A DNA stretch of 64,000 nucleotides from Pseudomonadota bacterium (lineage in GTDB: Bacteria > Desulfobacterota > SM23-61), in NCBI GenBank assembly GCA_018819135.1, contig JAHJQK010000075.1, forward strand, positions 236 to 64,235, read 5' to 3'. Position 1 is the first letter of the stretch. Every line of letters begins with the position of its first letter. A program made the translations under genes and the position numbers. Positions 1 to 64,000 of this stretch are shown here, piece after piece. The notes under the pieces are model-generated. The model had not been told where the DNA came from, ran no database searches, and saw nothing but the letters and a program-made list of their open reading frames with translations.

Positions 1-105
1 CGCGCTGCGCGCGCCCGAACGGCGAGTTGCGCGGAGCGCCTCGCCCGATTTGTCCGACCGCGCGCTGATTCGCGCGGCCGAACAAAATCGTTCGAGCCGT
101 TAGCC
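1..105 (+). other. 3' portion of a long attC-type recombination site (window begins inside it); R' core GTTAGCC at 99-105
   Basis: 1-99 is 98/99 identical to 4321-4419, and its last ~48 nt recur at 2638-2685. The three copies diverge immediately after ...GCCGTT, the G|TT crossover position of a GTTRRRY-like core. Confidence 0.7.
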
Positions 106-124
106 GTAAGGATGAGGAACTACA

Positions 125-1102
125 ATGAAGAAAGCTGTTTTTATATCATCAACCTTTGAGGATCTGAAGAATCACAGACGTAAAATATGGGACCTCCTGG
201 AAAAATTCCATGTTGACGTCCGTGGTATGGAGCGATTTGGAGCACGGAAAGAGGCTCCGCTAATAACATGCCTTAGTGAGGTCGAACAATGTGATATTTT
301 TGTTGGCATACTCGCCTTCCGTCTAGGTAGTATCGATGAAGATTCAGGCAAATCCTTTACCCAAAGAGAGTATGAAAGGGCCTATGAGCTAAATCGTGAG
401 ATTCTCATATATATGATTGATGAAAAGGATTCACTGATTTCGCCTCAGAATATTGACTTTGATGAAAAACGGGAAAGGCTCATAGCTTTTAAATCAATTC
501 TCAGGGATAGGCACACGGTTGACTTTTTCCTGTCCGAGGATGACTTAGCAGAAAAACTGAAGAGAAAGTTCGATGAGCTTCTCGCATCAAAAGAACTTAG
601 GGAGGACACCTCCACCGACGAATACGGGAATTCTAAAGAAATCATTGGAAAATTTCTGCTGCTTCCGAAAGTCTATTCAGGTCGGGTGGTCAAGCTGAAG
701 GTAGACTTCGTGGGTAATGCTTTCCCAGCTTCAAAATCCCTGTGCTCGAACTTCAATCTCGAATACGGCAAAACGATCGGGGTTAAAGTCAAAATCAAGG
801 CGCCATTGCTTGAGGATGATGCGATCGAGTATGTCTTTGTCGATCAAGGTAACTTAAATGATTTCTTTTCACTGCGACACCGAAAGGAAATAGAAGTCTA
901 TGGGAAGCTTCAGTTTTCGGAAAACAAAATCGAGGAGTTGAAAGCCAATTTTGTAAGGAAGGAATATTATGTTGGAGGAGTCGCTTCTCTATCCCTAAAT
1001 CTGATGGATGCCGAAACCAAAAGAAGCCTGTTTGGAGAGAGGAGAATTGTTGAGGCAGACGGGAGAGTCATCATAAAGCTTACCAAGATCATGGCCACAT
1101 GA
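125..1102 (+). CDS. DUF4062-domain protein (TIR-like / deoxyribosyltransferase-like N-terminal fold) with an uncharacterised C-terminal half; cassette 1
   Basis: 325-aa ORF with an AGGATGAGG SD-like run upstream. The N-terminus (KAVFISSTFEDLKNHR...CDIFVGILAFRLGS...SFTQREYERAY...ILIYMID) fits the DUF4062 pattern from memory. Residues ~165-325 match nothing I recognise. Confidence 0.75.
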   Translation: MKKAVFISSTFEDLKNHRRKIWDLLEKFHVDVRGMERFGARKEAPLITCLSEVEQCDIFVGILAFRLGSIDEDSGKSFTQREYERAYELNREILIYMIDEKDSLISPQNIDFDEKRERLIAFKSILRDRHTVDFFLSEDDLAEKLKRKFDELLASKELREDTSTDEYGNSKEIIGKFLLLPKVYSGRVVKLKVDFVGNAFPASKSLCSNFNLEYGKTIGVKVKIKAPLLEDDAIEYVFVDQGNLNDFFSLRHRKEIEVYGKLQFSENKIEELKANFVRKEYYVGGVASLSLNLMDAETKRSLFGERRIVEADGRVIIKLTKIMAT

Positions 1103-1285
1103 ATTCAAACCCACTACGCCCAACGGCACAAACGGAGGGCTCAAACCCTGACGGCTTCGTCTGTACCGCGCACGTTGCTTGTCTGTCCATTGCGGGCAAA
1201 AAGCAAAAGTAGAATGGCGCCCATTAAATTATGAAATCCTGGAAAAGACGTAAGGTTAAGGACGCAGGAAATTGAACAAAAACTC

Positions 1286-1348
1286 GCCTAACCAGGCGGT
1301 CCACCGGATCGCCGATAAATCCGGCTCCCGGTGACCTTTTTGTTCGAC
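1286..1348 (+). other. attC site (63 nt) closing cassette 1
   Basis: GCCTAAC(R'')-CAGGC-GGTCCACCGG ... CCGGTGACC-TTTTT-GTTCGAC(R'). Geometry is 7-5-L''...L'-5-7, with one unpaired C in top-strand L''. The R'' is a canonical RYYYAAC. Confidence 0.75.
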
Positions 1349-1401
1349 CGCTAACGCAAGACCGGAAAAAAACTTCCGGAATCCAATGATGTGAGGCTGC
1401 A

Positions 1402-2523
1402 ATGCATGGTCCCTACTTCGAAGGCCAACAGCCGAGTGCATGCGGGCACTACTACCCGGATGTCCAGAGATTGCGCGACGAACGCCGTAAAGACGGTTCG
1501 CTCGTTAGATTAATTCAATGTCGGTGGTGTGGCAGAAGCGAACGCGTTATCGACCCTGAACAGTTTAATCCCGATGGTGTTACAGAACTGTCAGAAAAGG
1601 GAGTAAGTCTTCGGTTGGACGAAGAGACTTGGTTAGAGTCAAGTGAAGATGTGAGCGGAATGAATGCACTTGCGGCATTCAATCTCTCGATCCTTGCGAA
1701 CTTCGCCGAGGTATTGCCATTCGTCGTACCGCCCGGTGACAAAAACCGCGACCCACAACCTGGATATGCATTGCTCATGCGTACCCTGGAACTTTTCATC
1801 ATCCAGGTCTTTGCGTCGCTCGATTTGCCCACCATTCCGAAGAGCCGAAGTGCACATGACCTGCTTCACGAAATGGCTGAGCACAAAGCTCTTCCGCCGA
1901 AGCTCCTTGAAGAAATGTCTGAATTGATGGAAAAAAGGGGACTATTCATCCACGCGCTGGAGTCAAGCGTAACACTGAGAATGCTACGTCATGATGCCAT
2001 CCGCGTCGCTCGAATCATCTCATGGTACACGTTCGAATTCGAACGTGCCCACCGAGTCATGCATTTGGACGTACCACAACGAAGTGTCCCGCAGGCGTTC
2101 GATGCACACGGATCGCGCAAACTCTTTCTATGTTACGCGCGCGAAGACGTCGAACGCGCCTTGCACCTTTACAGAATACTGAAGAAACGCGGACATAAAC
2201 CATGGATGGACAAGAAGGACCTGCTTCCCGGTCAAAATTGGGAGCACGAAATCGAAAAAGCGATTCGTGAATCCGCCTTTTTCATCGCCTGCCTTTCACC
2301 GGCCAGCGTCAGCAAAAGGGGGTTCGTCCAAAAGGAGGTCCGCTACGCTCTGCGGGTATTAGACGAGATTCCGCAGAATCAAATATTCATCATTCCAGTC
2401 ATGTTGGAACCATGCAATCCACCGGATCATCTCAGGTCGTTGCAATGGATAACAATTGAGAGTCGTGAGGGCCTTGATAAAATGTTCCGAGCAATTGAAG
2501 GTGTCGATGGGACATCGAATTAA
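1402..2523 (+). CDS. TIR-domain protein with N-terminal Cys/His cluster and a helical HEPN-like (DUF4145-like) middle region; cassette 2
   Basis: 373 aa, GTGAGG SD 5 nt upstream. The C-terminus (KLFLCYAREDVERA...WMDKKDLLPGQNW...AFFIACLSPASVSKRGFVQKEVRYAL) is TIR-like. The middle has RGLFIH (Rx4H). The N-terminus has CGH...CRWCG. Confidence 0.8.
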   Translation: MHGPYFEGQQPSACGHYYPDVQRLRDERRKDGSLVRLIQCRWCGRSERVIDPEQFNPDGVTELSEKGVSLRLDEETWLESSEDVSGMNALAAFNLSILANFAEVLPFVVPPGDKNRDPQPGYALLMRTLELFIIQVFASLDLPTIPKSRSAHDLLHEMAEHKALPPKLLEEMSELMEKRGLFIHALESSVTLRMLRHDAIRVARIISWYTFEFERAHRVMHLDVPQRSVPQAFDAHGSRKLFLCYAREDVERALHLYRILKKRGHKPWMDKKDLLPGQNWEHEIEKAIRESAFFIACLSPASVSKRGFVQKEVRYALRVLDEIPQNQIFIIPVMLEPCNPPDHLRSLQWITIESREGLDKMFRAIEGVDGTSN

Positions 2524-2553
2524 AGGCATCCGACATTAACTTTAATCAGCGCG

Positions 2554-2691
2554 GTCGAACAAAGCGTTGCACCGGAGCGGCGGGCAGCGCATCTTCTGAG
2601 AATGGAAGTCGTTCGCCGCCGCCCGGTGAAATTATTCGTTCGGCCGCGCGCTGATTCGCGCGGCCGAACAAAATCGTTCGAGCCGTTGGAC
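2554..2691 (+). other. long composite attC-type site closing cassette 2 (R'' GTCGAAC 2554-2560; R' GTTGGAC 2685-2691; inner R'-like GTTCGGC 2638-2644)
   Basis: R'' is the exact complement of cassette 2's first bases (G|TTCGAC at 1342-1348). There is a long imperfect palindrome CACCGGAGCGGCGGGC...GCCGCCGCCCGGTG. The 3' 48 nt are shared with 52-99 and 4372-4419. Confidence 0.65.
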
Positions 2692-2698
2692 ATAACAT

Positions 2699-4242
2699 AT
2701 GAAAATTAAAAAAGAGTCAATTAAATGGGCATTAAAATCTCTTGAAAATTTAGGAGATAGCGACCTGTTTGCCCGACCTTTCGAACTTTCAATCATCCAA
2801 GATTTAGGTGATATCGCCGTTTCGGAATTAGCCTCCTTGGATTTATCTTCTTTTGGCTACGGTCCTTCTCGCAGATTCATTGTTCCAAAAGATGACCTAT
2901 CATATCGCACGGCATCCCAATTAGATCCTCTAAACAGTGTGCTACTAACAACGTTAATTTATGAATATGGGCATCTAATTGAAGCCAAAAGGAGGTCAAA
3001 AGAAGAAAAAAAGTTTTTAGTTATCGTTTTGCTCCGGATACCGACGGACAACTCTATGATTCCGCTAATTCATGGAATGATTTTTGGAGGACTTGCTACG
3101 AAGTCTCCCAAAAGTATAATTACGTTGTAATTCTAGATATAGCTGATTTTTATAACCAAATTTATCATCACGCCCTTGAAAACCAACTAATAGATGCTGG
3201 GTTACCAAATCAGGCGCTGAAGTGGATTATTGGACTATGCAGCGCTCTATCAGCAAAAGTCTCCCGAGGTGTACCAGTTGGGCCTCATGCTTCTCACATT
3301 CTCGCTGAGGCAGTCTTGTCGCCTGTAGATAACGTTCTATCTCATCAGGGAATAAATTTTTGTAGGTATGTTGATGATATCGTTCTTTTCGCCGAATCAG
3401 AGATAGAAGCACGATCTCTCATTTTAACGCTCGCAAACACTCTTGACAAACAGCAAAAGTTGCTGATCCAAAGACATAAAACCCAATTAATGGATCGTGA
3501 TAAATTTCGAAAGTTTTGCCTCGAAATGATAGAAGATAGACCCATAGACGATCTTGAAAGGGATCTAGTTTTAATCATTCAAAAACACTCTCATGGTAAC
3601 CCTTATAGAATAGTCTGGATAAGCGAATTGTCTGACGACGAGCTTTCGAAATTTAGACCTGATGTAATTGAAAAGATTGTTACAGATTATTTAGAGAAGC
3701 CAGAACCAGATTATATAAGGTTGAGATGGTTTATAAGAAGGTTAGCTCAAATTGGTCACCCGGCAGGCATTAATATATTTCTTCGCGAGTTTTCAAGACT
3801 TTTGCCAGCCTTGAGTGAAATTTGCCGCTATTTTCTGGCTGTAAGTCAGGTGACTGATCTCGATTGGGAAAATATTGGTCAAGATCTGTTAACTTTCTTC
3901 GAGAATAAAATAATTAAATCAAATGAATATTACCAACTCTCTATTTTATCTCTATTTGCAAGTCAGCAAAAATTTGACAATTTACCGAGTATAATAAAAC
4001 TTTATCAAAATGCGTCGCCGTATTTGAGGAGAGAAATTATTATTTGCGCAGCAAAACATAATGCGACTGATTGGATCAGAGAGCTAAAAGAAACTTTCCC
4101 AACTATGGATCCCTGGAATCGTAGAGCCTTTATCTATGCATCATCAATTTTCCCTGCAGAAGAAAGAAAATTCTTCTTAAAAAATATTCAAGGCAATGAT
4201 TTATTGGAGGAATTAATTATCAAATGGATTAAATCGGAATAA
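2699..4242 (+). CDS. reverse transcriptase of the defence-associated UG/Abi type with a long alpha-helical C-terminal region; reading frame broken once (frame 2 to frame 1) at the A7 run 3006-3012; cassette 3
   Basis: Track ORFs 2699-3130 and 3316-4242 are joined by open frame 1 from 2983. RT motifs seen: RRFIVPKDDLSYR, ILDIADFYNQIYHH, GVPVGPHASHILAE, FCRYVDDIVLF (YVDD). One extra A would restore a ~514-aa protein. Confidence 0.8.
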
Positions 4243-4245
4243 ATT

Positions 4246-4425
4246 GTCCAACAATCGGCTGAAGATGGACTGGCAAATGAGCGCAGCGGATTTGCTAGCC
4301 ACTTAGCCGAAGCGTTCGGTCGCGCTGCGCGCGCCCGAACGGCGAGTTGCGCGGAGCGCCTCGCCCGATTTGTCCGGCCGCGCGCTGATTCGCGCGGCCG
4401 AACAAAATCGTTCGAGCCGTTGGGC
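4246..4425 (+). other. long composite attC-type site closing cassette 3 (R'' GTCCAAC 4246-4252; R' GTTGGGC 4419-4425)
   Basis: R'' is the exact complement of cassette 3's first bases (G|TTGGAC at 2685-2691). Contains the 99-nt block also present at 1-99 and the hairpin GTCCGGCCGCGCG-CTGATT-CGCGCGGCCGAAC. Confidence 0.65.
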
Positions 4426-4437
4426 AGAGGAGAAGGC

Positions 4438-4905
4438 ATGAAGACCCTGTTTGAAGTTTGTGTCAAGCAGATGAACGAAGACAACAGCCGCTTCTGGACC
4501 GTCTTTCACGTTTTTACGTTGATGAACGGGGGACTGCTCGCCTTGTCTGCCTCAAGCAGCACCAACCCGGAGGTGAAACTTGGCATAGCTATTGTCGCGG
4601 GACTCATCTGTGTGCTCTGGCGACAGATACAAGCAAGGATGGGTTTCTGGTCCCGACGGTGGGAAGAGGATGCTGAGCGCATTGAGGAACTTTATGTCGC
4701 TGACGTTAACGAGGAACGTCAGCGGAACAACCTTCCCCCTCTACCGAATACGGCGAAGGTTTTTCTTGGGCGCAAGCCGAAAACGAGAGGCAAAGGAGAG
4801 AAACGGTGGCCTGGCATGTCCACAAGGAATGCAGGGACGTATCTCCCACTTTTGTTCTTGCTTGCTTGGGTGCTGTTCTTCGGGGCAACGCTTCGGGGTC
4901 TATGA
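4438..4905 (+). CDS. small predicted membrane protein (about 3 TM segments), no recognised family; cassette 4
   Basis: ATG at 4438 preceded by GAGGAGAAGG. Hydrophobic stretches: FWTVFHVFTLMNGGLLALSA, LGIAIVAGLICVLW, YLPLLFLLAWVLFFGATL. The track start at 4420 is the TTG of the R' box and is unlikely to be the real start. Confidence 0.6.
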   Translation: MKTLFEVCVKQMNEDNSRFWTVFHVFTLMNGGLLALSASSSTNPEVKLGIAIVAGLICVLWRQIQARMGFWSRRWEEDAERIEELYVADVNEERQRNNLPPLPNTAKVFLGRKPKTRGKGEKRWPGMSTRNAGTYLPLLFLLAWVLFFGATLRGL

Positions 4906-4949
4906 ATCTCGGGGGCGCCACGCGTGGAGCCGGTCCAGCAGCAGGCTCT

Positions 4950-5008
4950 GCCCAACACGCCGCTCCAGCCGACGCGGTAGTCCGCGCGGCTGAGCGGCAA
5001 CGTTGGGC
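4950..5008 (+). other. canonical attC site (59 nt) closing cassette 4
   Basis: GCCCAAC-ACGCC-GCTCCAG-CCGACGCGGTAGTCCGCGCGG-CTGAGCG-GCAAC-GTTGGGC. R''/R' match 7/7 and fit RYYYAAC/GTTRRRY exactly. One unpaired C in top-strand L''. R'' complements cassette 4's first bases (4419-4425). Confidence 0.85.
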
Positions 5009-5463
5009 ATGAGATAGATCATGTCGATATCTGACAAGACAAGAAAATGGCGTGAAGCGGGACGCCCTTAAATAATTCAATTTCTGGCTTTTGTGGTTTA
5101 TAATGCTACCTCCAGGGAGAGGTTTATAGATTCTTCCCCGAAGTAGAACCATGATTTTTTATTTCACCATCCCCAATATCGCTCCACCAACCTTCTGGAG
5201 CCGATAACTCGCTTCAGCCGGTAATCCTTCAAACTGCGCCGCCCTTGTATAAGCATTCACGACATGGAACATAGTATTTCCCGCTTCTTAATTCCATTCC
5301 CATTCAACCGCTTCCCTTTCCTTTTCCCCAAGCTGGAATTGCCGGTTGAAGTTTTTAAAGAACTCCGCATCCAGATGACACTGAACCTGGGTATCAAGGC
5401 CATATCCAGCGGGTTGTACTGGGGGGCATATAGGAAGCAGGCGATCTAGACCCTTGCGATCTT

Positions 5464-5916
5464 TCACTGCAGGAAATCATCAAGAACCAGAATGGTTATT
5501 CCTTCAGCCCGGAGAGTACGCAGACGGGCATCATTGGTTATAAAAGCATCTGCCTTTTCAATTATTGACGTAGCCATCAGGAGGGCATCCGGAGTTCGGA
5601 TTCTATATTTAGAACGAAGGCGCGCGGCTTCCCTGGCGATGAGGTAATCCGGAGATTTTAGTTCCGTATTTGGTAGGGAGAAAAGAAAGCGTTCAAAAGC
5701 CGCGATTCGGTCCTGCTGGCCAGCGGTAAACGGTTGGACCAAAAGCTCGGTCACGGAAACTGTAGATAATACTGCGATCAAAGAACCTTCGGCAACCGCT
5801 GCAAAAATATTTTCCGTCAAATTCGCATACGGCTCCAGATCTTCGAGGTGATAAATCAGAAGGGAACTATCTAATCCTACTTTCTTCAGCTTTTTTAATT
5901 CATTCTGAAATGCCAT
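5464..5916 (-). CDS. vapC: PIN-domain toxin (VapC family)
   Basis: 150 aa. Has VGLDSSLLIYHLED ... TVSVTELL ... ITNDARL acidic PIN signature positions. Sits 4 nt downstream of the AbrB-type antitoxin gene. Confidence 0.8.
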   Translation of the reverse strand: MAFQNELKKLKKVGLDSSLLIYHLEDLEPYANLTENIFAAVAEGSLIAVLSTVSVTELLVQPFTAGQQDRIAAFERFLFSLPNTELKSPDYLIAREAARLRSKYRIRTPDALLMATSIIEKADAFITNDARLRTLRAEGITILVLDDFLQ

Positions 5917-5920
5917 GATC

Positions 5921-6172
5921 CTATGCCCACGACCGGCGTTCCTTCTCGAGATACCGTTCCACTGCCTTTCGATCTTTTCCCCATGTCCCCTTCATCAGGC
6001 CCCGGGTCGTCTTGGCATATTCCCGCGGGCGTGTTAAAACAACCTTTCCAGATTCGAAAGTAACGAGGAGTTCTTCTCCTTCCTTCACCCCTAAGGCTTC
6101 CCTCATTTCCTTGGGAATCACAAATTGCCCTTTTTTGCTTATTCTTACCGCCTTTATAATATTCATACTCAA
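5921..6172 (-). CDS. vapB: AbrB/SpoVT-family antitoxin (VapB-type)
   Basis: 83 aa. AVRISKKGQFVIPKEMREALGVKEGEELLV is a typical SpoVT/AbrB swapped-hairpin motif. Forms an operon with vapC. Confidence 0.75.
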   Translation of the reverse strand: MSMNIIKAVRISKKGQFVIPKEMREALGVKEGEELLVTFESGKVVLTRPREYAKTTRGLMKGTWGKDRKAVERYLEKERRSWA

Positions 6173-6177
6173 TCCTC

Positions 6178-6426
6178 CTAAGTCATATTATAAATAAAAT
6201 GGTAAGAAAATTGCAAGAGTAAATTGGGAATGGGACTATGGAACTTTGTATTTGGTATTATGTCCCCGGAATACCCGAGAATATTGACATCGTGAACTTT
6301 GCCATGAGTTATGCGGATAAAACAGGGAATGCTTCCCCGCAAATCCATGAGGGTATGGACCTTGACAGCCCCTTTGTGTTTGCGAAAATGGGCCCAGGGA
6401 AACAGGGTGAGGTATCTTTCCGTCAT
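6178..6426 (-). pseudogene. fragment of an IS4/IS5-type DDE transposase
   Basis: FPWAHFRKHKGAVKVHTLMDLRGSIPCFIRITHGKVHDVNIL is the start of a DDE_Tnp_4-like catalytic domain. Only ~60 informative residues remain; no N-terminus or rest of the DDE triad. Confidence 0.6.
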
Positions 6427-6452
6427 CGCCAGGGTCTTTGATAGGGCTTTAA

Positions 6453-9400
6453 CTACTTTGCACCTCCCACTGGGGGCGCAACTTCTATTGCTTCTTTTTT
6501 CTTGAGAAATCTGGCGAGGAAAGCGTCAACCACATCATAGGCCACCGGCACCACAATGAGCGTCAAGAAAAGGGAGGTGAGCAATCCTCCGATCACCGCG
6601 ATTCCCATGGGCGAACGGGTTTCGGCGCCTTCCCCGACACCCAGGGCTACGGGCATCATCCCGAAAATCATGGCAAAGGTGGTCATCAGAATCGGCCTCA
6701 ATCTCACGGGACCCGCTTCCAATATCGCTTCCCTCCTCGCCAACCCCCTCTGTCTCAGGGTATTGGTGTAATCCACGAGCAGGATCGCGTTCTTCTTTAC
6801 CAGGCCCATCAGGAGAATGAGCCCGATGAAGCTGAAAATATTGAGTGTCCGCCCGGTTAGAAGAAGAGCGCCGAAAGCCCCGATAAAAGCAAGAGGCAGG
6901 GACATCAAAATAATGAACGGCTGGACAAAGCTTTCAAACTGGGCAGCCAGAACCATGTAGGCCATGACGATGCCGAGAACCAAGGCAAACATTAAAAACT
7001 CGAAGGATTCCCCCATGGTATCGGCCATTCCTTTGTATCTTCCCGAGTATTCAAAAGGGAGGATCTTCGTGGCAATGGCATCCAACTCATTTTTTGCCTG
7101 GCCTAAGGGCTTGCTTTCCAGGTTGGCAAAGAGCGTGATAGCCCTCTGGCGGTCCACCCGGTTGATAATACTCGGCCCCCCCGCCTCTTGGATTTTCACG
7201 ATGTTGGCGATTTCCACCAGTCTCCCATCTCGGGAGCGCACATAAAGCCGGCCGATATCCTCGGGGCTGGTTCTACCCTCGGCCCAGAGTCTGGCTCGGA
7301 CGTCGTACCTTCGGCCCCGCGCTTCATCTTTGAATTTGGTCACATCCACTTCGCCGCCGATGAGGATGTTGATCACCTCGGCTACGCTGCCAATGTCCAC
7401 GCCCAGGTCAGCGGCCTTGTTGCGGTCGATGAGGATGCGACTTTCCGGTTTTCCGGCCTCCAGAGAAGTATCCACGTCTACAATCCCCGGAAGTTTGGAA
7501 AACTGATTCGTGACCTCACGGGAATAGGTTTCCAGCTCTTTTAGATTCCTTCCCCGGATGCTGTACTGGATGGGAACCATTCTCCGACCGCCTCCGATCA
7601 TGGCCACATCTTCCACCGAAACTTTCAGCCCGATGATCGAGGCCAGCGCCTTGCGGACCTCCTTCTTGATCTGTTCCTGTTTTTTCTTTCTCTCCGCTTT
7701 CGTTTTCAAAGTGCTGAACAGGACGGCCTTGTTGATTTCCTCGGTGGTCCCTGTTCCCAGGGCGTAATAGATGGAGACCACCTCCGGAAATTTGCGGAGA
7801 ATTTCCTCTGCTTTCCGAAACATTCCATCGGCGGCGTCAACGGAATAATCTACGGGGGCCTGCATGCGGATAATGAACCGGCCCTGGTCTTCCGGGGGGA
7901 TGAATTCCTTTCCTAAAAAATTGGTGAGCGCAAGGCCGCCCAGAAAGGCCAGCAGAGCCAATCCCAAGACCGCAGCCCGGTGCCGCAGCGCCAGGGCCAG
8001 CAATTTCTTATAGGCCCCTTCCGACTTCTTATAGAATCGATCAAACCAACCCAGGGCATCGAACCGTCTTTTCCCCTTTTCGGGGACATGGTTCCGGGAC
8101 GACCTCAGCCATTGCGATGCCAGCATGGGGGTAAGGGTAAAGGAAACAAACCAGGATACCATGACTGCAAAAACGACCGTCATGGCGAACTGGAAGAAGA
8201 ACCTTCCGATAACCCCTTTCATGAAGGCTACCGGAAGAAATATGACAATGATGGCCAGGGTGGTGGCCGACACGGCGAGGCCGATCTCGGAGGTGGCAAA
8301 GGACGCGGCTTTCTGGGGGGACATGCCCCCTTCGATGTGGCGGTGGATGTTTTCCACGACGATGATGGCGTCATCGATGAGGATCCCAATGGAAAGGGAG
8401 AGAGCCAGCATGGACATGTTGTTGAAAGTGAAATTGAAGGCCCGCATGATGCCAAAGGTGGCCACGACCGAAATCGGGATGGCCAAGGCGCTGATCAGCG
8501 TGATGCTCAGACTCTTTAAGAAGAGCAACACCGCCAGCGTGGCAAAGAACCCCCCATAAATTAAGTGATGCTGTACTTCCCGGACGGAACGGTTGATGAA
8601 GTCGGATTGGTCGAAGGCGATCTCCAATTTCATTCCCGCAGGGAGAGTGGTTTTGATCCGCTCCAGCTCCTTTTTCACCCGATTGATAACCTCGACCGTA
8701 TTGGTTCCCGACTGTTTCTGAACCCCCAACCCCACCGCGGGAACTCCGTTAAACCGGACGATGGAGCGCTTCTCCGCCATCCCGTCCTCCGCCCGCCCGA
8801 TGTCCCGGAGCCTGACCGGAGCATTGTTGTAGTATCCTACGATCAGGTCATTGAATTCCTGGGGGTTCGGAACTTCTCCTTTGATTTTTACCGAGTATTC
8901 CTTCGTGGTGCTCTCAATCCTTCCCCCGGGCAACTCCACATTCTCCCGTTGCAGAGTCCGCAAAACGTCGTGGGCGGTCAGCTTATAGGCCTCGAGTTTG
9001 TAGCGGTCCAGCCAGATGCGCACCTGCCGTAACCGCAGGCCCCCCATCCGGATGGCGCCGACTTCGTTGACCCGTTGCAGCTGTTCTTTCAATACCTCAT
9101 CCGTATAGGTGGAAAGCTCCCGAACGGACTTTTGGCCCGAAAGGGCCATCCACAATACCGGGGAAGCATCAGGGTCGACTTTTTCGATGACCGGTTCGTC
9201 GATGTCATTGGGCAATTTGGACCTGATGGCGGCGATCTTTTCTCGAACGTCCTGCACGGCCAAATCGATGTCCCTTTCGAGAACGAACTCCACGGTGATC
9301 ACGGACACGCTTTCCGCGCTCATGGAGCTGATGGTCTTGACCCCGTTTATGGTGTTGACGGCCTCCTCGATCTTATCCGTGACGTCCACATCCATGATTT

Positions 9401-9569
9401 CGGGGCTCGCTCCGCGCAGGATCGTTTTGATGTTGACGATTGGGAAGTCAACCTTGGGGAACAGGTCCACGCCGATACTGGGGTAACTCACCACGCCGAA
9501 GACGACAAGGGCCATGATCAGCATCGTGGCGAAGACCGGTCGCTTAATGGACGTATCAGCGAGCCACAT
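6453..9569 (-). CDS. RND efflux transporter permease (AcrB/HAE family)
   Basis: About 1038 aa from ATG 9569 (MWLADTSIKRPVFATMLIMA...). 12-TM RND architecture with two large periplasmic loops. The start overlaps the adaptor stop by 14 nt. Confidence 0.9.
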   Translation of the reverse strand: MWLADTSIKRPVFATMLIMALVVFGVVSYPSIGVDLFPKVDFPIVNIKTILRGASPEIMDVDVTDKIEEAVNTINGVKTISSMSAESVSVITVEFVLERDIDLAVQDVREKIAAIRSKLPNDIDEPVIEKVDPDASPVLWMALSGQKSVRELSTYTDEVLKEQLQRVNEVGAIRMGGLRLRQVRIWLDRYKLEAYKLTAHDVLRTLQRENVELPGGRIESTTKEYSVKIKGEVPNPQEFNDLIVGYYNNAPVRLRDIGRAEDGMAEKRSIVRFNGVPAVGLGVQKQSGTNTVEVINRVKKELERIKTTLPAGMKLEIAFDQSDFINRSVREVQHHLIYGGFFATLAVLLFLKSLSITLISALAIPISVVATFGIMRAFNFTFNNMSMLALSLSIGILIDDAIIVVENIHRHIEGGMSPQKAASFATSEIGLAVSATTLAIIVIFLPVAFMKGVIGRFFFQFAMTVVFAVMVSWFVSFTLTPMLASQWLRSSRNHVPEKGKRRFDALGWFDRFYKKSEGAYKKLLALALRHRAAVLGLALLAFLGGLALTNFLGKEFIPPEDQGRFIIRMQAPVDYSVDAADGMFRKAEEILRKFPEVVSIYYALGTGTTEEINKAVLFSTLKTKAERKKKQEQIKKEVRKALASIIGLKVSVEDVAMIGGGRRMVPIQYSIRGRNLKELETYSREVTNQFSKLPGIVDVDTSLEAGKPESRILIDRNKAADLGVDIGSVAEVINILIGGEVDVTKFKDEARGRRYDVRARLWAEGRTSPEDIGRLYVRSRDGRLVEIANIVKIQEAGGPSIINRVDRQRAITLFANLESKPLGQAKNELDAIATKILPFEYSGRYKGMADTMGESFEFLMFALVLGIVMAYMVLAAQFESFVQPFIILMSLPLAFIGAFGALLLTGRTLNIFSFIGLILLMGLVKKNAILLVDYTNTLRQRGLARREAILEAGPVRLRPILMTTFAMIFGMMPVALGVGEGAETRSPMGIAVIGGLLTSLFLTLIVVPVAYDVVDAFLARFLKKKEAIEVAPPVGGAK

Positions 9570-10797
9570 TGAGTTTTCCCCCCTCGGAAAGATTCTGCTG
9601 GCCGGCGACCACAACTTTTTCGCCTCCCTGTAAACCCTCCACAATTTCCATAAACTCGCCGTATTTACTGCCCACTTTCACAGCCTTTTCCTTGGCGTGG
9701 CCTTTTTCCTCCACGAACACCTTAACTTTGGTTTCCTCGTATAAAAGAGCCGTTACCGGGATCACCACCGTTTCCTTGGCCTGCCCGGTATACAGGATAA
9801 CCTTGGCAAAAAGGCCTGGCTTTAAAATTCCTTCAGGATTCGGAACCAAGGCCTCCACCAAAAGGGTCCTGGTTTTTTCCTCCAGGCTCGGATAAATGGT
9901 GGTGACTTCCCCTTTGAATTCTCTTTCGGGAAAAGCATCCACCCGCAGGGAAACACCCTGGCCGTTCTTTACTTTTCCCACGTCTCTTTCCCTCATAGTA
10001 AAACGAAGCTTGATGGGGTTTGATTGAATGATCACAAAAAGAGGGGTACCATTTTTCACCAACTCCCCTTTGGAAACCTTCCGGACCCGGACGATTCCAG
10101 CCAGGGGAGAAAAGATCTTGGTCTTGCTGAGTTTTTGGCGGGCCAGAGAGAGGGCGGCCTGGGATTGGTCTAATTGGGCGCGAGCGGCGGCGATTTCTTC
10201 CTGGCGGGGTCCCTCGACCACCAAAGCATAATTTTCTTTGGCCTTTTTATGGTAGGCAACAGCTACCTCGTATGCGGTTCGGGCAGAATCCCATTCCTGG
10301 GCGGAGATGTATTTATCCTGATAAAGCTTTTTGGCCCGATCCATATCCGCTTTCCGTTTCTCCATATCGGCCAGGGTCTGATTCACCTCCGCCTTCGCCA
10401 GTTGAATTTCTTGAGGACGGGCACCGGTTAAGAGTTGTTGTAGCCGGGAATCGGCACCCTCCAAGACGGCCTCGGCTCTTTTCGTTTCCAGACGATAATC
10501 CGTGTCATCGATCACGGCCAGTAGCATATCCCTGGAAACCTTGGTTCCTTCGTCCACTTTGAGATCCTTTAAAATCCCATCGACCTCGGTGCTTACCGTT
10601 ACCTCGTCATAGGGGTTTAAATTGCCAATGGCTTCTACGAAGGGCCGGAGAGGTCTTTTTTCCGCTGCCCGGACCTGTACGTTATAAACCTTCTCCTCGG
10701 CAACAGGTATTGAACTCACTTTTTCGCAGGCATTCAAAAGCAGAAGAACGGGAAGGGTCGATAAAAAAATAGAAGCCACGCGTAATTTTATCTTCAT
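9556..10797 (-). CDS. RND efflux periplasmic adaptor (HlyD/MFP family) lipoprotein
   Basis: Start chosen at MKIKLRVASIFLSTLPVLLLLNAC (lipobox). Has a coiled-coil hairpin and beta-barrel regions typical of AcrA-like adaptors. Confidence 0.85.
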   Translation of the reverse strand: MKIKLRVASIFLSTLPVLLLLNACEKVSSIPVAEEKVYNVQVRAAEKRPLRPFVEAIGNLNPYDEVTVSTEVDGILKDLKVDEGTKVSRDMLLAVIDDTDYRLETKRAEAVLEGADSRLQQLLTGARPQEIQLAKAEVNQTLADMEKRKADMDRAKKLYQDKYISAQEWDSARTAYEVAVAYHKKAKENYALVVEGPRQEEIAAARAQLDQSQAALSLARQKLSKTKIFSPLAGIVRVRKVSKGELVKNGTPLFVIIQSNPIKLRFTMRERDVGKVKNGQGVSLRVDAFPEREFKGEVTTIYPSLEEKTRTLLVEALVPNPEGILKPGLFAKVILYTGQAKETVVIPVTALLYEETKVKVFVEEKGHAKEKAVKVGSKYGEFMEIVEGLQGGEKVVVAGQQNLSEGGKLNVAR

Positions 10798-11044
10798 CTC
10801 GCAATCCTTTCCCCCAGCAGACTCACTCTTTTCAATTTTGGGTGTATATCGCTTTGTGAGTCGCACGGAGAATTGAAAATCTTATCCGATCCAAATAATT
10901 TAAGGGTGGGGTTGAGAGATAGTTGAGGTTTGTTCCCCATTTTACAGGAGTTCAACTCTCCCCGTCGGCTCCACCTAATGTTAAGGGGTTGCCAGCCTTT
11001 ATCATGGCTGGCAACCCCTTTCTTTTGCCCCAAAACATTTCCGC

Positions 11045-11446
11045 TTATAGTCCTATAAAATTTCCGAATTTCTTTAAAAACTGTTTGATATCCTGCAGCC
11101 TGGTTTGGATAATCCTGTAGATCTCTGCATCGTCGATATCCCAATAAATATGCACAAGTCTGTTTCTGAACCGCGCCATCTGTATTAGAGAGTTGGTAAA
11201 TTCCGCATCGAAAACTCCTTTTTCCTCCATGACTCTGAAGGTATCGGCGTAGTCTTCGGGCGTGCGGAATCCGTTCTTGGAAATGATATGATTGCTTAGG
11301 TCTACCGCCCCTTCGATGGCCACAATGAGGTTGTATTTAGCGCTCGCCACCTTGTGCGGGTCGGCAGCGAACTCTTCCTCAGAGAGCTTTCTTAAGTCTT
11401 CCAACCTTTGAAGGGCAGAAAGCACTTCGGAGGTAATCTTTCTCAC
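11045..11446 (-). CDS. hepT: HepT (DUF86) HEPN-family toxin
   Basis: 133 aa with RFRNRLVHIY (Rx4H). Lies directly downstream of a minimal nucleotidyltransferase gene. Confidence 0.8.
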   Translation of the reverse strand: MRKITSEVLSALQRLEDLRKLSEEEFAADPHKVASAKYNLIVAIEGAVDLSNHIISKNGFRTPEDYADTFRVMEEKGVFDAEFTNSLIQMARFRNRLVHIYWDIDDAEIYRIIQTRLQDIKQFLKKFGNFIGL

Positions 11447-11456
11447 CTTGTCGGGG

Positions 11457-11885
11457 TTATATTCCAGATCCCATCGCCTCCTTGAGGTACATTTTCCGGA
11501 AAGGAGCGAAGTCGAAATAATTGCTCAGGGTCGCCTCCATAAAATCACAACGCAGGTCGTCATCAATCACAACGATCGGCTTTCCATGCTTGAGTACGTT
11601 GTACCGAAAGGAAAGAGGAGCGTTGTTCAAGACCCGAACCTCTACCGGGTACTTTTTCACCTCTTTGTCTAATTCCGTCTCCATTTCAAGTTCAACCTGA
11701 AGCGAAGGTGAAAAAGGAGGCTTCAGGTAGATGGCGATGTCAATATCTCTGAATCGATCGCCGGAGAAAAACGAACCATGTAAATAAGCAAAAAGAATAT
11801 CGGGCCGGTTTTTGATATAGGCCGTGATGCGCTCTACAATGACTCTTTTCTCATCTGCGCGAATTTTATAATATCTATTTTCCAT
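11457..11885 (-). CDS. mntA: MntA-type minimal nucleotidyltransferase antitoxin
   Basis: 142 aa with LHGSFFSGDRFRDIDIAIYL (GS...DxD NTase motif). Confidence 0.8.
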   Translation of the reverse strand: MENRYYKIRADEKRVIVERITAYIKNRPDILFAYLHGSFFSGDRFRDIDIAIYLKPPFSPSLQVELEMETELDKEVKKYPVEVRVLNNAPLSFRYNVLKHGKPIVVIDDDLRCDFMEATLSNYFDFAPFRKMYLKEAMGSGI

Positions 11886-12107
11886 GGCAACTAAATATTA
11901 GCAAGTCGAACCCAAGATAGCAAGCCCCAAGAGGCAAGAAAAAATTTGGTTCCTTTCCCCTTCTATGCCCTTCTTCCTCCTGACCTCATTCTTATTCTTC
12001 TCTCACCGAGGCGCCAAGGCATTTCTTTTTCCCGGGGTACTAACCAAATAAAGTTTGAGATGTGGATATGAAATTCCTATTTTAGGACAGCGGCCTTTTT
12101 TAAATTT

Positions 12108-13030
12108 TTAACCGAGGTTATCCCAGAGAAATCCAGCCAAATAAGCTGCACCGGCAGCAGGGAACAACCTAAAGAACCGCACCATCCCCAGCCACCTGCC
12201 CATTTGTTCATGGGGAATTAGCTCAAAAGTAATAGCGCTTGTAACAACAGTGTTGATATAGAAGAACCCTTGTAGGGCCCCCGCCGCTATCAGAAACACA
12301 GGGCTTGAGGCCCAGATCAGCATTAAGTTAGAGGCCCAGAAAAGGGGCCCTACCAAATAGAGAACCTTTTTCCGCCCGATCTTGTCCGCTAACCTCCCCA
12401 GAGGAATTCCCAGCACAAAGGGGGTCACTGCAAAAGCAGTAACCATCGCACCTAATATGTATTGATCTGCCCCTTTTAACTCACGGGCAAAGACATGAGT
12501 GAAAGGAATTACCATCCCTTGCGGTAGAAAAGTGAAGGCAGAGATGACCAGAAAACGCTTTAAGTTATGTCCCTGCTCAAATACTTGGGAGAGGTCTTTC
12601 AAAAAATTAGGCTTTGAGCCGCCCAGGCTTCCCCACTTCCGGCCGGATAATTGAGTGAGCAAAAGAAGAAATGTGGCCAGGGTGCCGGCAAGATTCAGAA
12701 AGAATAAGGGCCTAATTCCATTTACATTTACATCTCCAAAAATGCTAACCAGCCAAGCTCCCAGAACTGGGCTGATCATTCCCAAAAATCCTGCGGCGAG
12801 AGTCTCGCAGCAGCTCATGGCCGTAGCTCGGTCTGCAACGGGTAACGAATTAAAAAGGACTCTTGTTTGTAATCCTCTGATTGAAGGAATGGAAGGTGTG
12901 CGGCGCGTACCGTTCCTCCGTCCGGGCCACGACAAATTTTGTCGATGAGTTTATGACTCAGGATTAGAATGAACCGAATTCGCTTGAAAAGTTCGTTACT
13001 TGGTCGTAAAATAAACATGTAATTTCTGCC
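12108..13030 (-). pseudogene. MFS transporter, N-terminally degraded and frameshifted
   Basis: The 275-aa ORF covers roughly the last 7-8 TM helices. The motif-A-like LIDKI / WPGRRN is split between two frames near AAAATTT (about 12935-12945). No TM1-2 region upstream. Confidence 0.5.
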
Positions 13031-13245
13031 CGAATCTATCCCAAGGCAGCCCACTTGGCATTCCGATCGGTTTTATCCGCTATTCGTCAATAATCATCGG
13101 AAGTGATTTGTTTGGCAGGACGCAGTTACATTCATTTTGTGGAAGCAATAAATTCCGTCCCCCCTACCCTACCTCTCCCCCCATCAAGAGGGGAGAGTGA
13201 AACCAAGAAAGGGAAAAGAGGGATGAGATGATAGAGGAATAAGAA

Positions 13246-13803
13246 ATGAAGCTGGGATTGATTGTTTTCCCGCAGGTTGGCAAACGCACGCTCTTTCGCT
13301 TGCTGACGGGAAAAGAAAGCGAACCGGAAAAATGCAAGGGAGAAGCCCAGGGATTGGCCCGCGTCCGTGACGAGCGTTTCGAGCGTCTGGTCGAGATCTA
13401 TCGGCCGCGAGTGGAAACGCCGGCCCAGATCGAATTCTCTCTCCTACCGGACCTGGAAAAACAGGCAGAGCGTAATACCCGGATCTGGCGCGTTCTCGAG
13501 AAGGTGGACGTCATCTGCCATCTCGTGCGCGCTTTTCCGGAAGATACGGTTTTTCATGTTGCCGGCTCCGTCGACCCTCGCCGCGATATTACGGCCCTGA
13601 ACGAAGAATTACGGCTGAATGATCTGCTCTTCATCGAGAAACGGATCGAGCGCGGCTTCATCCAGGCTGAGGTCATCAAATACGAAGATCTTATTCAGCT
13701 GGGCAACGAGCAGAAGGTCCGCGAGGAGGGAAAACTGCTGCAGAAAGGCCGGGACTACGTTGTGGAGGACGGGGACATCATCAATTTCTTGTTCAATGTA
13801 TAA
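13246..13803 (+). CDS. YchF-like protein with degenerate P-loop and an in-frame internal deletion (185 aa versus ~363)
   Basis: The N-terminus MKLGLIVFPQVGKRTLF replaces GLPNVGKST. The C-terminus GFIQAEVIKYEDL...GRDYVVEDGDIINFLFNV is the YchF TGS-like tail. The middle ~180 aa are absent. Confidence 0.6.
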   Translation: MKLGLIVFPQVGKRTLFRLLTGKESEPEKCKGEAQGLARVRDERFERLVEIYRPRVETPAQIEFSLLPDLEKQAERNTRIWRVLEKVDVICHLVRAFPEDTVFHVAGSVDPRRDITALNEELRLNDLLFIEKRIERGFIQAEVIKYEDLIQLGNEQKVREEGKLLQKGRDYVVEDGDIINFLFNV

Positions 13804-13910
13804 TGCCTACGGAAGGCGTATAGGGAGATGCGAAAGAATTGCGTCATCCCCTTGGTCCCACCCCACTCGAAGCACTCGAACACTCGAATCTTACCCTTGT
13901 TGACCAGCGT

Positions 13911-14597
13911 CTATTTACCTTTCCTTTTTTTGTAACTGACGGAAACGTCGGCGCGGCTCTGCGGATGGATGCTAGTTTTAAATCCAGGCAGGCTTTTCAT
14001 ATATTTATAATATTCGTCGGTACCCATCCTATATCCCCCTCGATGAAGAGGTTCCGGCTCTTCAACGTTATGCGCCGCTATGCAGCCCCCAGTTTCAAGT
14101 TTCGGAACTAAAGCTTTGGCATAATTGGTGTACCAATCTTTATCCGCATCAATGAAGACAAAATCAAAGGGCCCCAAAAGCTCATTCACTAACTGATGGG
14201 CATCGGCAAGCCGGGCATCTATGTACTCGCTGAGACCCGCTTCCTTGAAATTGGCCAATGCCTGCCTGTAGCGCCCTTCATCGATTTCGATGGTAACCAG
14301 CTTCCCTCCTGTCTTGCTGAGTGCCCAGGCCATCCATATCGCCGAATGACCCGTCGAGGTTCCCACTTCCAGCGCCTTTTGGTATTTACTCTGAACGATA
14401 ATTTCATAAAGAATTTTCCCGTCCGCTTCCGGAACATTTAAATCACGCCATCGATTCTTCATTTTATCAAGAAATTTCATTACCTTTTCATCGATGATTC
14501 TTTGCCTTGCCGTTTCCTCCGAGTAACAGGGAATCGTGGATGCAAAAAAAACAATCAGAAACCCTAAAATTCCTATGTAAAAACATTTTCTCATCAT
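13911..14597 (-). CDS. class I SAM-dependent O-methyltransferase (family 3) with N-terminal signal/TM segment
   Basis: ALEVGTSTGHSAIWMA and FDFVFIDADKDWY motifs. Start taken at the ATGATG preceded by a GGGGGG run. Confidence 0.75.
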   Translation of the reverse strand: MMRKCFYIGILGFLIVFFASTIPCYSEETARQRIIDEKVMKFLDKMKNRWRDLNVPEADGKILYEIIVQSKYQKALEVGTSTGHSAIWMAWALSKTGGKLVTIEIDEGRYRQALANFKEAGLSEYIDARLADAHQLVNELLGPFDFVFIDADKDWYTNYAKALVPKLETGGCIAAHNVEEPEPLHRGGYRMGTDEYYKYMKSLPGFKTSIHPQSRADVSVSYKKRKGK

Positions 14598-14751
14598 CCC
14601 CCCCTTTTTAAAACCATTTAAAATAAAAACGAAGGATCTAAGCGCTTGTCTCACCTCCTCTCTGGGAGAACATTATCCAATGAATACCCTGGCCCACCGC
14701 CAATTTTCCATTTCCCGGATTTCATCTTTTTCCGTTCTGCCGAACATAACT

Positions 14752-16671
14752 TTATTTTTTGGCAGTGGTTTTCTTGTTGGATTGCATGCCCAGTCGCCAC
14801 CACAAGGGGATAAGGCCCAGACCAATGGTAGTTAAAAGAAAAAGGTAGGTTCCGCGCCAGGGAAACCAGGATGGCGCCGGGCTGCTGCACACCCAGGTCC
14901 CAACAGCGGTTAACAGAAAAAAGGTGGTAATAGAAGCCAGAATGATGGCGGTACTCGCCCGGGTCAGGAGCCATTTGCTCTGCTTGTCTTGGCCCAAATC
15001 CCGGGCTATCGGGCCCCAGAATCCCGGCGGTCGCGCCCGGCGGTAAAATTCCTTCAGCAATTCCTTGTTTTCAGGCCCGAGAAGAAATGAAGCACCTATC
15101 CCAGCGGAGGTCGAGATAATGGCCATGAGAAGGAGTCTCAAGGCTTCCGCCTCTGGAAATGCCCAAAGCAAAACCGGGGCAAAAACCGAAGACATGAGGA
15201 TGCAGGTTATCTCACCCCAAGCATTGATCCGCCACCAAAGCCATCGCAAAACGAGCATAATCCCCATACCCGCCCCCAAAAGTAGACTCGCCTGCCAGGC
15301 CATTTGAATCGACGAAAGTTGCCCCATGATGAGGAAAGCGATGGCCAGAATCAGAAGATTGGAGCAGCGCGCGACCCAAATCAGTGATGAAGGACGGGGT
15401 TCCCTCTTCAAGATATGGCGGCAAAAAAATCGTTTATAAATGTCATTGGTCCAATAGGAAGCTCCCCAGTTCAAATGCGTGTCCACAGTGGAAGCTAAGG
15501 CGGCCAGCATACAGGTTAACATCAATCCCTTGATACCGGCGGGAAGAAGCTCAGCCATTCCGCGCACAAAGGTTGTCTCCCTCTCGGCCACTATCAGACT
15601 CGCGTCCAAGTTTGGATCCAGTGGGAATAAAATCAATAAACCCAACCCCAGCGGCAGCCAGAGGAGGCTGCGCACGAATACCTGGCTCACGGTAAAGACC
15701 AGGGCGGCCTGGCGGGCATCCTGGTCGCTGCGGCAAGCCATCGTTCGTTGAGCCAGATATCCCGTGCCGTCGGCATTCAGTTGAACGATCCATTGCAGGG
15801 CAAAAACCGCCAGCAAAGTCCAGCTGACATCCTTGGCTTGAGAGGGATCAAAGGCCAGTATCTGAGAAGGGGTTATGCCCCCGGGCGTGCGCCCTTCATT
15901 GAAAAGCTGGTGCAACTTTAACGGGATAGCTTCTAAACCCCCGACTTTATGGATAACAATAACTACGAAAATCAGGGTGCTGACCATCATGATGGCAAAT
16001 TGAACCAAATCAGTCTCCACCACACTGCGCAGCCCGCCGGTGGCCGAATAAAGCGTGGTCACCATCAGGATACAAGCTAAGGAGATCAAATTGTTGGCGG
16101 AAAGGATCCAAACTCTTGGACCTTCGGGGTCAACGGTTAGCGGAACACCGATCCTCTGCACCAAGTCGTGCACGATTTGAAACCAGCTTTCCGGCAGCCA
16201 TTGGTTCCATAAGAGAAAAGGTTCGGCAATGCGGGTGGCCGCAAGCAGTACCCAAGCGAGGACGATACAATTGAAAAAGGTGCCGAAATAAACGGCTTTG
16301 AAAGCGCGCAAAACTGCAGCCGGCTGGCCGCCATAGCGGATTTCGGTAAGTTCCGCGTCGGTCAGAACTCCGGCCCGGCGCCAGCTTGCAGCTAGTAAAA
16401 AACCCATCAGCAAAAAGGCAATCGTATAAATCCATAAACGCCAGAGAGAAAAAATTCCGGCAGTGGCGATCAGCCCGGTAACCAGAAGCGGTGTATCGGC
16501 GGCGAACTGGGTGGCTGCCATACTGATGCCCGCCTTCCACCCTTTCAGGGATCTTCCCGCTAAAAAATATTCCTCAAGATTCCGGGATGCTTTCGCCCTG
16601 GCCAGGAAACCGGCAGCGACAGCATAAGCAATGAAAGCCAGGATGATAACAATATCTATCCGACCGATCAA
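14752..16671 (-). CDS. sodium:solute symporter (SSS) family transporter
   Basis: 639 aa and polytopic. N-terminus ...NLEEYFLAGRSLKGWKAGISMAATQFAADTPL is typical of SSF. Confidence 0.8.
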   Translation of the reverse strand: MIGRIDIVIILAFIAYAVAAGFLARAKASRNLEEYFLAGRSLKGWKAGISMAATQFAADTPLLVTGLIATAGIFSLWRLWIYTIAFLLMGFLLAASWRRAGVLTDAELTEIRYGGQPAAVLRAFKAVYFGTFFNCIVLAWVLLAATRIAEPFLLWNQWLPESWFQIVHDLVQRIGVPLTVDPEGPRVWILSANNLISLACILMVTTLYSATGGLRSVVETDLVQFAIMMVSTLIFVVIVIHKVGGLEAIPLKLHQLFNEGRTPGGITPSQILAFDPSQAKDVSWTLLAVFALQWIVQLNADGTGYLAQRTMACRSDQDARQAALVFTVSQVFVRSLLWLPLGLGLLILFPLDPNLDASLIVAERETTFVRGMAELLPAGIKGLMLTCMLAALASTVDTHLNWGASYWTNDIYKRFFCRHILKREPRPSSLIWVARCSNLLILAIAFLIMGQLSSIQMAWQASLLLGAGMGIMLVLRWLWWRINAWGEITCILMSSVFAPVLLWAFPEAEALRLLLMAIISTSAGIGASFLLGPENKELLKEFYRRARPPGFWGPIARDLGQDKQSKWLLTRASTAIILASITTFFLLTAVGTWVCSSPAPSWFPWRGTYLFLLTTIGLGLIPLWWRLGMQSNKKTTAKK

Positions 16672-16733
16672 TTTTCTAACCCTGGGAAAATGGCCTTAAT
16701 AAATTAGACAGCGCCTGATCGGTGTAAGCGGGT

Positions 16734-17060
16734 TCACTTTTCATATTTAGCCGCAAATTCTTGATCAGACATCGTCAGGTAAAGAATCCCTTCTATTAAA
16801 CCTGCTAAGGCCGGGATGAAAGTCCAACAAAGAGCCAGATATAAAATTCCCCAACCAATCTTGCCCAGATAAAACTTGTGGATACCCAAGCCTCCGAGGA
16901 GAATACCAAAAAGACCCGCTGCTATCCGACTTTTTCTTGTAGCCGTTGGGGTCAAAGGCTGTCTTAGACCACATTGAGGACACATTTCTGCTTGCCAATC
17001 AATTTTAGCCCCGCAACGTATACAATATTTTATTCCATTTAATTGTGGATCCATACGCAC
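16734..17060 (-). CDS. zinc-ribbon + TM2-domain membrane protein
   Basis: CIRCGAKIDWQAEMCPQCG followed by GLFGILLGGLGIHKFYLGKIGWGILYL (TM2 domain). Confidence 0.7.
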   Translation of the reverse strand: MRMDPQLNGIKYCIRCGAKIDWQAEMCPQCGLRQPLTPTATRKSRIAAGLFGILLGGLGIHKFYLGKIGWGILYLALCWTFIPALAGLIEGILYLTMSDQEFAAKYEK

Positions 17061-17425
17061 ACCCCATTAAAGACTATTCCGGATGTCCCATTTATATTAT
17101 ATGCATATCTTGCTTATGTGTCTTCTGCTAATTAGCCAGGGGATTTCTGCCCGTTCACTTGATTATCCACCAAATTTTTTGATTCAACCCGTCCTCCTTT
17201 GCAGGTTATATTTGAATTTAATCTCTGAATCGATTAACCTTAAATAATAGGAAAGTATCAATTCAGCATTTTGAAAAGGACCGCTAAATTTCGGGGGGAA
17301 ATGCCCGTCATTTTGAAAGTGGCAATTTATATTGTGCCTTTGGCATTGAAAGTTAGCCAATTTTTCAAAGGGCTAAACTGTGATGAGCACCTCTCATCGG
17401 CGGGAACGGAATTTGAGGTTGGGAA

Positions 17426-18691
17426 ATGGTCAAACGTCCGGTTTTTTTCTATGGTTGGGTAATTGTAGCCATCATTGTAGTCAGCATGGTTCTTATATAT
17501 GGAATCCGTCACTCTTTTGCGGTTTTCTTTTCACGCATCCTGCAGGAATTCCCCTGGAGCCGGGGCAACATTGCCGTTATGTTTTCTTTAAATATTTTCG
17601 TCTACGGGTTCTTAGCCCCCGTAGCCGGCATGCTTGCTGACCGCTGGAAGCCCCGGAGAATGATGCCCTTGGGGGTTGTGATCCTTGGTTTGGCAACTGC
17701 TGGCTGTGCTTTCGCCAATAAGTTGTGGCATTTCTATTTCCTTTTCGGCTTTCTCATGCCTCTGGGAAGCGCCTTCAGTGGATGGCCTATTATGGCGCCA
17801 TCCCTGGTGAATTGGTTTACCAAAAGGAAAGGGCTGGTTCTGGGACTCGGCCAGATGGGTGGCGGCCTTAGTTTTGTTTACAGTATATTCGTTGAATTCA
17901 CCATATCCCAAATGGGTTGGCGGAATACTTTTATTATTCTGGCGGTCATCTTGGTTATTTTCTTGCTGCCGCTCTACTTCTTTTTTTTCTACTTCCGGCC
18001 GGAAGAAAAAGGCCTCTATTCTTATGGAGTTGACCCCGCCGATCCTTCTCCACCCTCCCCTGCCGGAGGAGCGGTTTTCAGGAAGCCAATGATTTTGGAA
18101 AGGACTCTGGGTGACGTCATGAAAAGCCTCCAACTTTGGCTCCTGGTATTATCCTACGCCCTATACTGGGGAGTTGGATGCTATCTCATTCTCGCCCATC
18201 AAGTGAAATTCACCGAGGATGCGGGATACAGCAGCTTGTTCAGTGTTTCGGTCTTCGCCCTTTTTGGTATCACCCTATTCATGGGACAGCTCTCGGGCTT
18301 CATATCCGATTGGCTAGGGAGAGAAAAAACTGTTACCCTGGCCACTTTACTGTCCCTCGGCGCTCTACTCGCCCTAATGTCGGTTCGAGACACTTCCCAA
18401 CCTTGGCTCCTCTATGGGTATTCGATTGCTTTGGGTTATGGAGCCGGCCTTTTTTCTCCCACTCTTTTTGCCGCATCAGCGGATATATTCCATAGGCGTC
18501 ATTATGGTGTGGTGGCGGGTTTGTTGCTTGCTGGAATGGGCGCAGGGGGAGCCGTGGGTCCCTGGATCGGCGGCTACCTGTTTGATCTTTCCGGTAGCTA
18601 TACGAATTCTTTTATTCTGTCCATGGTCAGCATGGGCCTATCCTGTATCAGCTTATGGCTGGCAGCGCCTAGAAAGACAGCGGTGAAATAG
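17426..18691 (+). CDS. MFS transporter (OFA/MCT-like)
   Basis: 421 aa, ~12 TM. Has GMLADRWKPRRMM motif A. Confidence 0.8.
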   Translation: MVKRPVFFYGWVIVAIIVVSMVLIYGIRHSFAVFFSRILQEFPWSRGNIAVMFSLNIFVYGFLAPVAGMLADRWKPRRMMPLGVVILGLATAGCAFANKLWHFYFLFGFLMPLGSAFSGWPIMAPSLVNWFTKRKGLVLGLGQMGGGLSFVYSIFVEFTISQMGWRNTFIILAVILVIFLLPLYFFFFYFRPEEKGLYSYGVDPADPSPPSPAGGAVFRKPMILERTLGDVMKSLQLWLLVLSYALYWGVGCYLILAHQVKFTEDAGYSSLFSVSVFALFGITLFMGQLSGFISDWLGREKTVTLATLLSLGALLALMSVRDTSQPWLLYGYSIALGYGAGLFSPTLFAASADIFHRRHYGVVAGLLLAGMGAGGAVGPWIGGYLFDLSGSYTNSFILSMVSMGLSCISLWLAAPRKTAVK

Positions 18692-18712
18692 AGCAAGAAA
18701 GGAACAAGAGAG

Positions 18713-19075
18713 ATGACTTTCCTCGTTCGCTTGTTGACTAACATGGTGGCCATTCTGCTCATCGCCTACTTTCTGCCGGCGATCATGTGGGTTGACAGTT
18801 GGTGGGAAGCGTTGGCGGCAGCCTTTCTATTAGGGGTTGTCAATACCATTCTGCGACCCATCCTCATCTTTTTTACCCTCCCCCTGACGCTTTTAACCTT
18901 CGGGCTTTTTCTGCTGGTCATCAATGGGTTGATGCTCTGGCTGGTGGCGGCCTTTGTTAAGGGGTTTTATGTCAATGGTTTTTGGGGGTCGGTGCTGGGG
19001 GCAATTTTGCTCAGCATAGTAAGCTGGCTATTGGCCAGCTTGTTGCAGTCGTTAAAGGTGGGGGAGAAGGGATGA
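18713..19075 (+). CDS. DUF360 / phage holin family 4 membrane protein
   Basis: 120 aa with LGVVNTILRPILIFFTLPLTLLTFGLFLLVINGLMLWL, the characteristic core. Confidence 0.7.
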   Translation: MTFLVRLLTNMVAILLIAYFLPAIMWVDSWWEALAAAFLLGVVNTILRPILIFFTLPLTLLTFGLFLLVINGLMLWLVAAFVKGFYVNGFWGSVLGAILLSIVSWLLASLLQSLKVGEKG

Positions 19076-19561
19076 GATTTGGCAATATCGTTGGCAACGT
19101 TGTTATGCGGAAATAATCTCTTGTGAGGAAAGGAGATCCATGGGTACCCCCAAAGGTTTTTCAGACCGGATTGAAAACTGGCTGGCCAAGATCCCCGGGA
19201 TTCGCACTTACCAGGACCGCGAACATCGCAGGGAAACCGCAAAGCCCGGACCTGGCTTAAAGGATGCCAGGTGCAGCTCCAGGAACCGCAGCTCTTTTAC
19301 TTGCCATTCACCCAGGTTGATCTTTTTTTAAAAGAACTTTCTACCGGCCTTTCCTTCCAGCGCAACGCCCTCTTGGAGGACCTCGCACCTGATAACGGAT
19401 GAATCCCGTCAAATCGTTAATGCCTGAGGCGAAATCACCGCCCTTCCATTCGGGTCGAAAAAAAGATAATTTGCTAAGCGAAGGGTAGCAGACTGATATA
19501 TTGACAACCCGGATTTATTCCTTATACTGAATGAGAGAACGATTGAGGAGAGCTTGGGAAA

Positions 19562-20707
19562 ATGAAAAAAGCGAAAAACTTTCTGGTAATGTTATTAATC
19601 GCTGCCGTCATCGCCATTTCGTATGTTCCAGCCTGGGCCTTAGAAAAAGGGAGGATTATTACTCCTGGCGACTTTTTCCCTGAATTCTCTTTTCCCATGA
19701 CCTTGGCCAACCCCGATATAGAATATTTGGGAATACCCCAAAAATTTTTCGGCTTGGTCAAAGCGGATTCATCTTCTCTAAAAGAGGCCAAAGCCGAATT
19801 AATCGTCCTCGAATACCTCAACAAATACTGTTTCTCTTGCCAGCTTCAAGCCCCGGTTATGAATCAGGTCTTCACCATGGTGGATAAGGACCCCCAGTTG
19901 AAAGGTAGAATTAAGTTTTTGGGTATCGGGGCCGGGAATAACCAGAGGGAAGTGGATTCTTTCCGAGCGGAGAAAAAAATCCTTTTCCCGATCGTTCCCG
20001 ATCCCAAGTTTCTGGCTTACGAAGCGATTGGCGACCCCGGAGCAACCCCCTTCACTCTCTTTATCCGTAAGACCGATTCTGGCCATCTTGTGGCCCATAT
20101 AAAAGTTGGACTGACCAAGGACCCGGAAAAAATCCTGAAGGAAATAAATGATTCCCTAAAGGCCGATGTCAATGCCCTTTTAAAGCAATACAAAGACCCT
20201 TCTCCCCAACAGGCTAAAAGCCAAAAACTCCATCTCCGTTACAATGAAGAAGAATTGCTGAAAAAAGCCCAGGAAGCCATGCTCAACCCAAAATGGAAAG
20301 TACTCCAGGTGGCCAAAATAAACTTGCCGGACGGCGAAGGAATTTATGTAGGGGATATTCAGGCCGGAACGCAGAAAGCCTATTTATTCGCCAAGCTTGC
20401 CAGCCGGGCGCCAACTTGCGACATCTGCCATGCCACCCATTTTATTTTCACTTTCAACGAAAAGGGGGAAATTGTAAATTTTCTCCCCCTTAAAGTGACT
20501 AAGCTGAACAACCTTCCTTGGAATGAAAAAGAAATCGAGCAGATGAAGCAGCGCCTTATCGGCCGGTCGATTCTTCAGCCCGTAGACTTCGATCTCCAGG
20601 TGGACACGATCTCCTCAGCAACCGTGACGGCGCATTTGATCGTGGACAGCGTGAACAAGGCCAAGAGCCTTTATGAAGGGTTGAAGAGCAAAGGGTATAT
20701 TAAATAA
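19562..20707 (+). CDS. secreted thioredoxin-fold (TlpA/redoxin-like, CFSC) protein fused to a C-terminal FMN-binding (FMN_bind) domain
   Basis: Signal peptide MKKAKNFLVMLLIAAVIAISYVPAWA. LNKYCFSCQ is a CxxC motif. The C-terminus VDTISSATVTAHLIVDSV fits the Dxx[ST][GS]AT flavinylation-type motif. Confidence 0.65.
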   Translation: MKKAKNFLVMLLIAAVIAISYVPAWALEKGRIITPGDFFPEFSFPMTLANPDIEYLGIPQKFFGLVKADSSSLKEAKAELIVLEYLNKYCFSCQLQAPVMNQVFTMVDKDPQLKGRIKFLGIGAGNNQREVDSFRAEKKILFPIVPDPKFLAYEAIGDPGATPFTLFIRKTDSGHLVAHIKVGLTKDPEKILKEINDSLKADVNALLKQYKDPSPQQAKSQKLHLRYNEEELLKKAQEAMLNPKWKVLQVAKINLPDGEGIYVGDIQAGTQKAYLFAKLASRAPTCDICHATHFIFTFNEKGEIVNFLPLKVTKLNNLPWNEKEIEQMKQRLIGRSILQPVDFDLQVDTISSATVTAHLIVDSVNKAKSLYEGLKSKGYIK

Positions 20708-20718
20708 AGTCCTGTGAC

Positions 20719-20848
20719 CTCTGTACTACTAACGTTCAAATTCTTGAAATTTTGTTAAGCATATTTTAATTTTATCTGTGTTTATCTGCGTTAATCTGCA
20801 TCCAATAAATTTTGGGTTGCGGCACTGCCGCGCTGTGCTCTCTGTGGC
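20719..20848 (+). repeat. dispersed intergenic repeat, copy 1 (family also at 33481-33650 inverted and 36264-36403)
   Basis: CTCTGTACTACTAACGTTCAAATTCTTGAAATTTTGTTAAGCATATTTTAATTTTATCT... is shared almost base-for-base with the reverse complement of 33590-33650. The tail GGTTGCGGCACTGCCGCGCTGTGCTCT is shared with 33481-33512. Confidence 0.85.
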
Positions 20849-20863
20849 TAAAGACTATTGAGT

Positions 20864-20961
20864 GGAAGTGGATAGGGCACTGGTGGCTCTCCCGGACTTC
20901 AAATCCGGTGTGCCGTCTGAGCAAGGCGGCAGGTGGGTTCGATTCCCATGCACTTCCGCCA
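20864..20961 (+). tRNA. selC: tRNA-Sec (anticodon TCA), CCA encoded
   Basis: GGAAGTGG...GGACTTCAAATCC...long variable arm GTGCCGTCTGAGCAAGGCGGCAG...GGTTCGATTCC...CACTTCCGCCA. 98 nt. Anticodon and T arms are nearly identical to E. coli selC as I recall it. Confidence 0.85.
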
Positions 20962-20968
20962 ATTTTTT

Positions 20969-21769
20969 TTAAGTGCCGATCCTTTTAACCTTTTCCACGA
21001 TTTGAGGCAGAACTTGACCCGTTTTCCCTTGAATTAGGTAATCCGATATTTTTTGTTCCGTAAGGGGAGTTGGTTCAGCATTGATTTCAATTAAAATAAT
21101 CCCCATTCCTTTCTCAAGCTGGCGTCGTTTAGCTACCCGGGGTAAATTGGCGAAAGGATAAACTACCGCTGAAGTCCCGCAAATCAACATCAAATCGCAT
21201 TGCGCTGCTTCTTCTAAACTTCTCTCGGCGACATCGGAAGGAATGGGTTCGTTAAAGTGGACAACATCACTTTTTATTGCCCCCTGGCATTTTTGGCAAA
21301 GAGGCGGCAATTGATCTTCCCGGTTTAACCTCTCCAAGTCAAATGTATTAGGGTCATATCTGGTGTGGCAAGAAACACATCTTAGTTTAAAGGCATTGCC
21401 GTGATAATCTAAAACTTTTTGGCTTCCTCCTCGTTGATGCAGGTTGTCGACATTTTGCGTGATAATCCATTTCAATATCCCTATTCGCTCCAGTTCGGCT
21501 AAAGCATAATGGCCAGGATTGGGCATTACCTTGCTCAAATCTCCTAACAAAGAAGGGCCGCTTAATCTTTCCTTCCAGTACTCTTTCGGATTTTTTCTAA
21601 ATTTTTCATAACTCTGGTAAGCTCTTTTTTCTGCTCCGGGATCTTTGGTCCAGATCCCCGCTGGTCCCCGGAAGTCGGGTATTCCCGATTCCGTGGAAAT
21701 CCCCGCACCCGTTGAGGCTATGGCATATTTGCTTGCTATTAAATCTTGATGGCTTAGTAAAAAGTCCAT
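20969..21769 (-). CDS. cobB: NAD-dependent protein deacylase (Sir2/CobB family)
   Basis: GAGISTESGIPDFRG, ITQNVDNLH, a Zn-ribbon CVSC...CQKC, and GTSAVVYP. Confidence 0.85.
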   Translation of the reverse strand: MDFLLSHQDLIASKYAIASTGAGISTESGIPDFRGPAGIWTKDPGAEKRAYQSYEKFRKNPKEYWKERLSGPSLLGDLSKVMPNPGHYALAELERIGILKWIITQNVDNLHQRGGSQKVLDYHGNAFKLRCVSCHTRYDPNTFDLERLNREDQLPPLCQKCQGAIKSDVVHFNEPIPSDVAERSLEEAAQCDLMLICGTSAVVYPFANLPRVAKRRQLEKGMGIILIEINAEPTPLTEQKISDYLIQGKTGQVLPQIVEKVKRIGT

Positions 21770-21914
21770 CTGCGGCGTTGCGCTGCATCCTTCGTCATTG
21801 CGGCGTACCTCTTAAGTACGCCTCATTCCTCAGGATTTGCGCGCCTTGCATATGGAGCTTTTTACTTTGCCATCCCAATTTTGACTTTTTACGAGATCAT
21901 TAAATCTTGATGAA

Positions 21915-23811
21915 CTCGTAAAAAGTAAAATTTGTTAACCGTCTAAAATAATTGATTTTTGTGTCATTTTTTTCTTGTTTTTTGCCATTCAAAATGATAG
22001 AATAATCCTGTAAATTCAATTATTTACAGCGGAATCGCATGTTTTATACTAAAGATCGCAAAACCGGTCAACTTTTCGATCAATGGCACTACCTGGGACC
22101 AAAAAGGCGCAAGCTGCTGGATGAATCCTGGGCCGGGTTGTTCAGGGAAAAAATCCTTCCGGAATTACCGGTGGAACGGATGATCCCCTTTTTCTCCCCC
22201 GATATGGGGCGCCCGACCAAAGAGCTCTATGCCGTGCTCGGAGCCATTCTCTTCCAGCAGATTTTCGATCTTACCGACGAAGAGACCGTTTCCCAAATGG
22301 CCTTTAATCTTCAATGGTATTATGCGCTGGATAATCCTGAAGAGTCCGATGGCGTTAAATATATTTGCCCGAAGACTCTTTGGAGTATGCGCAATACCCT
22401 TACGGACAATGATCTGGATACGGTTTTGTTTGAAAAGATTACCGATACCCTGGCCAAAGTGTTTGAGGTTGATACGAGCAAACAGCGAATCGATTCCGTT
22501 CATATCAAGTCGAACATGCGCCGGTTGGGGCGGATCGGCATTTTGGTTCGATGTCTTCATAAGTTTTTGGTCAATCTGAAACGTCAGTACAAGGAGTTAT
22601 TCGACACCCTTCCTCAGGAGCTGGTCGAAAAATATCTATCGGAGAAGGCGGTGGCCTGTTTTTCCCTGGTCAAGCCTTCGGATACCGAAAGGACGCTGGC
22701 TTCAGTCAGTAAGGATCTTTTCCAGGTGGTGCAGCACTTCATGGATGATCCGCAAGTGAAAGCCATGCATAGCTATTCCCTTCTCTTACGGGTTTTGAAT
22801 GAGCAATGCCGGGTCAAGGAAACTGCGGATGGGCAGTTGGTAGAGATTGCGGTCAAGCCCTCCAAGGAGATTCCCTCCGATTCCCTACAGAACCCATCCG
22901 ATCCGGATGCGGGCTATAGCGGCCACAAAGGTCAAGGTTATCAAGTCCAAATCATGGAGACCTACAGCACCGCAGCGGAAGAAGAAGCCTCGACTCCCAA
23001 GTTGGAACTGATTACGCATGTTCAAGTGGAGTCGGCCCATCAGAGCGATGCGCAGGCTTTAATCCCGGCCCTGGAGGCGACGGCCGAGAGGGGGATGGAT
23101 CCTGAAGAGGTTTTGGCCGATGCCGTTTATGGGAGCGATGAAAACTGCGAGGTGGCCAAGACGATGGGTGTAGAAGTGGTTTCTCCCGTCATGGGTACCC
23201 CTACCGAAAAGGTTCTCCTCCTGGCCGAGTTTGAGTCTGCTGAAAGTGGGCAGGTTCTTCAGTGTCCGCAGGGGTATGCGCCGGTAAAGGTCAAAGGAAA
23301 AAAGAATCGATACACGGCCGCGTTTGATTCTGAAAGCTGCCTCCATTGTCCCCGCCGCAGTGCCTGTCCGGTTGTTCCGGGGAAGAAGCCTTTTTATCTT
23401 CGGTATGATCGCAAAGCCGTTCGTTTAGCCCAGCGGAGGGCTCGCGAAGAGACGCCGGAGTTTCGCGATCGGTATCGTTTCCGAGCGGGCATTGAAGGAA
23501 CCATCTCTGCCTATGATGCCCGCACCGGAGTCAAACAGCTTCGGGTGCGGGGATTTGAAGCTGTGCGCTTTTGCGCTACCCTCAAGGCTACCGGTGTAAA
23601 TATTTTCCGGGCAACTGTGGTGCGGAGGGCCTTAATGGAGGCTCCAGAGGCCTTTGTGGGAGAAAAACCTGGCCTTTGTCAAGCTATTTTCATTTTCAAA
23701 GAGCGATGTGCCACCCTTTGGGGTCGGTTACAACGATTTATGGCCCCAGTTGGTACCTACGAAAATTTTGAACCCATTTTTGCTCGCTGACTTTTTACGG
23801 GTTCATCAAGA
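21915..23811 (+). mobile_element. IS1182-family insertion sequence (~1.9 kb)
   Basis: Terminal inverted repeats TCTTGATGAACTCGTAAAAAGT (21915-21936) and ACTTTTTACGGGTTCATCAAGA (23790-23811) match 21/22. A single transposase ORF fills the interior. Confidence 0.75.
22039..23790 (+). CDS. IS1182-family transposase (DUF772 N-terminal + DDE domain)
   Basis: 583 aa. The N-terminus ...GRPTKELYAVLGAILFQQIFDLTDEETVSQMAFNLQWYYALD is the InsH-N/DUF772 signature. The C-terminus has RYRFRAGIEGTISA. Confidence 0.85.
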   Translation: MFYTKDRKTGQLFDQWHYLGPKRRKLLDESWAGLFREKILPELPVERMIPFFSPDMGRPTKELYAVLGAILFQQIFDLTDEETVSQMAFNLQWYYALDNPEESDGVKYICPKTLWSMRNTLTDNDLDTVLFEKITDTLAKVFEVDTSKQRIDSVHIKSNMRRLGRIGILVRCLHKFLVNLKRQYKELFDTLPQELVEKYLSEKAVACFSLVKPSDTERTLASVSKDLFQVVQHFMDDPQVKAMHSYSLLLRVLNEQCRVKETADGQLVEIAVKPSKEIPSDSLQNPSDPDAGYSGHKGQGYQVQIMETYSTAAEEEASTPKLELITHVQVESAHQSDAQALIPALEATAERGMDPEEVLADAVYGSDENCEVAKTMGVEVVSPVMGTPTEKVLLLAEFESAESGQVLQCPQGYAPVKVKGKKNRYTAAFDSESCLHCPRRSACPVVPGKKPFYLRYDRKAVRLAQRRAREETPEFRDRYRFRAGIEGTISAYDARTGVKQLRVRGFEAVRFCATLKATGVNIFRATVVRRALMEAPEAFVGEKPGLCQAIFIFKERCATLWGRLQRFMAPVGTYENFEPIFAR

Positions 23812-24129
23812 GTGGCCCAAATACATTATTATTGACATTCGAAACTCCCTAAGCTATTTTTACTCCATTTAGAACTTTCCAACCTATAAAGGTATCTACT
23901 ATTCTATCGTAAAAGGAGGACTGAAGCTATGAGACGCAAATGGGTTATAGGGTTTCTCTTGCTGTTTTCTTCTTTTTTATTTTGTTAAAAGTGTGAGAGG
24001 GATAATGGCCAGGAGTCAATGGATTAATTTGTAGAGCTTTTTTAAACCCACGGGCTTTAAGGCTGCACGGGTTTCCGCCTAACGCCTTACGCCTTGCGAT
24101 TTACGGTTTTTATATTTCTTTCGGCGTGC

Positions 24130-24149
24130 ATCTGCGCCAATCTGCGTCG
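24130..24149 (+). repeat. two 10-bp-phased ATCTGCG units just upstream of argH
   Basis: ATCTGCGCCA|ATCTGCGTCG, 16 nt before the argH ATG. Confidence 0.7.
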
Positions 24150-24164
24150 TATGGGGTCCTTGCC

Positions 24165-25667
24165 ATGAAAAATAAAAGACTCTGGGGTAAGAGGTTGGCC
24201 AAAGAGCCAGCGGCTATTACGGAGGTTTTTACCTCTGGGAGGGATGTCCGCGGAACGGCTTCCGCTGATGAGCGGTTGGTTCCCTATGATATTTGGGGCA
24301 GCAGGGCCCATGTTCTCATGCTGGCCAGGCAAGGAATTTTACCTAAGCCTGTGGCCAGAGTTCTGATCAAAGGTTTAGGAAAGATAGAAAATGCCTGGGA
24401 GCAAGGGGAGTTTTTTCTTGACCCAGCGGAAGAAGACGTGCACAGCAACGTGGAGAGTTGGCTGATTAAAAAATTTGGTTTAAAAGTTGGCGGACGACTC
24501 CATACGGCCCGCAGCCGCAACGACCAGGTTGCCGTGGACATGCGCCTTTATCTAAGGGACAACGCTCTAAATTTTTTGTACGAACTCACTTCCCTGATCA
24601 AGGTCCTCCTGGATCAGGCTCAAAAACAACGAAGCACCATTTTCCCCGGTTATACGCATCATCAACCCGCTCAAATAACCACCTTGGGCCACATATGGCT
24701 CTCTTTCGCCGAATCTTTGTCCAGGGACGGGCAGCGATTTCAAGATTGGTATAAACGTTTCAACCAAAACCCTCTCGGTTCCATGACCGGTTACGGCACG
24801 AGTTTCGACATCGACCGCAATCTTACATCCAAACTTCTGGGGTTCGACAATCCTTGCCCCAATTCTCTGGACCCGATTCAAAACCGTTGGGAACCGGAGG
24901 CGGAAATGGGGTTTGCCCTTGCCGCCATGATGAATCATTTAAGCTCCCTGGCGCAGATTCTGATCCTTTTTAGCACGCGGGAGTTTGGCCTGTTTAGACT
25001 GGACGACGCCTATTGCACGGGCAGTTCAATGATGCCGCAAAAGCGCAATCCAGACCCTCTGGAAATCATCAAGGCGAAAGCGGCAGTTGCCCAAGGTTTG
25101 TTGGCCAATCTACTGTCTATCGGCCGATCCCTCTTTCTGGGATATAACCGCGATACCCAGTGGACAAAATATTTGATTATGGATTTGGTTGATGAATGCA
25201 TTTCCGCCCCCAGGATTGCGGCGGAGATTGTTGCTTCCTTGCATATTCATAAGGATAAAATGGCCGGGCTCTGCCAGAAGGGATTTATCACCGCGCCAGA
25301 CATTTTAGAGAGATTGGTTCAAGACTGGGGACTGCCTTTTCGTCAGGCCAAAGTGGCGGTGGAAAAGGCCGTGAAATATTCCGAAGCGGAAGGGGGGGAG
25401 CAAATCTCACCATCGGCCTTACAGCGGTCGTTGCAAGAGGAAGGCCTCAGCCTGAAGATGGAGCAAAGATTTATTCCCATGGCCCAGGATCCGAAGTTGA
25501 TCGTCTCGCGGAGGAAAGCCATTGGCGGGACTTCCTTTGAGGCTCTGGGGAAAAATATTGCAGACCTAACAGCCTCCCTCCAGGTTTCCCGCCGGTGGCT
25601 CGCCCAGAAAAGGAAGCAGCAAGCGATGGCTAAAACCCGTCTGGCTGAGATGGAATGCCGAATTTAG
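24165..25667 (+). CDS. argH: argininosuccinate lyase
   Basis: HTARSRNDQVAVD, GYTHHQPAQITT and GSSMMPQKRNPD (fumarate-lyase signature). Start placed at MKNKRLWG. Confidence 0.85.
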   Translation: MKNKRLWGKRLAKEPAAITEVFTSGRDVRGTASADERLVPYDIWGSRAHVLMLARQGILPKPVARVLIKGLGKIENAWEQGEFFLDPAEEDVHSNVESWLIKKFGLKVGGRLHTARSRNDQVAVDMRLYLRDNALNFLYELTSLIKVLLDQAQKQRSTIFPGYTHHQPAQITTLGHIWLSFAESLSRDGQRFQDWYKRFNQNPLGSMTGYGTSFDIDRNLTSKLLGFDNPCPNSLDPIQNRWEPEAEMGFALAAMMNHLSSLAQILILFSTREFGLFRLDDAYCTGSSMMPQKRNPDPLEIIKAKAAVAQGLLANLLSIGRSLFLGYNRDTQWTKYLIMDLVDECISAPRIAAEIVASLHIHKDKMAGLCQKGFITAPDILERLVQDWGLPFRQAKVAVEKAVKYSEAEGGEQISPSALQRSLQEEGLSLKMEQRFIPMAQDPKLIVSRRKAIGGTSFEALGKNIADLTASLQVSRRWLAQKRKQQAMAKTRLAEMECRI

Positions 25668-26025
25668 GGGACGTTGCTCAAAAACTTCAAAGTTATTTCA
25701 CGTTTTCTTCTTTCTTCAAGCCACGGCACAGGCTGAAGCCCCCACCCCTAAATGGCGGGAAATATCCGCCATGGGAAAATCCATCTCCCGATTTATTCAA
25801 CACAACAACTTCTTTTTCTGTGTTTAATTCCGTTACTCGCGACAGTAAATTTTCTCGATCCCCATCGTCCATAAATATTATTGTGCCCTTCGATCCCACG
25901 GACCCTCACTTAATAAAGAGCCCTATGAGCATCTAATCGAGCTTGCCAAGGAATGATTTCTATTTAATACACTGCCTCAATCCGGCAAACGATAGTTTTG
26001 ACGATATTGAGCAACGTCCCCTAAG
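25665..26025. repeat. 361-bp element bounded by perfect 18-bp inverted repeats (MITE-like)
   Basis: TTAGGGGACGTTGCTCAA at 25665-25682 and its exact reverse complement TTGAGCAACGTCCCCTAA at 26008-26025. The left repeat supplies the argH stop codon (TAG 25665-25667). Confidence 0.7.
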
Positions 26026-26559
26026 TCCGTCTTTTCCCCTTTTATGGGGAAATTTTAACCTGGCATTAAATGGGACATATTCTCTTGGGTAACACACATC
26101 CTGAAAAATCACTTGACCGACTTGTTGAAATGTGTTACTAAAATTAATAACGTAACATTAAAACACACGAAACTATAAATATTAACACCATTACCATTCC
26201 TCTGACTGTTCATTATTTGTTGGAGTCTGTGGTGCGATTGAAACTCTTAACAGGATGTGTGCCGCGTGGTAAGCCTGGGACGGACAATGGGTCAAAGGGG
26301 CTCGCGCATGTGCTGAACAGGACATTCACGTTCAGGCCGAAAAGGGTTTCCCTTATCACAGAGGTTTATCCTGGCATAGAAGCAGAACCGGTGTGCGGAG
26401 ATTATACCTTGAACTTTTTCGCGTACTATCAGACGGAGAGTTTTTCGGCGATCATCTCTGGATGAAAGACAGTCCAACGGTCGGCATGTTTTAGAGGAAA
26501 GAAGCGATATGCCAAGAAGGTATATTTGAAAAACAATGGGAAAAAGGGGAGAGAAAAGG

Positions 26560-27342
26560 ATGTATTGGACGAGATGGGTTGGAAAACTTGTACTTTGTAC
26601 AGTTCTGTTCGTGCCCGCAGTTACTTGGGCCGCACATCCGCTCATTACAGATGATTCGGGGACCCAGGGGAAGGGCAAGTTCCAGTTTGAGCTAAATGGT
26701 CAGTATGACAGTGATAAAGAAACTGTTGCTGGTGTATCTACCAAGTCAACAGGCGGACAGGTTGGAGCCACGCTGTCCTACGGGATCATCGAGAGCGCTG
26801 ATCTTGTTCTCAGCCTAGCATATGTCTGGGGCAAGGTTGAAGAAGATGGAGCAACTGTCTACGATGAAAAAGGAATCTCGGACACGACCTTTGAGGTCAA
26901 ATGGCTGTTCTTCGAAAAAGAAAGCTGGAGCTTAGCCCTGAAGCCCGGCGTCAGTTTCCCGACCGGCGATGAAAATAAGGGTCTCGGCACAGGAAAGACC
27001 GGATATCATGTTTTCTTAATCGCTTCCAAGGAAGTAGCGTCATGGGCGTTCCATGCCAATCTCGGATACATCCGGAACGAGAACAAGTTCGATGAGGAGA
27101 AAAACATCTGGCATGTGTCTCTGGCCACAACCTATGAGGTCGTCAAGGATTTGAAGGTAGTCGGGAACATCGGCATCGAACGGAGTCCGGATAAAACGTC
27201 GGACAATGATCCCGCTTTTCTCATCGGCGGATTCATATATTCGGTTTCTAAGAATTTTGATCTCGACTGCGGCGTGAAATACGGCTTGACTTCGTCTGAG
27301 ACAGACCTGTCCGTATTGGCAGGAATAGCATTCAGGTTTTAA
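26560..27342 (+). CDS. outer-membrane beta-barrel protein (MetA-pathway/phenol-degradation-like transporter family)
   Basis: Signal peptide MYWTRWVGKLVLCTVLFVPAVTWA, alternating beta-strand pattern, C-terminal ...LAGIAFRF. Confidence 0.65.
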   Translation: MYWTRWVGKLVLCTVLFVPAVTWAAHPLITDDSGTQGKGKFQFELNGQYDSDKETVAGVSTKSTGGQVGATLSYGIIESADLVLSLAYVWGKVEEDGATVYDEKGISDTTFEVKWLFFEKESWSLALKPGVSFPTGDENKGLGTGKTGYHVFLIASKEVASWAFHANLGYIRNENKFDEEKNIWHVSLATTYEVVKDLKVVGNIGIERSPDKTSDNDPAFLIGGFIYSVSKNFDLDCGVKYGLTSSETDLSVLAGIAFRF

Positions 27343-27391
27343 TTCATGCGTTACATAAATCATAACCGCATCCTGTAAAGGAGGAACGACC

Positions 27392-28432
27392 ATGCATATG
27401 GCAGATGCCCTACTTTCCCCGGCAGTGGGGACGACCATTTGGGCAGGGACACTGGCGGCAATGGGGTATGCGTCAAAAAAAATGAAAGAAAATTTCGACG
27501 ATAAGATAATTCCGTTGATGGGGGTCCTCGGCGCCTTCATTTTCGCGGCGCAGATGATCAATTTCACAATACCCGGGACGGGTTCGAGTGGACACCTGGG
27601 TGGAGGGATGATCCTTGCCATCATGCTGGGCCCCTATGCAGCCTTTCTCGTTATGGCCTCGGTGCTGACGGTCCAGGCGCTGTTCTTCGCGGACGGTGGC
27701 CTTCTGGCCCTCGGCTGCAATATCTGGAACCTGGGCATCTATCCCTGTTTTCTCGTCTATCCGTTGATCTATAAGCCCCTGGTCGGGGACAGCAGGAGTC
27801 CCAGGCGAATCCTTGTCGCATCGCTGGTGAGCGTTGTCGCGGCTTTGCAACTCGGCGCATTTTCAGTTGTCGTGGAGACGCTTTGGTCCGGCAAGAGCGA
27901 ACTGTCTTTCGGCACCTTCGTTCTTCTGATGCAGCCGATCCACCTTGCCATCGGCATTGTCGAGGGTTTTGTCACCGCCGGTGTCATCAACTATGTGCGC
28001 AACGCAAGGCCAGAAATCCTCGAAAGCATCACTGCGTCACGGCCGCTGGGCGCGGAGATTTCTGTGAGGAAGGTCATGATCACGTTTGTGGTACTGGCGG
28101 TCGTAACAGGCGGTGCCCTCTCCTGGTTCGCTTCTACCCATCCGGATGGCCTCGAGTGGTCCATCGAAAAGGTCACGGGTACGAGCGAACTGCCGACACA
28201 GGAGCACGGGATCGCTCCGGTCCTCAAAGGCATCCAGGAAAAGACGGCGTTCCTTCCCGACTATAACTTCAGCCCGGCTTCCACGGAAGAAAAAAAGAAG
28301 GAGGAATCCGCTTCCTGGCCGGTAATCGAAGCAGGCACGTCAGTGGCCGGTATCGTCGGTTCAGCAATCGTACTTGGAATGGTCATGCTCATTGGATTGG
28401 TAATCAGGTCATTCAAGAGAAGACATACATAA
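27392..28432 (+). CDS. cbiM: ECF-type Ni/Co transporter substrate component CbiM/NikM fused to a PDGLE (CbiN-like) domain
   Basis: MHMADALLSP...GSSGHLGGG. The C-terminal extension contains THPDGLEWSIEKV plus a final TM. Confidence 0.8.
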   Translation: MHMADALLSPAVGTTIWAGTLAAMGYASKKMKENFDDKIIPLMGVLGAFIFAAQMINFTIPGTGSSGHLGGGMILAIMLGPYAAFLVMASVLTVQALFFADGGLLALGCNIWNLGIYPCFLVYPLIYKPLVGDSRSPRRILVASLVSVVAALQLGAFSVVVETLWSGKSELSFGTFVLLMQPIHLAIGIVEGFVTAGVINYVRNARPEILESITASRPLGAEISVRKVMITFVVLAVVTGGALSWFASTHPDGLEWSIEKVTGTSELPTQEHGIAPVLKGIQEKTAFLPDYNFSPASTEEKKKEESASWPVIEAGTSVAGIVGSAIVLGMVMLIGLVIRSFKRRHT

Positions 28433-28529
28433 ACAGTAGGTAATCACCCCGGTGAAAAATCCCTGTATTCTCATCGGGGCGTATGGTATTCTGGGTCTAT
28501 TTAAGGCACCCAGTTTTCCTGGATGACCA

Positions 28530-29339
28530 ATGCCATTTGATGAGGAATATTACAACCTCGGGCGGCTTGATCGGCTCTCTTACAAGAACACCTTCGTGCA
28601 TCGTCTTGACCCGCGAGCGAAGCTGATCGCCACGCTGCTTTTCCTGTTCACTGTCATCTCCTTTTCCAAGTATGAGGTCGTTGCGCTGATCCCGTTCTTT
28701 CTCTTTCCGGTGCTTTTAATGACCATCGGAGATATCCCATTCCTGTTCATCCTCAAGAAAGTGCTGATCGTTTCTCCCTTTGCGATCTTTATCGGCATCT
28801 TTAATCCGCTGCTTGATACCGGGCATGTCTTGGTTCTCTCCGGGTTCACGATTTCTGCGGGATGGTTCTCTTTTTTCTCGATCCTGCTAAAGTTCGCCCT
28901 TACGATCAGCGCGGCGCTCCTCCTTATCGCCACAACCCCTTTTCCCAGCGTCTGTCACGCGCTCAGACGCCTCGGCATGCCGTCGCTCTTCGTCTCGCAG
29001 CTTCTCTTCCTTTACCGTTATATTTTTGTGCTCGTGGAAGAGGCAATGCGGATTGTTCGCGCACGGGACATGCGGTCGTTCGGCGCGAGCGGCACCGGGA
29101 TCAAGGTTTTCGTTCGCATCATCGGAATCCTTTTCCTCAGGACCATAGAGCGGGCTGAGAGGATATACTATGCCATGCTCTCGCGGGGATTCCAAGGGGA
29201 CATGCCGACCTTCAAACGTTCCCATATCACGGCGATCGACCTGGTATTCGTGGCGACGACCATCTTGTTTCTCGTCGTCTTCCGATTCTTCTCCGTCACC
29301 GAAGGGATCGGCCGCATCGCCCAGGAGTTGTTTAGATGA
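28530..29339 (+). CDS. cbiQ: ECF transporter transmembrane (T) component CbiQ
   Basis: 269 aa, polytopic, with ...IVRARDMRSFG... typical of CbiQ/EcfT. Overlaps cbiO by 4 nt. Confidence 0.8.
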   Translation: MPFDEEYYNLGRLDRLSYKNTFVHRLDPRAKLIATLLFLFTVISFSKYEVVALIPFFLFPVLLMTIGDIPFLFILKKVLIVSPFAIFIGIFNPLLDTGHVLVLSGFTISAGWFSFFSILLKFALTISAALLLIATTPFPSVCHALRRLGMPSLFVSQLLFLYRYIFVLVEEAMRIVRARDMRSFGASGTGIKVFVRIIGILFLRTIERAERIYYAMLSRGFQGDMPTFKRSHITAIDLVFVATTILFLVVFRFFSVTEGIGRIAQELFR

Positions 29340-30079
29340 GCCATCACATTGTTGAGTTCAAGAACGTATCCTTTCGCTATCCTGACGGGACCGATGCGCT
29401 CAGAGACCTTTCCTTCAGGATCATCCATGGAGAATCGGTCGGCATTATCGGTGCCAACGGCGCGGGAAAGTCTACACTTCTCATGCAGATGAACGGCTAC
29501 CTCATGCCGACGTCGGGAACGGTGACAATCGGCGATCTTCAGCTTACCAAGAAGACAAGACAGGATATTCGAAGGAAGGTCGGCATCGTCTTGCAGAACC
29601 CCGACGACCAGCTTTTCATGCCGACCGTATATGACGATGTCGCCTTCGGTCCTCTCAACCTCGGACTGGACGAAGCGTGTGTGCGGGAACGGGTCCAAAA
29701 GGCCCTGAGCTTAGTGAACGGCCTCGAACTTCGGGACAAACCGCCCCACCACCTGTCCGGTGGACAGAAGAGCGCAGTTGCCATTGCATCGGTCATGGCT
29801 ATGGACCCCGACATTCTTGCAATGGACGAGCCTGCCGCGAGCCTCGACCCGAAGTCGAGACGGTCGCTTATTACCATGCTCAAGACCTTTAAACATTCCA
29901 AGATCATTGCCTCCCACGATCTCGACCTTATCCTGGACGTCTGTCAACGCTGCCTAGTGATTAGGGAGGGTACGGCAGCCGCCGACGGCCCTTCAATAGA
30001 GATTCTCTCGAATAAGACATTGCTCGAAGAGAACAACTTGGAGCTTCCATTATCACTCCAAAGACTCCAAGTAGGTTAG
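29336..30079 (+). CDS. cbiO: ECF transporter ATPase CbiO
   Basis: GANGAGKSTLL (Walker A), LSGGQK, ILAMDEP (Walker B). Confidence 0.85.
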   Translation: MSHHIVEFKNVSFRYPDGTDALRDLSFRIIHGESVGIIGANGAGKSTLLMQMNGYLMPTSGTVTIGDLQLTKKTRQDIRRKVGIVLQNPDDQLFMPTVYDDVAFGPLNLGLDEACVRERVQKALSLVNGLELRDKPPHHLSGGQKSAVAIASVMAMDPDILAMDEPAASLDPKSRRSLITMLKTFKHSKIIASHDLDLILDVCQRCLVIREGTAAADGPSIEILSNKTLLEENNLELPLSLQRLQVG

Positions 30080-30275
30080 CGGTTTTATGTTGGGATCCAA
30101 AGCGCTAAGTCCCCCAACAAGACCCCGAGCACAGCTCCCTGGACTCAAACTGCGAAATCTGCTGGCTCAATATGAGCCGTATGCGGGAAAACTGCATGCA
30201 CGGTTTGACGAGGGGGAACTGGAGATGGATTCTTAGCTGCTACGCCAACTTTTTACTCTACCCTTTTTTCCAAGC

Positions 30276-31790
30276 TTAGGCCTTTCCTTGTTCCGCTTTA
30301 ACTTTATCTCGGTCAATGGAACCGTCCTGGGATTTGGGTAGGGCCGGAACAAACTCTACATATTTTGGTTTTTTAAAACGGGCAATACGCGTGGCCACGA
30401 AATCAATTAACTCTTGTTTGGTTAGAGAGCTTCCGCCTTTTAAAACACAAACCGCCTTGATGGCTTCCCCCCATTCCGGGTCCCTTACTCCGATGACCGA
30501 AACTTCGGCCACTTCCGGATTCTCCAGGATGACTTTCTCTACTTCTGCGGGGTAGACATTCTCTCCTCCGGGTTTGATGAGTTCCTTTTCGGCTTTTCTT
30601 TTCACATACCATAGGTATCCATGTTCATCCAACCGCCCGATGTCTCCGGTGTGATGCCAACCATCGCGGAAGGTGTAACGGTTATCTTCCTCAAGGTTCC
30701 AATAACCCAAAAAAACCAAGGGGCTACGAACACAGATTTCTCCCGGCTTTCCGACTTCTACTTCCCGGTCATGCTCATCCACTAATTTTATTTTAACCAA
30801 AGGACCCTCTTTGCCGGCAGAGCCTGGTTTCTCGGTATAAGGACAGACAGTTACCATGCCGGAGGTCTCGGACTGGCCGAACCCGATCCAAAACTCAGCT
30901 TTGGTTTTTTGCTTTAATTTCTCTATGTTAGCAGGATGATCGATACCGGCCACGTGTTTTAAAGAAGATATGTCATAATTTTTACCTTCTAATTTCTCAA
31001 GGAGCATTCCGAGCATGGGAGGGAATTCGCCGATGGTGGTAATTCTCTCTTTTTCTATAAGTTGCAGGGCAAGTTCCGGGTCGAATTTTGACATTATAAC
31101 GTTTTTCCCTCCGGCATGCATAATTGAAAAAGCCAGAGCCAGGTCAGCAATGTGAAACAAAGGAAGAAGATGCAGGTAGGAGTCTTCTTCCCTAATACCC
31201 ACAGTAGCAATGTGCTGAATGTTGGAAGCAATGATATTTGCTTGGGATAAAGTGGCTCCCCGTGGTTTTCCAGCCACGGCTGCCGTATGGATGATTAAAT
31301 AAGCATCGGTTTGAAGGATATCGACTTCCTGCACTGCACCTTTTTCTTCCAGGAGGGAAGAAAAAGGCGTGAAACCAGATTCCTTTTCTCCCATCGTAAT
31401 TAACAGTTCGATATAATTCATTTTTTTAGAAATATCTTTGGCCATTGTCTGGTACTCCGGCCCTACGAAGAAAAAACGGGGACTTCCGTCTGACAGGATG
31501 TATTCGATTTCTTTCGGGTTGAGACGCCAGTTGATCGGAAGCATGACGGCCCCCAGTTGGGCTGCTGCGCCGTAAAGGAGGACGAACTCGTAGCAATTTT
31601 GGGAAAGAACTCCCAGGCGATCTCCTTTGCTAAGGCCTAATTTTTTAAGTCCGTAGGTTAAGCGATTTATTTCCGCCAAGAATTGTTGAAAGGTGACCCG
31701 GCGACGATCAAAGACCCAAGCCTCGCGATTGCCAAAAAGGCGGGCATTCCGGACGATCGCGTCATAGATTGTAAAATCTCTTAAACCCAT
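30276..31790 (-). CDS. AMP-dependent acyl-CoA synthetase/ligase
   Basis: 504 aa with GEICVRSPLVFLGYW, WHHTGDIGRLDEHGYLWYVKRK and PKSQDGSIDR. Confidence 0.85.
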   Translation of the reverse strand: MGLRDFTIYDAIVRNARLFGNREAWVFDRRRVTFQQFLAEINRLTYGLKKLGLSKGDRLGVLSQNCYEFVLLYGAAAQLGAVMLPINWRLNPKEIEYILSDGSPRFFFVGPEYQTMAKDISKKMNYIELLITMGEKESGFTPFSSLLEEKGAVQEVDILQTDAYLIIHTAAVAGKPRGATLSQANIIASNIQHIATVGIREEDSYLHLLPLFHIADLALAFSIMHAGGKNVIMSKFDPELALQLIEKERITTIGEFPPMLGMLLEKLEGKNYDISSLKHVAGIDHPANIEKLKQKTKAEFWIGFGQSETSGMVTVCPYTEKPGSAGKEGPLVKIKLVDEHDREVEVGKPGEICVRSPLVFLGYWNLEEDNRYTFRDGWHHTGDIGRLDEHGYLWYVKRKAEKELIKPGGENVYPAEVEKVILENPEVAEVSVIGVRDPEWGEAIKAVCVLKGGSSLTKQELIDFVATRIARFKKPKYVEFVPALPKSQDGSIDRDKVKAEQGKA

Positions 31791-31930
31791 GGCTCCCTCC
31801 TATTATTTTTATGAAGTGAAGTTTTTAGGAAAGAAAACAACCCGATTTAGGCATAATCAGGGTTTTACCGGAAGTGCGGTTGAATTTTAAGGCCCAAATT
31901 TTTTTTCGCGCAACTTAATCGGATTTTTGG

Positions 31931-33310
31931 TTATTTTTTTAGAAATTCCCAGCTTTTGACAAATCCGTTCTCAAGATAAACGTAGGCTTTAGGAAAAGGT
32001 TTCTTGCCGTAAACCCATTGTTCATGGACCCCCATTAAGGTCCTGGTTGTATTAACGTGCTCCGGTCGTCCCCAAGTTAATATAACTTGTTCAGGGGTAA
32101 ACCCCACGCGGATGAAGCCGCGAAGAATGTCGTTTTGAATCTTAATGGGCCAGAGGGTGATACGGAGCTTTTTCAATAGATCGATCATTTCATCCATATT
32201 TTTATCGGCACGGCGAATTCCATCCTGCTCTTCCACCCAACCGATTATTTTTTCAATATATTCAGTATTTACTTCATAAATGACTTCATAGAAAGGGGGC
32301 TTATGGGGAAGAGAAGCTTTTTTCCCCGTAAATCTAATTTCTTCCACATTAAATTTTAGCGGTTTGACAGTATTGATTTTAGCCAGGTCTCCAGGATAGA
32401 CCCAGGCCAGTAGCCTGTGATTAACCCAAAAAGATTTTTCTTCAGGTGTCCAGCCGATCTTTTTCCCCTTTTGCGATATGATCCGCTCGCTCAGAACAAC
32501 CTGGTGCCACGGCATTCCGTTTTCATCTCTTTTAGAGTTAATGACTTCGAATATATCGTATTTTTTGAAGCTGGCCTGTATTTTCGAGGTATTTTTGGCC
32601 GCCTCATAAACGTTGGCATCTTTCATAACTAAAAAGATTCCGCTCTCGGTGACTTTCGGTGGAAGCGGTGGAGGTGCTTCTTTTTCCTTTTCTCCAGCTT
32701 TGTATGCTTTGATTTTATGCTCTTCATCAATTTTTCTGCGTTGCTCCTCCTCAACCCTGCGCAGGCGTTCTTCCTCGGCCTTGCGCATTTCTTCGGCGAT
32801 CTGGCGCTTCCTTTGTTCCGCAAGCTTCTTTTTAATTTCGATCTCGGCCACAATTCGATCCCGCTCACTTAAGGCCGCGACCACTTCTTTTTCAAGTCGT
32901 TTTCTTTCTTCCATTATGTTCTTTTTGCGTTCTTCTACCTGGGAATATTCTTCCCGCACCTTTCGCTCGCGACAGGCCCATATTCTTTTTCGGTCCTCGG
33001 TTGAAAGCGTTTTCTCCAGTTGGGTATCGAGGAGGGGCTGAAGGCTTACTAAAACGGGGTTTTTTTCTGGCTCATCAACAAAATTATAAATTCGATTGGC
33101 GCATAAATAGACCAGCCGAAGTGAATACCCTTCGTCTTGTAAGAGAAAATAGTCGCTCATCCCTTCTTTGGCAAAAACTTCTTGAACGGCTGGGGGAGGA
33201 TTTTGGAGATCTAATAAGAGGACACTGGTTCGGGGTTTAGACGCACAGGCCAGCGTGGTTAAAATCAAAAGCAGGACAAAAAGAAGGAAGACCCTTTTTT
33301 CTCCTATCAT
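31931..33310 (-). CDS. lipoprotein with K/E-rich coiled coil and C-terminal BamE/SmpA-like fold
   Basis: LTTLACAS lipobox, a central EERKRLEKE...RRVEEEQRRK region, and a C-terminus GFTPEQVILTWGRPEHVN...EQWVYG...VYLENGFV. Confidence 0.55.
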   Translation of the reverse strand: MIGEKRVFLLFVLLLILTTLACASKPRTSVLLLDLQNPPPAVQEVFAKEGMSDYFLLQDEGYSLRLVYLCANRIYNFVDEPEKNPVLVSLQPLLDTQLEKTLSTEDRKRIWACRERKVREEYSQVEERKKNIMEERKRLEKEVVAALSERDRIVAEIEIKKKLAEQRKRQIAEEMRKAEEERLRRVEEEQRRKIDEEHKIKAYKAGEKEKEAPPPLPPKVTESGIFLVMKDANVYEAAKNTSKIQASFKKYDIFEVINSKRDENGMPWHQVVLSERIISQKGKKIGWTPEEKSFWVNHRLLAWVYPGDLAKINTVKPLKFNVEEIRFTGKKASLPHKPPFYEVIYEVNTEYIEKIIGWVEEQDGIRRADKNMDEMIDLLKKLRITLWPIKIQNDILRGFIRVGFTPEQVILTWGRPEHVNTTRTLMGVHEQWVYGKKPFPKAYVYLENGFVKSWEFLKK

Positions 33311-33480
33311 CGAGACGACCCTTTTGCTGCCTTCTTCTTAGGTAAAGCCGCCGCCCATGGTTTTGGACGATGGGTGATCCTCTTGCCCATTTTCAAGTTG
33401 AGAAATCGGGTTCTTTTTTTCATCTAAGAAGGAAAAAGAAAAAAATTTGCTGAGACCTAAATTAAGCGATTTTTTAAACC

Positions 33481-33650
33481 ACATAGAGCACAGCGCGGCA
33501 GTGCCGCAACCAAAATCCATTCACCGCAGAGATCGCAGAGATATAAAGATCTTAAAAAACAATTAGGACACTGATAACAACGGATAAGCATAGATAAAAT
33601 TAAAATATGCTTAACAAAATTTCAAGAATTTGAACGTTAGTAGTACAGAG
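33481..33650 (-). repeat. dispersed intergenic repeat, copy 2 (inverted relative to copies 1 and 3)
   Basis: The reverse complement aligns with 20719-20848 and 36264-36403 over its whole length. Confidence 0.85.
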
Positions 33651-33981
33651 AATAATTTCATAGAAAAAACCAGATAAGCTCAATTTTTACTCTATGCTCT
33701 CATGGAATCAATTCGCCAGTTAAAACATTGAATTGTTTGCACTTAACGAGTGCACAGAGTAAAGCACAGAAAAGGGGCTATTTCCTTAGTTTTATTTTAA
33801 ATTTCCTCGGTGCCCTCTGTGGTGAATCGCCTTGTTTAGTGAGAATATAACAAAATGGAAAAGGAAAGTCAATTTTCTTTCCGACATTTACAAGCCTTCG
33901 TATTAGAAAATAACCTCTATTGTGGACCGATGCTCCTTCTTTCATCACCTTCCTATCCGGGCTCCATTAATAAATTTAATA

Positions 33982-34060
33982 GGACGCAGATTTGCGCAGA
34001 TAACCGCAGATAATTATTTTCTTTTTAGTTTATCCTGATAATCTGTGTACATCCGTGTCC
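33982..34060. repeat. MITE-like inverted pair of 10-bp-phased triplets (GGACGCAGAT|TTGCGCAGAT|AACCGCAGAT ... TATCCTGATA|ATCTGTGTAC|ATCCGTGTCC)
   Basis: Read directly. The two arms are imperfect reverse complements, each ending in GGAC/GTCC. Confidence 0.75.
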
Positions 34061-34138
34061 AAAAAGGAATTTCCTATACAATCAAAGTAAATTCATCAAC
34101 CTATGGAAAAGCGAAGATGGACAAGTCTAAAAGAGTGA

Positions 34139-34167
34139 TTGACAAAAGCACGCTTAAGTGGTAAAAA
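34139..34167 (+). promoter_or_regulatory. sigma70-like promoter candidate for mnmG (TTGACA-17 nt-TAAAAA)
   Basis: TTGACA at 34139-34144, 17-nt spacer, TAAAAA(T) at 34162-34168. Lies 85 nt upstream of the mnmG ATG. Confidence 0.45.
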
Positions 34168-34211
34168 TAAAAAAATATATTATTTTAGTATGTTATAATA
34201 ATATTAAGCGA

Positions 34212-34227
34212 TGTTTCACGTGAAACA
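34212..34227. promoter_or_regulatory. parS: parS (ParB-binding centromere-like site), perfect palindrome
   Basis: TGTTTCACGTGAAACA matches the tGTTNCACGTGAAACA consensus 16/16 and extends to an 18-bp palindrome. Confidence 0.85.
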
Positions 34228-34251
34228 TTTTATCTTTGACGCTACACCGCA

Positions 34252-36138
34252 ATGAATTCCTTGGAAAATTCTCCTGTAAAATACGATGTCATTGTCATCG
34301 GTGCTGGTCACGCTGGGTGTGAAGCGGCCTTGGCCTGCGCTGGTTCAGGCCATCCTACCCTCCTTATCACCATAAACGTGGATGGGATAGCCCGTATGTC
34401 CTGTAATCCGGCTATTGGTGGTTTGGCCAAGGGACATTTGGTAAAAGAAATCGATGCTCTTGGTGGAGAGATGGCCAAGAATATCGATGAGACCGGAATT
34501 CAATTCCGCCAGTTGAATACCAAGAAAGGCCCGGCGGTTCGATCTTCCAGGGCTCAGGGGGACCTGCAATTGTACCACCTGCGCATGAAAAAAGTCCTGG
34601 AGAGGAAAGAAAATCTTTTTCTTAAACAGGCTATTGTTGATGAAATTATTGTAAAAAATGGAAAGGCTGTGGGGGTTGCAACGAATGCCGGAGAAAGGTT
34701 ATTGACCCGTGCCGTAATTGTAACTACAGGAACTTTTCTTCGGGGACTTGTACATATTGGCTTAAATAATTTTTCCGCAGGGAGATTGGGTGAATTACCT
34801 GCGATGATGCTTTCCGGGTCTCTTGGGCGCCTTGGCTTTGCGTTAGGGCGCTTAAAAACGGGGACTTGCCCGCGCCTGGATGGAAAATCCATAAATTTTT
34901 CCCTTCTTAAAGAACAATGGGGGGATGATCCGCCTAAGCCTTTTTCATTTAGTAATAAAAAGGTTGCTTTAAACCAAGTTCCCTGCCATATCACCTACAC
35001 CAATCCAAGAACCCACCAGATCATCCGTTCTGGCCTTGACCGATCGCCCCTTTATTGTGGCGTTATTAAAGGCATTGGCCCCCGGTATTGTCCTTCGGTC
35101 GAAGACAAGGTGGTCCGTTTCCCTGAGAAAGATCAACATCAGATTTTTTTAGAACCCATGGGCTTAGACACGCTGGAAATATATCCCAATGGCCTTTCCA
35201 CAAGCCTGCCCATGGACATTCAATTGCCGATGCTCCGCTCCATCCAGGGGCTGGAAAAAGTTGAAATCATCCGTCCAGGATATGCCATCGAGTACGATTA
35301 TGCTGACCCAATTCAGCTGAAGCCCTCCCTGGAAACAAAGCTTATCGAAAACCTTTTTTTTGCCGGTCAGATAAACGGAACCTCGGGTTACGAAGAAGCT
35401 GCGGCTCAGGGTTTAATGGCCGGTATCAATGCTTCTTTGAAGATTCGAGGAATAAGCCCCTTCATACCTGGGAGGGAAGAGGCTTACATCGGTGTATTGA
35501 TCGATGATCTGGTGACCAAGGGGACCAAGGAACCATACCGAATGTTTACTTCACGGGCCGAATATCGCCTGTTGCTTAGAGAAGATAACGCCGACCTGAG
35601 GTTGCGAGAAAAAGGACGGGCCCTGGGGCTGGTAAATGACAAAGATTATTACGAATTTATTAATAAAAAAGAAAGTATTCACTCAGAGTTAGAAAGATTG
35701 GGCAAAATGTTCGTTTATCCAACCCCTGGAAATAATGACCGGTTAAAGGCATTGAGGAGTTCTCCTATAAAGAACCCAACTTCTTTAGCCGACCTCCTAC
35801 GTAGGCCCGAGTTTTCTTACGGTGACTTAATAATATTCGATCAAAAATGCGCTTTAACTCAGGCAGAAGTTGCCGAACAGGTGGAAATTCATATCAAATA
35901 CGATGGGTACATTAAAAGGCAGGAAGAACAGGTTGCCAAGCTTTTGAAGCTTGAACGCATGCCTTTGCCCGCCGAGGTGGATTTTAAGGCCATCCCTGGC
36001 CTAACGGCCGAAGTGCGAGAGAAATTAAATCGTGTAAAACCAGTTTCTATTGGGCAGGCCTCACGGATCTCCGGGGTTACTCCTGCCGCCATCTCAATTT
36101 TAATGGTATATATGAAAAAAATTGGGTATGGGGGATAA
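34252..36138 (+). CDS. mnmG: tRNA uridine-5-carboxymethylaminomethyl modification enzyme MnmG (GidA)
   Basis: 628 aa. YDVIVIGAGHAGCEAALA is the FAD motif. GIGPRYCPSVEDKV and INGTSGYEEAAAQG also present. Confidence 0.95.
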   Translation: MNSLENSPVKYDVIVIGAGHAGCEAALACAGSGHPTLLITINVDGIARMSCNPAIGGLAKGHLVKEIDALGGEMAKNIDETGIQFRQLNTKKGPAVRSSRAQGDLQLYHLRMKKVLERKENLFLKQAIVDEIIVKNGKAVGVATNAGERLLTRAVIVTTGTFLRGLVHIGLNNFSAGRLGELPAMMLSGSLGRLGFALGRLKTGTCPRLDGKSINFSLLKEQWGDDPPKPFSFSNKKVALNQVPCHITYTNPRTHQIIRSGLDRSPLYCGVIKGIGPRYCPSVEDKVVRFPEKDQHQIFLEPMGLDTLEIYPNGLSTSLPMDIQLPMLRSIQGLEKVEIIRPGYAIEYDYADPIQLKPSLETKLIENLFFAGQINGTSGYEEAAAQGLMAGINASLKIRGISPFIPGREEAYIGVLIDDLVTKGTKEPYRMFTSRAEYRLLLREDNADLRLREKGRALGLVNDKDYYEFINKKESIHSELERLGKMFVYPTPGNNDRLKALRSSPIKNPTSLADLLRRPEFSYGDLIIFDQKCALTQAEVAEQVEIHIKYDGYIKRQEEQVAKLLKLERMPLPAEVDFKAIPGLTAEVREKLNRVKPVSIGQASRISGVTPAAISILMVYMKKIGYGG

Positions 36139-36263
36139 AGGGGTATATTGAGACTTGTTTTTCCGGGCTTGATTAAGGTTGCCAAAAAAAAAGCAAAATA
36201 TGCCACAGAGAACACGGAGAACACAGAGCTAACAATTTAAAAATAAAAGCCTTTCTCTAATTA

Positions 36264-36403
36264 CTCTGTACTACTAAGGTTCAAACTCTGAAAATTTTAT
36301 TAAGCATTTTTTAATTTTATCTGTGTTTATCCGTGGTTATCTGTGTCCTAAATTGTCTTTTTTAAGATCTTTATATCTCTGTGATCTCTGTGCCCTCTGT
36401 GGC
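36264..36403 (+). repeat. dispersed intergenic repeat, copy 3
   Basis: CTCTGTACTACTAAGGTTCAAACTCTGAAAATTTTATTAAGCAT...TTATCTGTGTTTATCCGTGGTTATCTGTGTCC...GATCTCTGTGCCCTCTGTGGC aligns with copies 1 and 2. Confidence 0.85.
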
Positions 36404-36431
36404 TAATTTAATTTAAATATTTAGGCATTTA

Positions 36432-37091
36432 ATGACTCAGAGTGAATTGTTCGAGTTATTAAATCAAGGTGCTGCGCAACTTGGTCTGTCTTTGACGCCA
36501 AATCAATCCCTTTCTTTCTACCAATACCTCAATGAACTTAAGGCTTGGGGGAAGAAAATTAACTTAATAGGCCGATCTGATGAACGAGAAATAGTTATTA
36601 AAGATTTTCTCGATTCTCTGACCGGGCAAGAACAGCTTTTTCAGGGGGCTTCTCTCCTTGACTTAGGTTCCGGAGCGGGATTTCCCGGAATCCCTCTTAA
36701 AATTGTTCGGCCAGACTTAAAGGTAGTTCTGTTAGAGGTTATCCTGAAGAAAGTTCATTTTTTAAAAAATTTAGTGCGCATTTTAGACCTTGAACGGGTA
36801 GAAGTCTATCGGGCAGGGGGAAAAAAGGGGGTTGAAGAAAATCTTTGGGGTAAATTTGATTTTGTCATTTCCAGGGCTTTTGGCTCATTGAATAAATTGG
36901 CCATAGTTGGGCTCCCTTTTTTAAATCCAGGAGGAGTCCTTCTGGCCATGAAAGGGAAAAAAGGGGAAGATGAGCTGGAAAATAACCTTCCCGCTCTTGC
37001 TAACATGGGTTTGAATTTCATTTTTTTGCATCGTTTCCGCTTGCCACTATTGGGACACGAACGAATTCTTATCGGCTTCCAGCGAGGATGA
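36432..37091 (+). CDS. rsmG: 16S rRNA (guanine527-N7)-methyltransferase RsmG (GidB)
   Basis: 219 aa. LLDLGSGAGFPGIPLKI is the SAM motif. Position after mnmG fits. Confidence 0.9.
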   Translation: MTQSELFELLNQGAAQLGLSLTPNQSLSFYQYLNELKAWGKKINLIGRSDEREIVIKDFLDSLTGQEQLFQGASLLDLGSGAGFPGIPLKIVRPDLKVVLLEVILKKVHFLKNLVRILDLERVEVYRAGGKKGVEENLWGKFDFVISRAFGSLNKLAIVGLPFLNPGGVLLAMKGKKGEDELENNLPALANMGLNFIFLHRFRLPLLGHERILIGFQRG

Positions 37092-37107
37092 TGTTTCACG
37101 TGAAACC
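37092..37107. promoter_or_regulatory. parS: parS site (15/16 to consensus)
   Basis: TGTTTCACGTGAAACC begins immediately after the rsmG stop codon, 68 nt upstream of parA. Confidence 0.8.
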
Positions 37108-37174
37108 TTAATATTTTTTTCTTGATATTTTATCAGCGAATAAGGTATGTGTTTGATGCGGGGAATCTTGTAAA

Positions 37175-37939
37175 ATGCCCAGAGTGATCTGCATAGCCAA
37201 TCAGAAAGGAGGGGTGGGAAAGACAACCACCGCGGTCAACCTTTCTGCTTCCCTGGCTGTGGCCGAAAAAAAGACTTTACTCATTGATATCGACCCCCAG
37301 GGAAATGCCACCAGCGGATTTGGAATACCCAGGGGAGAAATCGCCCAAAACATTTACCATGCCCTAATTGATCAAGTTCCTCCGCAAACTTTGCTTCGAG
37401 ATACAGAGTTGACTTTCCTGAAAATCATACCTTCGAACATAGATTTGATCGGAGCCGAAATTGAATTGGTTCCCTTTTCAGGCAGGGAGGCGCGCCTGAG
37501 GAATGCCTTGAAGGAATTGAAAGCAGGATTCGATTTTTTGATTATTGACTGTCCGCCCTCTCTTGGTCTTTTGACCGTGAATTCTTTGACGGCGGCGGAT
37601 TCTGTCCTCATTCCCTTACAATGCGAGTATTATCCAATGGAAGGATTGTCGCAACTACTTAAAACTATTGAATTAATTAGAAATCATCTAAACCCAGATT
37701 TGAAAATCGAAGGGATTCTCCTGACCATGTTTGACAAGCGAAACAACATTTCTCATCAGGTTACCGAAGAGGTTCGCAAGCACTTTGGGTCCTTGGTTTT
37801 TAATACGGTAATTCCCCGCAATGTCCGACTCAGCGAAAGTCCAAGCTTTGGCAAGCCCATCATCTTATATGATGCGAGTTCCCGTGGGGCAGAAAGTTAT
37901 CTGGATTTAGCCAAAGAGGTTTTAAATCATGCGCGGTAA
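37175..37939 (+). CDS. parA: chromosome partitioning ATPase ParA/Soj
   Basis: IANQKGGVGKTTTAVNL is the deviant Walker A. IIDCPPSLG also present. Confidence 0.95.
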   Translation: MPRVICIANQKGGVGKTTTAVNLSASLAVAEKKTLLIDIDPQGNATSGFGIPRGEIAQNIYHALIDQVPPQTLLRDTELTFLKIIPSNIDLIGAEIELVPFSGREARLRNALKELKAGFDFLIIDCPPSLGLLTVNSLTAADSVLIPLQCEYYPMEGLSQLLKTIELIRNHLNPDLKIEGILLTMFDKRNNISHQVTEEVRKHFGSLVFNTVIPRNVRLSESPSFGKPIILYDASSRGAESYLDLAKEVLNHAR

Positions 37940-38223
37940 TGGCCAACTATTTTAAATGGCTTATTTTCCCTAAATTGAGCGTTTTTTTTAAAACCACAGA
38001 GAATACAGAGGATAAATTCACAATTAAGAAAACAAATAAACTCAATCTTTCCTCTGGGCCTTCTTTGATGAATCGCCTTTTTAAGGCTTTTTTAAATTTT
38101 TCTTATATCTCAATTTTTTCTTTTGACATTTTTTTTTTGACATTTTTCTTTTATTTAGTTTAAAGTGAATCGTCATTCATTTTTTATGGCAACAATATTG
38201 CCCGTTAGCAAAAGGAAAAAAAG

Positions 38224-39069
38224 TTGGTTGCTCGCCAGGCTTTAGGAAAGGGATTGGGAGCTTTAATTCCCGAGAAGTCACCCTCAGATGTTGAAGGGAA
38301 AAAGGTTTTCAGCATCTGTGGGATCGAAGAGATCAAACCCAATCCGTTCCAACCCAGAAAGGCTTTTGGTGAGGAGCAACTCCGGGAATTGGTCGGGTCC
38401 ATCCAGGAAAAGGGAATTCTCCAACCATTAATTGTCCGGCGCAAAGGAAGTGGTTATGAACTTATCGCCGGAGAGCGGAGATGGCGGGCTGCTCAGAAAG
38501 CTGGGATGAAAGACGTTCCCATAATCATCAAAGATGTCCCAGAATCAGAGCTCCTGGAGCTTTCTTTGATCGAGAACATTCAAAGAGAAAACCTTAATCC
38601 GATCGAAGAGGCCGAAGCTTTCAAGGGATTGATGGATCAGTTCCATTTTACGCAAGAAGAAATTTCCCAGCGGGTTGGCAAAGACCGGACGACCATCACC
38701 AACGCCATCCGGTTGCTTAAACTTCCCCAGGACATCAAACAAAGTTTGGCCAACGGGGCGATAAGCATGGGCCATGCCCGAGCTTTTTTGAGTCTGGATG
38801 GGGCCGAGAAGCAAAGACTGGCCCTGAAAAAAGTACTCGCCGGCGGCCTCTCCGTCCGACAGACCGAAAACTTGGTCAAACGGCTGCGGGTCAGGTCATA
38901 CGCTTCAATTCCGAAAAAAAATCAAGAATGGAATCCTTTGGTAGAAGAACTGCAGCGAGCGTTGGGAACAAAGGTGAAGATCATAGGCAAGGGCAAGCGG
39001 GGCAAAATCGAAATTGAATTTTATTCTCATGAAGAATTGGATCGGATCATTGACCTGCTGCGCAGATGA
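38224..39069 (+). CDS. parB: chromosome partitioning protein ParB/Spo0J (TTG start)
   Basis: ALGKGLGALIP, QPLIVRR, LIAGERRWRAAQKAG and the HTH ...QEEISQRVGKDRTTITNAIRLL. Confidence 0.9.
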   Translation: MVARQALGKGLGALIPEKSPSDVEGKKVFSICGIEEIKPNPFQPRKAFGEEQLRELVGSIQEKGILQPLIVRRKGSGYELIAGERRWRAAQKAGMKDVPIIIKDVPESELLELSLIENIQRENLNPIEEAEAFKGLMDQFHFTQEEISQRVGKDRTTITNAIRLLKLPQDIKQSLANGAISMGHARAFLSLDGAEKQRLALKKVLAGGLSVRQTENLVKRLRVRSYASIPKKNQEWNPLVEELQRALGTKVKIIGKGKRGKIEIEFYSHEELDRIIDLLRR

Positions 39070-39479
39070 AGGATGGGGAAAAGCACCGGATGGATACCAA
39101 GAGAAAGCCTAAAGAAGAAATCAACGCCCTTTTAGGTTGCGGAACGGAATTCGAAGGAAAATTGAGCTTCGAAGGGGCTGTCCGGGTAGATGGGAAATTT
39201 ACTGGGGAAGTTCAGAGTAATGGAATGTTGATCATCGGTGAAAAAGCTGTTGTCCGGGCGGAAATTCAAGCTGGGGTGGTTCTGGTGCATGGGGAAGCCC
39301 ATGGAAAGATCAGCGCCAAATCCCGGATTGAGGCTTATCCCCCGGCAAGAATTTACGGCGACGTTTATTCCCCCGTCCTGGTGTTGGGTGAAGGGGTCAT
39401 CTTCGAAGGAACTTCCCATATGACGGGGGAGCCGGAAGGGATGGGGAAGGCTGAAAATCTGCTTCCCAATAAAAATTGA
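39066..39479 (+). CDS. bactofilin (DUF583) cytoskeletal protein
   Basis: G(K)LSFEGAVRVDGKFTGEV...IIGEKAVVRAEI...VLVHGEAHGKI... is a beta-helical repeat. The ATG overlaps the parB stop (ATGA). Confidence 0.8.
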   Translation: MKDGEKHRMDTKRKPKEEINALLGCGTEFEGKLSFEGAVRVDGKFTGEVQSNGMLIIGEKAVVRAEIQAGVVLVHGEAHGKISAKSRIEAYPPARIYGDVYSPVLVLGEGVIFEGTSHMTGEPEGMGKAENLLPNKN

Positions 39480-39493
39480 ACGGAGAGAGCTCG

Positions 39494-39922
39494 ATGATCG
39501 ATTTGAACTTAACTCTCATCATTCAACTGGCGATTGTTTTAAGTTTGATAGTCATTTTAAGCCAGATTGCTTTCAAACCTTTTTTAAGCCTCCTGCAGGC
39601 GAGAAAAGAACGGATTGAAGGAGCTGAAAAAAGGGCCCGAGAACTCCAACAACAGGCGGAAAAGTTAATTGAACGATATCGGGAAGCGATTTCTGCAGCC
39701 CAGGCTCAAGGAGCCACGATCCGGGAAGAAATTCGTCAAGAGAGCTTGGCGAAGGAAATGGAGATTTTACAGAAAACCATGGCGGAGTCCAATCAGGTCA
39801 TTGAAGATATGAAAAAGAAAATTGCCGAAGAGACAAGGTTGGCGCGAAAGGACCTCCGGCTTCAAGCAAGGAATCTTTCCCGCGAGATCACTGCCAGAAT
39901 TCTGGGGAGGGACCTTTCATGA
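39494..39922 (+). CDS. F0F1 ATP synthase subunit b' (b-type stator subunit)
   Basis: N-terminal TM LTLIIQLAIVLSLIVILSQIAFKPF followed by a long charged helix. First of two b-type genes. Confidence 0.75.
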   Translation: MIDLNLTLIIQLAIVLSLIVILSQIAFKPFLSLLQARKERIEGAEKRARELQQQAEKLIERYREAISAAQAQGATIREEIRQESLAKEMEILQKTMAESNQVIEDMKKKIAEETRLARKDLRLQARNLSREITARILGRDLS

Positions 39923-40494
39923 ACAGATTCTCTCGTTGGTTCCAGGTGACTACCATCGGGATTCTCGCCCAGGCTTGGGGAGCTAATGATCTTTGGGCGG
40001 CCGGGAGCGGGGAAGGAATTTCGGGAGAGGTTTTCTGGCAGATCATCAGTTTCGTTCTTCTAGCTATTCTTTTAGCCCAATTATTAAAAAAGCCGGTTCG
40101 TTCCTTCTTGGGCCAAAGACAGGAGGAAATCAAAAACTCTATTGAGCAGGCGGCCCGGAAAGAGACCGAATCCCAATCCCAACTCGAGGCGTGGGAAAGA
40201 AAGCTTAGTGTCCTGAGTCAAGAAGTCGTCGATCTCCATCAGAGGATATCCCAGGAAGGAGAAGCGGAACGGAAAAGGATCATCGAACACGCCACAGAGG
40301 AAGGAGAGCGGATTCGGAAACAGGCCTTAGGAGTTGCCGAGCAGGAAGTTAAGAAAGCACGGGCGGCCCTAAAAAAAGATATGGTAGATCTTTCCTTGGA
40401 GTTCGCCGAAAAACTCTTGCAAGAAACTACCCAACCCCAGGACCAGGAGCGATTGGTCAAAGAATTCGTCGGCAAGATGGGAGAAATTAGGTGA
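39919..40494 (+). CDS. atpF: F0F1 ATP synthase subunit b
   Basis: TM FWQIISFVLLAILLAQLLKKPV followed by a coiled-coil stalk. Overlaps the upstream gene by 4 nt. Confidence 0.75.
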   Translation: MNRFSRWFQVTTIGILAQAWGANDLWAAGSGEGISGEVFWQIISFVLLAILLAQLLKKPVRSFLGQRQEEIKNSIEQAARKETESQSQLEAWERKLSVLSQEVVDLHQRISQEGEAERKRIIEHATEEGERIRKQALGVAEQEVKKARAALKKDMVDLSLEFAEKLLQETTQPQDQERLVKEFVGKMGEIR

Positions 40495-41035
40495 TCCGTT
40501 TAACTGTCGCCAGAAAATATGCTCGAGCCTTTTTAGAGAGATAGGCCTCCCAGAAGGCAAGTATGATGCCCTGGGCAAAGAATTGGAAACAATAGCCGAC
40601 TTGCTGAAAGAAAACAGGGAACTCAAGGCGGTTTTATTCAGTGCAGCCTATCCTGCGGCCACCAGGAAAGACATTTTCAGAGCCGTCGCCGAGCCCTCCG
40701 GCCTTTCTCCATCTACCGTGAGTTTTATTGATTTGCTCATCGCCCGGGAAAGGATCGATCATTTTATCGAGGTGGTCAAGTCTTATGAAAGCCTTTCCGA
40801 TGCGGTTGCGAACCGGGTTCGAGCGACATTAATTACCGCAGGAGATATCTCCCCCGCCCTGGTGCAAAGCATTAAGAGTCAGTTGGAAGCTTCGACCGGT
40901 AAAGAGGTCATTCTTTCCGTGGAAGAAGATCGCTCCCTGATTGGGGGGGTAATGGCCAAAATTGGCAATGTCGTTTATGATGGAAGTCTAAGGACGCAGT
41001 TATTAAAAGTAAAAGAGAATTTATACAAGGAATGA
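40491..41035 (+). CDS. atpH: F0F1 ATP synthase subunit delta, reading frame broken once near the T5 run 40530-40534
   Basis: GTG 40491 (GTGA overlap with the atpF stop) gives VIRLTVARKYARAF, the conserved delta N-terminus, then hits TAG 40542. The rest (EIGLPEGKYDALGKELETIADLL...) continues in frame 2 to 41035. Confidence 0.8.
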
Positions 41036-41041
41036 GCAAAG

Positions 41042-42559
41042 ATGGCGGTACAGATTAGAGCCGACGAGATTAGCAAAATCATCCGCAACCAAATCCAGGG
41101 ATTCGACCGCCAGTTGGATGTGGCGGAAACGGGAATCATCCTCTCGGTAGGGGATGGCATTGCCCACATTTATGGCTTAGAGCAGGTCATGGCCGGGGAG
41201 CTTTTGGAGTTTCCTCACGGGGTCTATGGCATGGTCTTGAACTTAGAGCAGGATAATGTGGGTTCCGTTCTTTTTGGCGAAGATACGCTGATCCGGGAAG
41301 GGGACTCGGTCAAACGGACCAAGCGGATTGCCCAGGTACCCGTGGGGGAGGAACTCATCGGGCGGGTGGTGAACTCTTTGGGTCAGCCCCTCGATGAGGG
41401 TCCCGCCGTTGAGGCCAAACACTTCCGTAATATTGAGCAGAAAGCACCGGGAATTGTTGCCCGCATGCCGGTGAAAGAGCCGCTGCAGACAGGCCTGAAG
41501 GCTATCGATTCCATGATCCCCATCGGGCGGGGTCAGCGGGAATTGATCATCGGAGACCGCGGGACGGGCAAGACGGCTCTGGCCGTGGATACCATTCTCA
41601 ACCAGAAAGGCAAAGGGGTTTATTGCTTCTATGTGGCGATTGGCCAGAAACGCTCGACTGTCGCGAGAGTGGTAGACCTCTTTAGAAAATATGGAGCCAT
41701 GGAATACACCACAGTGATTGCGGCCACCGCCTCGGACCCGGCTCCTTTACAGTATATCGCCCCCTATACTGGCTGTTCTATGGGAGAGTACTTTCGGGAT
41801 TCGGGAAGGCATGCCCTTTGCGTTTACGATGACCTCTCCAAACACGCCCAGGCTTATCGGCAGCTTTCCCTCCTTTTGCGCCGCCCCCCGGGACGCGAAG
41901 CCTTCCCCGGGGATATTTTCTACCTCCATTCGCGACTTTTAGAGAGGGCAGCAAAACTTAAAGACGAAAGCGGTGGAGGCTCCTTGACCGCTCTGCCAAT
42001 TATCGAGACTCAGGCCGGAGACGTCTCGGCTTATATCCCCACCAATGTTATTTCCATCACGGACGGTCAAATCTATTTGGAATCGGAACTTTTCTATTCC
42101 GGAGTTCGACCGGCAATCAACGTCGGGCTCTCGGTCTCCCGGGTGGGGGGCAATGCTCAGATAAAAGCCATGAAACAGGTGGCTGGAAGTTTACGCCTCG
42201 ATTTGGCCCAATACCGGGAAATGGCTGCCTTCGCCCAATTCGGAAGTGATCTGGACAAGGCTACCCAGGCGCAGCTAGCCCGGGGAAGCCGGCTAGTGGA
42301 AATCCTCAAACAGCCTCAATATAAACCCCAACCTGTAGAGAAACAAATTTTAATCATCTTTGCTGGAACGAACGGATATCTGGAAATGTACTCCGAAAGC
42401 GTTCTGCAGCGGTACGAAGAGGAGCTAACGGCGTTCGTGGACAACCGCTATCCCCAAGTTTATACGGAGATAAGCGAGAAGAAGGCCCTGGATGCTGAAC
42501 TCGAAAAGAAGATCAAGGACGTGCTGGAAGAGTTCAAGGGCCAGTTTAAAGTGGAGTAA
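41042..42559 (+). CDS. atpA: F0F1 ATP synthase subunit alpha
   Basis: GDRGTGKTA (P-loop); 505 aa. Confidence 0.95.
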
Positions 42560-42565
42560 GCACCT

Positions 42566-43483
42566 ATGGCGAAAGCAAGCCTTCGGGATATTCGGAAAAG
42601 GATTACCAGCGTTCGATCCACGCAGCAGATTACCAAAGCCATGAAAATGGTGGCAACCGCCAAACTGCGCCGCGCTCAGGAGAGTATCCTGGCCACCCGG
42701 CCCTATGCCACCAAGATGTTCGAAGTTCTCAGCCGTCTTGCGGCCAGGACCTCCGCCGAGGTTCATCCCTTGTTGGCCAGAAGAGAGGCCAAGCGGGTCG
42801 AGATAGTGGTTTTCACTTCCGACCGCGGCCTCTGTGGCGCGTTTAACATGAACCTCATTCAAAAGGCTGAAAAGTTCTTGGAAGAGGAAAAGGCCAAGAC
42901 AGAGGAAGTGGCCCTCTCTTTCATTGGGCGCAAAGGCCGGGATTACTTCCGCAAACGGAAGGTGATGATGCGGCGGGAGTACGTCAACTTTTTTGGCAAG
43001 GTGGATTTTATCCTGGCGGCGAACATTGGCCAAGAGTTGGTGCAGACCTACGCCGCCCAACAAGTGGACGGTATCTACCTGTTGTACAGTGAATTCCGTT
43101 CGGCCATCCAGCAGCGGGTGGTTTTAAGGAAGATCTTGCCAGTGGAACCCAAGGTTGGCGATGAGGGGCCAGATATACCCTCCAGCGCCGGGGCCCATCC
43201 GTCCGGAATGGGGAAGATATCGGCTGGGGAATACCTTTATGAGCCTTCGGAAGCAGAGATCTTGGATAAGCTTCTCCCCATGTATGTAGAAGTGCAAGTC
43301 TATCAAGCGTTGCTGGAATCCTTGGCCTCCGAGTATGGAGCCCGGATGACAGCCATGGACAATGCCACCAATAACGCCAGGGATATGATCGATAAATTAA
43401 CCTTGATTTACAATAAAGCAAGACAGGCGGCGATCACCAAAGAATTGATTGAAATCGTCAGCGGTGCCGAAGCCCTGAAGTGA
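42566..43483 (+). CDS. atpG: F0F1 ATP synthase subunit gamma
   Basis: MAKASLRDIRKRITSVRSTQQITKAMKMVATAKLRRAQ ... ITKELIEIVSGAEAL. Confidence 0.95.
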   Translation: MAKASLRDIRKRITSVRSTQQITKAMKMVATAKLRRAQESILATRPYATKMFEVLSRLAARTSAEVHPLLARREAKRVEIVVFTSDRGLCGAFNMNLIQKAEKFLEEEKAKTEEVALSFIGRKGRDYFRKRKVMMRREYVNFFGKVDFILAANIGQELVQTYAAQQVDGIYLLYSEFRSAIQQRVVLRKILPVEPKVGDEGPDIPSSAGAHPSGMGKISAGEYLYEPSEAEILDKLLPMYVEVQVYQALLESLASEYGARMTAMDNATNNARDMIDKLTLIYNKARQAAITKELIEIVSGAEALK

Positions 43484-43493
43484 AAAAAGCTCT

Positions 43494-43633
43494 TGGACGC
43501 AGATTCACCCTGTTAGATGTTTACTATCTAACAGGTTAAACGCAGATTATAAGGATCTAAAAAGAGACAAAGTAATATTGGCTTAATGCCTTTTCAAGTC
43601 TTTATCTGCGTGGGTCTGCGAAAATCGGCGTCC
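43494..43633. repeat. MITE-like element with GGACGCAGAT... / ...ATCTGCGTGGGTCTGCGAAAATCGGCGTCC ends, splitting atpG from atpD
   Basis: Read directly. It also contains the internal palindrome CCCTGTTAGATGTTTACTATCTAACAGG. Confidence 0.7.
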
Positions 43634-43639
43634 CAATAA

Positions 43640-45076
<1,437 letters not shown>

Positions 45077-45086
45077 GGGGTTTCCC

Positions 45087-45503
45087 ATGGATAAGTATTT
45101 TCTCTTGGAAATTGTTACCCCCTATGGGTTGGTAGTTAGCTCGAAGGTTGAGGAAGTCTATATCCCGGGAAGCCAGGGGGATTTTGGAGTCCTTCCCGGC
45201 CATACCCCTTTCCTTACTTCTCTCCGCATCGGGGAATTGCACTACCGGAGGGATAAGGAAATTCATTTATTGGCTATTAATCGTGGCTTTGCAGAAGTCA
45301 CCCCCACAAGAACGACTATTCTTACGGATACGGCGGAGCCAGCGGAGGAGATCGATGTAGAGCGGGCCCAAACCGCCAGGACCCGGGCGGAGGAAGGGCT
45401 TAAAACCCTTGCCAAAGATGACCCGGCATACCTGAAAGAAATAGAAGCATTGGAGCGGGCCAAGGTGAGGCTGCGCATCGCCGAAAAGGCTCCTCGAGAG
45501 TAG
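45087..45503 (+). CDS. atpC: F0F1 ATP synthase subunit epsilon
   Basis: 138 aa with ...IPGSQGDFGVLPGHTPFLT.... Confidence 0.9.
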   Translation: MDKYFLLEIVTPYGLVVSSKVEEVYIPGSQGDFGVLPGHTPFLTSLRIGELHYRRDKEIHLLAINRGFAEVTPTRTTILTDTAEPAEEIDVERAQTARTRAEEGLKTLAKDDPAYLKEIEALERAKVRLRIAEKAPRE

Positions 45504-45514
45504 TTTCCAAGAGC

Positions 45515-46450
45515 ATGACTAAACTCTGTAGAATAGGCGTTGCCCTGGGTGGTGGCGGAGCTAGGGGATTGGCTCACCTGGGAGTCCTTTGTGCACTGGA
45601 AAGAGAGGGGATCGCCATCGATTTGCTCGCGGGCACTTCCATGGGAGCTTTGGTTGCGGGGGCGTATGCCTTGTCACCGAAATGCGATTTTGTCATCGAG
45701 CGGTTCCGCCGCTACTTAGAAAGCAAAGAATTCAAAAAGACCAACCCTGAATTCTTGCACGTTCACAACTTTGAAGAATCAGCCAGGTATGAAGGAATCT
45801 TCCAGCGCTTCGCCAGTTTCATCAAAAAGGGAATCTTCTATAGCCAGTCCTTGACCAAACGAGCGCCTGTTTCCGAAGAGAATTTTGCCCAAAACATCAA
45901 TTTTTTACTGGATGACGTGGAAATCCAGCAGACCCAGATTCCCCTGGCGGTCATCGCTTTGGATTTAAAATCAGCCGAGGAAGTGGTTCTGAGGAAAGGG
46001 TCTCTGCGCAAGGCGGTGAGTGCCAGCTGCGCCATCCCGGGAATTCTCCCTCCGGTTAGAATCGATAACCGGGAACTGGTGGACGGCGGCTGGGTCAACC
46101 GCGTTCCGGTTCGCCCGGTCAGAGAAATGGGAGCGGACCTGGTCATTGGGGTTGATGTGGCGGAGGGGCTGGAAGACACGGAGGATTTAAGCACGGGACT
46201 GGGCATCGTTCTGCGAACGAACGAGATCAGCCGTTTTATCTTAAGTCAATTGCAGCTGAAGGAAGCCGACGTGGTCATCTCCCCGGAGGTATCAGGCATT
46301 CATTGGTCCGACTTTGGGCATATGGATGAATGCCTGCGCGCTGGCGAGCAAGCGGCGCGGGAAAAGTTGGAGGAAATTAAAAGTTTGGTAAAGAGGAAAA
46401 AAATAAAGAAGGTCTTTCGTCTCCCTTTCGGGCACTCCGCCATTTCCTGA
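45515..46450 (+). CDS. patatin-like phospholipase
   Basis: GGGGARG, GTSMG (GxSxG) and VDGGWVNRVP (DGG). Confidence 0.85.
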   Translation: MTKLCRIGVALGGGGARGLAHLGVLCALEREGIAIDLLAGTSMGALVAGAYALSPKCDFVIERFRRYLESKEFKKTNPEFLHVHNFEESARYEGIFQRFASFIKKGIFYSQSLTKRAPVSEENFAQNINFLLDDVEIQQTQIPLAVIALDLKSAEEVVLRKGSLRKAVSASCAIPGILPPVRIDNRELVDGGWVNRVPVRPVREMGADLVIGVDVAEGLEDTEDLSTGLGIVLRTNEISRFILSQLQLKEADVVISPEVSGIHWSDFGHMDECLRAGEQAAREKLEEIKSLVKRKKIKKVFRLPFGHSAIS

Positions 46451-46460
46451 TCAATCAAGG

Positions 46461-47477
46461 ATGAATCCGAATATCGCCTTACGCGTGAATTCAAGAGACT
46501 CCCTAAAACGACTGGATGTCTTCCTCTCCCAAAAGAAGACACTTCTCTCTCGAACGCAGATCAAACGGCTGATCGAGAAAGGAAATGTTCAGGTGGGGGG
46601 AAGGAAGGTCAAAGCGGGAATGCGGTTGAAGGAAAATGATGTGGTCACCCTAACCCTTCCCAAGCCCCAGAAGCTGGAGACCCAGGCAGAACCCATCCCG
46701 CTGACCATTCTCTATGAGGATCGCCATCTCATCGTGGTGGACAAACCTGCAGGCATGGTCGTCCATCCGGCGGCTGGAAACTTTTCGGGCACGCTGGTCA
46801 ATGCCCTTCTCCATCACTGCCCCGACCTCTCGGGAATCGGTGGGGTTCTGCGCCCGGGAATTGTCCATCGCTTGGACAAAGACACTTCGGGCGTGCTGGT
46901 GGTGGCGAAAGATGATTTTACGCATCGGGCTTTATCCACTCAATTCAAGGAACATACGCCTCTTCGGAAATACATTGGCATTATCTTTGGCCAGATTCCG
47001 GATGAAGGTCAGATTGAGGCCGTCATTGGCCGTCATCCGACGCACCGCCAGAAGATGTCTGTCCGGCCCAGAAAAGGCAGGGAAGCCCGAACCCATTGGA
47101 AGGTCATGGAGCGCTACCATCACTTTTGCCTGGCGGAATTCCGCTTGCAGACTGGACGAACCCATCAGATCCGGGTTCATCTTTCTTCCCTCGGCCATCC
47201 CATCCTTGGCGATCCCTTATACGGCGGCCGGAAGCGGTTGGTGGCGATTGAACCCTTGCTCCTCCGGCAAGGGCTGCAAAAATTGCGGCGGCAGGCTCTT
47301 CATGCCGGCGCGCTCGGTTTCGTTCATCCGGTTACGGGAGAAAAGTTGATTTTTTCGTCCCCCCTCCCTGGGGACATGGAAGAAGCCATTGCGTTATTGA
47401 AAAAACTGGATGGCGCAGGAGATTTTTTTCCCTCGAGAGAAGAATCGGGGGGCCAAACCTGGGCAACCCGGAGTTAG
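46461..47477 (+). CDS. rluD: RluA-family 23S rRNA pseudouridine synthase (RluD-like)
   Basis: S4-like N-terminus, HRLDKDTSGVLVVAKD and GRTHQIRVH. Confidence 0.85.
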   Translation: MNPNIALRVNSRDSLKRLDVFLSQKKTLLSRTQIKRLIEKGNVQVGGRKVKAGMRLKENDVVTLTLPKPQKLETQAEPIPLTILYEDRHLIVVDKPAGMVVHPAAGNFSGTLVNALLHHCPDLSGIGGVLRPGIVHRLDKDTSGVLVVAKDDFTHRALSTQFKEHTPLRKYIGIIFGQIPDEGQIEAVIGRHPTHRQKMSVRPRKGREARTHWKVMERYHHFCLAEFRLQTGRTHQIRVHLSSLGHPILGDPLYGGRKRLVAIEPLLLRQGLQKLRRQALHAGALGFVHPVTGEKLIFSSPLPGDMEEAIALLKKLDGAGDFFPSREESGGQTWATRS

Positions 47478-47499
47478 AAGGAATAGACCTTTTCTGAAA

Positions 47500-47990
47500 A
47501 AAGGAATCCGCCAAGTGGAATTTCTGCGAATTGAAGAATGGGAAAAAAGGGGTGGGAGCGTCCATGGCTTTGGGAAGAGAGGGGGGGCGGAGGATAAGGT
47601 TTCCAAAAAGATTGGTGGGGTCGTTCCTTGCAGGAAAGGGGTGAACATTTCCCCTTGGTGGCTCTCCGTCAGGTCCACGGGGACAGGGTTGTTGTTTTTG
47701 CCGGGGGGAGCCAGCAACCGGGAGATCTCTGGCGGCAAGAGGGAGACGCTTTAATCACCTGTTTACCGGGATATGCCCTGAGTGTGTTCACCGCCGACTG
47801 TTTACCCGTCCTGCTTTTCGACCCCGTCCAGCAAGCGGTGAGCATCGTTCATGCGGGGTGGAAAGGAACGGCCAAGGCCATTTCCCTTAAGGCAGCCGTA
47901 CGGATACATTTTATTCATACCGGGCCGGAGGGAAAACGCGAGGGAGGCAATTGAACTTCATTGCCTTGAGCAAGAGGGCCAAAAATATTT
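47500..47990 (+). pseudogene. decayed pgeF/YfiH (DUF152, laccase-domain) gene
   Basis: Pieces lie in three frames: ...GGSVHGFGKRGG (frame 1), LRQVHGDRVV...DALIT...FTADCLPVLLFD...HAGWKGT (frame 3), and a short tail in frame 1. The spacing between motifs is shorter than in intact homologues. Confidence 0.6.
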
Positions 47991-47991
47991 C

Positions 47992-48020
47992 TTGACAAGG
48001 AATTGGCCGATTCTTACAAT
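47992..48020 (+). promoter_or_regulatory. near-consensus sigma70 promoter upstream of rho (TTGACA-17 nt-TACAAT)
   Basis: TTGACA 47992-47997, 17-nt spacer, TACAAT 48015-48020. Implies a leader of about 300 nt before rho. Confidence 0.6.
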
Positions 48021-48335
48021 AGAATATAATCCTTCCGCAGGGATTGCCGAAAAAAATCAAAGAATCTGCCTTGAATTCTAATCCAACAAAATCCTTTCTG
48101 GAAACCGACAAGGTTCACATGTGCTCTTTAGAGGTTTCAAAAGGTTCATAAATAAAGCGGTGGAAAAGATATTCATTCGGTCTGGGAGCCTATAGCCTTT
48201 TTCTTCCTTCTTGCTTTCAGCAACTGCAAAAGACCTCCGTCTGCGGAAAATGGCGAGAGCGTTTTACTTCTAACCACTCGTTGGGCAGCCGGGATTGGCG
48301 ATAGTTAAGAACTTATGATTTTTTAAGGAGTGGCA

Positions 48336-49586
48336 ATGAATATTATTGATCTGAAAGAAAAGAAGATCAGTGAGCTGAATAAGTTGGCTCGGCAGCTCAA
48401 CGTCGAGGGTGCCAGCGGGATGCGCAAACAAGATCTCATTTTTGCCATCCTTCAGGCCCAGACCGAGAAGAATGGGCTGATTTATGGGGAGGGAGTTCTG
48501 GAAACCCTGCCAGACGGTTTCGGGTTCCTCCGCTCTCCGGATTTTAATTATTTGCCGGGGCCCGATGATATATATGTTTCGCCTTCTCAGATCCGGCGGT
48601 TTAACTTACGCACCGGAGATACCATTGCCGGTCAGATTCGGCCCCCCAAAGAAGGGGAGCGCTATTTTGCTTTATTAAAAGTCGAAGCAGTAAATTACGA
48701 AGAGCCGGATTTGGCCAGGGAAAAAATTCTCTTCGATAACCTCACTCCCCTCTACCCCAACGCCCGGATTAATTTAGAAGTGGCCGGGGGTAATAACATG
48801 TCCATGCGGGTTATGGACCTTCTGACGCCGATCGGGATGGGGCAGCGCGGTTTGATCGTCAGCCCCCCGCGCGCCGGCAAAACGATGATCCTTCAATCCA
48901 TCGCCAACAGTGTAATCGTCAACCACAAAGATATGGTTCTGATTGTCCTGCTCATCGATGAGCGCCCGGAGGAAGTTACGGACATGCAGCGATCGGTTCA
49001 GGGGGAAGTGATCAGCTCGACCTTTGACGAACCCGCCCAGCGGCATGTCCAGGTGGCCGAAATGGTCCTGGAAAAAGCCAAACGCCTAATCGAACACCAG
49101 AAAGACGTTGTCATCCTTCTCGACAGCATCACCCGTTTAGCCCGGGCTTATAATACGGTTGTCCCCCCCAGCGGCAAGATCCTTTCCGGCGGCGTGGACT
49201 CCAACGCCCTGCACCGACCGAAGCGCTTTTTTGGGGCAGCCCGCAACGTGGAAGAAGGAGGCTCCCTCACCATTATCGCCACAGCCATAATAGATTCCGG
49301 GAGCCGGATGGACGAGGTGATCTTCGAAGAATTCAAAGGGACGGGCAACATGGAAATCGTCCTGGACCGGAAATTAGCCGACCGGCGCATCTTCCCCGCC
49401 ATCGACATCAACAAATCCGGCACGCGGAAAGAAGAACTTCTTCTTTCCTCCCATGAGCTCAACCGGGTATGGATTCTGCGCAAACTTCTCCAGCCCCTGA
49501 ATTCCATCGACGCCATGGAATTTCTCCAGGATAAGATGAAAGGGACCAAGGATAATCAAGAATTTTTGGATTCCATGAGCCGTTAG
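48336..49586 (+). CDS. rho: transcription termination factor Rho
   Basis: N-terminal ...[39 protein letters not shown] (P-loop). AAGGAG SD. Confidence 0.95.
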
Positions 49587-49694
49587 CGAGGAAAAAGAAC
49601 GAAGAACGATGAACCAGGAACAATGAACTATAACGAAAAATTTACACTGTACATCGTATAACGTACATGGTTCATGGTTCCATAGGAGGGTAAA

Positions 49695-49895
49695 ATGAAA
49701 AAAGGGATTCATCCCCAATTTGTCGATGCCGTGATCAAGTGCGCTTGTGGGAGTGAGATTCGCACCAAATCGATCAAGAAAGAAATTTCCGTAGAAATCT
49801 GTTCCCGCTGCCATCCTTTTTTTACCGGCAAGCAGAAGCTGATTGATTCCGCCGGGCGAGTGGAACGTTTTCAGAAGAAATACGGTCTGAAGTAA
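49695..49895 (+). CDS. rpmE: 50S ribosomal protein L31 (Zn-ribbon type)
   Basis: MKKGIHPQF...CACGS...[13 protein letters not shown]. Confidence 0.95.
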
Positions 49896-49903
49896 ATAGA
49901 GCC

Positions 49904-50854
49904 ATGGCTAAAATTTCTGTCGGCGGCCAAGCGGTTATCGAAGGTGTGATGATGAGGGCGCCCAACGCTCTGGCGATCGCCGTGCGTAAGCCCAGCGGGG
50001 AAGTGGTGGTCAAAGAGGATGTCTGGCGTTCGCTTGCGCAGCGGTATAAATTTTTAAAATGGCCGCTGATTCGAGGTTCGGTTGTTCTCATCGAAACCCT
50101 GATCAACGGCCTGCAGGCCCTTTCTTTTTCAGCGAGCCAGGCCCTGGAAGGGGAAAAAGGGGGGGTAAAGGAAGAAGGTAAGTTGAGCTCATGGACGCTG
50201 GGCCTGGTCATGGCTGCGGCTTTCGGGATCGGGATCCTCTTTTTCATCGTTCTTCCCCACTACCTAACGGGATTCTTAGGCTATTTCTTCCAGCAGGATC
50301 TTGGGGTCGAGAGCCTTTATTTTCATCTGATCGACGGGATCATCAAGGTGCTTTTTTTAATCGGCTATATCTATCTGATCTCTTTCATGCAGGACATCCA
50401 AAGAATTTTCCAGTACCACGGGGCAGAGCATAAGTGTATCTATACTTACGAGGCGGGGGAGGAATTAACGCTGGGCAACGCTCGGAAGTATTCCACTCTC
50501 CACCCCCGTTGCGGCACAGCCTTTCTGCTCATCGTGTTTTTCATTAGTATTGTTTTTTTCTCCGTCATCTTTCCTTTTCTGCCCAAGTTTCCAACCTTGG
50601 GCCAGGGGTTGACCAACCTGATTTACATCGGCATTAAGCTTCCCCTCATCTTTCCCATCGCCGGTTTGGCCTATGAAGTGATCAAACTCAGCGGGAAAAA
50701 GCCAGACCATCCTGCTTTAAAAATCATCATTGCTCCAGGCCTATGGCTGCAGCGGATGACCACCAAGCCCCCCACGGATGATCAAATCGAAATTGCCCTG
50801 CGGGCCCTCCAGGGTGCCCTGAGGCTGGAATCCGGGCAGAAAACGGTTCTTTAA
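49904..50854 (+). CDS. DUF1385-domain membrane protein (commonly upstream of prfA)
   Basis: GGQAVIEGVMMR and YHGAEHK motifs. Confidence 0.8.
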   Translation: MAKISVGGQAVIEGVMMRAPNALAIAVRKPSGEVVVKEDVWRSLAQRYKFLKWPLIRGSVVLIETLINGLQALSFSASQALEGEKGGVKEEGKLSSWTLGLVMAAAFGIGILFFIVLPHYLTGFLGYFFQQDLGVESLYFHLIDGIIKVLFLIGYIYLISFMQDIQRIFQYHGAEHKCIYTYEAGEELTLGNARKYSTLHPRCGTAFLLIVFFISIVFFSVIFPFLPKFPTLGQGLTNLIYIGIKLPLIFPIAGLAYEVIKLSGKKPDHPALKIIIAPGLWLQRMTTKPPTDDQIEIALRALQGALRLESGQKTVL

Positions 50855-50867
50855 ATAAAAATATTTT

Positions 50868-50958
50868 TAGGACACAGATGAACACAGATTTTCAGGATAT
50901 TAAATGCAAAAAATACATAAAACAGTTATCTGCGTTTATCCGTGGAAATCTGTGTCCA
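50868..50958. repeat. MITE-like element (GGACACAGATGAACACAGAT ... ATCTGCGTTTATCCGTGGAAATCTGTGTCC)
   Basis: The arms are imperfect reverse complements built from 10-bp-phased units. Confidence 0.7.
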
Positions 50959-50980
50959 AATTAATTTGAAAAAAGATTTT

Positions 50981-51010
50981 TCTGCGTACATCTGCGAAAA
51001 TCTGCGACCA
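50981..51010 (+). repeat. triplet of 10-bp-phased units TTCTGCGTAC|ATCTGCGAAA|ATCTGCGACC ending 5 nt before the prfA ATG
   Basis: Read directly. Confidence 0.8.
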
Positions 51011-51015
51011 AAGTA

Positions 51016-52086
51016 ATGGCAGACATGTTCCAAAAACTGAATGAAGTTGAGAATCATTACGAAGAGTTGGAAAAGCTCCTCGCTGACCCCAAAGTTTTAG
51101 GGAATCCCAAAGAGATGCAGAAGCTTGCCCGGGAAAGGGCCGGGATCTCCAAACTGGTGGAAACCTACCGCGCTTATAAAAAGGTCGAGGAAGAAATCGA
51201 GGAAAGCCATAACCTGCTTATGGAATCCGATGAAGAAATGAGGGAACTGGCCAGAGCGGAGCTGCAGTCTTTGAAAGAACGGCAGGCGGCCTTGGAGGAA
51301 GAAATCAAGACTCTCCTTTTGCCCCAGGATCCGAAAGACGACAAGAACATTTTTTTAGAAATTCGGGCTGGGACCGGCGGAGAGGAGGCGGCCCTCTTCG
51401 CCGCCGACCTATTTCGTATGTATGCCAAATTCGCCGAGATGAATCGCTGGCGGGTGGAGGTGATGAGTCAGAATCCTACAGGATTGGGGGGTTTTAAGGA
51501 AATCATCGCCCTCATCGAAGGGAAAAAGGTTTACAGTCGCTTGAAGTATGAAAGCGGTGTCCACCGGGTTCAGCGTGTTCCCGTGACCGAATCATCGGGA
51601 CGGATCCATACTTCAGCGGTCACCGTCGCCGTCTTGCCTGAGGCCGACGAAGTGGAAGTGGAGATCAACCCCAACGATCTGCGCATCGACGTCTATCGCT
51701 CTTCAGGGCCCGGAGGGCAGAGCGTGAACACAACGGACTCGGCCGTTCGGATTACCCACATCCTCACGGGCATGGTGGTTACTTGCCAGGATGAGAAATC
51801 CCAGCACAAGAACAAAGCCAAAGCCCTGAAAGTGTTGCGAGCACGCCTGCTTGACCAGTTAATGGAAGAACAGCGCAACGAAATCTCTGAAGAGCGGAAA
51901 AGCCAAGTAGGCAGCGGGGATCGTAGTGAACGCGTGCGTACGTATAACTTCCCGCAGAATCGGATCACAGACCATCGCCTGGGCCTCACCTTGCACCGTT
52001 TAGACAGCGTTCTTGAAGGGGACTTAGCTGAAATGGCGGATGCCCTCAATGCCCATTTTCAGGCCCAGGTCCTGAAATCTCGGTAA
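51016..52086 (+). CDS. prfA: peptide chain release factor 1
   Basis: PVTES (PxT) and [19 protein letters not shown] (GGQ). Confidence 0.95.
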
Positions 52087-52103
52087 TTAAGAAGGAAGGG
52101 CCA

Positions 52104-52997
52104 TTGCCCCAGGACACTTGGACGATCCTCAAATTGATCCGCTGGACCGATGAAAGATTTAAGAAAGAAGGACTGCCCGCCCCCCGCCTTGATGCCGAAG
52201 TTCTTCTGGCTGAATCTCTGGGAATGGACCGGGTAGGGCTTTATACCCATTTCGATCAGCCGCTCCAACCCAAGGAGCTGGCCCGATTCAAAAAGCTGAT
52301 CCAAAGGAGGCTAGGGCGTGAACCTTTGGCCTACATCGTCGGCAAGCGCGAATTTTGGTCGCTAACTTTTAAAGTCACTGCGGACGTTCTTGTTCCCCGT
52401 CCGGAGACCGAAGTGTTGGTTGCGGCAGCTCTGCAACTATTGGTCGACGCGGAACGACTAACTCGGAGTTGGCGCATTTTAGAGATCGGTACAGGCAGCG
52501 GCGCGGTCAGTATCGCCCTGGCAAAGGAGCTTCCATCGGCCTCGTTGGTGGCCACGGATCTTTCGGAAAAGGCCCTCGCCATTGCTCGCGAAAACGCCTT
52601 AAAGAATGGAGTCCAAGAACGCATTCAATTTTTACCGGGAGATCTGTTTGATCCTTTGGAGGAAGGGAGTCAATTTGCACTCATCCTGGCCAACCCCCCG
52701 TATATTCCGCGGAGCCATTTTGTATCTTTGGCGCCAGAGGTCCGCGATTTTGAGCCCCGCGTAGCACTGGACGGGGGAAAAGACGGTTTGGCTTTCTTTC
52801 GTCGAGCTCTGCCGAGGGTGGGAAAGTTTCTCCAGCCAGCAGGGTGGTTCCTGGCCGAGATCGGCGCAGGGCAAGGTCCGGAAGTTCGAAAGATTGCCGC
52901 AGAAAACCTGGATCTCGATGCCTTCGATTTTATCCCGGATCTGGCAGGGATCAAGCGGGTATTCAAGGCGCGGAAAAAAATAAAGCGCGGTTCATAA
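52104..52997 (+). CDS. prmC: release-factor glutamine methyltransferase PrmC/HemK (TTG start)
   Basis: ILEIGTGSGAVSIAL and ANPPYIP. Confidence 0.9.
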   Translation: MPQDTWTILKLIRWTDERFKKEGLPAPRLDAEVLLAESLGMDRVGLYTHFDQPLQPKELARFKKLIQRRLGREPLAYIVGKREFWSLTFKVTADVLVPRPETEVLVAAALQLLVDAERLTRSWRILEIGTGSGAVSIALAKELPSASLVATDLSEKALAIARENALKNGVQERIQFLPGDLFDPLEEGSQFALILANPPYIPRSHFVSLAPEVRDFEPRVALDGGKDGLAFFRRALPRVGKFLQPAGWFLAEIGAGQGPEVRKIAAENLDLDAFDFIPDLAGIKRVFKARKKIKRGS

Positions 52998-53080
52998 TCT
53001 TTAGTAACAAAATTTTTTGGGGCGCAGCTTTCCATGATTAGAAGTACAAAAGGCCTAATGCCTATAGCTTTTCATCTTTT

Positions 53081-53110
53081 TCTGCGTTAATCTGCGAAAA
53101 TCTGCGTCCT
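53081..53110 (+). repeat. triplet TCTGCGTTAA|TCTGCGAAAA|TCTGCGTCCT, 30 nt upstream of murA
   Basis: Read directly. Same unit and phase as 50981-51010. Confidence 0.8.
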
Positions 53111-53140
53111 AATTGATTTCATTCTTCCGGAGTGGAGTCT

Positions 53141-54394
53141 ATGGAAAAGATGGTCATTGAAGGAGGCTATCGCCTGGTAGGGCAGATTCCCATCAGCGGG
53201 GCGAAGAACGCTGCCCTGCCGCTTTTTGCGGCCTCTCTTTTGGTGGACGGGTGGAATACGTTACAAAACGTACCGGCCCTGACCGACATTCGAACCATTG
53301 CCAGACTTCTGCGGCAGATGGGCGTCAAGATCGAAGGGGAAAGTGGGACGGTACGCCTGAATGCAGCCGGGGTTCATTCCTGCGAGGCCCCCTACAGTCT
53401 GGTTAAGACCATGCGGGCTTCGGTTTTGGTCCTGGGTCCCTTGGTAGCCAAATGGAAGCGTGCCCGCGTCTCTCTTCCGGGAGGCTGTGCCATCGGTGCC
53501 CGGCCCATCAATCTGCACCTCAAAGGCCTCGAAGCTCTGGGAGCAAAAGTCGAGTTGAAACATGGATACGTGGAAGCCCGGGCCGACCGCCTGAAAGGGG
53601 CTAAAATCTATTTTGACCTTTCCACGGTGACCGGGACAGAAAATATTATGATGGCTGCGACCCTGGCTGAAGGAAGGACCGTTTTAGAAAATGCGGCCAG
53701 TGAGCCCGAAGTGGTAGATCTGGCCAATTTTTTGAATAAAATGGGGGCCAGGATTCAGGGGATAGGAACCGATGTGGTGGTTATTGACGGGGTGGAAGAA
53801 TTAAGGCCAGTGGAGCACGCCATCATGGCCGATCGCATCGAAGCCGGCACTCTTATGGTGGCGGCAGGAATGATGCAAGGCAACGTGAAGCTCCTGAACT
53901 GTGACCTCACCCAGATGGAGGCCGTGGTGGCCAAACTGCGGGAAGCAGGGCTGGAAATATTTGCCGAAGGGGACGGCGTGAAAGTCATCGGGCCGGTTAA
54001 TATCAAGGCGGTGGATGTCAAAACCCTGCCCTATCCGGGATTTCCTACGGATATGCAAGCCCAGATCATGGTCTTAATGTGTTTGGCCAGTGGACTTTCC
54101 GTGATCACGGAGACCGTTTTTGAGAATCGTTTCATGCATGTAAGTGAATTGAAGCGGATGGGGGCAGAGATCCGGGTGGAAGGTCCAAATGCAATTGTCC
54201 GTGGGCGGGCCAACCTCACCGGTGCCCCTGTGATGGCTACGGATTTGCGGGCCAGCGCTTCTTTGGTTTTGGCGGGCTTAGCCGCCGAAGGGACGACGGA
54301 GGTCTCCCGCATTTACCATCTGGACCGGGGATATGAAAAGCTTGACAAAAAGTTAGCCAAGCTCGGGGCGAAAATCACCCGGGTAAAGGATTAA
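53141..54394 (+). CDS. murA: UDP-N-acetylglucosamine 1-carboxyvinyltransferase
   Basis: [27 protein letters not shown]... and the active-site region [11 protein letters not shown]. Confidence 0.95.
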
Positions 54395-54398
54395 AACC

Positions 54399-55706
54399 AT
54401 GAGAATCCTCATTTCTGGGGAGAGAGGTTTTGCGCAATTTTTAAAAAAGTTTTCCCGCAGGGGAGAAGCCGAATTGGCCAAGGTGGAAATGCGGGTCCGC
54501 GACATTGTGGCGCAGGTCAAAAAACAGGGAGATCAGGCTCTCCTCCGACTCACCCGAATATATGATGGTTGGACGGCTGCGCCTGAGACTTTGCGCGTCT
54601 CCAGGGGGGAATTTCAAGCCGCGCTGAAAGCGTTGAGCCGGGAAGAAAAAAGAGTCCTGGAATTTGCCGCGGTCCGGATCGAAAGATTCCATTCCCTGCA
54701 AGATCGCCGCTCCTGGTCTTTTGCCGAAGAAGACGGGACCGTCCTCGGGCAAATCGTGCGCCCGGTTGAGACCGTTGGCATCTATGTTCCCGGAGGAAAA
54801 GCGGCCTACCCTTCAAGCGTGTTGATGAATGCCATCCCGGCAAAGGTGGCCGGAGTTTCCAATATCATCATGGCCAGCCCTACCCCCCAGGGTCATATCA
54901 ACCCTGCTGTCCTGGTGGCCGCGCAGATTGCCAGGATCGATGCCGTGTTTAAGATCGGAGGAGCTCAGGCCATCGGGGCGATGGCCTTTGGCACTAAAAT
55001 CATTCCCCAAGTGGATAAGATTGTTGGACCGGGCAATATTTATGTCGCCGCGGCGAAAAGGTTGGTATTCGGGGAAGTGGCCATTGATTCCATCGCCGGG
55101 CCCAGTGAGATTCTGATCATAGCCGATGGCAGCGGCGATCCATCATTTCTGGCGGCTGACCTCATTTCCCAGGCCGAGCATGATGAGCAGGCCTCTGCTG
55201 TCCTGCTGTGCCTTTCCCGCAGATTCGCCGAGAAGGTTCAGCAGGAAATCATCAAGCAAATTTCCGTATTGCCCCGCCGGAAAATTGCCGAACCAGCTCT
55301 AAAAAATTTCGGGGCGATCCTCATTGTGAAAAATCTTTCTGAGGCGGTTAAAATTGCCAATGACCTGGCCCCGGAACATTTAGAGCTGGCTGTGGCCGAC
55401 CCTTTCGGCCTCTTATCCAAGATTGAAAATGCGGGGGCCATCTTCCTGGGTCATATTTCTCCCGAAGCCATTGGGGATTATGTTGCCGGCCCCAATCATG
55501 TGTTGCCCACAGGAGGAACGGCCCGCTTTTCTTCCCCCCTGGGAGTTTATGATTTCCTCAAGCGATCAAGCCTGATCTGCCTTTCACCGGATGGCTTGAA
55601 AAACCTCGCCGATCCAGGAATGCAGTTGGCCCGGATGGAAAACTTAGAGGGGCATCTAAGGTCTATTGCCGTGCGCAAAAAATCGATTGATTCTCCCCGC
55701 CTGTAG
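54399..55706 (+). CDS. hisD: histidinol dehydrogenase
   Basis: 435 aa with SQAEHDEQA and GDYVAGPNHVLPT. Confidence 0.9.
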   Translation: MRILISGERGFAQFLKKFSRRGEAELAKVEMRVRDIVAQVKKQGDQALLRLTRIYDGWTAAPETLRVSRGEFQAALKALSREEKRVLEFAAVRIERFHSLQDRRSWSFAEEDGTVLGQIVRPVETVGIYVPGGKAAYPSSVLMNAIPAKVAGVSNIIMASPTPQGHINPAVLVAAQIARIDAVFKIGGAQAIGAMAFGTKIIPQVDKIVGPGNIYVAAAKRLVFGEVAIDSIAGPSEILIIADGSGDPSFLAADLISQAEHDEQASAVLLCLSRRFAEKVQQEIIKQISVLPRRKIAEPALKNFGAILIVKNLSEAVKIANDLAPEHLELAVADPFGLLSKIENAGAIFLGHISPEAIGDYVAGPNHVLPTGGTARFSSPLGVYDFLKRSSLICLSPDGLKNLADPGMQLARMENLEGHLRSIAVRKKSIDSPRL

Positions 55707-55786
55707 TATTAGACTTCTATTGAGCTTCATCCTCCCCAATCCATAATCCAGAGGATAAGCATGCCAGAAAAAACCAAAACCCCCCA

Positions 55787-55833
55787 AATCTCCCCCTCGC
55801 CCCCCTTTTAAAAAGGGGGGGTTGGGGGGATTT
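55787..55833. terminator. G/C-homopolymer palindrome after hisD (hairpin, possibly bidirectional terminator)
   Basis: AAATCTCCCCCTCGCCCCCCTTTT|AAAAAGGGGGGGTTGGGGGGATTT. Confidence 0.4.
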
Positions 55834-55861
55834 AAATTTGAAAAACAGAAAGGACTAAACT

Positions 55862-56929
55862 ATGGAAGAAAAAAAAGTACTACCGAAAAAGCTATCGATG
55901 TCCAACACGAAGCAGGAGATGATGGAGGCGTATCAAGGGGCGCTGAAATTATTGGAAGAAAAGAGAGAAACCGAACTGAAACCGGAAAAGAAACTCGAAG
56001 AGAAGAAAGCCAAAGAAGTTGTGCAGGTGGCCGATTCCCTTTCCTCGGAGGGAGTGGGGAAAGAGATCAGCGGCCTAAAGAGCGAAATCGGCAAAATGCT
56101 CACCCAGATTGCCGATAAAATGGAGGAAGAAGTCAATAAGTTCAAGGCCATTCAGAAAGCCATCGAATTGAAGGAAAAAGAGCTGCAGGAACTTTATGAT
56201 ATTGAAAAATCAGCCATGACCCTGGCGGCCTTGATCGAGACGCAGAGTCAGAAACGCCAGCAGTTTGAAGCCGATATGGCAGCCCGGAAGGAAGAATTAA
56301 GCCAGGAAATCGAGAACCTTCGTTACGAGTGGGCCAAAGAGAAAAGCGATTACGAGGCGGAGATCAAAGAGCGAGACCTAACGGAAAAGAAAAAGCGAGA
56401 GAGGGAAAAGGAGGAGTACGAGTATTCCTTCAAGCGCCAGCAGATGTTGGCCAAGGACAAGTTTGAAGATGAAAAGGCGAAGCTGGAAAAAGAAATCCAG
56501 TTGAAAAAATCTCAGATGGAAAGTGAACTGAAAGAACGGGAAAGGGTGATCGCCGAAAAAGAAGAGGAATTAAACGAGCTCAGGAAGAAAGTCAGCCTCT
56601 TCCCCAAAGATCTGGAAACCGCGGTCGGCAAGGCCGTCAAGGAAACCACCGAAAGGTTAAATCTGGAAGCCAAAAACAGGGAAGAATTGCTGAAAAAAGA
56701 ATTCATCGGCGAACGGAATGTCCTGACCACCCGCATCGAGTCCCTGGAAAAAACCGTGAAAGAACAGAGCGCCCAGATTGCCGGCCTCACCCAGTTTCTG
56801 GAAAAAGCCAACCAGAAGGTGCAGGAAATTGCGGTCAAGGCCCTGGAAAGTTCCGCAGCCGCCAAGTCCTTTGCCAGCCTGCAGCAGTTGTTGAATGAAC
56901 AGACGAAAAAAACAGGGCAGGAGAAGTGA
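55862..56929 (+). CDS. K/E-rich coiled-coil protein, function unknown
   Basis: 355 aa. Heptad-like charged sequence throughout; no motif recognised. Confidence 0.6.
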   Translation: MEEKKVLPKKLSMSNTKQEMMEAYQGALKLLEEKRETELKPEKKLEEKKAKEVVQVADSLSSEGVGKEISGLKSEIGKMLTQIADKMEEEVNKFKAIQKAIELKEKELQELYDIEKSAMTLAALIETQSQKRQQFEADMAARKEELSQEIENLRYEWAKEKSDYEAEIKERDLTEKKKREREKEEYEYSFKRQQMLAKDKFEDEKAKLEKEIQLKKSQMESELKERERVIAEKEEELNELRKKVSLFPKDLETAVGKAVKETTERLNLEAKNREELLKKEFIGERNVLTTRIESLEKTVKEQSAQIAGLTQFLEKANQKVQEIAVKALESSAAAKSFASLQQLLNEQTKKTGQEK

Positions 56930-57001
56930 AACCCTTTGAGTAAACAAGTCAAAAATGCTTGGAAATTTATTGACTTGCCGATAATGTAAATAAAAATTGC
57001 T

Positions 57002-57044
57002 CCCCGTTCGACTCGCCGCAAGGCCTCGGGCGGGGTTATTTTTT
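57002..57044 (+). terminator. rho-independent terminator candidate
   Basis: CCCCG...CGGGCGGGG GC-rich hairpin followed by TTATTTTTT. Confidence 0.5.
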
Positions 57045-57196
57045 AAGGAGGGGTAATGCCTGGTGAACCCTTCCACACAATTAGAAGTTTTGTCCTCTAA
57101 AATTCCTGGTCAGAACTTGCTTGACCTGATAGAGAATTTCTTATATATTTCGTATAGATTTTAGAACAATCAGGGGAGAAAAAGAAAGGCCTGTTC

Positions 57197-58015
57197 ATGG
57201 AACACCCAATCTCTAATTCATCTTCAACAGGTATCCTTCCCAGCTATAAGAATCCTCCTGTTAACGAAGTTGTTTGTGGAATTCGATTTCAAACTCCCGA
57301 AAAACTTCGTATCCCCCATGTGGGCCTTCTCTGGGGTAAATTTCGCAAGGATTACCCGAATATCCAACATGCATCGCCGATAGCGGCAGTTCCTGGGGAA
57401 TTGCCCGTAGACAACACAACAGGTCTGCCATTTCAAAGAATGTGGTTTATAAATAATTCAGACGATCAATTGATACAGTTTCAATTTGACCGGTTTTATT
57501 TCAATTGGCGGCGAAGGCAAAATATTTATCCACGATATCCCCATGTCATCAAGAATTTTGAAGGTGTACTGAATGCAGTTTCAAATTTTTTTAATGAATT
57601 TGAACTTGGCGAATTCAAGCCGATTGAGTGTGAACTAAGCTATATCAATCACATCCCTAAGGGTCAGGGATGGAATACAATTGATGATCTCCCCAAAGTA
57701 TTTTCGGATTTCGTTTGGAGGCAAGCAGTGGGGCGGTTCTTGCCTAATCCTATTAACATTGCCTGGCATACAGGCTTTTCTTTACCGGAAAAAAGCGGAC
57801 GTTTGATTGTTAATCTGAAACAGGCTACACGAACTATTGACAAAACCCCATTATTTGTGCTCGAGTTGAAGGCGATAGGAATAGGGGAATCAACGAACAA
57901 AGAAGGTATTCTGAGATGGTTTGACATGGCACATGAATGGATAGTACGAGGATTCACTGATCTAACAACTCCTGAGGTTCAAAGATTATTTTGGGAGCGA
58001 GAAGACAATGCCTGA
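57197..58015 (+). CDS. TIGR04255-like uncharacterised protein (gene 1 of a 3-gene operon)
   Basis: 272 aa. The N-terminus YKNPPVNEVVCGIRF and overall length fit the TIGR04255 family as I remember it. Confidence 0.6.
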   Translation: MEHPISNSSSTGILPSYKNPPVNEVVCGIRFQTPEKLRIPHVGLLWGKFRKDYPNIQHASPIAAVPGELPVDNTTGLPFQRMWFINNSDDQLIQFQFDRFYFNWRRRQNIYPRYPHVIKNFEGVLNAVSNFFNEFELGEFKPIECELSYINHIPKGQGWNTIDDLPKVFSDFVWRQAVGRFLPNPINIAWHTGFSLPEKSGRLIVNLKQATRTIDKTPLFVLELKAIGIGESTNKEGILRWFDMAHEWIVRGFTDLTTPEVQRLFWEREDNA

Positions 58016-58691
58016 AATTGATTTGCTGACTTATGATAGATGGCTTGTGGCCTCACGAAAGGCCAGCACAGCATATGGCAATCGATTTCTTTCCGAGGAC
58101 CCCACAGGAGAGGAACCATATTCCGGAGCATGGAATTTGGAAAGGGGTCAATATCAGCAAAAAAGGCCCTATTCGCTGACCCCAGCCATCGGCCAAGGGA
58201 CCATCGATGATTTAATAAGTGGTTATTTCAAGGTCAAAGATCCATTTACGCAAGCCGATTTGGTTGAGACCGAAGAAGAGCAACTGCAAGAGATAATTTT
58301 TAAGCTTAGGACGTCGCCCTATATTTCTTGTCGGGAAGTGGCCGATAGACTTCTTACATTATTTAATGATGCAAAAGAAGACGATCCTATGAGCATAGGG
58401 ATTGTTCTCGGCTCTCTTCGCAATTTTTATAATTTTTTCCAATTATATACCGACCTAAAATGCCCAAGTATTTCTTTAACGCCTGATAATAATATCTATA
58501 TCTCATGGAGGGCAAAGAAGAATCGAGTGTTTAGTGTGCATTTTCTGCCAAGTGCAGATGTTCGCTTTGTTATTTTTAAGCCTAATGATAGGCATCCAGA
58601 AAAACAAATTCGCCTTTCCGGTACTGCAACGGCTGATATTCTCAAGGAAACGGTACTTCCTTATGGAGTGTGGAGCTGGATCTCAGAATGA
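58008..58691 (+). CDS. hypothetical protein (gene 2 of the operon)
   Basis: 227 aa. Start overlaps the gene 1 stop by 8 nt (ATGCCTGA). No recognised motif. Confidence 0.6.
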   Translation: MPEIDLLTYDRWLVASRKASTAYGNRFLSEDPTGEEPYSGAWNLERGQYQQKRPYSLTPAIGQGTIDDLISGYFKVKDPFTQADLVETEEEQLQEIIFKLRTSPYISCREVADRLLTLFNDAKEDDPMSIGIVLGSLRNFYNFFQLYTDLKCPSISLTPDNNIYISWRAKKNRVFSVHFLPSADVRFVIFKPNDRHPEKQIRLSGTATADILKETVLPYGVWSWISE

Positions 58692-59077
58692 AAGGTGATA
58701 AAATACCTGACCAGCATCACATTGCCCGATATTGCAAACCTACGCATGCCCCAGATGGCCAAATTCAAGCAACCGCTTTCATGTTGAGATTGGGAGAAGA
58801 AAACTTATCAATAAATTGCCTTGAATTGCTTAACTGTTCAGGCAGAGAAAATGAAGTTGCTCAGCTGCAAACGATTTATGCGACGAAACTAAGTGTCGGA
58901 GCTCGTGCAAAAATTGCCGTCCTAAATGTAGGTGAGGTTCGCAACCACGTTTTAGATGAAAGCCCTGATAGGCGAAATCTTAAAGTTCTCCATGACCCGC
59001 AATCTGAAGATCCATCCCACAGCGGAATATATAATTTAAGAGAAGATGATGAATTGATAGCTGAACTGATTCTTTAA
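58688..59077 (+). CDS. hypothetical protein (gene 3 of the operon)
   Basis: 129 aa from an ATG that overlaps the gene 2 stop (ATGA). An alternative GTG lies at 58670. Begins MKGDKIPDQHHIARYCKP... No recognised motif. Confidence 0.55.
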   Translation: MKGDKIPDQHHIARYCKPTHAPDGQIQATAFMLRLGEENLSINCLELLNCSGRENEVAQLQTIYATKLSVGARAKIAVLNVGEVRNHVLDESPDRRNLKVLHDPQSEDPSHSGIYNLREDDELIAELIL

Positions 59078-59126
59078 ACAGTGCGGGAGACTTACAACGC
59101 CCGTTTTTAGTCTTTTAATCCACTCG

Positions 59127-59155
59127 TTGACTCCTTGCCTCCAATTTGTTAGATT
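59127..59155 (+). promoter_or_regulatory. promoter candidate upstream of hsdR (TTGACT-17 nt-TAGATT)
   Basis: Read directly. About 100 nt before the ATG at 59258. Confidence 0.3.
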
Positions 59156-59257
59156 ACCCTCAAGATTGAAATTGTATTTTTTTACAATCCCTATCCGGCA
59201 ATCATTGGTAAAACCTTCAGCCCCCAAGATATAGTTTCCTAATGGCGGAAACACCGA

Positions 59258-60430
59258 ATGAAACCTGAGGAAAAAGCCAGGAAAGAGATTGACAGACAGC
59301 TAAAAATGGCAGGCTGGGAGGTTCAGGATTATAATGAACTCAATCTCGGTGCTTCCCCGGGTGTTGCCGTCCGGGAATTCCCCCTCCAATCCGGCTATGC
59401 CGATTATCTTCTCTTTGAGGATCGAGATCCTGTCGGTGTCCTGGAAGCCAAGCCCCAAGGAACCACCCTGAGCGGGATAGCCGAGCAGAGCGAAAAATAT
59501 TTAGCCAGCATTCCTGAAAGCCTTCCTAAAGTTTCCACTCCTCCCCGGTTTGCCTACGAGTCCACAGGCGTAGAAACTTACTTCCGTGATCTGGCTGATC
59601 CGGATTTCCGGAGCCGGAGAGTATTTTCCTTTCACCAGCCCCAAACATTGAGCGCCTGGCTTGCGGAGGGGGATACTCTGCGAGGGAGGCTCAAAAAGAT
59701 GCCTCCCCTCATCAAAATGGGGCTCAGGGATTGCCAGATTGAGGCCATTGAGAACCTCGAAGAGTCTTTCCACGCTTCCAAGTCCAGGGCGCTCATCCAA
59801 ATGGCCTCTGGAGGGGGCAAGACCTTTACCGCCGTGAGTTTTATCTATCGGCTGATCAAATTTGCCAACGCCAGAAGGGTTCTTCTCCTGGTTGACCGGA
59901 ACAACCTGGGCCGCCAGACCAGAAACGAATTCCAGCAATATGAAACCCCCGACGACCGCCGAAAATTCACAGAGCTCTACAACATCCAGCACCTCACCTC
60001 CAACACCCTCGATCCGGTGAGCCGTGTCTGCATCACCACGATCCAGAGGCTTTTTTCAATGCTCAGGGGCGAGGAGGAATATGACCCTGAGTTGGAGGAA
60101 AAATCCCTCTTTGAAATCCCTTCCGGCGAAGCCCCCAAAGAGGTAGTTTACAACCCAAAGATTCCCATCGAAACTTTTGATTTTATCGTTACGGATGAAT
60201 GCCACAGGTCGATCTATCATCTCTGGCGGCAGGTTCTGGAATATTTCGACGCCTTCATAATCGGGCTGACCGCTACCCCCTCCAAGCAGACCCTTGGTTT
60301 CTTCGATCAAAACCTTGTCATGGAATACAGCCATGAGAGGGCCGTAGCCGATGGGGTCAACGTGGGGTATGACGTTTACCGCATCCAGACCAAGATCACG
60401 GAGCAGGGCAGCAAGGTTGATTCAGGATTT
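59258..60430 (+). pseudogene. hsdR: type I restriction enzyme R subunit, 3'-truncated (about the first 390 aa only)
   Basis: N-terminal nuclease-type region, then helicase motifs MASGGGKT (I), VTDECHRS (II) and GLTATP (III). Helicase lobe 2 and the C-terminal domain are missing, and the ORF tail after ~60430 is out-of-frame hsdS sequence. Confidence 0.75.
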
Positions 60431-60656
60431 TACATTAGCCCAGGAAGTCGAAAAAATTGCCGAACAAACCCTCAAACAATCAGAAAGACTGCGCCAGAGT
60501 ATTTTAAAAACCGCTTTTGAAGGGAAATTGGTTCCGCAAGACCCAACCGATGAGCCAGCTGAAAAGTTATTGGAGCGTATCAAGACGGAGAAAGCCAAGA
60601 AAGAATCGGAAACAAAAGGCAAACGGAAAAAATCAAACCAGATGGAGCTTAAATAG
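60431..60656 (+). pseudogene. hsdS: 3'-terminal fragment of a type I specificity subunit gene
   Basis: The frame-3 reading ...LAQEVEKIAEQTLKQSERLRQSILKTAFEGKLVPQDPTDEPAEKLLERIKTEKAKK is the conserved C-terminal helix and tail of HsdS. No target-recognition domains are present. Confidence 0.65.
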
Positions 60657-62120
60657 ATGGCAAATGAATCCGCTGGTATAGTCCAAAGACTCTGGAATTA
60701 TTGCAACGTCCTCCGGGATGACGGCGTGAGCTATGGGGACTACGTGGAGCAGTTGACGTTCCTATTGTTTCTTAAAATGGCGGATGAGCAGACTAAGCCT
60801 CCTTTCAATAAGCGTTCCGCTATACCCCAGGAGCTTGATTGGCAGAGCCTTTTGAAGAAAGACGGCGATGCCCTGGAAGTTCATTATCGCCATATTCTCG
60901 ATAGCCTTGGAAAAGCCGGAGGGATGCTCGGAATCATTTTCCGAAAAGCCCAAAATAAAATCCAAGACCCAGCCAAATTGAAGCGCCTCATCGAACTTAT
61001 AAATGAAGAAACATGGGTCGGGCTGGATATTGATGTGAAAGGGGAGATTTACGAGGGTCTCCTGCAAAAGAACGCCGAGGACGTAAAGGGCGGCGCAGGG
61101 CAATATTTTACTCCCCGGCCTTTGATCAAGGCGATGGTGGAAGTAACCAGGCCGGAACCAGGGCAAACCATCTGCGATCCTGCCTGTGGAACGGGCGGCT
61201 TCCTCCTGGCATCTCATGATTACCTCTCCAACCCTAAGAACTATTCCCTCGATAAAGATCAAAAAACATTCCTCAAATTCAAAACCTTTAAAGGCAAGGA
61301 TATAGTCGATGGGGTAGCCAGGCTCTGCGTAATGAACCTATTCCTTCACGGCATCGGAGGGGAGGAAAGCCCGATTGAAGTGGGAGATTCACTCATTTCC
61401 GATCCGGGCCATCGATTTGATATTGTTCTTACCAATCCGCCATTCGGGAAAAAGAGCAGTATCACCATCGTAAACGGCGAGGGAAAAGCCGATAGGGAAA
61501 CCCTGGTTTATGAGAGGCAGGATTTTTGGGCCACAACCTCGAACAAGCAACTGAATTTCCTCCAGCACGTCAAAACCATCCTTAAAATCAACGGCAAATG
61601 CGCAATCGTGGTTCCGGACAACGTCCTGTTTGAGGGTGGAGCGGGAGAAACAGTCAGGAAGAAGCTCTTGGCTGAATGCGACGTTCACACCCTCTTGAGG
61701 CTTCCTACGGGTGTTTTTTATGCCCAGGGCGTAAAGGCCAACGTCCTTTTTTTTGCCCGAAAAGAAGCCAGGGAAAAACCTTGGACAGAAAGACTGTGGA
61801 TATATGATCTAAGAACCAATAAGCACTTCACCCTCAAAACAAACCCGCTCCGATACGATGACCTACAGGATTTCATCAAATGCTACAACCCCAAGAACCG
61901 TTTCGATCGAAAGGAAAACGACCGCTTTAAGTCATTTTCGTATGACGAACTGATGCAGAGGGACAAGGTGAGCCTGGATATATTCTGGCTTAAAGACGAA
62001 AGCCTCGAAGACTCCGAAAACCTCCCAGCCCCAGACCTGATCGCCGCCGACATCGTTGAAAACTTAGAATCCGCCCTGGAACAATTCAGCGGTATTTATG
62101 AGAATTTGACAAATAAATGA
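60657..62120 (+). CDS. hsdM: type I restriction-modification N6-adenine DNA methyltransferase subunit
   Basis: 487 aa. HsdM N-terminal domain (LWNYCNVLRDDGVSYGDYVEQLTFLLFLKM), DPACGTGGFL and NPPFG. Confidence 0.9.
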   Translation: MANESAGIVQRLWNYCNVLRDDGVSYGDYVEQLTFLLFLKMADEQTKPPFNKRSAIPQELDWQSLLKKDGDALEVHYRHILDSLGKAGGMLGIIFRKAQNKIQDPAKLKRLIELINEETWVGLDIDVKGEIYEGLLQKNAEDVKGGAGQYFTPRPLIKAMVEVTRPEPGQTICDPACGTGGFLLASHDYLSNPKNYSLDKDQKTFLKFKTFKGKDIVDGVARLCVMNLFLHGIGGEESPIEVGDSLISDPGHRFDIVLTNPPFGKKSSITIVNGEGKADRETLVYERQDFWATTSNKQLNFLQHVKTILKINGKCAIVVPDNVLFEGGAGETVRKKLLAECDVHTLLRLPTGVFYAQGVKANVLFFARKEAREKPWTERLWIYDLRTNKHFTLKTNPLRYDDLQDFIKCYNPKNRFDRKENDRFKSFSYDELMQRDKVSLDIFWLKDESLEDSENLPAPDLIAADIVENLESALEQFSGIYENLTNK

Positions 62121-62466
62121 GATTGCCGAGAAGGCAAGATGTTTCAACTGGCATAATCCCGTCGTTGAGAAGAAGACATGTTGGAAGAAAGGTTGGGGTC
62201 ACATCTTCAGATGTCATTTAAAGTTCGATTTTGTTCTAACGTTATTTGATCCAAGTTATCCACACTTCGGGCCGCCGATATCTTTGGGTGTATCGGCTTA
62301 AATCTCTTTGGTCTCTACCTCTCTTTAAAAAAATTAAATCGGGACCATGCTTGGCAGTTGAGTATGACCTCGCCCACGATGAACTTGGCTACATCCTCGG
62401 ATCAAGGAGGCGAAACGAATTTATGGATTGCTCTTTGTTCCCAATAAAGGTACAATTGTACCCATA

Positions 62467-63087
62467 ATGAGTTCGATGGATTTATCAGCCGCATTGTTCG
62501 GAAAGACGCGTAGAGCGGTTTTGGCTCTCTTTTATACCAATCCGGACGAATCTTTCTACTTACGCCAAGCCATCCGGGCTATCGGCCTCGGCCAGGGGAC
62601 TGTGCAAAGGGAACTTACCCGCCTTACAGAGGCAGGCTTGTTGGTTCGCTTCGTCAAGGGCCATCAGGTTTATTATCAGGCGAACCGTCAGTCGCCGATC
62701 TTTTCCGAAATGAAGTCGTTGATCGTCAAAACCGCCGGTGTGGGCGATATCTTGAGAGTGGCGTTGAACGATTTTCTGGATCGGATTCTCTTGGCCTTCA
62801 TCTATGGTTCCTTGGCCGCTGAAACTCATAAGGCAACAAGCGACGTGGATTTAATGGTCGTGGGGGATCTGTCCTTTGCCGAGATTGCCGCAGCTTTGCA
62901 TCCGGCTCAAGAAAAACTCAGCCGGGAAGTGAACCCGACCGTTTATTCGATAGCGGAGTTTCGAAAAAAACTGCAAACCGGGCATCATTTTATAAACACG
63001 GTTATCCGAGAACCAAAGATCTTTCTGATCGGAGACGAGGGTGAGCTTAAGAAGCTGGGCGCAAAACGGCTGGCTGATAGAGCATAA
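62467..63087 (+). CDS. winged-HTH + nucleotidyltransferase-domain protein (MNT-type antitoxin candidate)
   Basis: LFGKTRRAVLALFY...GTVQRELTRLTEAGLL is the wHTH. YGSLAAETHKATSDVDLMVVG is the GS...DxD motif. Confidence 0.7.
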   Translation: MSSMDLSAALFGKTRRAVLALFYTNPDESFYLRQAIRAIGLGQGTVQRELTRLTEAGLLVRFVKGHQVYYQANRQSPIFSEMKSLIVKTAGVGDILRVALNDFLDRILLAFIYGSLAAETHKATSDVDLMVVGDLSFAEIAAALHPAQEKLSREVNPTVYSIAEFRKKLQTGHHFINTVIREPKIFLIGDEGELKKLGAKRLADRA

Positions 63088-63484
63088 AACAAGCGCCGGA
63101 GAAATTGCCGACCTTTTGCGCGTCGCCGAGCGGGACCTGGAAGACTGCCGGACTCCCGGCCTGAGCGCCGATTGGCAGTTGGGCATCGCCTACAATGCGG
63201 CCCTCCAGGCGGCCACGGCCGCATTGGCTGCCAGCGGCTACCGGGCATCGCGCGAAAGGCAGCACTACCGCGTCATCCAGAGCCTACCATTTACGATCGG
63301 CGTTCATGCCGATTTCGTCATGCAGCTCGATCAATTCCGCAAAAAACGCAATATCAGTGATTATGAAAGGGCTGGGGCCATATCGGATCTGGAGGCAAAA
63401 GAAATGATTGGTTTGGCGCATAAGCTAAACCAGAAGGTAAGGGATTGGCTGAAATTGAACCATCCGCAGCTTCTGAAGGACTAA
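63041..63484 (+). CDS. HEPN-domain protein (toxin candidate; GTG start, 47-nt overlap with the upstream gene)
   Basis: 147 aa, all-helical, with ...LDQFRKKRNISDYE... as a HEPN-type core. Paired with the NTase gene. Confidence 0.6.
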   Translation: MSLRSWAQNGWLIEHKTSAGEIADLLRVAERDLEDCRTPGLSADWQLGIAYNAALQAATAALAASGYRASRERQHYRVIQSLPFTIGVHADFVMQLDQFRKKRNISDYERAGAISDLEAKEMIGLAHKLNQKVRDWLKLNHPQLLKD

Positions 63485-63680
63485 CCAAAACAAAGGGATC
63501 TGATCTCAACATTCAACAGATTTGATCCCTGAGATTCCTATTTCAAAATGTCCGCCAGCAAGGATTTTTTCAAGCGAAAAAGCCGGTCGCAATCCGATTT
63601 TGGGCAAGGTCATGGGTATCTTCGGCAACAGGATACAAATTCTTTTTTAAAAGAATCGCTCAAGCTGGGTTAATGGGGTT

Positions 63681-64000
63681 TTGTGGTCCCACATAAACTG
63701 CTTGACTATCTCCGGCAAAAGCCTTTGCAATCAGGTTAAAACTCTGCTGGAAGGACTGCCCAAAGAAGCTCTGGATTGGCGGCCGCTTGATGGCCAGGGA
63801 GAAATGGCCACGAACTCCCTGGCCGTCATGACGATCCACCTGGCGGGTTCGGAAGCTTTTTGGATGAAAGAGATAATTGGAAGGCAATCCATCCATCGTG
63901 ACCGGGATGCTGAGTTTGTCGCCAAAGGGCTGGGTTTTTCGGAACTGATAGCCAAATTAGAAACAGGCGCAAAGGATACACCGCCGATTCTGTCATCCCT
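63681..64000 (+). CDS. DinB/YfiT-like (DinB_2) protein, partial, running off the window; start uncertain
   Basis: The frame-3 reading ...LLEGLPKEALDWRPLDGQGEMATNSLAVMTIHLAGSEAFWMKEII... is typical of DinB_2. No ATG in frame; TTG at 63681 is the first candidate. Confidence 0.5.
   Translation, partial: MWSHINCLTISGKSLCNQVKTLLEGLPKEALDWRPLDGQGEMATNSLAVMTIHLAGSEAFWMKEIIGRQSIHRDRDAEFVAKGLGFSELIAKLETGAKDTPPILSS

Follow-up and report, generated by a model that had tools for sequence, protein, structure and literature searches.

Probable chromosomal integron cassette array of an uncultured member of the Thermodesulfobacteriota: the attI end and its gene-less micro-cassettes

Positions 1-5008 of the window, a stretch of 64,000 nucleotides of DNA, very probably form the beginning, next to attI, of an integron cassette array on the chromosome of an uncultured member of the Thermodesulfobacteriota (former Deltaproteobacteria). 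Instead of four or five units the array has seven, all of them with G|TT crossovers as their limits, and a canonical attC site is found at the 3' end of all four ORF cassettes. The locus qualifies as a CALIN by definition, and its attI is still present. A locus of this kind is ordinary, its only unusual part being the micro-cassette, a gene-less module called D2, of which unit b is a shorter form. An integron-type cassette array or CALIN had been proposed in an earlier note on this DNA, and the proposal is supported by an attC model, a shuffle test and the integrase found beside related arrays. MnmG and ATP synthase are encoded on the same contig as the array. MnmG shares 98% identity with a Deltaproteobacteria MAG protein and 82% with Thermodesulfobacteriota MAG proteins; the host DNA is a Thermodesulfobacteriota chromosome, that of an uncultured sediment bacterium.

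The order of the units from the left is D2, cassette 1 (DUF4062), cassette 2 (TIR), unit b, cassette 3 (Drt8, frameshifted), D2 and cassette 4 (8xMP). The features are listed below, with attC scores from the covariance model R2.

1-99, starting 6 nt left of the window, + strand: D2 copy 1, which follows the attI crossover G (L001 position 266) and ends at the G of G|TT, 99
100-1342, + strand: cassette 1, ORF 125-1102 (325 aa) with an N-terminal DUF4062 domain (Pfam E 4.7e-24), and attC
1286-1348, + strand: attC of cassette 1, 63 nt, GCCTAAC ... GTTCGAC (65.8 bits, E 1e-15)
1343-2638, + strand: cassette 2, ORF 1402-2523 (373 aa) with a C-terminal TIR domain (Pfam TIR_2 E 1.7e-29; PADLOC TIR-type models), and attC
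2554-2644, + strand: attC of cassette 2, 91 nt with a long central loop, GTCGAAC ... GTTCGGC (34.5 bits, E 4e-7)
2639-2685, + strand: unit b, 47 nt, the 3' part of D2 alone (repeat family D1), with G|TT at 2638 and 2685
2686-4313, + strand: cassette 3, a Drt8-type defence reverse transcriptase (2699-4242), and attC
4246-4320, + strand: attC of cassette 3, 74-75 nt, GTCCAAC ... GTTCGGT (35.2 bits, E 3e-7)
4314-4419, + strand: D2 copy 2, 106 nt between crossovers (repeat family D2), with three GC-rich hairpins A, B and C
4420-5002, + strand: cassette 4, ORF 4438-4905 (155 aa) of the 8xMP membrane protein family (Pfam E 1.2e-14), and attC
4950-5008, + strand: attC of cassette 4, 59 nt, GCCCAAC/GTTGGGC (52.1 bits, E 6e-12), the last attC of the array

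Model R2 was built from 58 sites on other contigs and none from the window. The sites behind the covariance models were chosen by the author or by model R1, and these models are not the curated IntegronFinder model. A search of the 64 kb with R2 gave exactly four attC sites, all on the + strand and all inside 1-5008; with the filters off, no further attC was found in 5009-64000. The attC of cassette 2 on L001 was also scored by R1, at 29.2 bits. The R''/R' boxes (RYYYAAC/GTTRRRY) are present at the ends of all four sites, with a C at position 4 of R' in three of them, a small departure from RRR. The sites are imperfect palindromes with an R stem, unpaired spacers and an L stem carrying one or more extrahelical bases on the R''/L'' arm, the structure being kept although the sequence changes, and the consensus structure has a bulge. 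The 5' half of the second attC (2558-2578) is a 76% direct repeat of the first (1290-1310), and the 3' ends of the two read in parallel.

The description of 4950-5008 as a textbook attC is borne out by its bottom strand, which folds as DNA into an R stem, an internal loop and an L stem from which one base bulges out (-30.2 kcal/mol, z -7.3). The same geometry had been ascribed to 1286-1348, which is likewise a canonical attC. An L stem with one base bulging out is present in the lowest-energy DNA fold of its bottom strand (z -3.4), in which the R boxes do not pair with each other: R' is unpaired and R'' is self-folded. This is as expected for a hybrid R' within an array. The fold of the third attC has three bulged bases on the R''/L'' arm. 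In an alignment of the 58 related sites, which was itself fitted to the model, 84% of the stem cells are paired compared to 71% after shuffling, and the covariation score is 0.355 compared to 0.14, with slid controls at or below 0.09. The strand bias of attC sites across the related arrays is 69 to 2.

Further evidence comes from the cassette starts, which were said to be complementary to the R'' box at the 3' end of the same cassette. The rule applies to cassettes 2-4, over longer stretches than had been reported. The start of cassette 2, GTTCGACCGC, pairs with GCGGTCGAAC (10/10), that of cassette 3, GTTGGACA, with TGTCCAAC (8/8) and that of cassette 4, GTTGGGCAGAG, with CTCTGCCCAAC (11/11), in each case as the exact reverse complement. 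For these cassettes, respectively, P is 0.020, 0.0026 and 0.013 in dinucleotide shuffles of the individual 3' untranslated regions, and the joint value is ~7e-7. The match of cassette 1 (GTTAGCC with its own R'', GCCTAAC, 6/7) is not significant alone (P = 0.41). On related contigs, when the nearest upstream junction is taken, 34 of 45 cassettes show an exact correspondence, compared to 5/45 when the R' of the same attC is used and 2/28 when the second junction upstream is used. This footprint suggests that the ORF cassettes originated as circles, each bearing a single attC, which an integron integrase inserted. As the earlier note had observed, base composition also differs between the units, the GC content being about 0.32-0.43 in the reverse transcriptase cassette and about 0.54-0.57 in cassette 4.

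An AT-rich attI occupies ~130 nt to the left of the window (L001 about 140-265), with the crossover at ...TATAATAATC G|TT. This segment is homologous (mean 83%) to the interval between the intI remnant and the first cassette in L010, L016, L036, L053, L054 and L055. An ORF cassette begins immediately at ...TATAATNATY G|TT in L054, L055 and L057, and in L054 the crossover is confirmed by the start of the first cassette, which matches its own R'' box. As candidates for Pc, the promoter that would read into the array, consensus-type matches are present on the + strand at L001 62-91 and 184-213, in a region where promoter-like matches are not enriched.

The inspection of the sequence left of position 1 thus yielded an attI, but no tyrosine recombinase. 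No intI was found by tblastn and a motif scan in the window, as had been stated earlier, or in the remaining 272 nt between the window and the left end of the contig; an intI may have been displaced further left. The intI of the relatives starts ~175 nt left of the crossover, and the homology to these relatives ends ~130 nt left of it, with unrelated sequence where intI would start. Because intI is found neither at the relatives' position nor elsewhere in the 64 kb, the locus is called a CALIN with the attI kept, and the 'integrase-less CALIN' that had been offered as an alternative is the better description. In the definition made for IntegronFinder, a CALIN has two or more attC sites on the same strand, separated by less than 4 kb, and no intI close by (Cury et al. 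2016, PMC4889954); here there are four, spaced by ~1.2, 1.6 and 0.6 kb, with no intI in 59 kb rightward or 272 nt leftward.

A genuine integron integrase does accompany arrays that share the gene-less modules. A TIGR02249 integron integrase (425 bits, cutoff 265) in L033 is divergent from an array with unit b and a module c, and L053 has an attI, D2 and an intI carrying the IntI-specific patch DPRSGIVRRHH. In L054 the same attI and 12 attC sites are found with a fragment of intI, and LepA and HemN lie beside them. The lineage may be largely inactive, because all 82 database homologs of the N-terminus of its intI are no longer than 219 aa. Further shuffling of the array would probably need an integrase in trans.

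The gene-less units account for the difference between the present layout and the earlier one, in which each unit had one co-directional ORF. This is true for the four ORF cassettes, whose ORFs start 25, 59, 13 and 18 nt past the crossover, but not for the gene-less units, which had been taken for parts of the recombination sites. All four proposed sites are attC, but three junctions hold an extra gene-less unit and two sites had been drawn too long, as 2554-2691 and 4246-4425; their R' boxes are GTTCGGC at 2638-2644 and GTTCGGT at 4313-4319. D2 is ~107 nt long and is present in two copies, and its last 47 nt occur alone once. Copy 1 is 99% identical to 4321-4421 and in L001 directly follows the attI-like end ...CCGTATAATAATC G|TTCGGT. 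The top strand of copy 2 folds with -44.7 kcal/mol (z -4.2). Unit b contains a perfect 13-bp hairpin, GTTCGGCCGCGCG/CGCGCGGCCGAAC (-20 kcal/mol), followed by AAAATCGTTCGAGCC G. D2 has no Rfam match and no sigma-70-like promoter match.

D2 is near-identical in 33 unique contexts in sediment metagenomes, directly after attI, with no cassette before it, in seven and after different attC sites in 26, although the loci were fetched by an exact 29-mer inside D2, so that this part seems more conserved than it is and D2-containing arrays are favored in the sample. At least 17 different cassette starts follow D2, and they nearly always match their own R'' where the attC lies in the same locus. Furthermore, the same attC is found with D2 in L012 and without it in L031. 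The 3' end of D2 (GCCGAAC, 15 nt, GTTnnnn) has no L boxes and is not a classical attC; R2 gives this terminal site 10-15 bits (E 0.08-2). Within a unit a, the inner part is similar to a family of short attC sites without spacers (L004, L036), but its R' reads GTC.

D2 and b are not part of the attC sites, but gene-less micro-cassettes of attC-derived hairpins. In each hairpin an R'-type start is paired with an R''-type box, and a GC clamp is added; the units are separable from both neighbors at G|TT. They may be ghost cassettes whose interior was lost before they fused with one another, as the GTC in place of GTT at the internal junction suggests. The 3' end of D2, with R boxes and no L boxes, is most likely a double-stranded secondary insertion point similar to attG or attI; alternatively, D2 might travel as the 5' part of composite cassettes.

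Two other explanations of these units have to be considered. The stretches 2554-2691 and 4246-4425 could each be a single long, branched attC (138 and 180 nt), of which D2 and b would be the conserved 3' half, like the Vibrio VCR-type sites. A three-way fold of the 2554-2691 bottom strand is indeed possible, with R'' (2554-2560) and GTTCGAG (2676-2682) as its closing pair, and ORF cassettes do begin after D2. However, this closing pair differs from the pair at the real crossover (2685), and the first and fourth attC need no D2. The anatomy of a long attC is contradicted by the seven unique contexts in which D2 comes right after attI with no R''/L'' half in front, by the attC that occurs both with and without D2, and by the model, which finds a complete canonical attC ending at GTTCGGY just before D2. 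The long-attC explanation is therefore highly improbable. It is also improbable, if a little less remote, that D2, b and c are REP/BIME-like or MITE-like palindromes spread by another enzyme that targets attC, such as a RAYT/IS200-type transposase. GC-rich tandem hairpins between co-directional genes are reminiscent of REP elements, D2 is near-identical across samples, and RAYT/IS200-like ORFs are found at the disrupted intI of L010 and L016. Nevertheless, both ends of the units lie exactly at G|TT integrase crossovers in every context, their orientation is always that of the array, and there are neither terminal inverted repeats nor a target duplication. The arms are covarying R'/R''-type boxes (GTTGCCG/CGGCAAC in L033; ACCGAAC in L009), and the hairpin motif is absent outside the array within the 64 kb.

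That there is no integron at all, and that the locus is a defence-gene operon with terminators or attenuators as intergenic palindromes and chance 7-mer matches, has almost no probability. The genes are co-directional and defence-like, as such an operon would require, but the reading is refuted by the joint shuffle probability, the generality of the start/R'' rule in other arrays, attC model matches at E 1e-15 to 4e-7, the intI carried by relatives and the variation in GC content between units. Terminator-like matches are not enriched either (5 found, 6.4 expected).

The cargo of the cassette array is predicted to be mostly of the phage-defence type. One frameshift, within an A7 run at ~3006-3012, interrupts the Drt8 gene as assembled; it is either real or an assembly error. 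PADLOC Drt8 matches the two ORF pieces with E 3e-25 (profile 1-101) and 2e-76 (profile 202-491), and a one-base shift in the A7 run restores the reverse transcriptase motifs, including YVDD in the second frame. The ORF of cassette 1, the one cassette of the window that was looked up on other contigs, also occurs on two short Logan contigs, both of which break inside flanking repeats and are too short to show the neighbors. In the relatives, the same unit can be found in different contexts: the junction upstream of a cassette with the start GTTGGAATTTAA differs between L025, L030, L036, L046 and L051, and the attC shared by L012 and L031 has different downstream neighbors.

The locus resembles a CALIN in its cluster of attC sites on one strand with no nearby intI. 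CALINs typically have ~5 attC sites, and their proposed origin is integrase loss from a complete integron (PMC4889954). Here, however, attI persists and is recognized through relatives with intI remnants, so the locus is a decayed platform rather than an orphan cluster. In its chromosomal location and co-directional cassettes it is similar to sedentary chromosomal integrons with a decayed intI, e.g. in Xanthomonas (10.1101/2025.06.18.660453), and to the Vibrio superintegron; the integrase of such integrons is frequently inactivated. Toxin-antitoxin cassettes are likewise found in the relatives: ParE/Phd in L055 and, as read from the sequence, BrnT-like and VapBC-like cassettes in L036 and HicBA-like cassettes in L033. 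Unlike in the sedentary integrons and the Vibrio superintegron, the attC sites are heterogeneous (57-98 nt) and not one species-specific repeat. The homogeneous repeat of these arrays is instead the gene-less D2, and the array in the window is short, with four attC sites. Phage-defence genes are known in integron cassettes (10.1101/2024.07.02.601719; PMC12614218), and the Drt8 reverse transcriptase and the TIR protein are comparable predicted single-gene defence cargo; Drt8 is frameshifted and the host is an uncultured anaerobe rather than a Vibrio or an enterobacterial plasmid.

Gene-less cassettes that provide promoters or small RNAs have been described in Vibrio, Treponema and Xanthomonas (Blanco et al. 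2024, PMC11014356; review PMC8876359). Those of Blanco et al. are 491-666 bp long with classical attC sites of 101-127 bp (PMC11014356). D2 and b are similarly ORF-free units between crossover points inside arrays, but at ~107 and 47 nt they are much shorter and have only attC-derived hairpins and no canonical attC of their own. They also lack a sigma-70-like promoter, and occur in several copies per array, near-identical across many metagenomes. The attG secondary sites of integron integrases are double-stranded, require little beyond G|WT and accept cassettes (10.1101/2022.09.11.507474). By analogy, they point to a candidate route for cassettes landing at the 3' GTT of D2, where L boxes are missing, although the D2 end, which is used repeatedly and precisely, resembles a dedicated site rather than a random GWT. 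As a tentative proposal, D2 might be no debris but a non-autonomous gene-less micro-cassette that has multiplied in the arrays of the whole lineage, an integron counterpart of a MITE, with a conserved 3' end that serves as a portable, double-stranded attI/attG-like landing site. If this is true, the 3' end of D2 would create extra insertion points for new cassettes deep inside the arrays.

Positions 1-5008 of the window contain four co-directional ORFs with structured non-coding stretches between them. The ORF cassettes are interspersed with two gene-less units, D2, a module of about 107 nt, and b, which corresponds to the last 47 nt of D2.

Features of the array and of its right-hand surroundings (window positions, strand; R2 is the attC covariance model described below)
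to 99, +: D2, copy 1, the first unit in the window
100-1342, +: cassette 1
125-1102, +: ORF with an N-terminal DUF4062 domain, in cassette 1
1286-1348, +: attC, R2 65.8 bits, E 1e-15
1343-2638, +: cassette 2
1402-2523, +: ORF with a C-terminal TIR domain, in cassette 2
2554-2644, +: attC, R2 34.5 bits, E 4e-7
2639-2685, +: unit b
2686-4313, +: cassette 3
2699-4242, +: Drt8-type reverse transcriptase, in two frames, in cassette 3
4246-4320, +: attC, R2 35.2 bits, E 3e-7
4314-4419, +: D2, copy 2
4420-5002, +: cassette 4
4438-4905, +: ORF of the 8xMP membrane protein family, in cassette 4
4950-5008, +: attC, R2 52.1 bits, E 6e-12
5464-6172 and 6178-6426, -: PIN (VapC-like) gene with a MazE/AbrB-type antitoxin gene, followed by a DDE transposase remnant; the group adjoins the last attC on its right
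20864-20957, +: selenocysteine tRNA gene (Rfam tRNA-Sec, 73.7 bits)
22039-23790, +: full-length IS-type DDE transposase (DDE_Tnp_1_6 and DUF772 domains)
60657-62120, +: type I restriction-modification methylase (HsdM), another defence gene, outside the array

Nine sites picked by hand, two of which lie in the window, gave a first attC covariance model, R1, and this was used to gather 58 sites from contigs other than the window's own. R2 was built from these 58 sites alone and run over all 64 kb with filters off. It matched four attC sites, all on the + strand (E from 1e-15 to 4e-7), including the two sites whose geometry the earlier note had set out from the sequence, 1286-1348 and 4950-5008. 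The next best match outside the array has an E-value of about 0.08, excluding two palindromic sites read on the opposite strand, and the array ends at 5008 with no further attC to its right in the 64 kb searched. Folding of the bottom strands as DNA, which the earlier note had recommended, gave an R stem, an internal loop and a bulged L stem, as expected, in three of the four sites, but in the lowest-energy fold of 1286-1348 only the L stem with its bulge is formed and the R boxes are unpaired with each other. The stems of the 58 related sites covary, with 84% of cells paired (71% when shuffled) and a covariation score of 0.355, compared to 0.14 for shuffled and at most 0.09 for slid partners, in an alignment that was fitted to the model and hence leans towards the assumed structure. 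Rfam searches, with the gathering threshold for the whole window and E-values of up to 1 for the array, gave nothing relevant, for the attC sites or for D2; the matches seen were tRNA-Sec elsewhere in the window and a spurious microRNA match on attC4.

In each ORF cassette, the sequence just after the upstream G|TT, the integrase crossover, is reverse-complementary to the R'' box at the 3' end of that unit. The match is 10/10 in cassette 2, 8/8 in cassette 3 and 11/11 in cassette 4. In dinucleotide-preserving shuffles of each 3' untranslated region, an exact 7-mer match has P = 0.020, 0.0026 and 0.013, respectively, and the joint probability is about 7e-7. The complementarity reported in the earlier note thus holds for these three cassettes, whereas that of cassette 1 (6/7) is not significant on its own (P = 0.41). 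Of 45 cassettes in the related contigs, 34 have an R'' box that complements the 7-mer at the closest junction upstream in full (mean 6.44 of 7). When the R' box of the same attC is taken instead, 5 of 45 do so (mean 4.78), and when the next junction but one is taken, 2 of 28. Such an offset is what the integron model predicts and is not displayed by ordinary palindromes. Placing the cassette boundary at GTTCGAG (2676) or inside the hairpins was ruled out, since it is the 7-mer after ...GAGCC that each cassette's R'' matches.

A conserved repeat is present at three junctions of the array: 1-101 and 4321-4421, which are 99% identical, and a shorter form at 2634-2695. These repeats had been taken for the 3' portions of long attC sites. 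A search with an exact 29/30-mer of the repeat yielded five MAG contigs and 44 metagenome contigs, and alignment of 64 copies delineated a discrete module, D2. It always starts with GTTCGGT, which either serves as the R' box of a complete canonical attC or comes right after a conserved AT-rich sequence, and it always ends with ...AAAATCGTTCGAGCC G|TT, beyond which there is a variable cassette start or another module of 60 nt, c. D2 is not part of the preceding attC, because it directly follows the AT-rich sequence, with no R''/L'' half in front, in seven unique contexts, because the same attC occurs with D2 in one related locus (L012) and without it in another (L031), and because the models find complete attC sites ending at GTTCGGY. 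The reading as long attC sites therefore has to be abandoned, and the window reads D2, cassette 1, cassette 2, b, cassette 3, D2, cassette 4. The statement that each unit carries one ORF is true of the four ORF cassettes; the two copies of D2 and unit b are gene-less.

D2 consists of three GC-rich hairpins, A, B and C. In hairpins A and C, an R'-type box at the unit start pairs with an R''-type box (GTTCGGT...CCCGAAC and GTCCGAC...GCCGAAC), and the pairing is extended by a CGCGCG clamp. Unit b, which stands alone in the window, is perfectly paired over 13 bp. Hairpin A is perfect in L009 and has a diverged, covarying version (GTTGCCG...CGGCAAC) in L033; hairpin B resembles the short spacer-less attC type of L004 and L036. 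D2 would thus have the look of two cassettes that have lost their interiors. Its internal junction is GTC, not GTT, which would lock the two halves together. Deletion and mosaic variants were found in L015, L021, L024, L025 and L036. Among 33 unique full-length contexts, nearly all differences fall within the first 13 nt (the search pattern fixed the last 29 nt), whereas the neighboring attI sequences, the insertion sites of the integrons, are only 83% identical on average. No copy of the hairpin motif was found outside the array within the 64-kb window. Reading of the D2 sequence gave no plausible ORF, and neither a sigma-70-like promoter nor terminator enrichment was found. A promoter cassette is thus unsupported by a scan that addressed the sigma-70 type, other sigma factors being possible.

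D2 is exchangeable at integrase crossover points on both sides, yet it lacks a canonical attC. R boxes are present at its 3' end, L boxes are not (R2 10-15 bits). One candidate route would be the published insertion into double-stranded secondary sites whose requirements hardly go beyond G|WT (10.1101/2022.09.11.507474); alternatively, D2 might be transported as the 5' part of composite cassettes. Module c (GTTCGCCCTCGG...CAACTCGCC G|TT), a second conserved gene-less module, often follows D2 and was seen in L007 (75-139), L008, L036 (D2-oriented 10571-10634) and about 10 other loci. In it, an R''-like box adjoins an L'/R' half without a gap, which looks like the result of a deletion of the L'' half and the loop. 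L007 also contains a perfectly palindromic attC at 550-613 (GCCTAACGCTGCGCTTCACCTG...CAGGTGAAGCGCAGCGTTAGGC), which scores on both strands; because it has no bulged bases, the choice of strand by the integrase would be ambiguous.

The 77.9-kb parent contig (ENA ERZ27247117 k141_341856) extends no more than 272 nt beyond the left edge of the window. At least 10 other loci have a region homologous to the 130 nt that precede the first G|TT. In six of these (L010, L016, L036, L053, L054 and L055) the start of an intI-like gene precedes the region on the opposite strand, about 175 nt away. In L054, a 55.6-kb contig on which LepA and HemN adjoin, an ORF cassette directly follows the AT-rich region and is succeeded by eleven more attC sites over 8 kb. 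The start of this first cassette, GTTATCC, matches its own R'', GGATAAC, and the AT-rich end is therefore the attI crossover. The search to the left of the window that the earlier note had suggested thus yielded attI, but beyond about 130 nt to the left of the crossover the homology to the relatives is lost. In the 64 kb no IntI-like sequence was found, in agreement with the earlier note.

D2 comes first in every platform that was retrieved through D2 itself. In an unbiased sample, retrieved through the N-terminal fragment of intI (n=4), it is first in only one (L053, and not L054, L055 or L057). This makes D2 a mobile unit that is separate from the attI platform.

L033 encodes a full integron integrase (TIGR02249, 425 bits, cutoff 265), divergent from an array of a HicBA-like cassette, a hairpin-A-like unit, unit b and module c. 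No full-length integrase of the window's attI lineage was found, all 82 database homologs of the N-terminal 125 residues being 219 residues or shorter. The best candidate is in L053, where attI and D2 accompany an intI that has the IntI-specific patch FPSSKLSVDPRSGIVRRHH and is split over three frames in an error-prone contig. This integrase lineage, represented in L010 on the reverse strand (D2-oriented 337-735), is seen as fragments of at most 219 residues on long contigs (55-164 kb) too. RAYT/IS200-like ORFs are found at the intI break in L010 and L016. Integrase decay seems to be common in this lineage, with short contigs contributing to the 219-residue figure. Of the alternatives left by the earlier note, an intI to the left of position 1 or an integrase-less CALIN, the second suits this contig better. 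The IntegronFinder definition (PMC4889954) makes the locus a CALIN; biologically, it is a decayed integron that has kept its attI.

The GC content of the units differs as had been noted, from about 0.32-0.43 in the reverse transcriptase unit to about 0.54-0.57 in the last. The Drt8 gene has a single frameshift in an A7 run at about 3006-3012, past which the second frame restores a full reverse transcriptase with its motifs; the frameshift could be an assembly error, a pseudogene mutation or a slippery tract. At 5464-6172 (vapBC), no attC, and no GCCCAAC partner up to 12 kb, was found that would make a further cassette, although the pair may once have been a toxin-antitoxin cassette that an IS has separated from the array.

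The contig also carries MnmG, ATP synthase subunits, an RND pump, the type I methylase and tRNA-Sec. Host taxonomy was taken from this MnmG, which is 98% identical to a 'Deltaproteobacteria' MAG protein, 82% to Thermodesulfobacteriota MAG proteins and 74% to a Syntrophaceae MAG protein, and not from the MAG labels of short D2 contigs. Three of the latter (L004, L005 and L006) are in MAGs labelled Hydrogenedentota, Planctomycetota and Proteobacteria, most likely owing to mis-binning of repeat-bounded cassette contigs and not to spread across phyla.

CALINs and cassette arrays, decayed chromosomal integrases, and toxin-antitoxin and defence cassettes have been described (PMC4889954; 10.1101/2025.06.18.660453; 10.1101/2024.07.02.601719; PMC12614218). 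Known gene-less cassettes are about 0.5 kb long, with a classical attC and often a promoter (PMC11014356; PMC8876359), whereas D2 and b are 47-107 nt long and have neither a canonical attC nor a sigma-70-like promoter. The open full-text literature gave no account of a multi-copy unit of 47-107 nt made only of attC-derived hairpins. The cassette array is real and was correctly interpreted, its anatomy needing the D2/b correction, and the micro-cassette is the single feature worth experimental follow-up. Modules that adjoin an attC are a pitfall for annotation, as the site can be drawn too long, which happened in the earlier note, and the gene-less units can be overlooked.

The array is one more chromosomal integron remnant and a data point for integrons in uncultured anaerobic Thermodesulfobacteriota. 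With its single-gene cassettes for a Drt8 reverse transcriptase, a TIR protein, a DUF4062 protein and a membrane protein, it is a further example for the recent idea that cassettes store phage-defence genes. In the usual picture, attI is the sole entry point of new cassettes. If it is true that the integrase uses the 3' end of D2, which over its roughly 107 nt is built from attC-like hairpins alone, the arrays of this lineage would have internal insertion sites, and that picture would change.

Follow-up and report, generated by a model that had tools for sequence, protein, structure and literature searches.

The window, i.e. the whole stretch of DNA that was analysed (64,000 nucleotides from a Pseudomonadota bacterium, GCA_018819135.1 JAHJQK010000075.1:236-64235), opens with the distal end of an attC-delimited integron gene-cassette array, which occupies positions 100-5002 and comprises five cassettes, one of them without an ORF. 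The four cassette ORFs are all co-oriented. The features of the array and its flank are the following (coordinates, strand, description):

1-105, plus: 3' part of an attC site, truncated at the window start, with an exact 42-nt core and R' GTTAGCC at 99-105
100-1174, plus: cassette A (O1); own attC with R'' GCCCAAC at 1118-1124 and R' GTTGCTT at 1174-1180
125-1102, plus: O1, 325 aa; DUF4062/NIR TIR-like domain, helical stalk, beta-rich C-terminal domain
1175-1342, plus: ORF-less cassette or spacer, delimited by sequence and DNA folding; R' GTTCGAC at 1342-1348
1343-2685, plus: cassette B (O2); attC with R'' GTCGAAC at 2554-2560 and R' GTTGGAC at 2685-2691
1402-2523, plus: O2, 373 aa; Zn-ribbon-like module, HEPN-like domain, TIR_2
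2686-4419, plus: cassette C (reverse transcriptase); attC with R'' GTCCAAC at 4246-4252 and R' GTTGGGC at 4419-4425
2699-3013 (frame 2) and 3013-4242 (frame 1), plus: UG7/DRT8-family reverse transcriptase (RT) in two frames (PADLOC, Pfam)
2989-3013, plus: frameshift site; SD-like AAGGAGGT at 2989-2996, then, after some 10-11 nt, the heptamer A_AAA_AAG at 3007-3013
4420-5002, plus: cassette D (O4); attC with R'' GCCCAAC at 4950-4956 and R' GTTGGGC at 5002-5008
4438-4905, plus: O4, 155 aa; small membrane protein of the Pfam family 8xMP (PF24838)
5464-5916, minus: PIN (VapC-like) toxin (Pfam), just outside the array
5921-6172, minus: MazE/AbrB-type antitoxin (Pfam), paired with the PIN toxin
6178-6426, minus: DDE transposase remnant (Pfam)

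An RND efflux operon extends from 6453 onward.

The first-pass annotation had described the four genes as integron cassettes, and the attC sites bear this out. The 42-nt attC core occurs in three exact copies where none is expected, and pairs of R'' (RYYYAAC) and R' (GTTRRRY) boxes lie at 1118/1174, 2554/2685, 4246/4419 and 4950/5002, in imperfect palindromes between the co-oriented ORFs. In cassettes B, C and D the six bases that follow the G of R' are exactly reverse-complementary to the cassette's own R'' (in cassette B, for instance, the R'' sequence is the reverse complement of G and TTCGAC, the six bases with which the cassette opens), a complementarity that has a chance expectation of about 0.012 per case, so that the signal of cassette structure is better than chance; the corresponding pairing in cassette A is imperfect. 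The final attC (4950-5008) forms a canonical hairpin of about 60 nt (-31.9 kcal/mol), and the partial attC at 1-105 is 99% identical over 101 nt to 4321-4421. The ORF-less unit ends in an attC-like hairpin (1271-1348) with perfect arms of 11 nt (TTGAACAAAAA / TTTTTGTTCGA, from DNA folding), and of all boundaries in the array the one at 1174 is placed with the least certainty. Cassette C differs in G+C content (0.34-0.43) from the adjoining cassettes (0.50-0.59). A scan of positions 1-7000 with Rfam and for promoters and terminators yielded nothing above chance. The attC core was also encountered in short MAG contigs that are binned to several phyla.

An intI gene was not found in the window; the integrase side of the array would lie beyond the window start, which falls inside an attC, and the contig exceeds the window by only ~0.7 kb. 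In two related arrays, L008 and L012, a fragment of an integrase is present upstream. With no intI in view, the array may represent a CALIN that is no longer active.

The spacer between O1 and O2 (1103-1401) does not contain the 42-nt core, and a single two-gene cassette comprising both genes was therefore considered. It was rejected because the R'' in this spacer is identical to that of the roughly 60-nt attC of a homologous O1 cassette in L012, and because the second hairpin in the spacer carries an R' (GTTCGAC) that matches O2's own R''. Each of the four genes thus constitutes its own, independently mobile cassette. This agrees with the genomic context elsewhere: homologues of O1, O2 and O4 (76-84% identity) recur as cassettes among different neighbours, and none of 15 loci retrieved around homologues of these genes holds two of the four genes.

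The first-pass annotation had left room both for four independent genes, which is what we find, and for cooperation between neighbours, for example with the TIR protein as the signal generator. According to the latter, Thoeris-like proposal, a nucleotide signal produced by the TIR protein O2 would switch on O1 or the membrane protein O4. The adjacency and common orientation of the four genes are compatible with such a two-component arrangement, and a natural DUF4062-TIR_2 fusion (P0134) indicates that the two domain types can be combined. The individual attC sites, the unrelated neighbours of the homologues and the 0/15 co-occurrence leave the proposal unsupported, however, and neither O1 nor O4 has a signal-binding domain recognised by Pfam or PADLOC (SLOG, SAVED, Macro or STING). 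Moreover, the TIR domain of O2 finds its best matches, in PADLOC and Foldseek alike, among effector TIRs (SPARTA TIR-APAZ, SAVED-TIR), i.e. it resembles NADase effectors more than ThsB, of which the models match weakly (E 4e-5 or worse). We rejected cooperation on the basis of the attC boundaries and the non-conserved neighbours and consider it highly improbable.

In the case of O1, the DUF4062 domain named in the annotation was recovered by Pfam (aa 5-86, E 4.7e-24). The AF2 model (pLDDT 78.6) shows a fold that Foldseek matches to TIR, NDT and DNPH1, and there is a profile match to the solved structure of KpSwz (E 2.5e-10). At least 347 homologues were retrieved, nearly all full length among those listed, and the family is strongly conserved over its full length. 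Its genes stand alone, in variable islands of small size where Fic and MNT/HEPN toxin modules are neighbours. The PDB and plasmid matches end around aa 120-190, and for the C-terminal domain no characterised AUX region was matched; likewise, no PADLOC 2.0 model matches O1. Single genes of this architecture that cause NAD+ depletion and abortive infection have recently been described in preprints of 2026, as Swarozyc and Evangelion (DUF4062+AUX; 10.64898/2026.05.01.722283, 10.64898/2026.06.25.731849) and under the NIR domain (NIR/Vulcan; 10.64898/2026.09.04.749371). The earlier designation of O1 as undescribed has thereby become outdated: as far as its sequence tells, O1 belongs to a large distinct lineage and is a divergent relative of the known DUF4062+AUX kind rather than an undescribed kind.

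The motif SFTQREY of O1 contains Q80 (362-364), E82 (368-370) and Y83. Q80 is invariant across the O1 family and occupies the column of the only glutamate of the corresponding KpSwz motif (E97), which raised the possibility that O1 is a dead NADase. This reading was not upheld, because the glutamate required in Eva01 is the second one of TExEY, which O1 has kept: O1 E82-Y83 aligns with Eva01 E87-Y88, and O1 F6 with Eva01 F11, E87 and F11 both being required for defence by Eva01 (10.64898/2026.05.01.722283, 10.64898/2026.06.25.731849). Since two positions are candidates for the catalytic residue and this lineage has glutamine at one of them, it bears on the question of which glutamate the DUF4062 family uses. 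O1 is most likely an abortive-infection protein of the Swarozyc/Evangelion type, in which some component or process of the phage would be sensed by the C-terminal domain, upon which the N-terminal TIR-like domain would hydrolyse NAD+.

The composition proposed for O2 (Zn-ribbon, HEPN-like, TIR) was borne out for all three parts. The N-terminal module (aa 1-76) has a CxH..CxxC arrangement (C14, H16, C40, C43) that is common to 81 representatives, mostly small proteins (~50-130 aa). The helical domain that follows (~aa 89-221) aligns with the N-domains of 282-aa TIR proteins (hhalign probability 94%, E 9e-8), and among 19 aligned proteins three match DUF4145 and two HepT, both of which are HEPN families; DUF4145 is thus matched by relatives of O2, not by O2 itself. 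The R179-x4-H184 of this domain (nt 1936-1953) is at a position that is not kept in the sole close homologue (P0122, which reads KKRLFSH), and the HEPN motif looks degenerate. TIR_2 covers aa 242-354 (Pfam, E 1.7e-29) and includes the putative catalytic E312 (2335-2337), which is invariant in 19 aligned sequences; the motif GFVQKEVRYAL resembles the catalytic-glutamate motif of SARM1. All PADLOC matches of O2 at E <= 1 are confined to the TIR domain, which also dominates the Foldseek search with the whole model. The N-terminal and linker parts are modelled with low confidence, and no PDB sequence match was found for aa 1-235. The search for proteins that combine the three parts yielded a single further example, so O2 appears to be a very rare fusion. 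A short HEPN-TIR relative adjoins another TIR protein, with DUF87 ATPase and methylase genes nearby. Most likely O2 is a single-protein abortive-infection module, the output of which would be the TIR NADase (E312), with sensing and the scaffold for oligomerisation provided by the Zn-ribbon together with the degenerate HEPN-like domain.

The RT had been annotated as a single ORF, which does not hold: it is split over ORFs 2699-3130 and 3316-4242 in different frames, the upstream frame stopping at 3128-3130, and the A-run at 3006-3012 is one base short relative to an intact homologue. When the two frames are joined, the resulting protein of 514 aa matches the PADLOC model Drt8 practically end to end (E 1.7e-160, 534 bits, aa 2-513 versus 1-491 of 493) and has exactly the length of that 78%-identical homologue (L015:4001-5545). 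Drt8 corresponds to UG7, DRT type 8 (PMC9226505), so the statement that none of the genes matches a named system fails for the RT, as does the label 'undescribed'. Pfam recovers RVT_1 (E 1.3e-17) and, weakly, HEAT_2, the catalytic motif YVDD lies at aa 224 (3367-3378), and the C-terminal half is helical, as was originally noted. The intact homologue is flanked by a type II R-M pair with a GajB/RTasHel-like helicase and by a protease that matches PADLOC candidate models. A UG7 system shielded E. coli from phage T5 and required a PD-(D/E)XK partner, which is absent in about half of the UG7 members (PMC9226505). In the four proteins of the array no nuclease was matched by Pfam or PADLOC; cassette C contains the RT alone and has no room for a partner. 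The RT would accordingly be a solitary UG7/DRT8-family defence RT, and as such it is a test object for the UG7 variant without the nuclease partner.

As assembled, the RT would be made as a full-length protein only via a -1 shift in the A-run, which leaves four readings of the gene: it is off, it is phase-variable, the assembly is wrong at this point, or slippage allows a low level of expression. The shift would have to occur at A_AAA_AAG, which is in phase with the upstream frame and is the sole in-phase A-rich heptamer of the upstream part. In the frameshift signals of dnaX and IS3 an SD-like element precedes the slippery heptamer. The AGGAGG upstream of the heptamer resembles that arrangement and the slipped product has exactly the homologue's length, so that one might think of a programmed -1 ribosomal frameshift, or of a phase-variable A-tract, that keeps a potentially toxic defence RT low or switchable. 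We regard this as very unlikely. The closest homologue has a single open frame with neither heptamer nor SD-like element, the structure downstream of the heptamer lacks significance (z -1.4), cassette C contains five SD-like strings, AGG being a common Arg codon there, and a one-base homopolymer error or mutation explains the frameshift equally well.

According to a bolder proposal, O2 would represent a new kind of single-protein abortive-infection system, with the adjoining DRT8 RT perhaps gated by a dnaX-like -1 frameshift. A free-standing family of small CxH..CxxC Zn-ribbon proteins would have been captured and joined to a TIR NADase and to a DUF4145/HEPN scaffold that has lost its catalytic function, and a RAZR-like mode of sensing and oligomerisation around phage ring proteins would have been rewired from RNA cleavage to NAD+ depletion. 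We deem this quite unlikely; the fusion itself could show how sensor modules get re-plugged onto other effectors.

O4 matches 8xMP with 54.7 bits (cut-off 30) over aa 3-152 (2-135 of 136 model positions). The four ORFs as annotated are real and co-oriented, the split RT aside, and the start of O4 is ATG 4438 instead of TTG 4420, because the latter falls within the R' box. Of the three transmembrane segments originally assigned to it, two are clear hydrophobic segments and one is weaker. In L008 the gene next to the integrase fragment is an O4 gene, of which the 3' UTR and R'' are conserved as well. Searches in the PDB, plasmids, PHROG and viral contigs gave no match, PADLOC provided no link to defence, and a literature search on the meaning of '8xMP' found nothing. 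Nothing ties O4 to immunity and its role need not be defensive; the defence-type make-up that had been ascribed to all four proteins is thus found in three.

This leads to the question of whether the cargo is mostly non-immune, i.e. whether O1 and O2 stabilise the array as addiction modules or toxins that consume NAD+, O4 is unrelated and the RT is a pseudogene decaying in a CALIN. Toxin modules are common in integron arrays (L009 and L012, for example, contain HigBA and PIN genes), a toxin-antitoxin pair and an insertion-sequence remnant flank the array, which lies at a contig end without a visible intI, the RT is frameshifted, and nothing points to a function of O4. Yet the O1 and O2 cassettes lack an adjacent antitoxin-like gene, the O1 family is conserved over its full length in at least 347 proteins, every DUF4062+AUX protein tested so far is defensive, and the RT is intact but for one base, with 409 codons open downstream of the shift. 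We therefore consider a mostly non-immune cargo rather unlikely. The best joint explanation, to which we assign a probability of roughly 0.6, is a distal integron array with one gene per cassette, any activity being that of separate single-gene modules: O1 and O2 would confer abortive infection, the RT would act alone and O4 need not be defensive.

The array is a useful, unsurprising example of integrons that store defence genes, and it does not overturn current understanding; its interest lies mainly in O2 and the frameshifted RT. The notion that integrons are biobanks of defence, so far centred on Vibrio and clinical plasmids, is extended by it to environmental bacteria that are uncultured, and in it a UG7/DRT8 RT and a gene of the DUF4062 NADase type each move as a single attC cassette. 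That integrons carry compact defence systems, as the first-pass annotation had stated, is documented for BRiCs in mobile integrons (Kieffer 2025) and for the biobanks that sedentary chromosomal integrons constitute (Darracq 2025; Getz 2025). The array is likewise a stack of compact, mostly single-gene candidates with an attC each, whereas its host is an uncultured environmental bacterium and not Vibrio or a clinical plasmid; in the integron-defence literature searched we found no mention of a UG7 RT, DUF4062 or a Zn-ribbon-HEPN-TIR protein.

Compared with DRT type 8, the RT shares the end-to-end match, the YVDD motif and a C-terminal half that is helical and repeat-like. An associated gene is missing, as in the second UG7 variant (PMC9226505), whereas the validated UG7 has the required PD-(D/E)XK partner; it is, furthermore, interrupted by a one-base frameshift, and it is an integron cassette whereas its nearest intact relative sits in an R-M/helicase island. 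With respect to Thoeris, no ThsA-type effector (SIR2, SLOG or Macro) was found in positions 1-6500 by Pfam. The nearest counterparts of the O2 TIR domain, by HMM and fold, are the SPARTA TIR-APAZ and the SAVED-TIR of CBASS, but O2 has no Argonaute, APAZ or SAVED partner or domain and its sensor half differs. Over its N-terminal two thirds, O2 is arranged like RAZR (ring-activated zinc-finger RNase, PD-T7-4; PMC13017515), namely a small Zn-ribbon-type domain, a linker and a DUF4145-type HEPN-like helical domain. The likeness is limited to domain order: no PD-T7-4 model is among the PADLOC matches of O2 at E <= 1, the Zn module of RAZR is Cys4 instead of CxH..CxxC, the HEPN motif of O2 looks degenerate and O2 has an additional C-terminal TIR domain. 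O1, finally, is just ~23% identical to Eva01, and this identity is confined to the core, its auxiliary region lacks detectable similarity to Swarozyc and Evangelion, the positions of the Evangelion Q/W/E motif read A-P-L, the KpSwz glutamate is replaced by the invariant glutamine, and the core sequence looks closer to TEP1 around LxxCLxEVexxdiFvGIl. Nevertheless, O1 is like Swarozyc and Evangelion in size (325 aa versus 324 and 326), in the order of its parts (the TIR-like DUF4062 core comes first, the auxiliary region forms the C-terminus) and in being a single stand-alone gene on mobile DNA.

An ORF scan of the window gave four co-oriented open reading frames on the + strand at 125-4905 (referred to as O1, O2, RT and O4), and the proposal in the first-pass annotation that these genes are carried by integron cassettes is borne out by repeated sequence, by a textbook recombination site (attC, with R'' and R' boxes) and by a signature of circular permutation. 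A 42-nt sequence is present in three exact copies (60-101, 2646-2687 and 4380-4421; none expected by chance), each of which is terminated by a GTTRRRY-like box, and the attC 3' of O4 (~60 nt, GCCCAAC...GTTGGGC) folds, as DNA, into a hairpin of -31.9 kcal/mol. The circular permutation is the strongest evidence for an integron cassette array: in three of the cassettes, the hexamer immediately after the recombination G is a perfect reverse complement to the R'' box of the same cassette (start/R'' pairs TTCGAC/GTCGAAC, TTGGAC/GTCCAAC and TTGGGC/GCCCAAC), with a chance expectation of ~0.012 per match. The G+C content of the RT unit (0.34-0.43) differs sharply from that of the neighbouring units (0.50-0.59), which fits independently acquired cargo. 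The features of the region are:

100-1174, + strand, cassette A, carrying O1 (125-1102, 325 aa)
1175-1342, + strand, unnamed unit without an ORF; its terminal hairpin (1271-1348) has perfect 11-nt arms
1343-2685, + strand, cassette B, carrying O2 (1402-2523, 373 aa)
2686-4419, + strand, cassette C, carrying the RT
4420-5002, + strand, cassette D, carrying O4 (4420/4438-4905)
5464-6426, - strand, PIN/MazE-type toxin-antitoxin pair and DDE transposase remnant (Pfam), directly 3' of the last attC

The unit that lacks an ORF, between O1 and O2, may be what is left of a cassette or one that is simply empty. Because TTG 4420 sits within the R' box, the start of O4 must be ATG 4438. Since the window starts within an attC, the integrase side is outside view; downstream, the toxin-antitoxin pair and the transposase remnant mark the distal boundary of the array, beyond which lies an RND efflux operon. 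Exact copies of the 29-nt attC core were found in short contigs from Hydrogenedentota, Planctomycetota and Proteobacteria MAGs (L001-L005), which reflects either an attC type common to several hosts or the mis-binning of short integron contigs.

The suggestion that neighbouring cassettes cooperate finds no support in the surroundings of the homologues. An O1 homologue (79% identical) is itself a cassette in an array that adjoins an integrase fragment (L012), with an attC of ~60 nt and the same R'' as cassette A (GCCCAAC). Homologues of O4 are found as the first gene next to an integrase fragment, with the 3' UTR and R'' also conserved (L008, ~76% identical), and in an array-like row of small co-oriented genes that includes HigB/HigA-like genes (L009, ~80%). 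The sole close O2 homologue (80%) has an R'-like box (GCCGTTAAAAC) in front and different small genes upstream, and the closest RT homologue (L015, 78%) resides outside integrons, in a row of defence-type genes (i.e. a type II restriction-modification pair, a UvrD helicase and a protease matching PADLOC candidate models). None of the 15 loci fetched around homologues holds two of the four genes. The recurrence beside other neighbours, together with the lack of a shared locus, argues that the genes are independently mobile.

In terms of content, the locus holds an apparently broken DRT8/UG7, what by sequence is a divergent DUF4062+AUX lineage (AUX being an auxiliary C-terminal region), a rare ZnR-HEPN-like-TIR fusion and one unassigned gene. 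The view that all four are undescribed anti-phage modules is not supported: the RT is DRT8/UG7 and O1 is of a newly named kind, whereas O2 is a rare new fusion. The PADLOC models picked up the RT (Drt8) and the TIR of O2 (TIR-APAZ, SAVED-TIR) and left O1 and O4 without a match. Overall, the initial observation was largely right and its interpretation partly right. That integrons store compact defence systems is established (Kieffer 2025; Darracq 2025; Getz 2025; a cassette-capture screen of 2026), and to this the locus adds a good instance from a host that is uncultured.

In the case of the RT, which had been described as one ORF lacking a DRT1-9 match, the halves 2699-3130 and 3316-4242 lie in different frames, the second being open from 3013 in an all-frame translation. 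Slippage by -1 at A_AAA_AAG (3007-3013) fuses them into a 514-aa protein, which aligns with PADLOC Drt8 from end to end (E 1.7e-160, 534 bits). Drt8 corresponds to UG7, named DRT type 8 once it had been shown to protect against phage T5 (Mestre et al., PMC9226505), and is known in a variant with a PD-(D/E)XK partner and a solitary variant; the former was the one tested, and the active site of the partner is required (PMC9226505). The RT of the window is the solitary variant. In L015 (2114-5545) the intact UG7 RT homologue lies directly downstream of a UvrD-type helicase that matches PADLOC GajB models (best E 1.1e-62) and RTasHel (RT-associated helicase, E 8.8e-52), a layout that hints at a helicase-associated UG7 variant.

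A DNA alignment with an intact homologue (78% identical) shows that exactly one base is missing from the A-run (GAAGAAAAAA-AG vs AAAGAAAAAATTG), and after the -1 slip the RT has exactly the length of that homologue. The site resembles those of dnaX and IS3, in that the slippery heptamer is in phase and is preceded by an SD-like element (AAGGAGGT, 10 nt upstream of it, the AGGAGG being 11 nt away; window 2989-3013). However, the intact homologue has neither the heptamer nor the SD-like element, the structure downstream falls short of significance (z -1.4), and the RT gene frequently contains SD-like strings and AGG codons. We consider programmed frameshifting unlikely; the one-base deficit may equally be an assembly error or a real or phase-variable mutation.

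Residues 5-86 of O1 match Pfam DUF4062 (E 4.7e-24), and the protein has no match among the PADLOC 2.0 and NCBIfam models. It has at least 347 homologues, and because almost every one of the 120 listed aligns over at least 85% of O1, the two-domain protein represents a conserved family. In complete genomes its members are encoded by stand-alone genes within small variable islands, next to Fic and MNT/HEPN modules. DUF4062 has been shown to be a TIR-like NADase (2026 preprints 10.64898/2026.05.01.722283, 10.64898/2026.06.25.731849 and 10.64898/2026.09.04.749371), since renamed NIR, that functions in NIR-Avs2, Vulcan and Vesta (10.64898/2026.09.04.749371). Single proteins of ~325 aa that combine it with an auxiliary region are anti-phage systems (10.64898/2026.05.01.722283, 10.64898/2026.06.25.731849): Swarozyc (KpSwz) is activated by portal (10.64898/2026.05.01.722283), and defence by Evangelion (Eva01) needs F11, E87 and W162 (10.64898/2026.06.25.731849).

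In the AlphaFold model of O1 (pLDDT 78.6) the N-domain is Rossmann-like, the C-domain is rich in beta structure and there is a helical stalk. The proposed Foldseek comparison was informative for the TIR-like N-domain, which matches the SPARTA TIR, nucleoside deoxyribosyltransferases, DNPH1 and SARM1; the C-terminal region has no characterised counterpart in searches of the PDB and of plasmids. Over the core only, the family profile matches the solved KpSwz structure (E 2.5e-10) and human TEP1 (E 8.7e-5), and O1 is 23% identical to Eva01 (taken from pMW2), F6 aligning with Eva01 F11 and E82-Y83 with E87-Y88. Nevertheless, the column that holds the only Glu of the KpSwz SFTE motif is occupied in the 79 aligned O1-family sequences by an invariant Gln (Q80; window 362-370 together with E82), with an invariant Glu-Tyr two residues on, and the Q/W/E motif of Evangelion is missing from the family. 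KpSwz and Eva01 apparently rely on different Glu residues within the TExE[YF] motif. We accordingly class O1, as far as its sequence allows, as a divergent lineage of the now-known DUF4062+AUX kind. A natural DUF4062-TIR_2 fusion also exists (P0134, 301 aa), the TIR of which is 54% identical to that of O2.

O4 is a member of the Pfam family 8xMP ("octameric membrane protein family"; 54.7 bits vs a cut-off of 30) with two clear hydrophobic segments and a weaker one. Six proteins passed the search, including the window's own product (the other five are 70-84% identical), and each of the three family members examined, from the window, L008 and L009, belongs to an array of cassette type. No matches were found in PADLOC, PHROG, the PDB, plasmids or viral contigs, nor any literature on the family, and a role as immune effector is a guess. 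The L008 array with the 8xMP cassette includes a CAP12/Pycsar-type TIR-domain cassette (10848-11561), another defence-type domain.

The most promising single object of the locus is O2. Its TIR (TIR_2, aa 242-354, Pfam E 1.7e-29; E312 invariant among 19 aligned sequences) had been cast as a possible signal generator, but ThsB models match it weakly, and in PADLOC and Foldseek it matches effector TIRs best, i.e. Argonaute-associated TIR-APAZ and SAVED-TIR. By hhalign (probability 94%, E 9e-8) the middle domain aligns with the N-domain of TIR proteins of ~282 aa, a small group that has a conserved R-N-x3-H, and HEPN families are represented among 19 aligned proteins (DUF4145 in three, HepT in two). 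In O2 the motif reads R179-G-x3-H184, and because it is shifted in the sole close relative (KKRLFSH), the RNase centre looks relaxed. Searching exhaustively by HMMER with residues 1-235 as query gave 81 representatives at 50% clustering (P0166-P0246), mostly small proteins (~50-130 aa), which are 36-72% identical to residues 1-76 and share CxH...CxxC; ten of these were scanned, without a meaningful Pfam match. This similarity identifies the N-terminus as a captured small Zn-binding protein and ATG 1402 as the genuine start codon. The family as such (window 1402-1630) is unannotated and displays a conserved GPYFxGQxPxxCGHYYPD...CxxCG. All three parts together were found in two proteins, O2 and one other. 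In L010 (8001-10208) and L011 a 283-aa HEPN-TIR relative of O2 lies directly upstream of a 410-aa TIR_2 protein, with DUF87 ATPase and DNA methylase genes nearby, which may constitute a two-TIR defence locus.

We read O2 as a putative single-protein abortive-infection module, the N-terminal two thirds serving as sensor and scaffold and the TIR as output. RAZR/PD-T7-4, to which PADLOC models and a PDB search detect no sequence relationship, has the same order of Zn-ribbon, linker and (DUF4145-type) HEPN domain as O2, and is activated by assembly around phage ring proteins (PMC13017515).

Follow-up and report, generated by a model that had tools for sequence, protein, structure and literature searches.

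A Predicted Three-Domain Protein with Zinc-Ribbon-Like, HEPN (DUF4145-Type) and TIR Parts, Carried on an Integron Cassette

Introduction

SPARTA is an NADase that is activated by oligomerisation. HEPN toxins are classic components of toxin-antitoxin systems, and cassettes that encode such systems are carried by sedentary integrons. Compact defence systems are also known to accumulate in integron cassettes (bioRxiv 10.1101/2024.07.02.601686). RAZR (PD-T7-4), the ring-activated zinc-finger RNase, consists of a zinc finger and a DUF4145 domain (Nature 2026, PMC13017515); its zinc-finger domain serves as the sensor, while its DUF4145 domain is a proven RNase (PMC13017515). In Table 1 of their study, Anantharaman et al. 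(2013) listed fusions of DUF4145 to 'Zinc Ribbon' and to 'TIR and ATPase (Thiorhodococcus drewsii)', and described the Rx4-6H motif of DUF4145 as 'mostly conserved (80%)' (PMC3710099).

Here, we describe a gene that joins parts of the kinds found in these systems in one polypeptide. It lies in a stretch of 64,000 nucleotides (the window; all positions refer to it) and is carried as an integron cassette within a cassette array of an uncultured groundwater Thermodesulfobacteriota bacterium.

The Gene and Its Start Codon

The complete open reading frame (1402..2523, plus strand) starts with ATG and encodes a protein of 373 amino acids with zinc-ribbon-like, HEPN (DUF4145-type) and TIR parts. The motifs quoted in an earlier, sequence-only reading of this DNA were all found within it: C14-G-H16, C40-R-W-C43-G, R179-G-L-F-I-H184, FLCYAREDVE (aa 242-251) and FIACLSPASVSKRGFVQKEVRYAL (aa 294-317). 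A single ortholog (P0002; 373 aa) is 80% identical to the window protein over the full length, and dN/dS between the two is 0.14 overall. All three domains are under purifying selection.

The version of the protein predicted by a gene caller (P0001; 350 aa) starts at a TTG at codon 24. Since purifying selection covers codons 1-23 as well (w 0.058 against P0002), we take ATG 1402 to be the true start; a Shine-Dalgarno sequence read from the DNA, GAGG (1393..1396, plus strand), is found 5 nt upstream of it. A pseudogene or chance reading frame is ruled out by the dN/dS value, and both the TIR_2 match described below and the 80%-identical ortholog also support a real gene. In the AlphaFold2 (AF2) model, the pTM of 0.40 means that the domain-to-domain geometry is of low confidence.

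The C-Terminal TIR Domain

Pfam, PADLOC and Foldseek concur in assigning aa 239-360 (2116..2481, plus strand) to a TIR domain of the SPARTA-like NADase type. The Pfam model TIR_2 (PF13676) matches aa 242-354 with an E-value of 1.7e-29 (103.2 bits; gathering cut-off 28). The candidate catalytic residue, Glu312 (codon 2335..2337, plus strand), is part of an F308-x3-E312 motif equivalent to WxxxE; it is invariant in 13 of 13 relatives and, when aligned via the family profile, coincides with the Glu of 'WPQKEL' in PdTIR (3h16). The family profile was required for this alignment, as a phmmer search of the PDB with the TIR domain alone yielded nothing at E<=1e-3. Both the match to TIR_2 and the conservation of Glu312 bear out the proposal of the sequence-only reading that the protein ends in a TIR domain with a candidate catalytic Glu, and the sequence makes NADase activity of this domain likely.

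The PADLOC model for the TIR protein of short Argonaute systems (short-pAgo) is hit with an E-value of 7.6e-18, in a match limited to the TIR part (profile positions 5-119 of 430), and the best structural matches found by Foldseek are SPARTA TIR-APAZ proteins (E 6e-7, 23-28% identity). The TIR domain also has weak ThsB and Thoeris-type matches, and these would fit a ThsB-like enzyme whose product, a nucleotide second messenger, would serve an effector encoded at another locus. Such matches are, however, far weaker than those of the SPARTA type (E 4e-5 versus 8e-18), neither the scanned neighbours in the window nor the gene lists of the relatives' contigs included a partner of the ThsA, SIR2, Macro or SLOG type, and the single-gene cassette favours autonomy, so that we consider a signal-generating TIR extremely unlikely.

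The HEPN Middle Domain

The middle of the protein (aa about 96-215; 1687..2046, plus strand) is recognised as a HEPN domain of the DUF4145 type through the family alignment, the Pfam matches of its relatives and Foldseek. AF2 models it with a pLDDT of 80-92, and it is under constraint (w 0.116 against P0002). The best 22 Foldseek matches in the PDB are all HEPN proteins, including 5yep_C, 6m6w, 1ylm, 7ae6 and 2hsb, which supports a four-helix up-and-down HEPN fold; their probabilities range from 0.82 to 1.0, TMt reaches 0.65, and the E-values are modest, starting at 4.8e-3 (5yep_C: probability 1.0, TMt 0.65). RAZR entries are absent from these fold matches. A HEPN profile compared with PDB chains by sequence gave nothing significant; only the fold search succeeded.

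The window protein itself has no Pfam match to DUF4145 or HEPN, and DUF4145 (PF13643) is absent even at E<=10, the sequence having diverged too far for a direct match. In contrast, one relative (P0013) passes the Pfam gathering score for DUF4145 (25.0 versus 23.1 bits), and a scan of 58 sequences, made up of the HEPN segment of the window protein and 57 matches of a HEPN-only profile, gave DUF4145 matches for 25 of them, the best with an E-value of 1.6e-17. Membership of the window protein in DUF4145 would thus follow by transitive homology only. The HEPN/DUF4145 assignment made from the sequence alone is upheld by the relatives and by the fold, although not by a Pfam match of the protein itself.

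The string R179-G-L-F-I-H184 (1936..1953, plus strand) sits in a helix (aa 166-184) and aligns exactly with the RNxxxH column of the family. By chance alone, an estimated one in four or so proteins of comparable length would contain an Rx4H string; here, however, it coincides with the conserved column of the family. All 13 closest relatives share H184, which reaches at least 90% conservation in the wider set, and R179 is nearly invariant among the same 13 proteins. RNxxxH is found in 24 of 30 relatives with HEPN and TIR domains; the window protein has RGxxxH (RGLFIH), and its sole ortholog has KRxxxH (KRLFSH). The Asn missing from the window motif is the best-conserved residue of the family after the His. 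The earlier identification of RGLFIH as a HEPN motif is consequently correct as to its position and its invariant His; what it did not capture is the absent Asn and the divergent motif of the ortholog.

Because the Asn is lost here and the Arg is also lost in the ortholog, RNase activity of the window protein seems doubtful, even though its own Arg and His are both retained. This bears directly on the idea of a dual effector, in which a HEPN RNase (R179/H184) and a TIR NADase (Glu312) would both be active and fire together upon activation. The aligned Arg and His, the purifying selection on the HEPN domain, the motif kept intact by most of the short HEPN-TIR relatives and the proven RNase activity of the RAZR DUF4145 domain all speak for it; moreover, both STAND-like proteins (AAA_16/TPR/WD40) and PDC-M16A use the same HEPN type as their N-terminal effector. 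Yet, Gly replaces an Asn that is almost universal in the family and in DUF4145 at large, the sole ortholog lacks the canonical Arg, and these two substitutions indicate that selection on catalysis has been relaxed in precisely this subclade. We hold a dual effector to be rather unlikely, and the combination of RNase and NADase chemistries suggested by the sequence-only reading is uncertain: the residues for both are in place, but the substitutions cast doubt on the RNase half.

The N-Terminal Zinc-Ribbon-Like Domain and the Linker

The first 55 residues (1402..1566, plus strand) are predicted to form a zinc-ribbon-like domain, as judged from the AF2 sheet, the constraint and weak Foldseek matches. 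C14, H16, C40 and C43 are candidate zinc ligands (a CHCC set). AF2 places three strands at aa 21-28, 34-40 and 46-50 with a pLDDT of about 65; C40-x2-C43 is positioned at the turn between the second and third strands, and C14 and H16 fall into a stretch with a pLDDT below 50. Among zinc-ribbon proteins, Foldseek reports a weak resemblance to MqsA-like and NrdR-N-like ones (probability 0.94-0.96), while Pfam returned no zinc-ribbon match for the protein. This segment shows the strongest constraint of any part of the protein (w 0.057 against P0002). The Cys/His cluster noted previously is real in terms of its residues, and a zinc ribbon is a plausible interpretation of it, based on a pair of sequences and a model of medium confidence.

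The head domain is known from the window protein and its ortholog only. A search with the N-terminal 95 residues found no relatives, a weak negative result, since even P0002 went unscored. We propose, by analogy, that the head is the sensor of the trigger, because it is the most strongly constrained segment, is unique to this subclade and occupies the same position as the zinc finger that precedes DUF4145 in RAZR. It is joined to the HEPN domain by an acidic, poorly ordered linker (aa 56-95; 1567..1686, plus strand), which has a pLDDT below 50 at aa 60-90 and is the least constrained segment of the protein (w 0.40 against P0002).

Relatives and Rarity

The closest relatives besides the ortholog form an uncharacterised family of short HEPN-TIR proteins of about 280 aa (P0003-P0013, L005). 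They share homologous HEPN and TIR domains in the same order, with 33-37% identity over aa about 95-373, and the invariant residues P165, H184, W208 and E312, but have no counterpart of the 95-aa zinc-ribbon-like head and retain the RNxxxH motif. The window protein and P0002 form a separate three-domain subclade. HEPN and TIR domains together were found in about 30 clusters (50% identity) among the 1.84 billion representative clusters searched. A scan of GTDB species genomes revealed one clear HEPN-TIR locus (L005, Ignavibacteriota), and 44 others share mainly or only the TIR domain.

The upstream neighbour of P0002 is an HTH_17 gene, unlike that of the window gene, and the neighbours of other family members vary (another TIR, Abi_C, a restriction endonuclease (REase) fragment). 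A conserved operon partner was considered and rejected: the DUF4062 gene upstream in the window is absent beside P0002, and a high-copy attC-type repeat separates it from the TIR gene. Homologs of the DUF4062, Drt8 and 8xMP proteins were found in none of the 127 fetched loci.

The Integron Cassette

We defined a cassette as an open reading frame between attC sites, each of which combines RYYYAAC and GTTRRRY cores with an imperfect hairpin. The window gene forms a single-gene cassette of roughly 1.35 kb. Upstream, between the DUF4062 gene and the TIR gene, lies an attC-type repeat of a second family (1286..1355) with an R'' sequence GCCTAAC and a 3' core that appears degenerate. Its hairpin core spans 1300-1334 (fold z -2.4), its depth is about 128 as compared with about 20 for single-copy sequence, and its loose ends read ..CTAAC.. 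before the core and ..GTTAGCC.. behind it. An attC site at 1114-1263 was rejected (fold z -0.24). The gene and its ortholog have homologous 5' untranslated regions (score 33 versus 15.6 +/- 3.4 for shuffled sequence).

The downstream attC-type repeat (2528..2691; fold z -3.4) extends from ATCCGAC, 5 nt past the stop codon, to GTTGGAC, 8 nt before the start of the Drt8 gene, and a joint 2690->4313 was observed in run X1. A textbook attC site is present at 4949-5008 (GCCCAAC to GTTGGGC, z -7.9). A 24-mer of the downstream repeat occurs in 78 metagenome contigs, one of them adjoining an integron integrase: in the related contig L126, a divergent open reading frame that matches TIGR02249 with 415.7 bits (cut-off 265) lies about 160 nt from the start of the repeat. 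A partial IntI is found in L076, and no intI gene is present within the window. Cassette carriage of the whole HEPN-TIR family was rejected, as L003, L128, L129 and L130 are without attC-like repeats.

Among the products of the neighbouring cassettes are Drt8, a DUF4062 protein and, 3 kb away, a PIN/AbrB pair; we count these defence-type neighbours as context for a role in defence. The PIN/AbrB pair and the known toxin-antitoxin cassettes of sedentary integrons also raise the idea that, rather than sensing phage, the protein is a toxin that stabilises the cassette array or makes the cell addicted to it. It would then be a constitutively toxic HEPN/TIR protein, restrained either by an antitoxin that escaped recognition or because the gene is not expressed, and the closest fold matches of the middle domain are indeed HEPN toxins. 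Against this stand the absence of an antitoxin-sized reading frame or an MNT gene from the cassette, the different neighbour of the ortholog and the extra, highly constrained N-terminal domain, which is better explained as a sensor; we regard an addiction toxin as highly unlikely.

Proposed Function

In our view, the best explanation, at about an even chance, is a stand-alone anti-phage defence protein of the abortive-infection type, with a zinc-ribbon-like sensor, a HEPN scaffold and a TIR NADase effector; the defence role itself is suggested by the domains and the neighbourhood. Autonomy is favoured because the ortholog has a different neighbour and those of the relatives vary. The zinc-ribbon-like head would sense the trigger, as the zinc-finger domain does in RAZR, and the HEPN domain would serve mainly as a dimer or oligomer scaffold; in known HEPN proteins, this domain is obligately dimeric. 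Binding of the trigger would rearrange the oligomer and bring the C-terminal TIR domains into head-to-tail contact, which would create composite NADase sites with Glu312 at their centre, and the resulting depletion of NAD+ would cause the infected cell to stop growing or to die. Residual RNA cleavage via R179/H184 may occur, although it would not be the main effector activity in the subclade of the window protein and P0002. The retention of the Arg and the His, together with a w of 0.116 that still denotes constraint, counts against a HEPN domain that is a scaffold and nothing else.

A more specific version of this model, which we deem unlikely, is that of a rewired RAZR-type sensor: the head would recognise a multimeric phage structure (for example, a portal-like ring), the non-catalytic HEPN domain would act as a curvature-sensitive scaffold, and the TIR domains would assemble into an NADase filament. 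If true, it would represent natural effector swapping on a sensor of supramolecular assemblies, and exaptation of a HEPN RNase domain as a structural adaptor.

If the general model of sensor, scaffold and TIR effector holds, the protein offers a compact, one-gene test case of 373 aa for the coupling of a RAZR-like zinc-ribbon/HEPN front end to a TIR NADase, and a test of whether a HEPN domain can lose catalysis and yet persist as an oligomerisation scaffold. It could also help to answer how integron cassettes of non-Vibrio environmental bacteria stock streamlined defence genes. The analysis extends the defence catalogue by a rare family, of which present defence-system profile libraries detect the TIR domain alone; it reveals no new biochemical principle.

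Comparison with Known Systems

The first two thirds of the window protein resemble RAZR in having a small N-terminal zinc-ribbon-type domain, a linker and a DUF4145-type HEPN domain, and RAZR is a single-protein abortive-infection system, as proposed here. The two differ in that RAZR has no TIR domain, whereas the window protein carries one of 135 aa at its C-terminus; in the zinc ligands (Cys4 in RAZR, candidate C-H-C-C here); and in the catalytic pair (R146/H154 with RxxGNxxxH spacing in RAZR, Rx4H without the Asn here). Membership in RAZR was rejected, as neither the window protein (E<=1) nor its 12 closest relatives (E<=0.01) matched the PADLOC PD-T7-4 model; five of the 58 sequences of the HEPN set, all distant members, did so (best E 1.2e-7).

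The HepT/MntA toxins (SO_3166, 5yep; 6m6w) provide the best structural matches of the middle domain (probability 1.0, TMt 0.6-0.65), and the R-N-x-x-x-H motif of HepT aligns with RNxxxH of the family profile; the window protein differs from them in the missing MNT antitoxin gene, the missing Asn and an identity of only about 12%. SPARTA TIR-APAZ proteins are the closest relatives of the TIR domain by PADLOC profile and by structure and share its conserved catalytic Glu. Unlike SPARTA, the window protein has neither an APAZ domain nor an Argonaute partner (the neighbouring genes scanned in the window gave no Argonaute-like match), and its activation must therefore come through a sensor other than that of SPARTA.

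PADLOC and NCBIfam matched only the TIR part of the protein, in keeping with the earlier view that it belongs to no named system; its novelty is narrower than that view implied, because fusions of DUF4145 to TIR and to a zinc ribbon had been listed in 2013 (PMC3710099). The TIR fusion in that list includes an ATPase, and a polypeptide of zinc ribbon, DUF4145 and TIR is absent from it (PMC3710099); the published 80% conservation of the DUF4145 (PF13643) motif agrees with the 24 of 30 relatives reported above. Most likely, the zinc ribbon, HEPN and TIR domains of this protein constitute a new combination of known defence parts and not a new kind of system.

Reading frame, selection and domain composition

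The open reading frame at 1402..2523 (+) encodes a 373-aa product that is well supported as a real three-domain protein, and the domain calls of the sequence-only reading were right: its Cys/His and Rx4H strings (C14-G-H16, C40-R-W-C43-G, R179-G-L-F-I-H184) and its TIR are present exactly as described. A full-length ortholog (P0002; 373 aa, 80% identity) is available from two other metagenome assemblies. Codon-by-codon comparison of these two genes yielded a dN/dS of 0.14 overall, with values of 0.057 for aa 1-55, 0.40 for the linker (aa 56-95), 0.116 for the HEPN region and 0.135 for the TIR; the head, the HEPN domain and the TIR thus all code for selected protein. The database version (P0001; 350 aa) begins at TTG codon 24, which would remove half of the Cys/His cluster. 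ATG 1402 is supported as the true start instead, since codons 1-23 by themselves have a dN/dS of 0.058, with a GAGG located 5 nt ahead of the ATG.

The C-terminal third matches Pfam TIR_2 (aa 242-354, E 1.7e-29); NCBIfam returned weak, partial TIR matches for the protein and nothing else. Glu312, within K-R-G-F-V-Q-K-E, is invariant in the family alignment, and a profile-to-PDB alignment superposes F308-x3-E312 on the W-x3-E of the Paracoccus TIR ('WPQKEL', 3h16), whose Glu occupies the established catalytic position of TIR NADases (SARM1, bacterial TIRs). The candidate catalytic Glu previously placed in VQKE is thereby borne out. The top PADLOC models are TIRs of short-pAgo systems (E 7.6e-18), and TIR-APAZ chains of SPARTA rank first by structure (E 6e-7, 23-28% identity). 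Models of ThsB score far weaker in PADLOC (about 4e-5), which argues against the minor rival reading of this domain as a signalling TIR.

Outside the TIR, the protein has no Pfam match, even at E<=10. Its middle domain is of the DUF4145-type HEPN class, an assignment made through relatives rather than through a Pfam match of its own. Eleven proteins of ~280 aa (P0003-P0013), each composed of a helical domain and a TIR, align to aa 95-373; P0013 exceeds the gathering score of Pfam DUF4145 (25.0 vs 23.1 bits), P0003 reaches 19.6 bits against the same family, and P0004 weakly matches HepT-like. Searched with a profile built from the helical domain only, 1.84 billion cluster representatives yielded just 61 proteins at E<=1e-3. 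When the window HEPN segment and 57 matches of this profile were scanned (n=58), DUF4145 was detected in 25 sequences (best E 1.6e-17) and TIR_2 in 17; others are STAND-like and carry AAA_16, TPR or WD40. In the AlphaFold2 model of aa 1-238, helices 119-139, 151-160, 166-184 and 192-221 have pLDDT values of 80-92, and all of the best 22 PDB fold matches are HEPN proteins, including HepT SO_3166, MntA-HepT, YutE, an Aphanizomenon HEPN toxin and AF_0298 (probability 0.82-1.0, TMt up to 0.65, with modest E-values from 4.8e-3). The earlier HEPN/DUF4145 proposal therefore stands by way of the relatives' DUF4145 matches and the fold matches; the Pfam check of the N-terminal region succeeded for P0013, not for the window protein itself.

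An eroded HEPN motif

Among the 30 proteins that combine this HEPN domain with a TIR, 24 carry R-N-x-x-x-H, which a wider profile aligns on the catalytic R-N-x-x-x-H of HepT. More distant DUF4145 proteins have R-x-x-G-N-x-x-x-H, the spacing of R146/H154 in RAZR, so that N-x3-H emerges as the most conserved element. The window protein (R-G-L-F-I-H) retains Arg and His and has lost the Asn; in P0002, its sole ortholog, the motif is K-R-L-F-S-H, with the Arg shifted by one position and the Asn likewise gone. H184, P165 and W208 are invariant among close relatives. Judged by its residues, the HEPN catalytic motif of the window protein is eroded, and we read the constraint on this domain (w 0.116) as probable upkeep of fold and interfaces, with selection on catalysis relaxed, though the domain may still be active. 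The main rival reading holds that the HEPN and TIR catalytic centres are both active, as the earlier suggestion of two chemistries in one polypeptide implied; R179 and H184 are kept and the TIR Glu312 is invariant, but the Asn is missing from both the window protein and P0002, and because of this erosion the suggestion is uncertain.

The N-terminal head

In the AlphaFold prediction, the head forms an antiparallel sheet of three strands (21-28, 34-40, 46-50; pLDDT about 65), with C40-x2-C43 on the beta2-beta3 turn and C14/H16 in a low-confidence loop. All four candidate ligands (C14, H16, C40, C43) are conserved in P0002; the alignment and an N-terminal search, which missed even P0002, found no further relatives of the head. 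Comparison with viral predicted structures gave short, weak and consistent matches to small zinc-ribbon proteins (probabilities 0.94-1.0, E-values 0.02-0.4), among them one MqsA-like and one NrdR-N-like protein as well as a haloviral protein of 74 aa (rmsd 1.9 A, 52 columns). A putative zinc ribbon is the best reading of the head. An unnamed viral protein of 310 aa (BFVD A0A482IIS2) aligns with the aa 1-238 model across 234 columns (probability 1.0, E 4.7e-4) and may be a phage-encoded protein of similar head and HEPN layout.

Location in an integron-type cassette array

Positions 1-5010 form an integron-type cassette array in which co-oriented genes encoding a DUF4062 protein, the zinc-ribbon-HEPN-TIR protein, Drt8 and 8xMP are separated by high-copy attC-like repeats (1-109, 1286-1355, 2528-2691, 4246-4425, 4949-5008). 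Copies at 1-109, 2634-2695 and 4321-4429 have a core of 62 nt in common (90% identity), 1-101 and 4321-4421 show 99% identity across 101 nt, and a 28-nt core occurs three times where none is expected. Each copy closes with a GTTRRRY-like core (GTTAGCC, GTTGGAC, GTTGGGC) 8-20 nt ahead of the next co-oriented start codon (DUF4062 protein, Drt8, 8xMP), and RYYYAAC-like cores open the sites a few nt past the preceding stop (ATCCGAC at 2529, GTCCAAC at 4246). A fourth site after the 8xMP gene, at 4949-5008, is a textbook 60-nt attC hairpin (GCCCAAC...GTTGGGC; z -7.9).

A 24-mer of the repeat occurs 89 times over 78 metagenome contigs (86) and the window (3), co-oriented, at distances of 0.9-2.9 kb, often at contig ends and usually between co-oriented ORFs. 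The window contains no intI, and its contig begins inside a repeat, at the left end of the array. On one of these metagenome contigs (L126), the repeat begins ~160 nt from a divergent gene scoring 415.7 bits on the TIGR02249 integron-integrase model (cut-off 265); a further contig (L076) carries a partial IntI. The L126 integrase (9088-10680; 443 aa) has an N-terminal extension of ~100 aa relative to IntI1 and directly adjoins the repeat, whose three-hairpin architecture is unusual for an attC. No ORF lies between the two, and contigs from a groundwater sequencing run (X1) join 102/103 to 4312, with repeat units directly back to back; ORF-less units therefore exist.

In the groundwater metagenomes containing the window, contig depth is ~600 for the repeats vs ~20 for the genes, and ~128 for a second repeat (1300-1334) between the DUF4062 and TIR genes, whose loose ends read ..CTAAC.. 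in front and ..GTTAGCC.. after. Cassette boundaries are also connected in different orders on metagenome contigs (102/103 to 4312, 2690 to 4313, 1334 to 4311), and one contig covers exactly 1305-2672, the TIR cassette. From the repeats, these joints and this contig it follows that the gene forms a single-gene cassette of ~1.35 kb. At the attC upstream of the gene, the 3' core is degenerate (GCTAACG vs GTTAAAA at the P0002 locus), and the TIR cassette may have become locked to that of the DUF4062 gene. The P0002 locus has another upstream gene (HTH_17) and weakly similar downstream sequence starting ATCCAAC. The host is an uncultured groundwater Thermodesulfobacteriota bacterium, and its AtpD shares 96% identity with the AtpD proteins of named MAGs. 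That integron cassettes store compact defence systems has been documented (bioRxiv 10.1101/2024.07.02.601686).

Neighbouring genes and loci of relatives

The cassette directly upstream encodes the DUF4062 protein (125-1102; 325 aa), with an N-terminal DUF4062 of TIR-like fold (E 4.7e-24), no family match over its C-terminal ~230 aa and no PADLOC or NCBIfam match; the attC that separates it from the TIR gene appears degenerate. Downstream, a Drt8-type defence reverse transcriptase (2699-4242) is split into two ORFs (2699-3130, 3316-4242) by a single frameshift at an A-run, placed by eye around 3020-3035. Contigs from three independent groundwater runs contain no indel there; the frameshift is thus real, and the gene is a pseudogene or contains a slippery site. 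The 8xMP octameric membrane protein family member (4438-4905; Pfam E 1.4e-14) likely starts at ATG 4438, not TTG 4420.

A toxin-antitoxin-like pair lies on the minus strand within 5464-6426: an AbrB/SpoVT-type antitoxin (5921-6172; TIGR01439, E 1.2e-12) and a 150-aa ORF (5464-5916), PIN/VapC-like by eye and without a family match. It is accompanied by an 82-aa ORF resembling a transposase fragment by eye (6178-6426), followed by a 1063-aa ORF that appears by eye to be an AcrB-type efflux pump; together these probably mark the end of the array. Elsewhere, one short HEPN-TIR relative adjoins a second TIR protein of 410 aa (L003, 10976-12208) and has an N6_N4 methylase and a DUF87 ATPase in its vicinity, and another adjoins an Abi_C (AbiJ-type HEPN) protein (L128, 1351-2166).

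Proposed function and comparison with known systems

The analysis shows which domains this protein has, which residues are conserved, that it is under selection and that its cassette is autonomous; by analogy with RAZR, HepT and SPARTA we infer its sensing role, oligomerisation and NADase output. The best-supported reading is that of an autonomous abortive-infection protein, to which an addiction toxin is a minor rival. As such an abortive-infection protein, it would sense a trigger through its zinc-ribbon-like head, the HEPN domain would provide dimer and oligomer contacts, and TIR domains brought together would cleave NAD+ via Glu312.

A full-text literature search found no paper under 'HEPN-TIR' or 'TIR-HEPN'. 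The earlier impression of an unrecognised fusion has to be softened, because Anantharaman et al. (2013, PMC3710099) catalogued fusions of DUF4145 with 'Zinc Ribbon' and with 'TIR and ATPase (Thiorhodococcus drewsii)', with the Rx4-6H motif about 80% conserved, and because RAZR (PD-T7-4) is a zinc-finger and DUF4145 protein (Nature 2026, PMC13017515). The zinc finger of RAZR binds phage ring assemblies, and its HEPN RNase (R146, H154) is switched on by higher-order oligomerisation (PMC13017515). Membership of the window protein in RAZR is ruled out by the lack of a PD-T7-4 profile match, by other ligands and by another motif spacing; the two proteins share their module order, to which the window protein adds a TIR.
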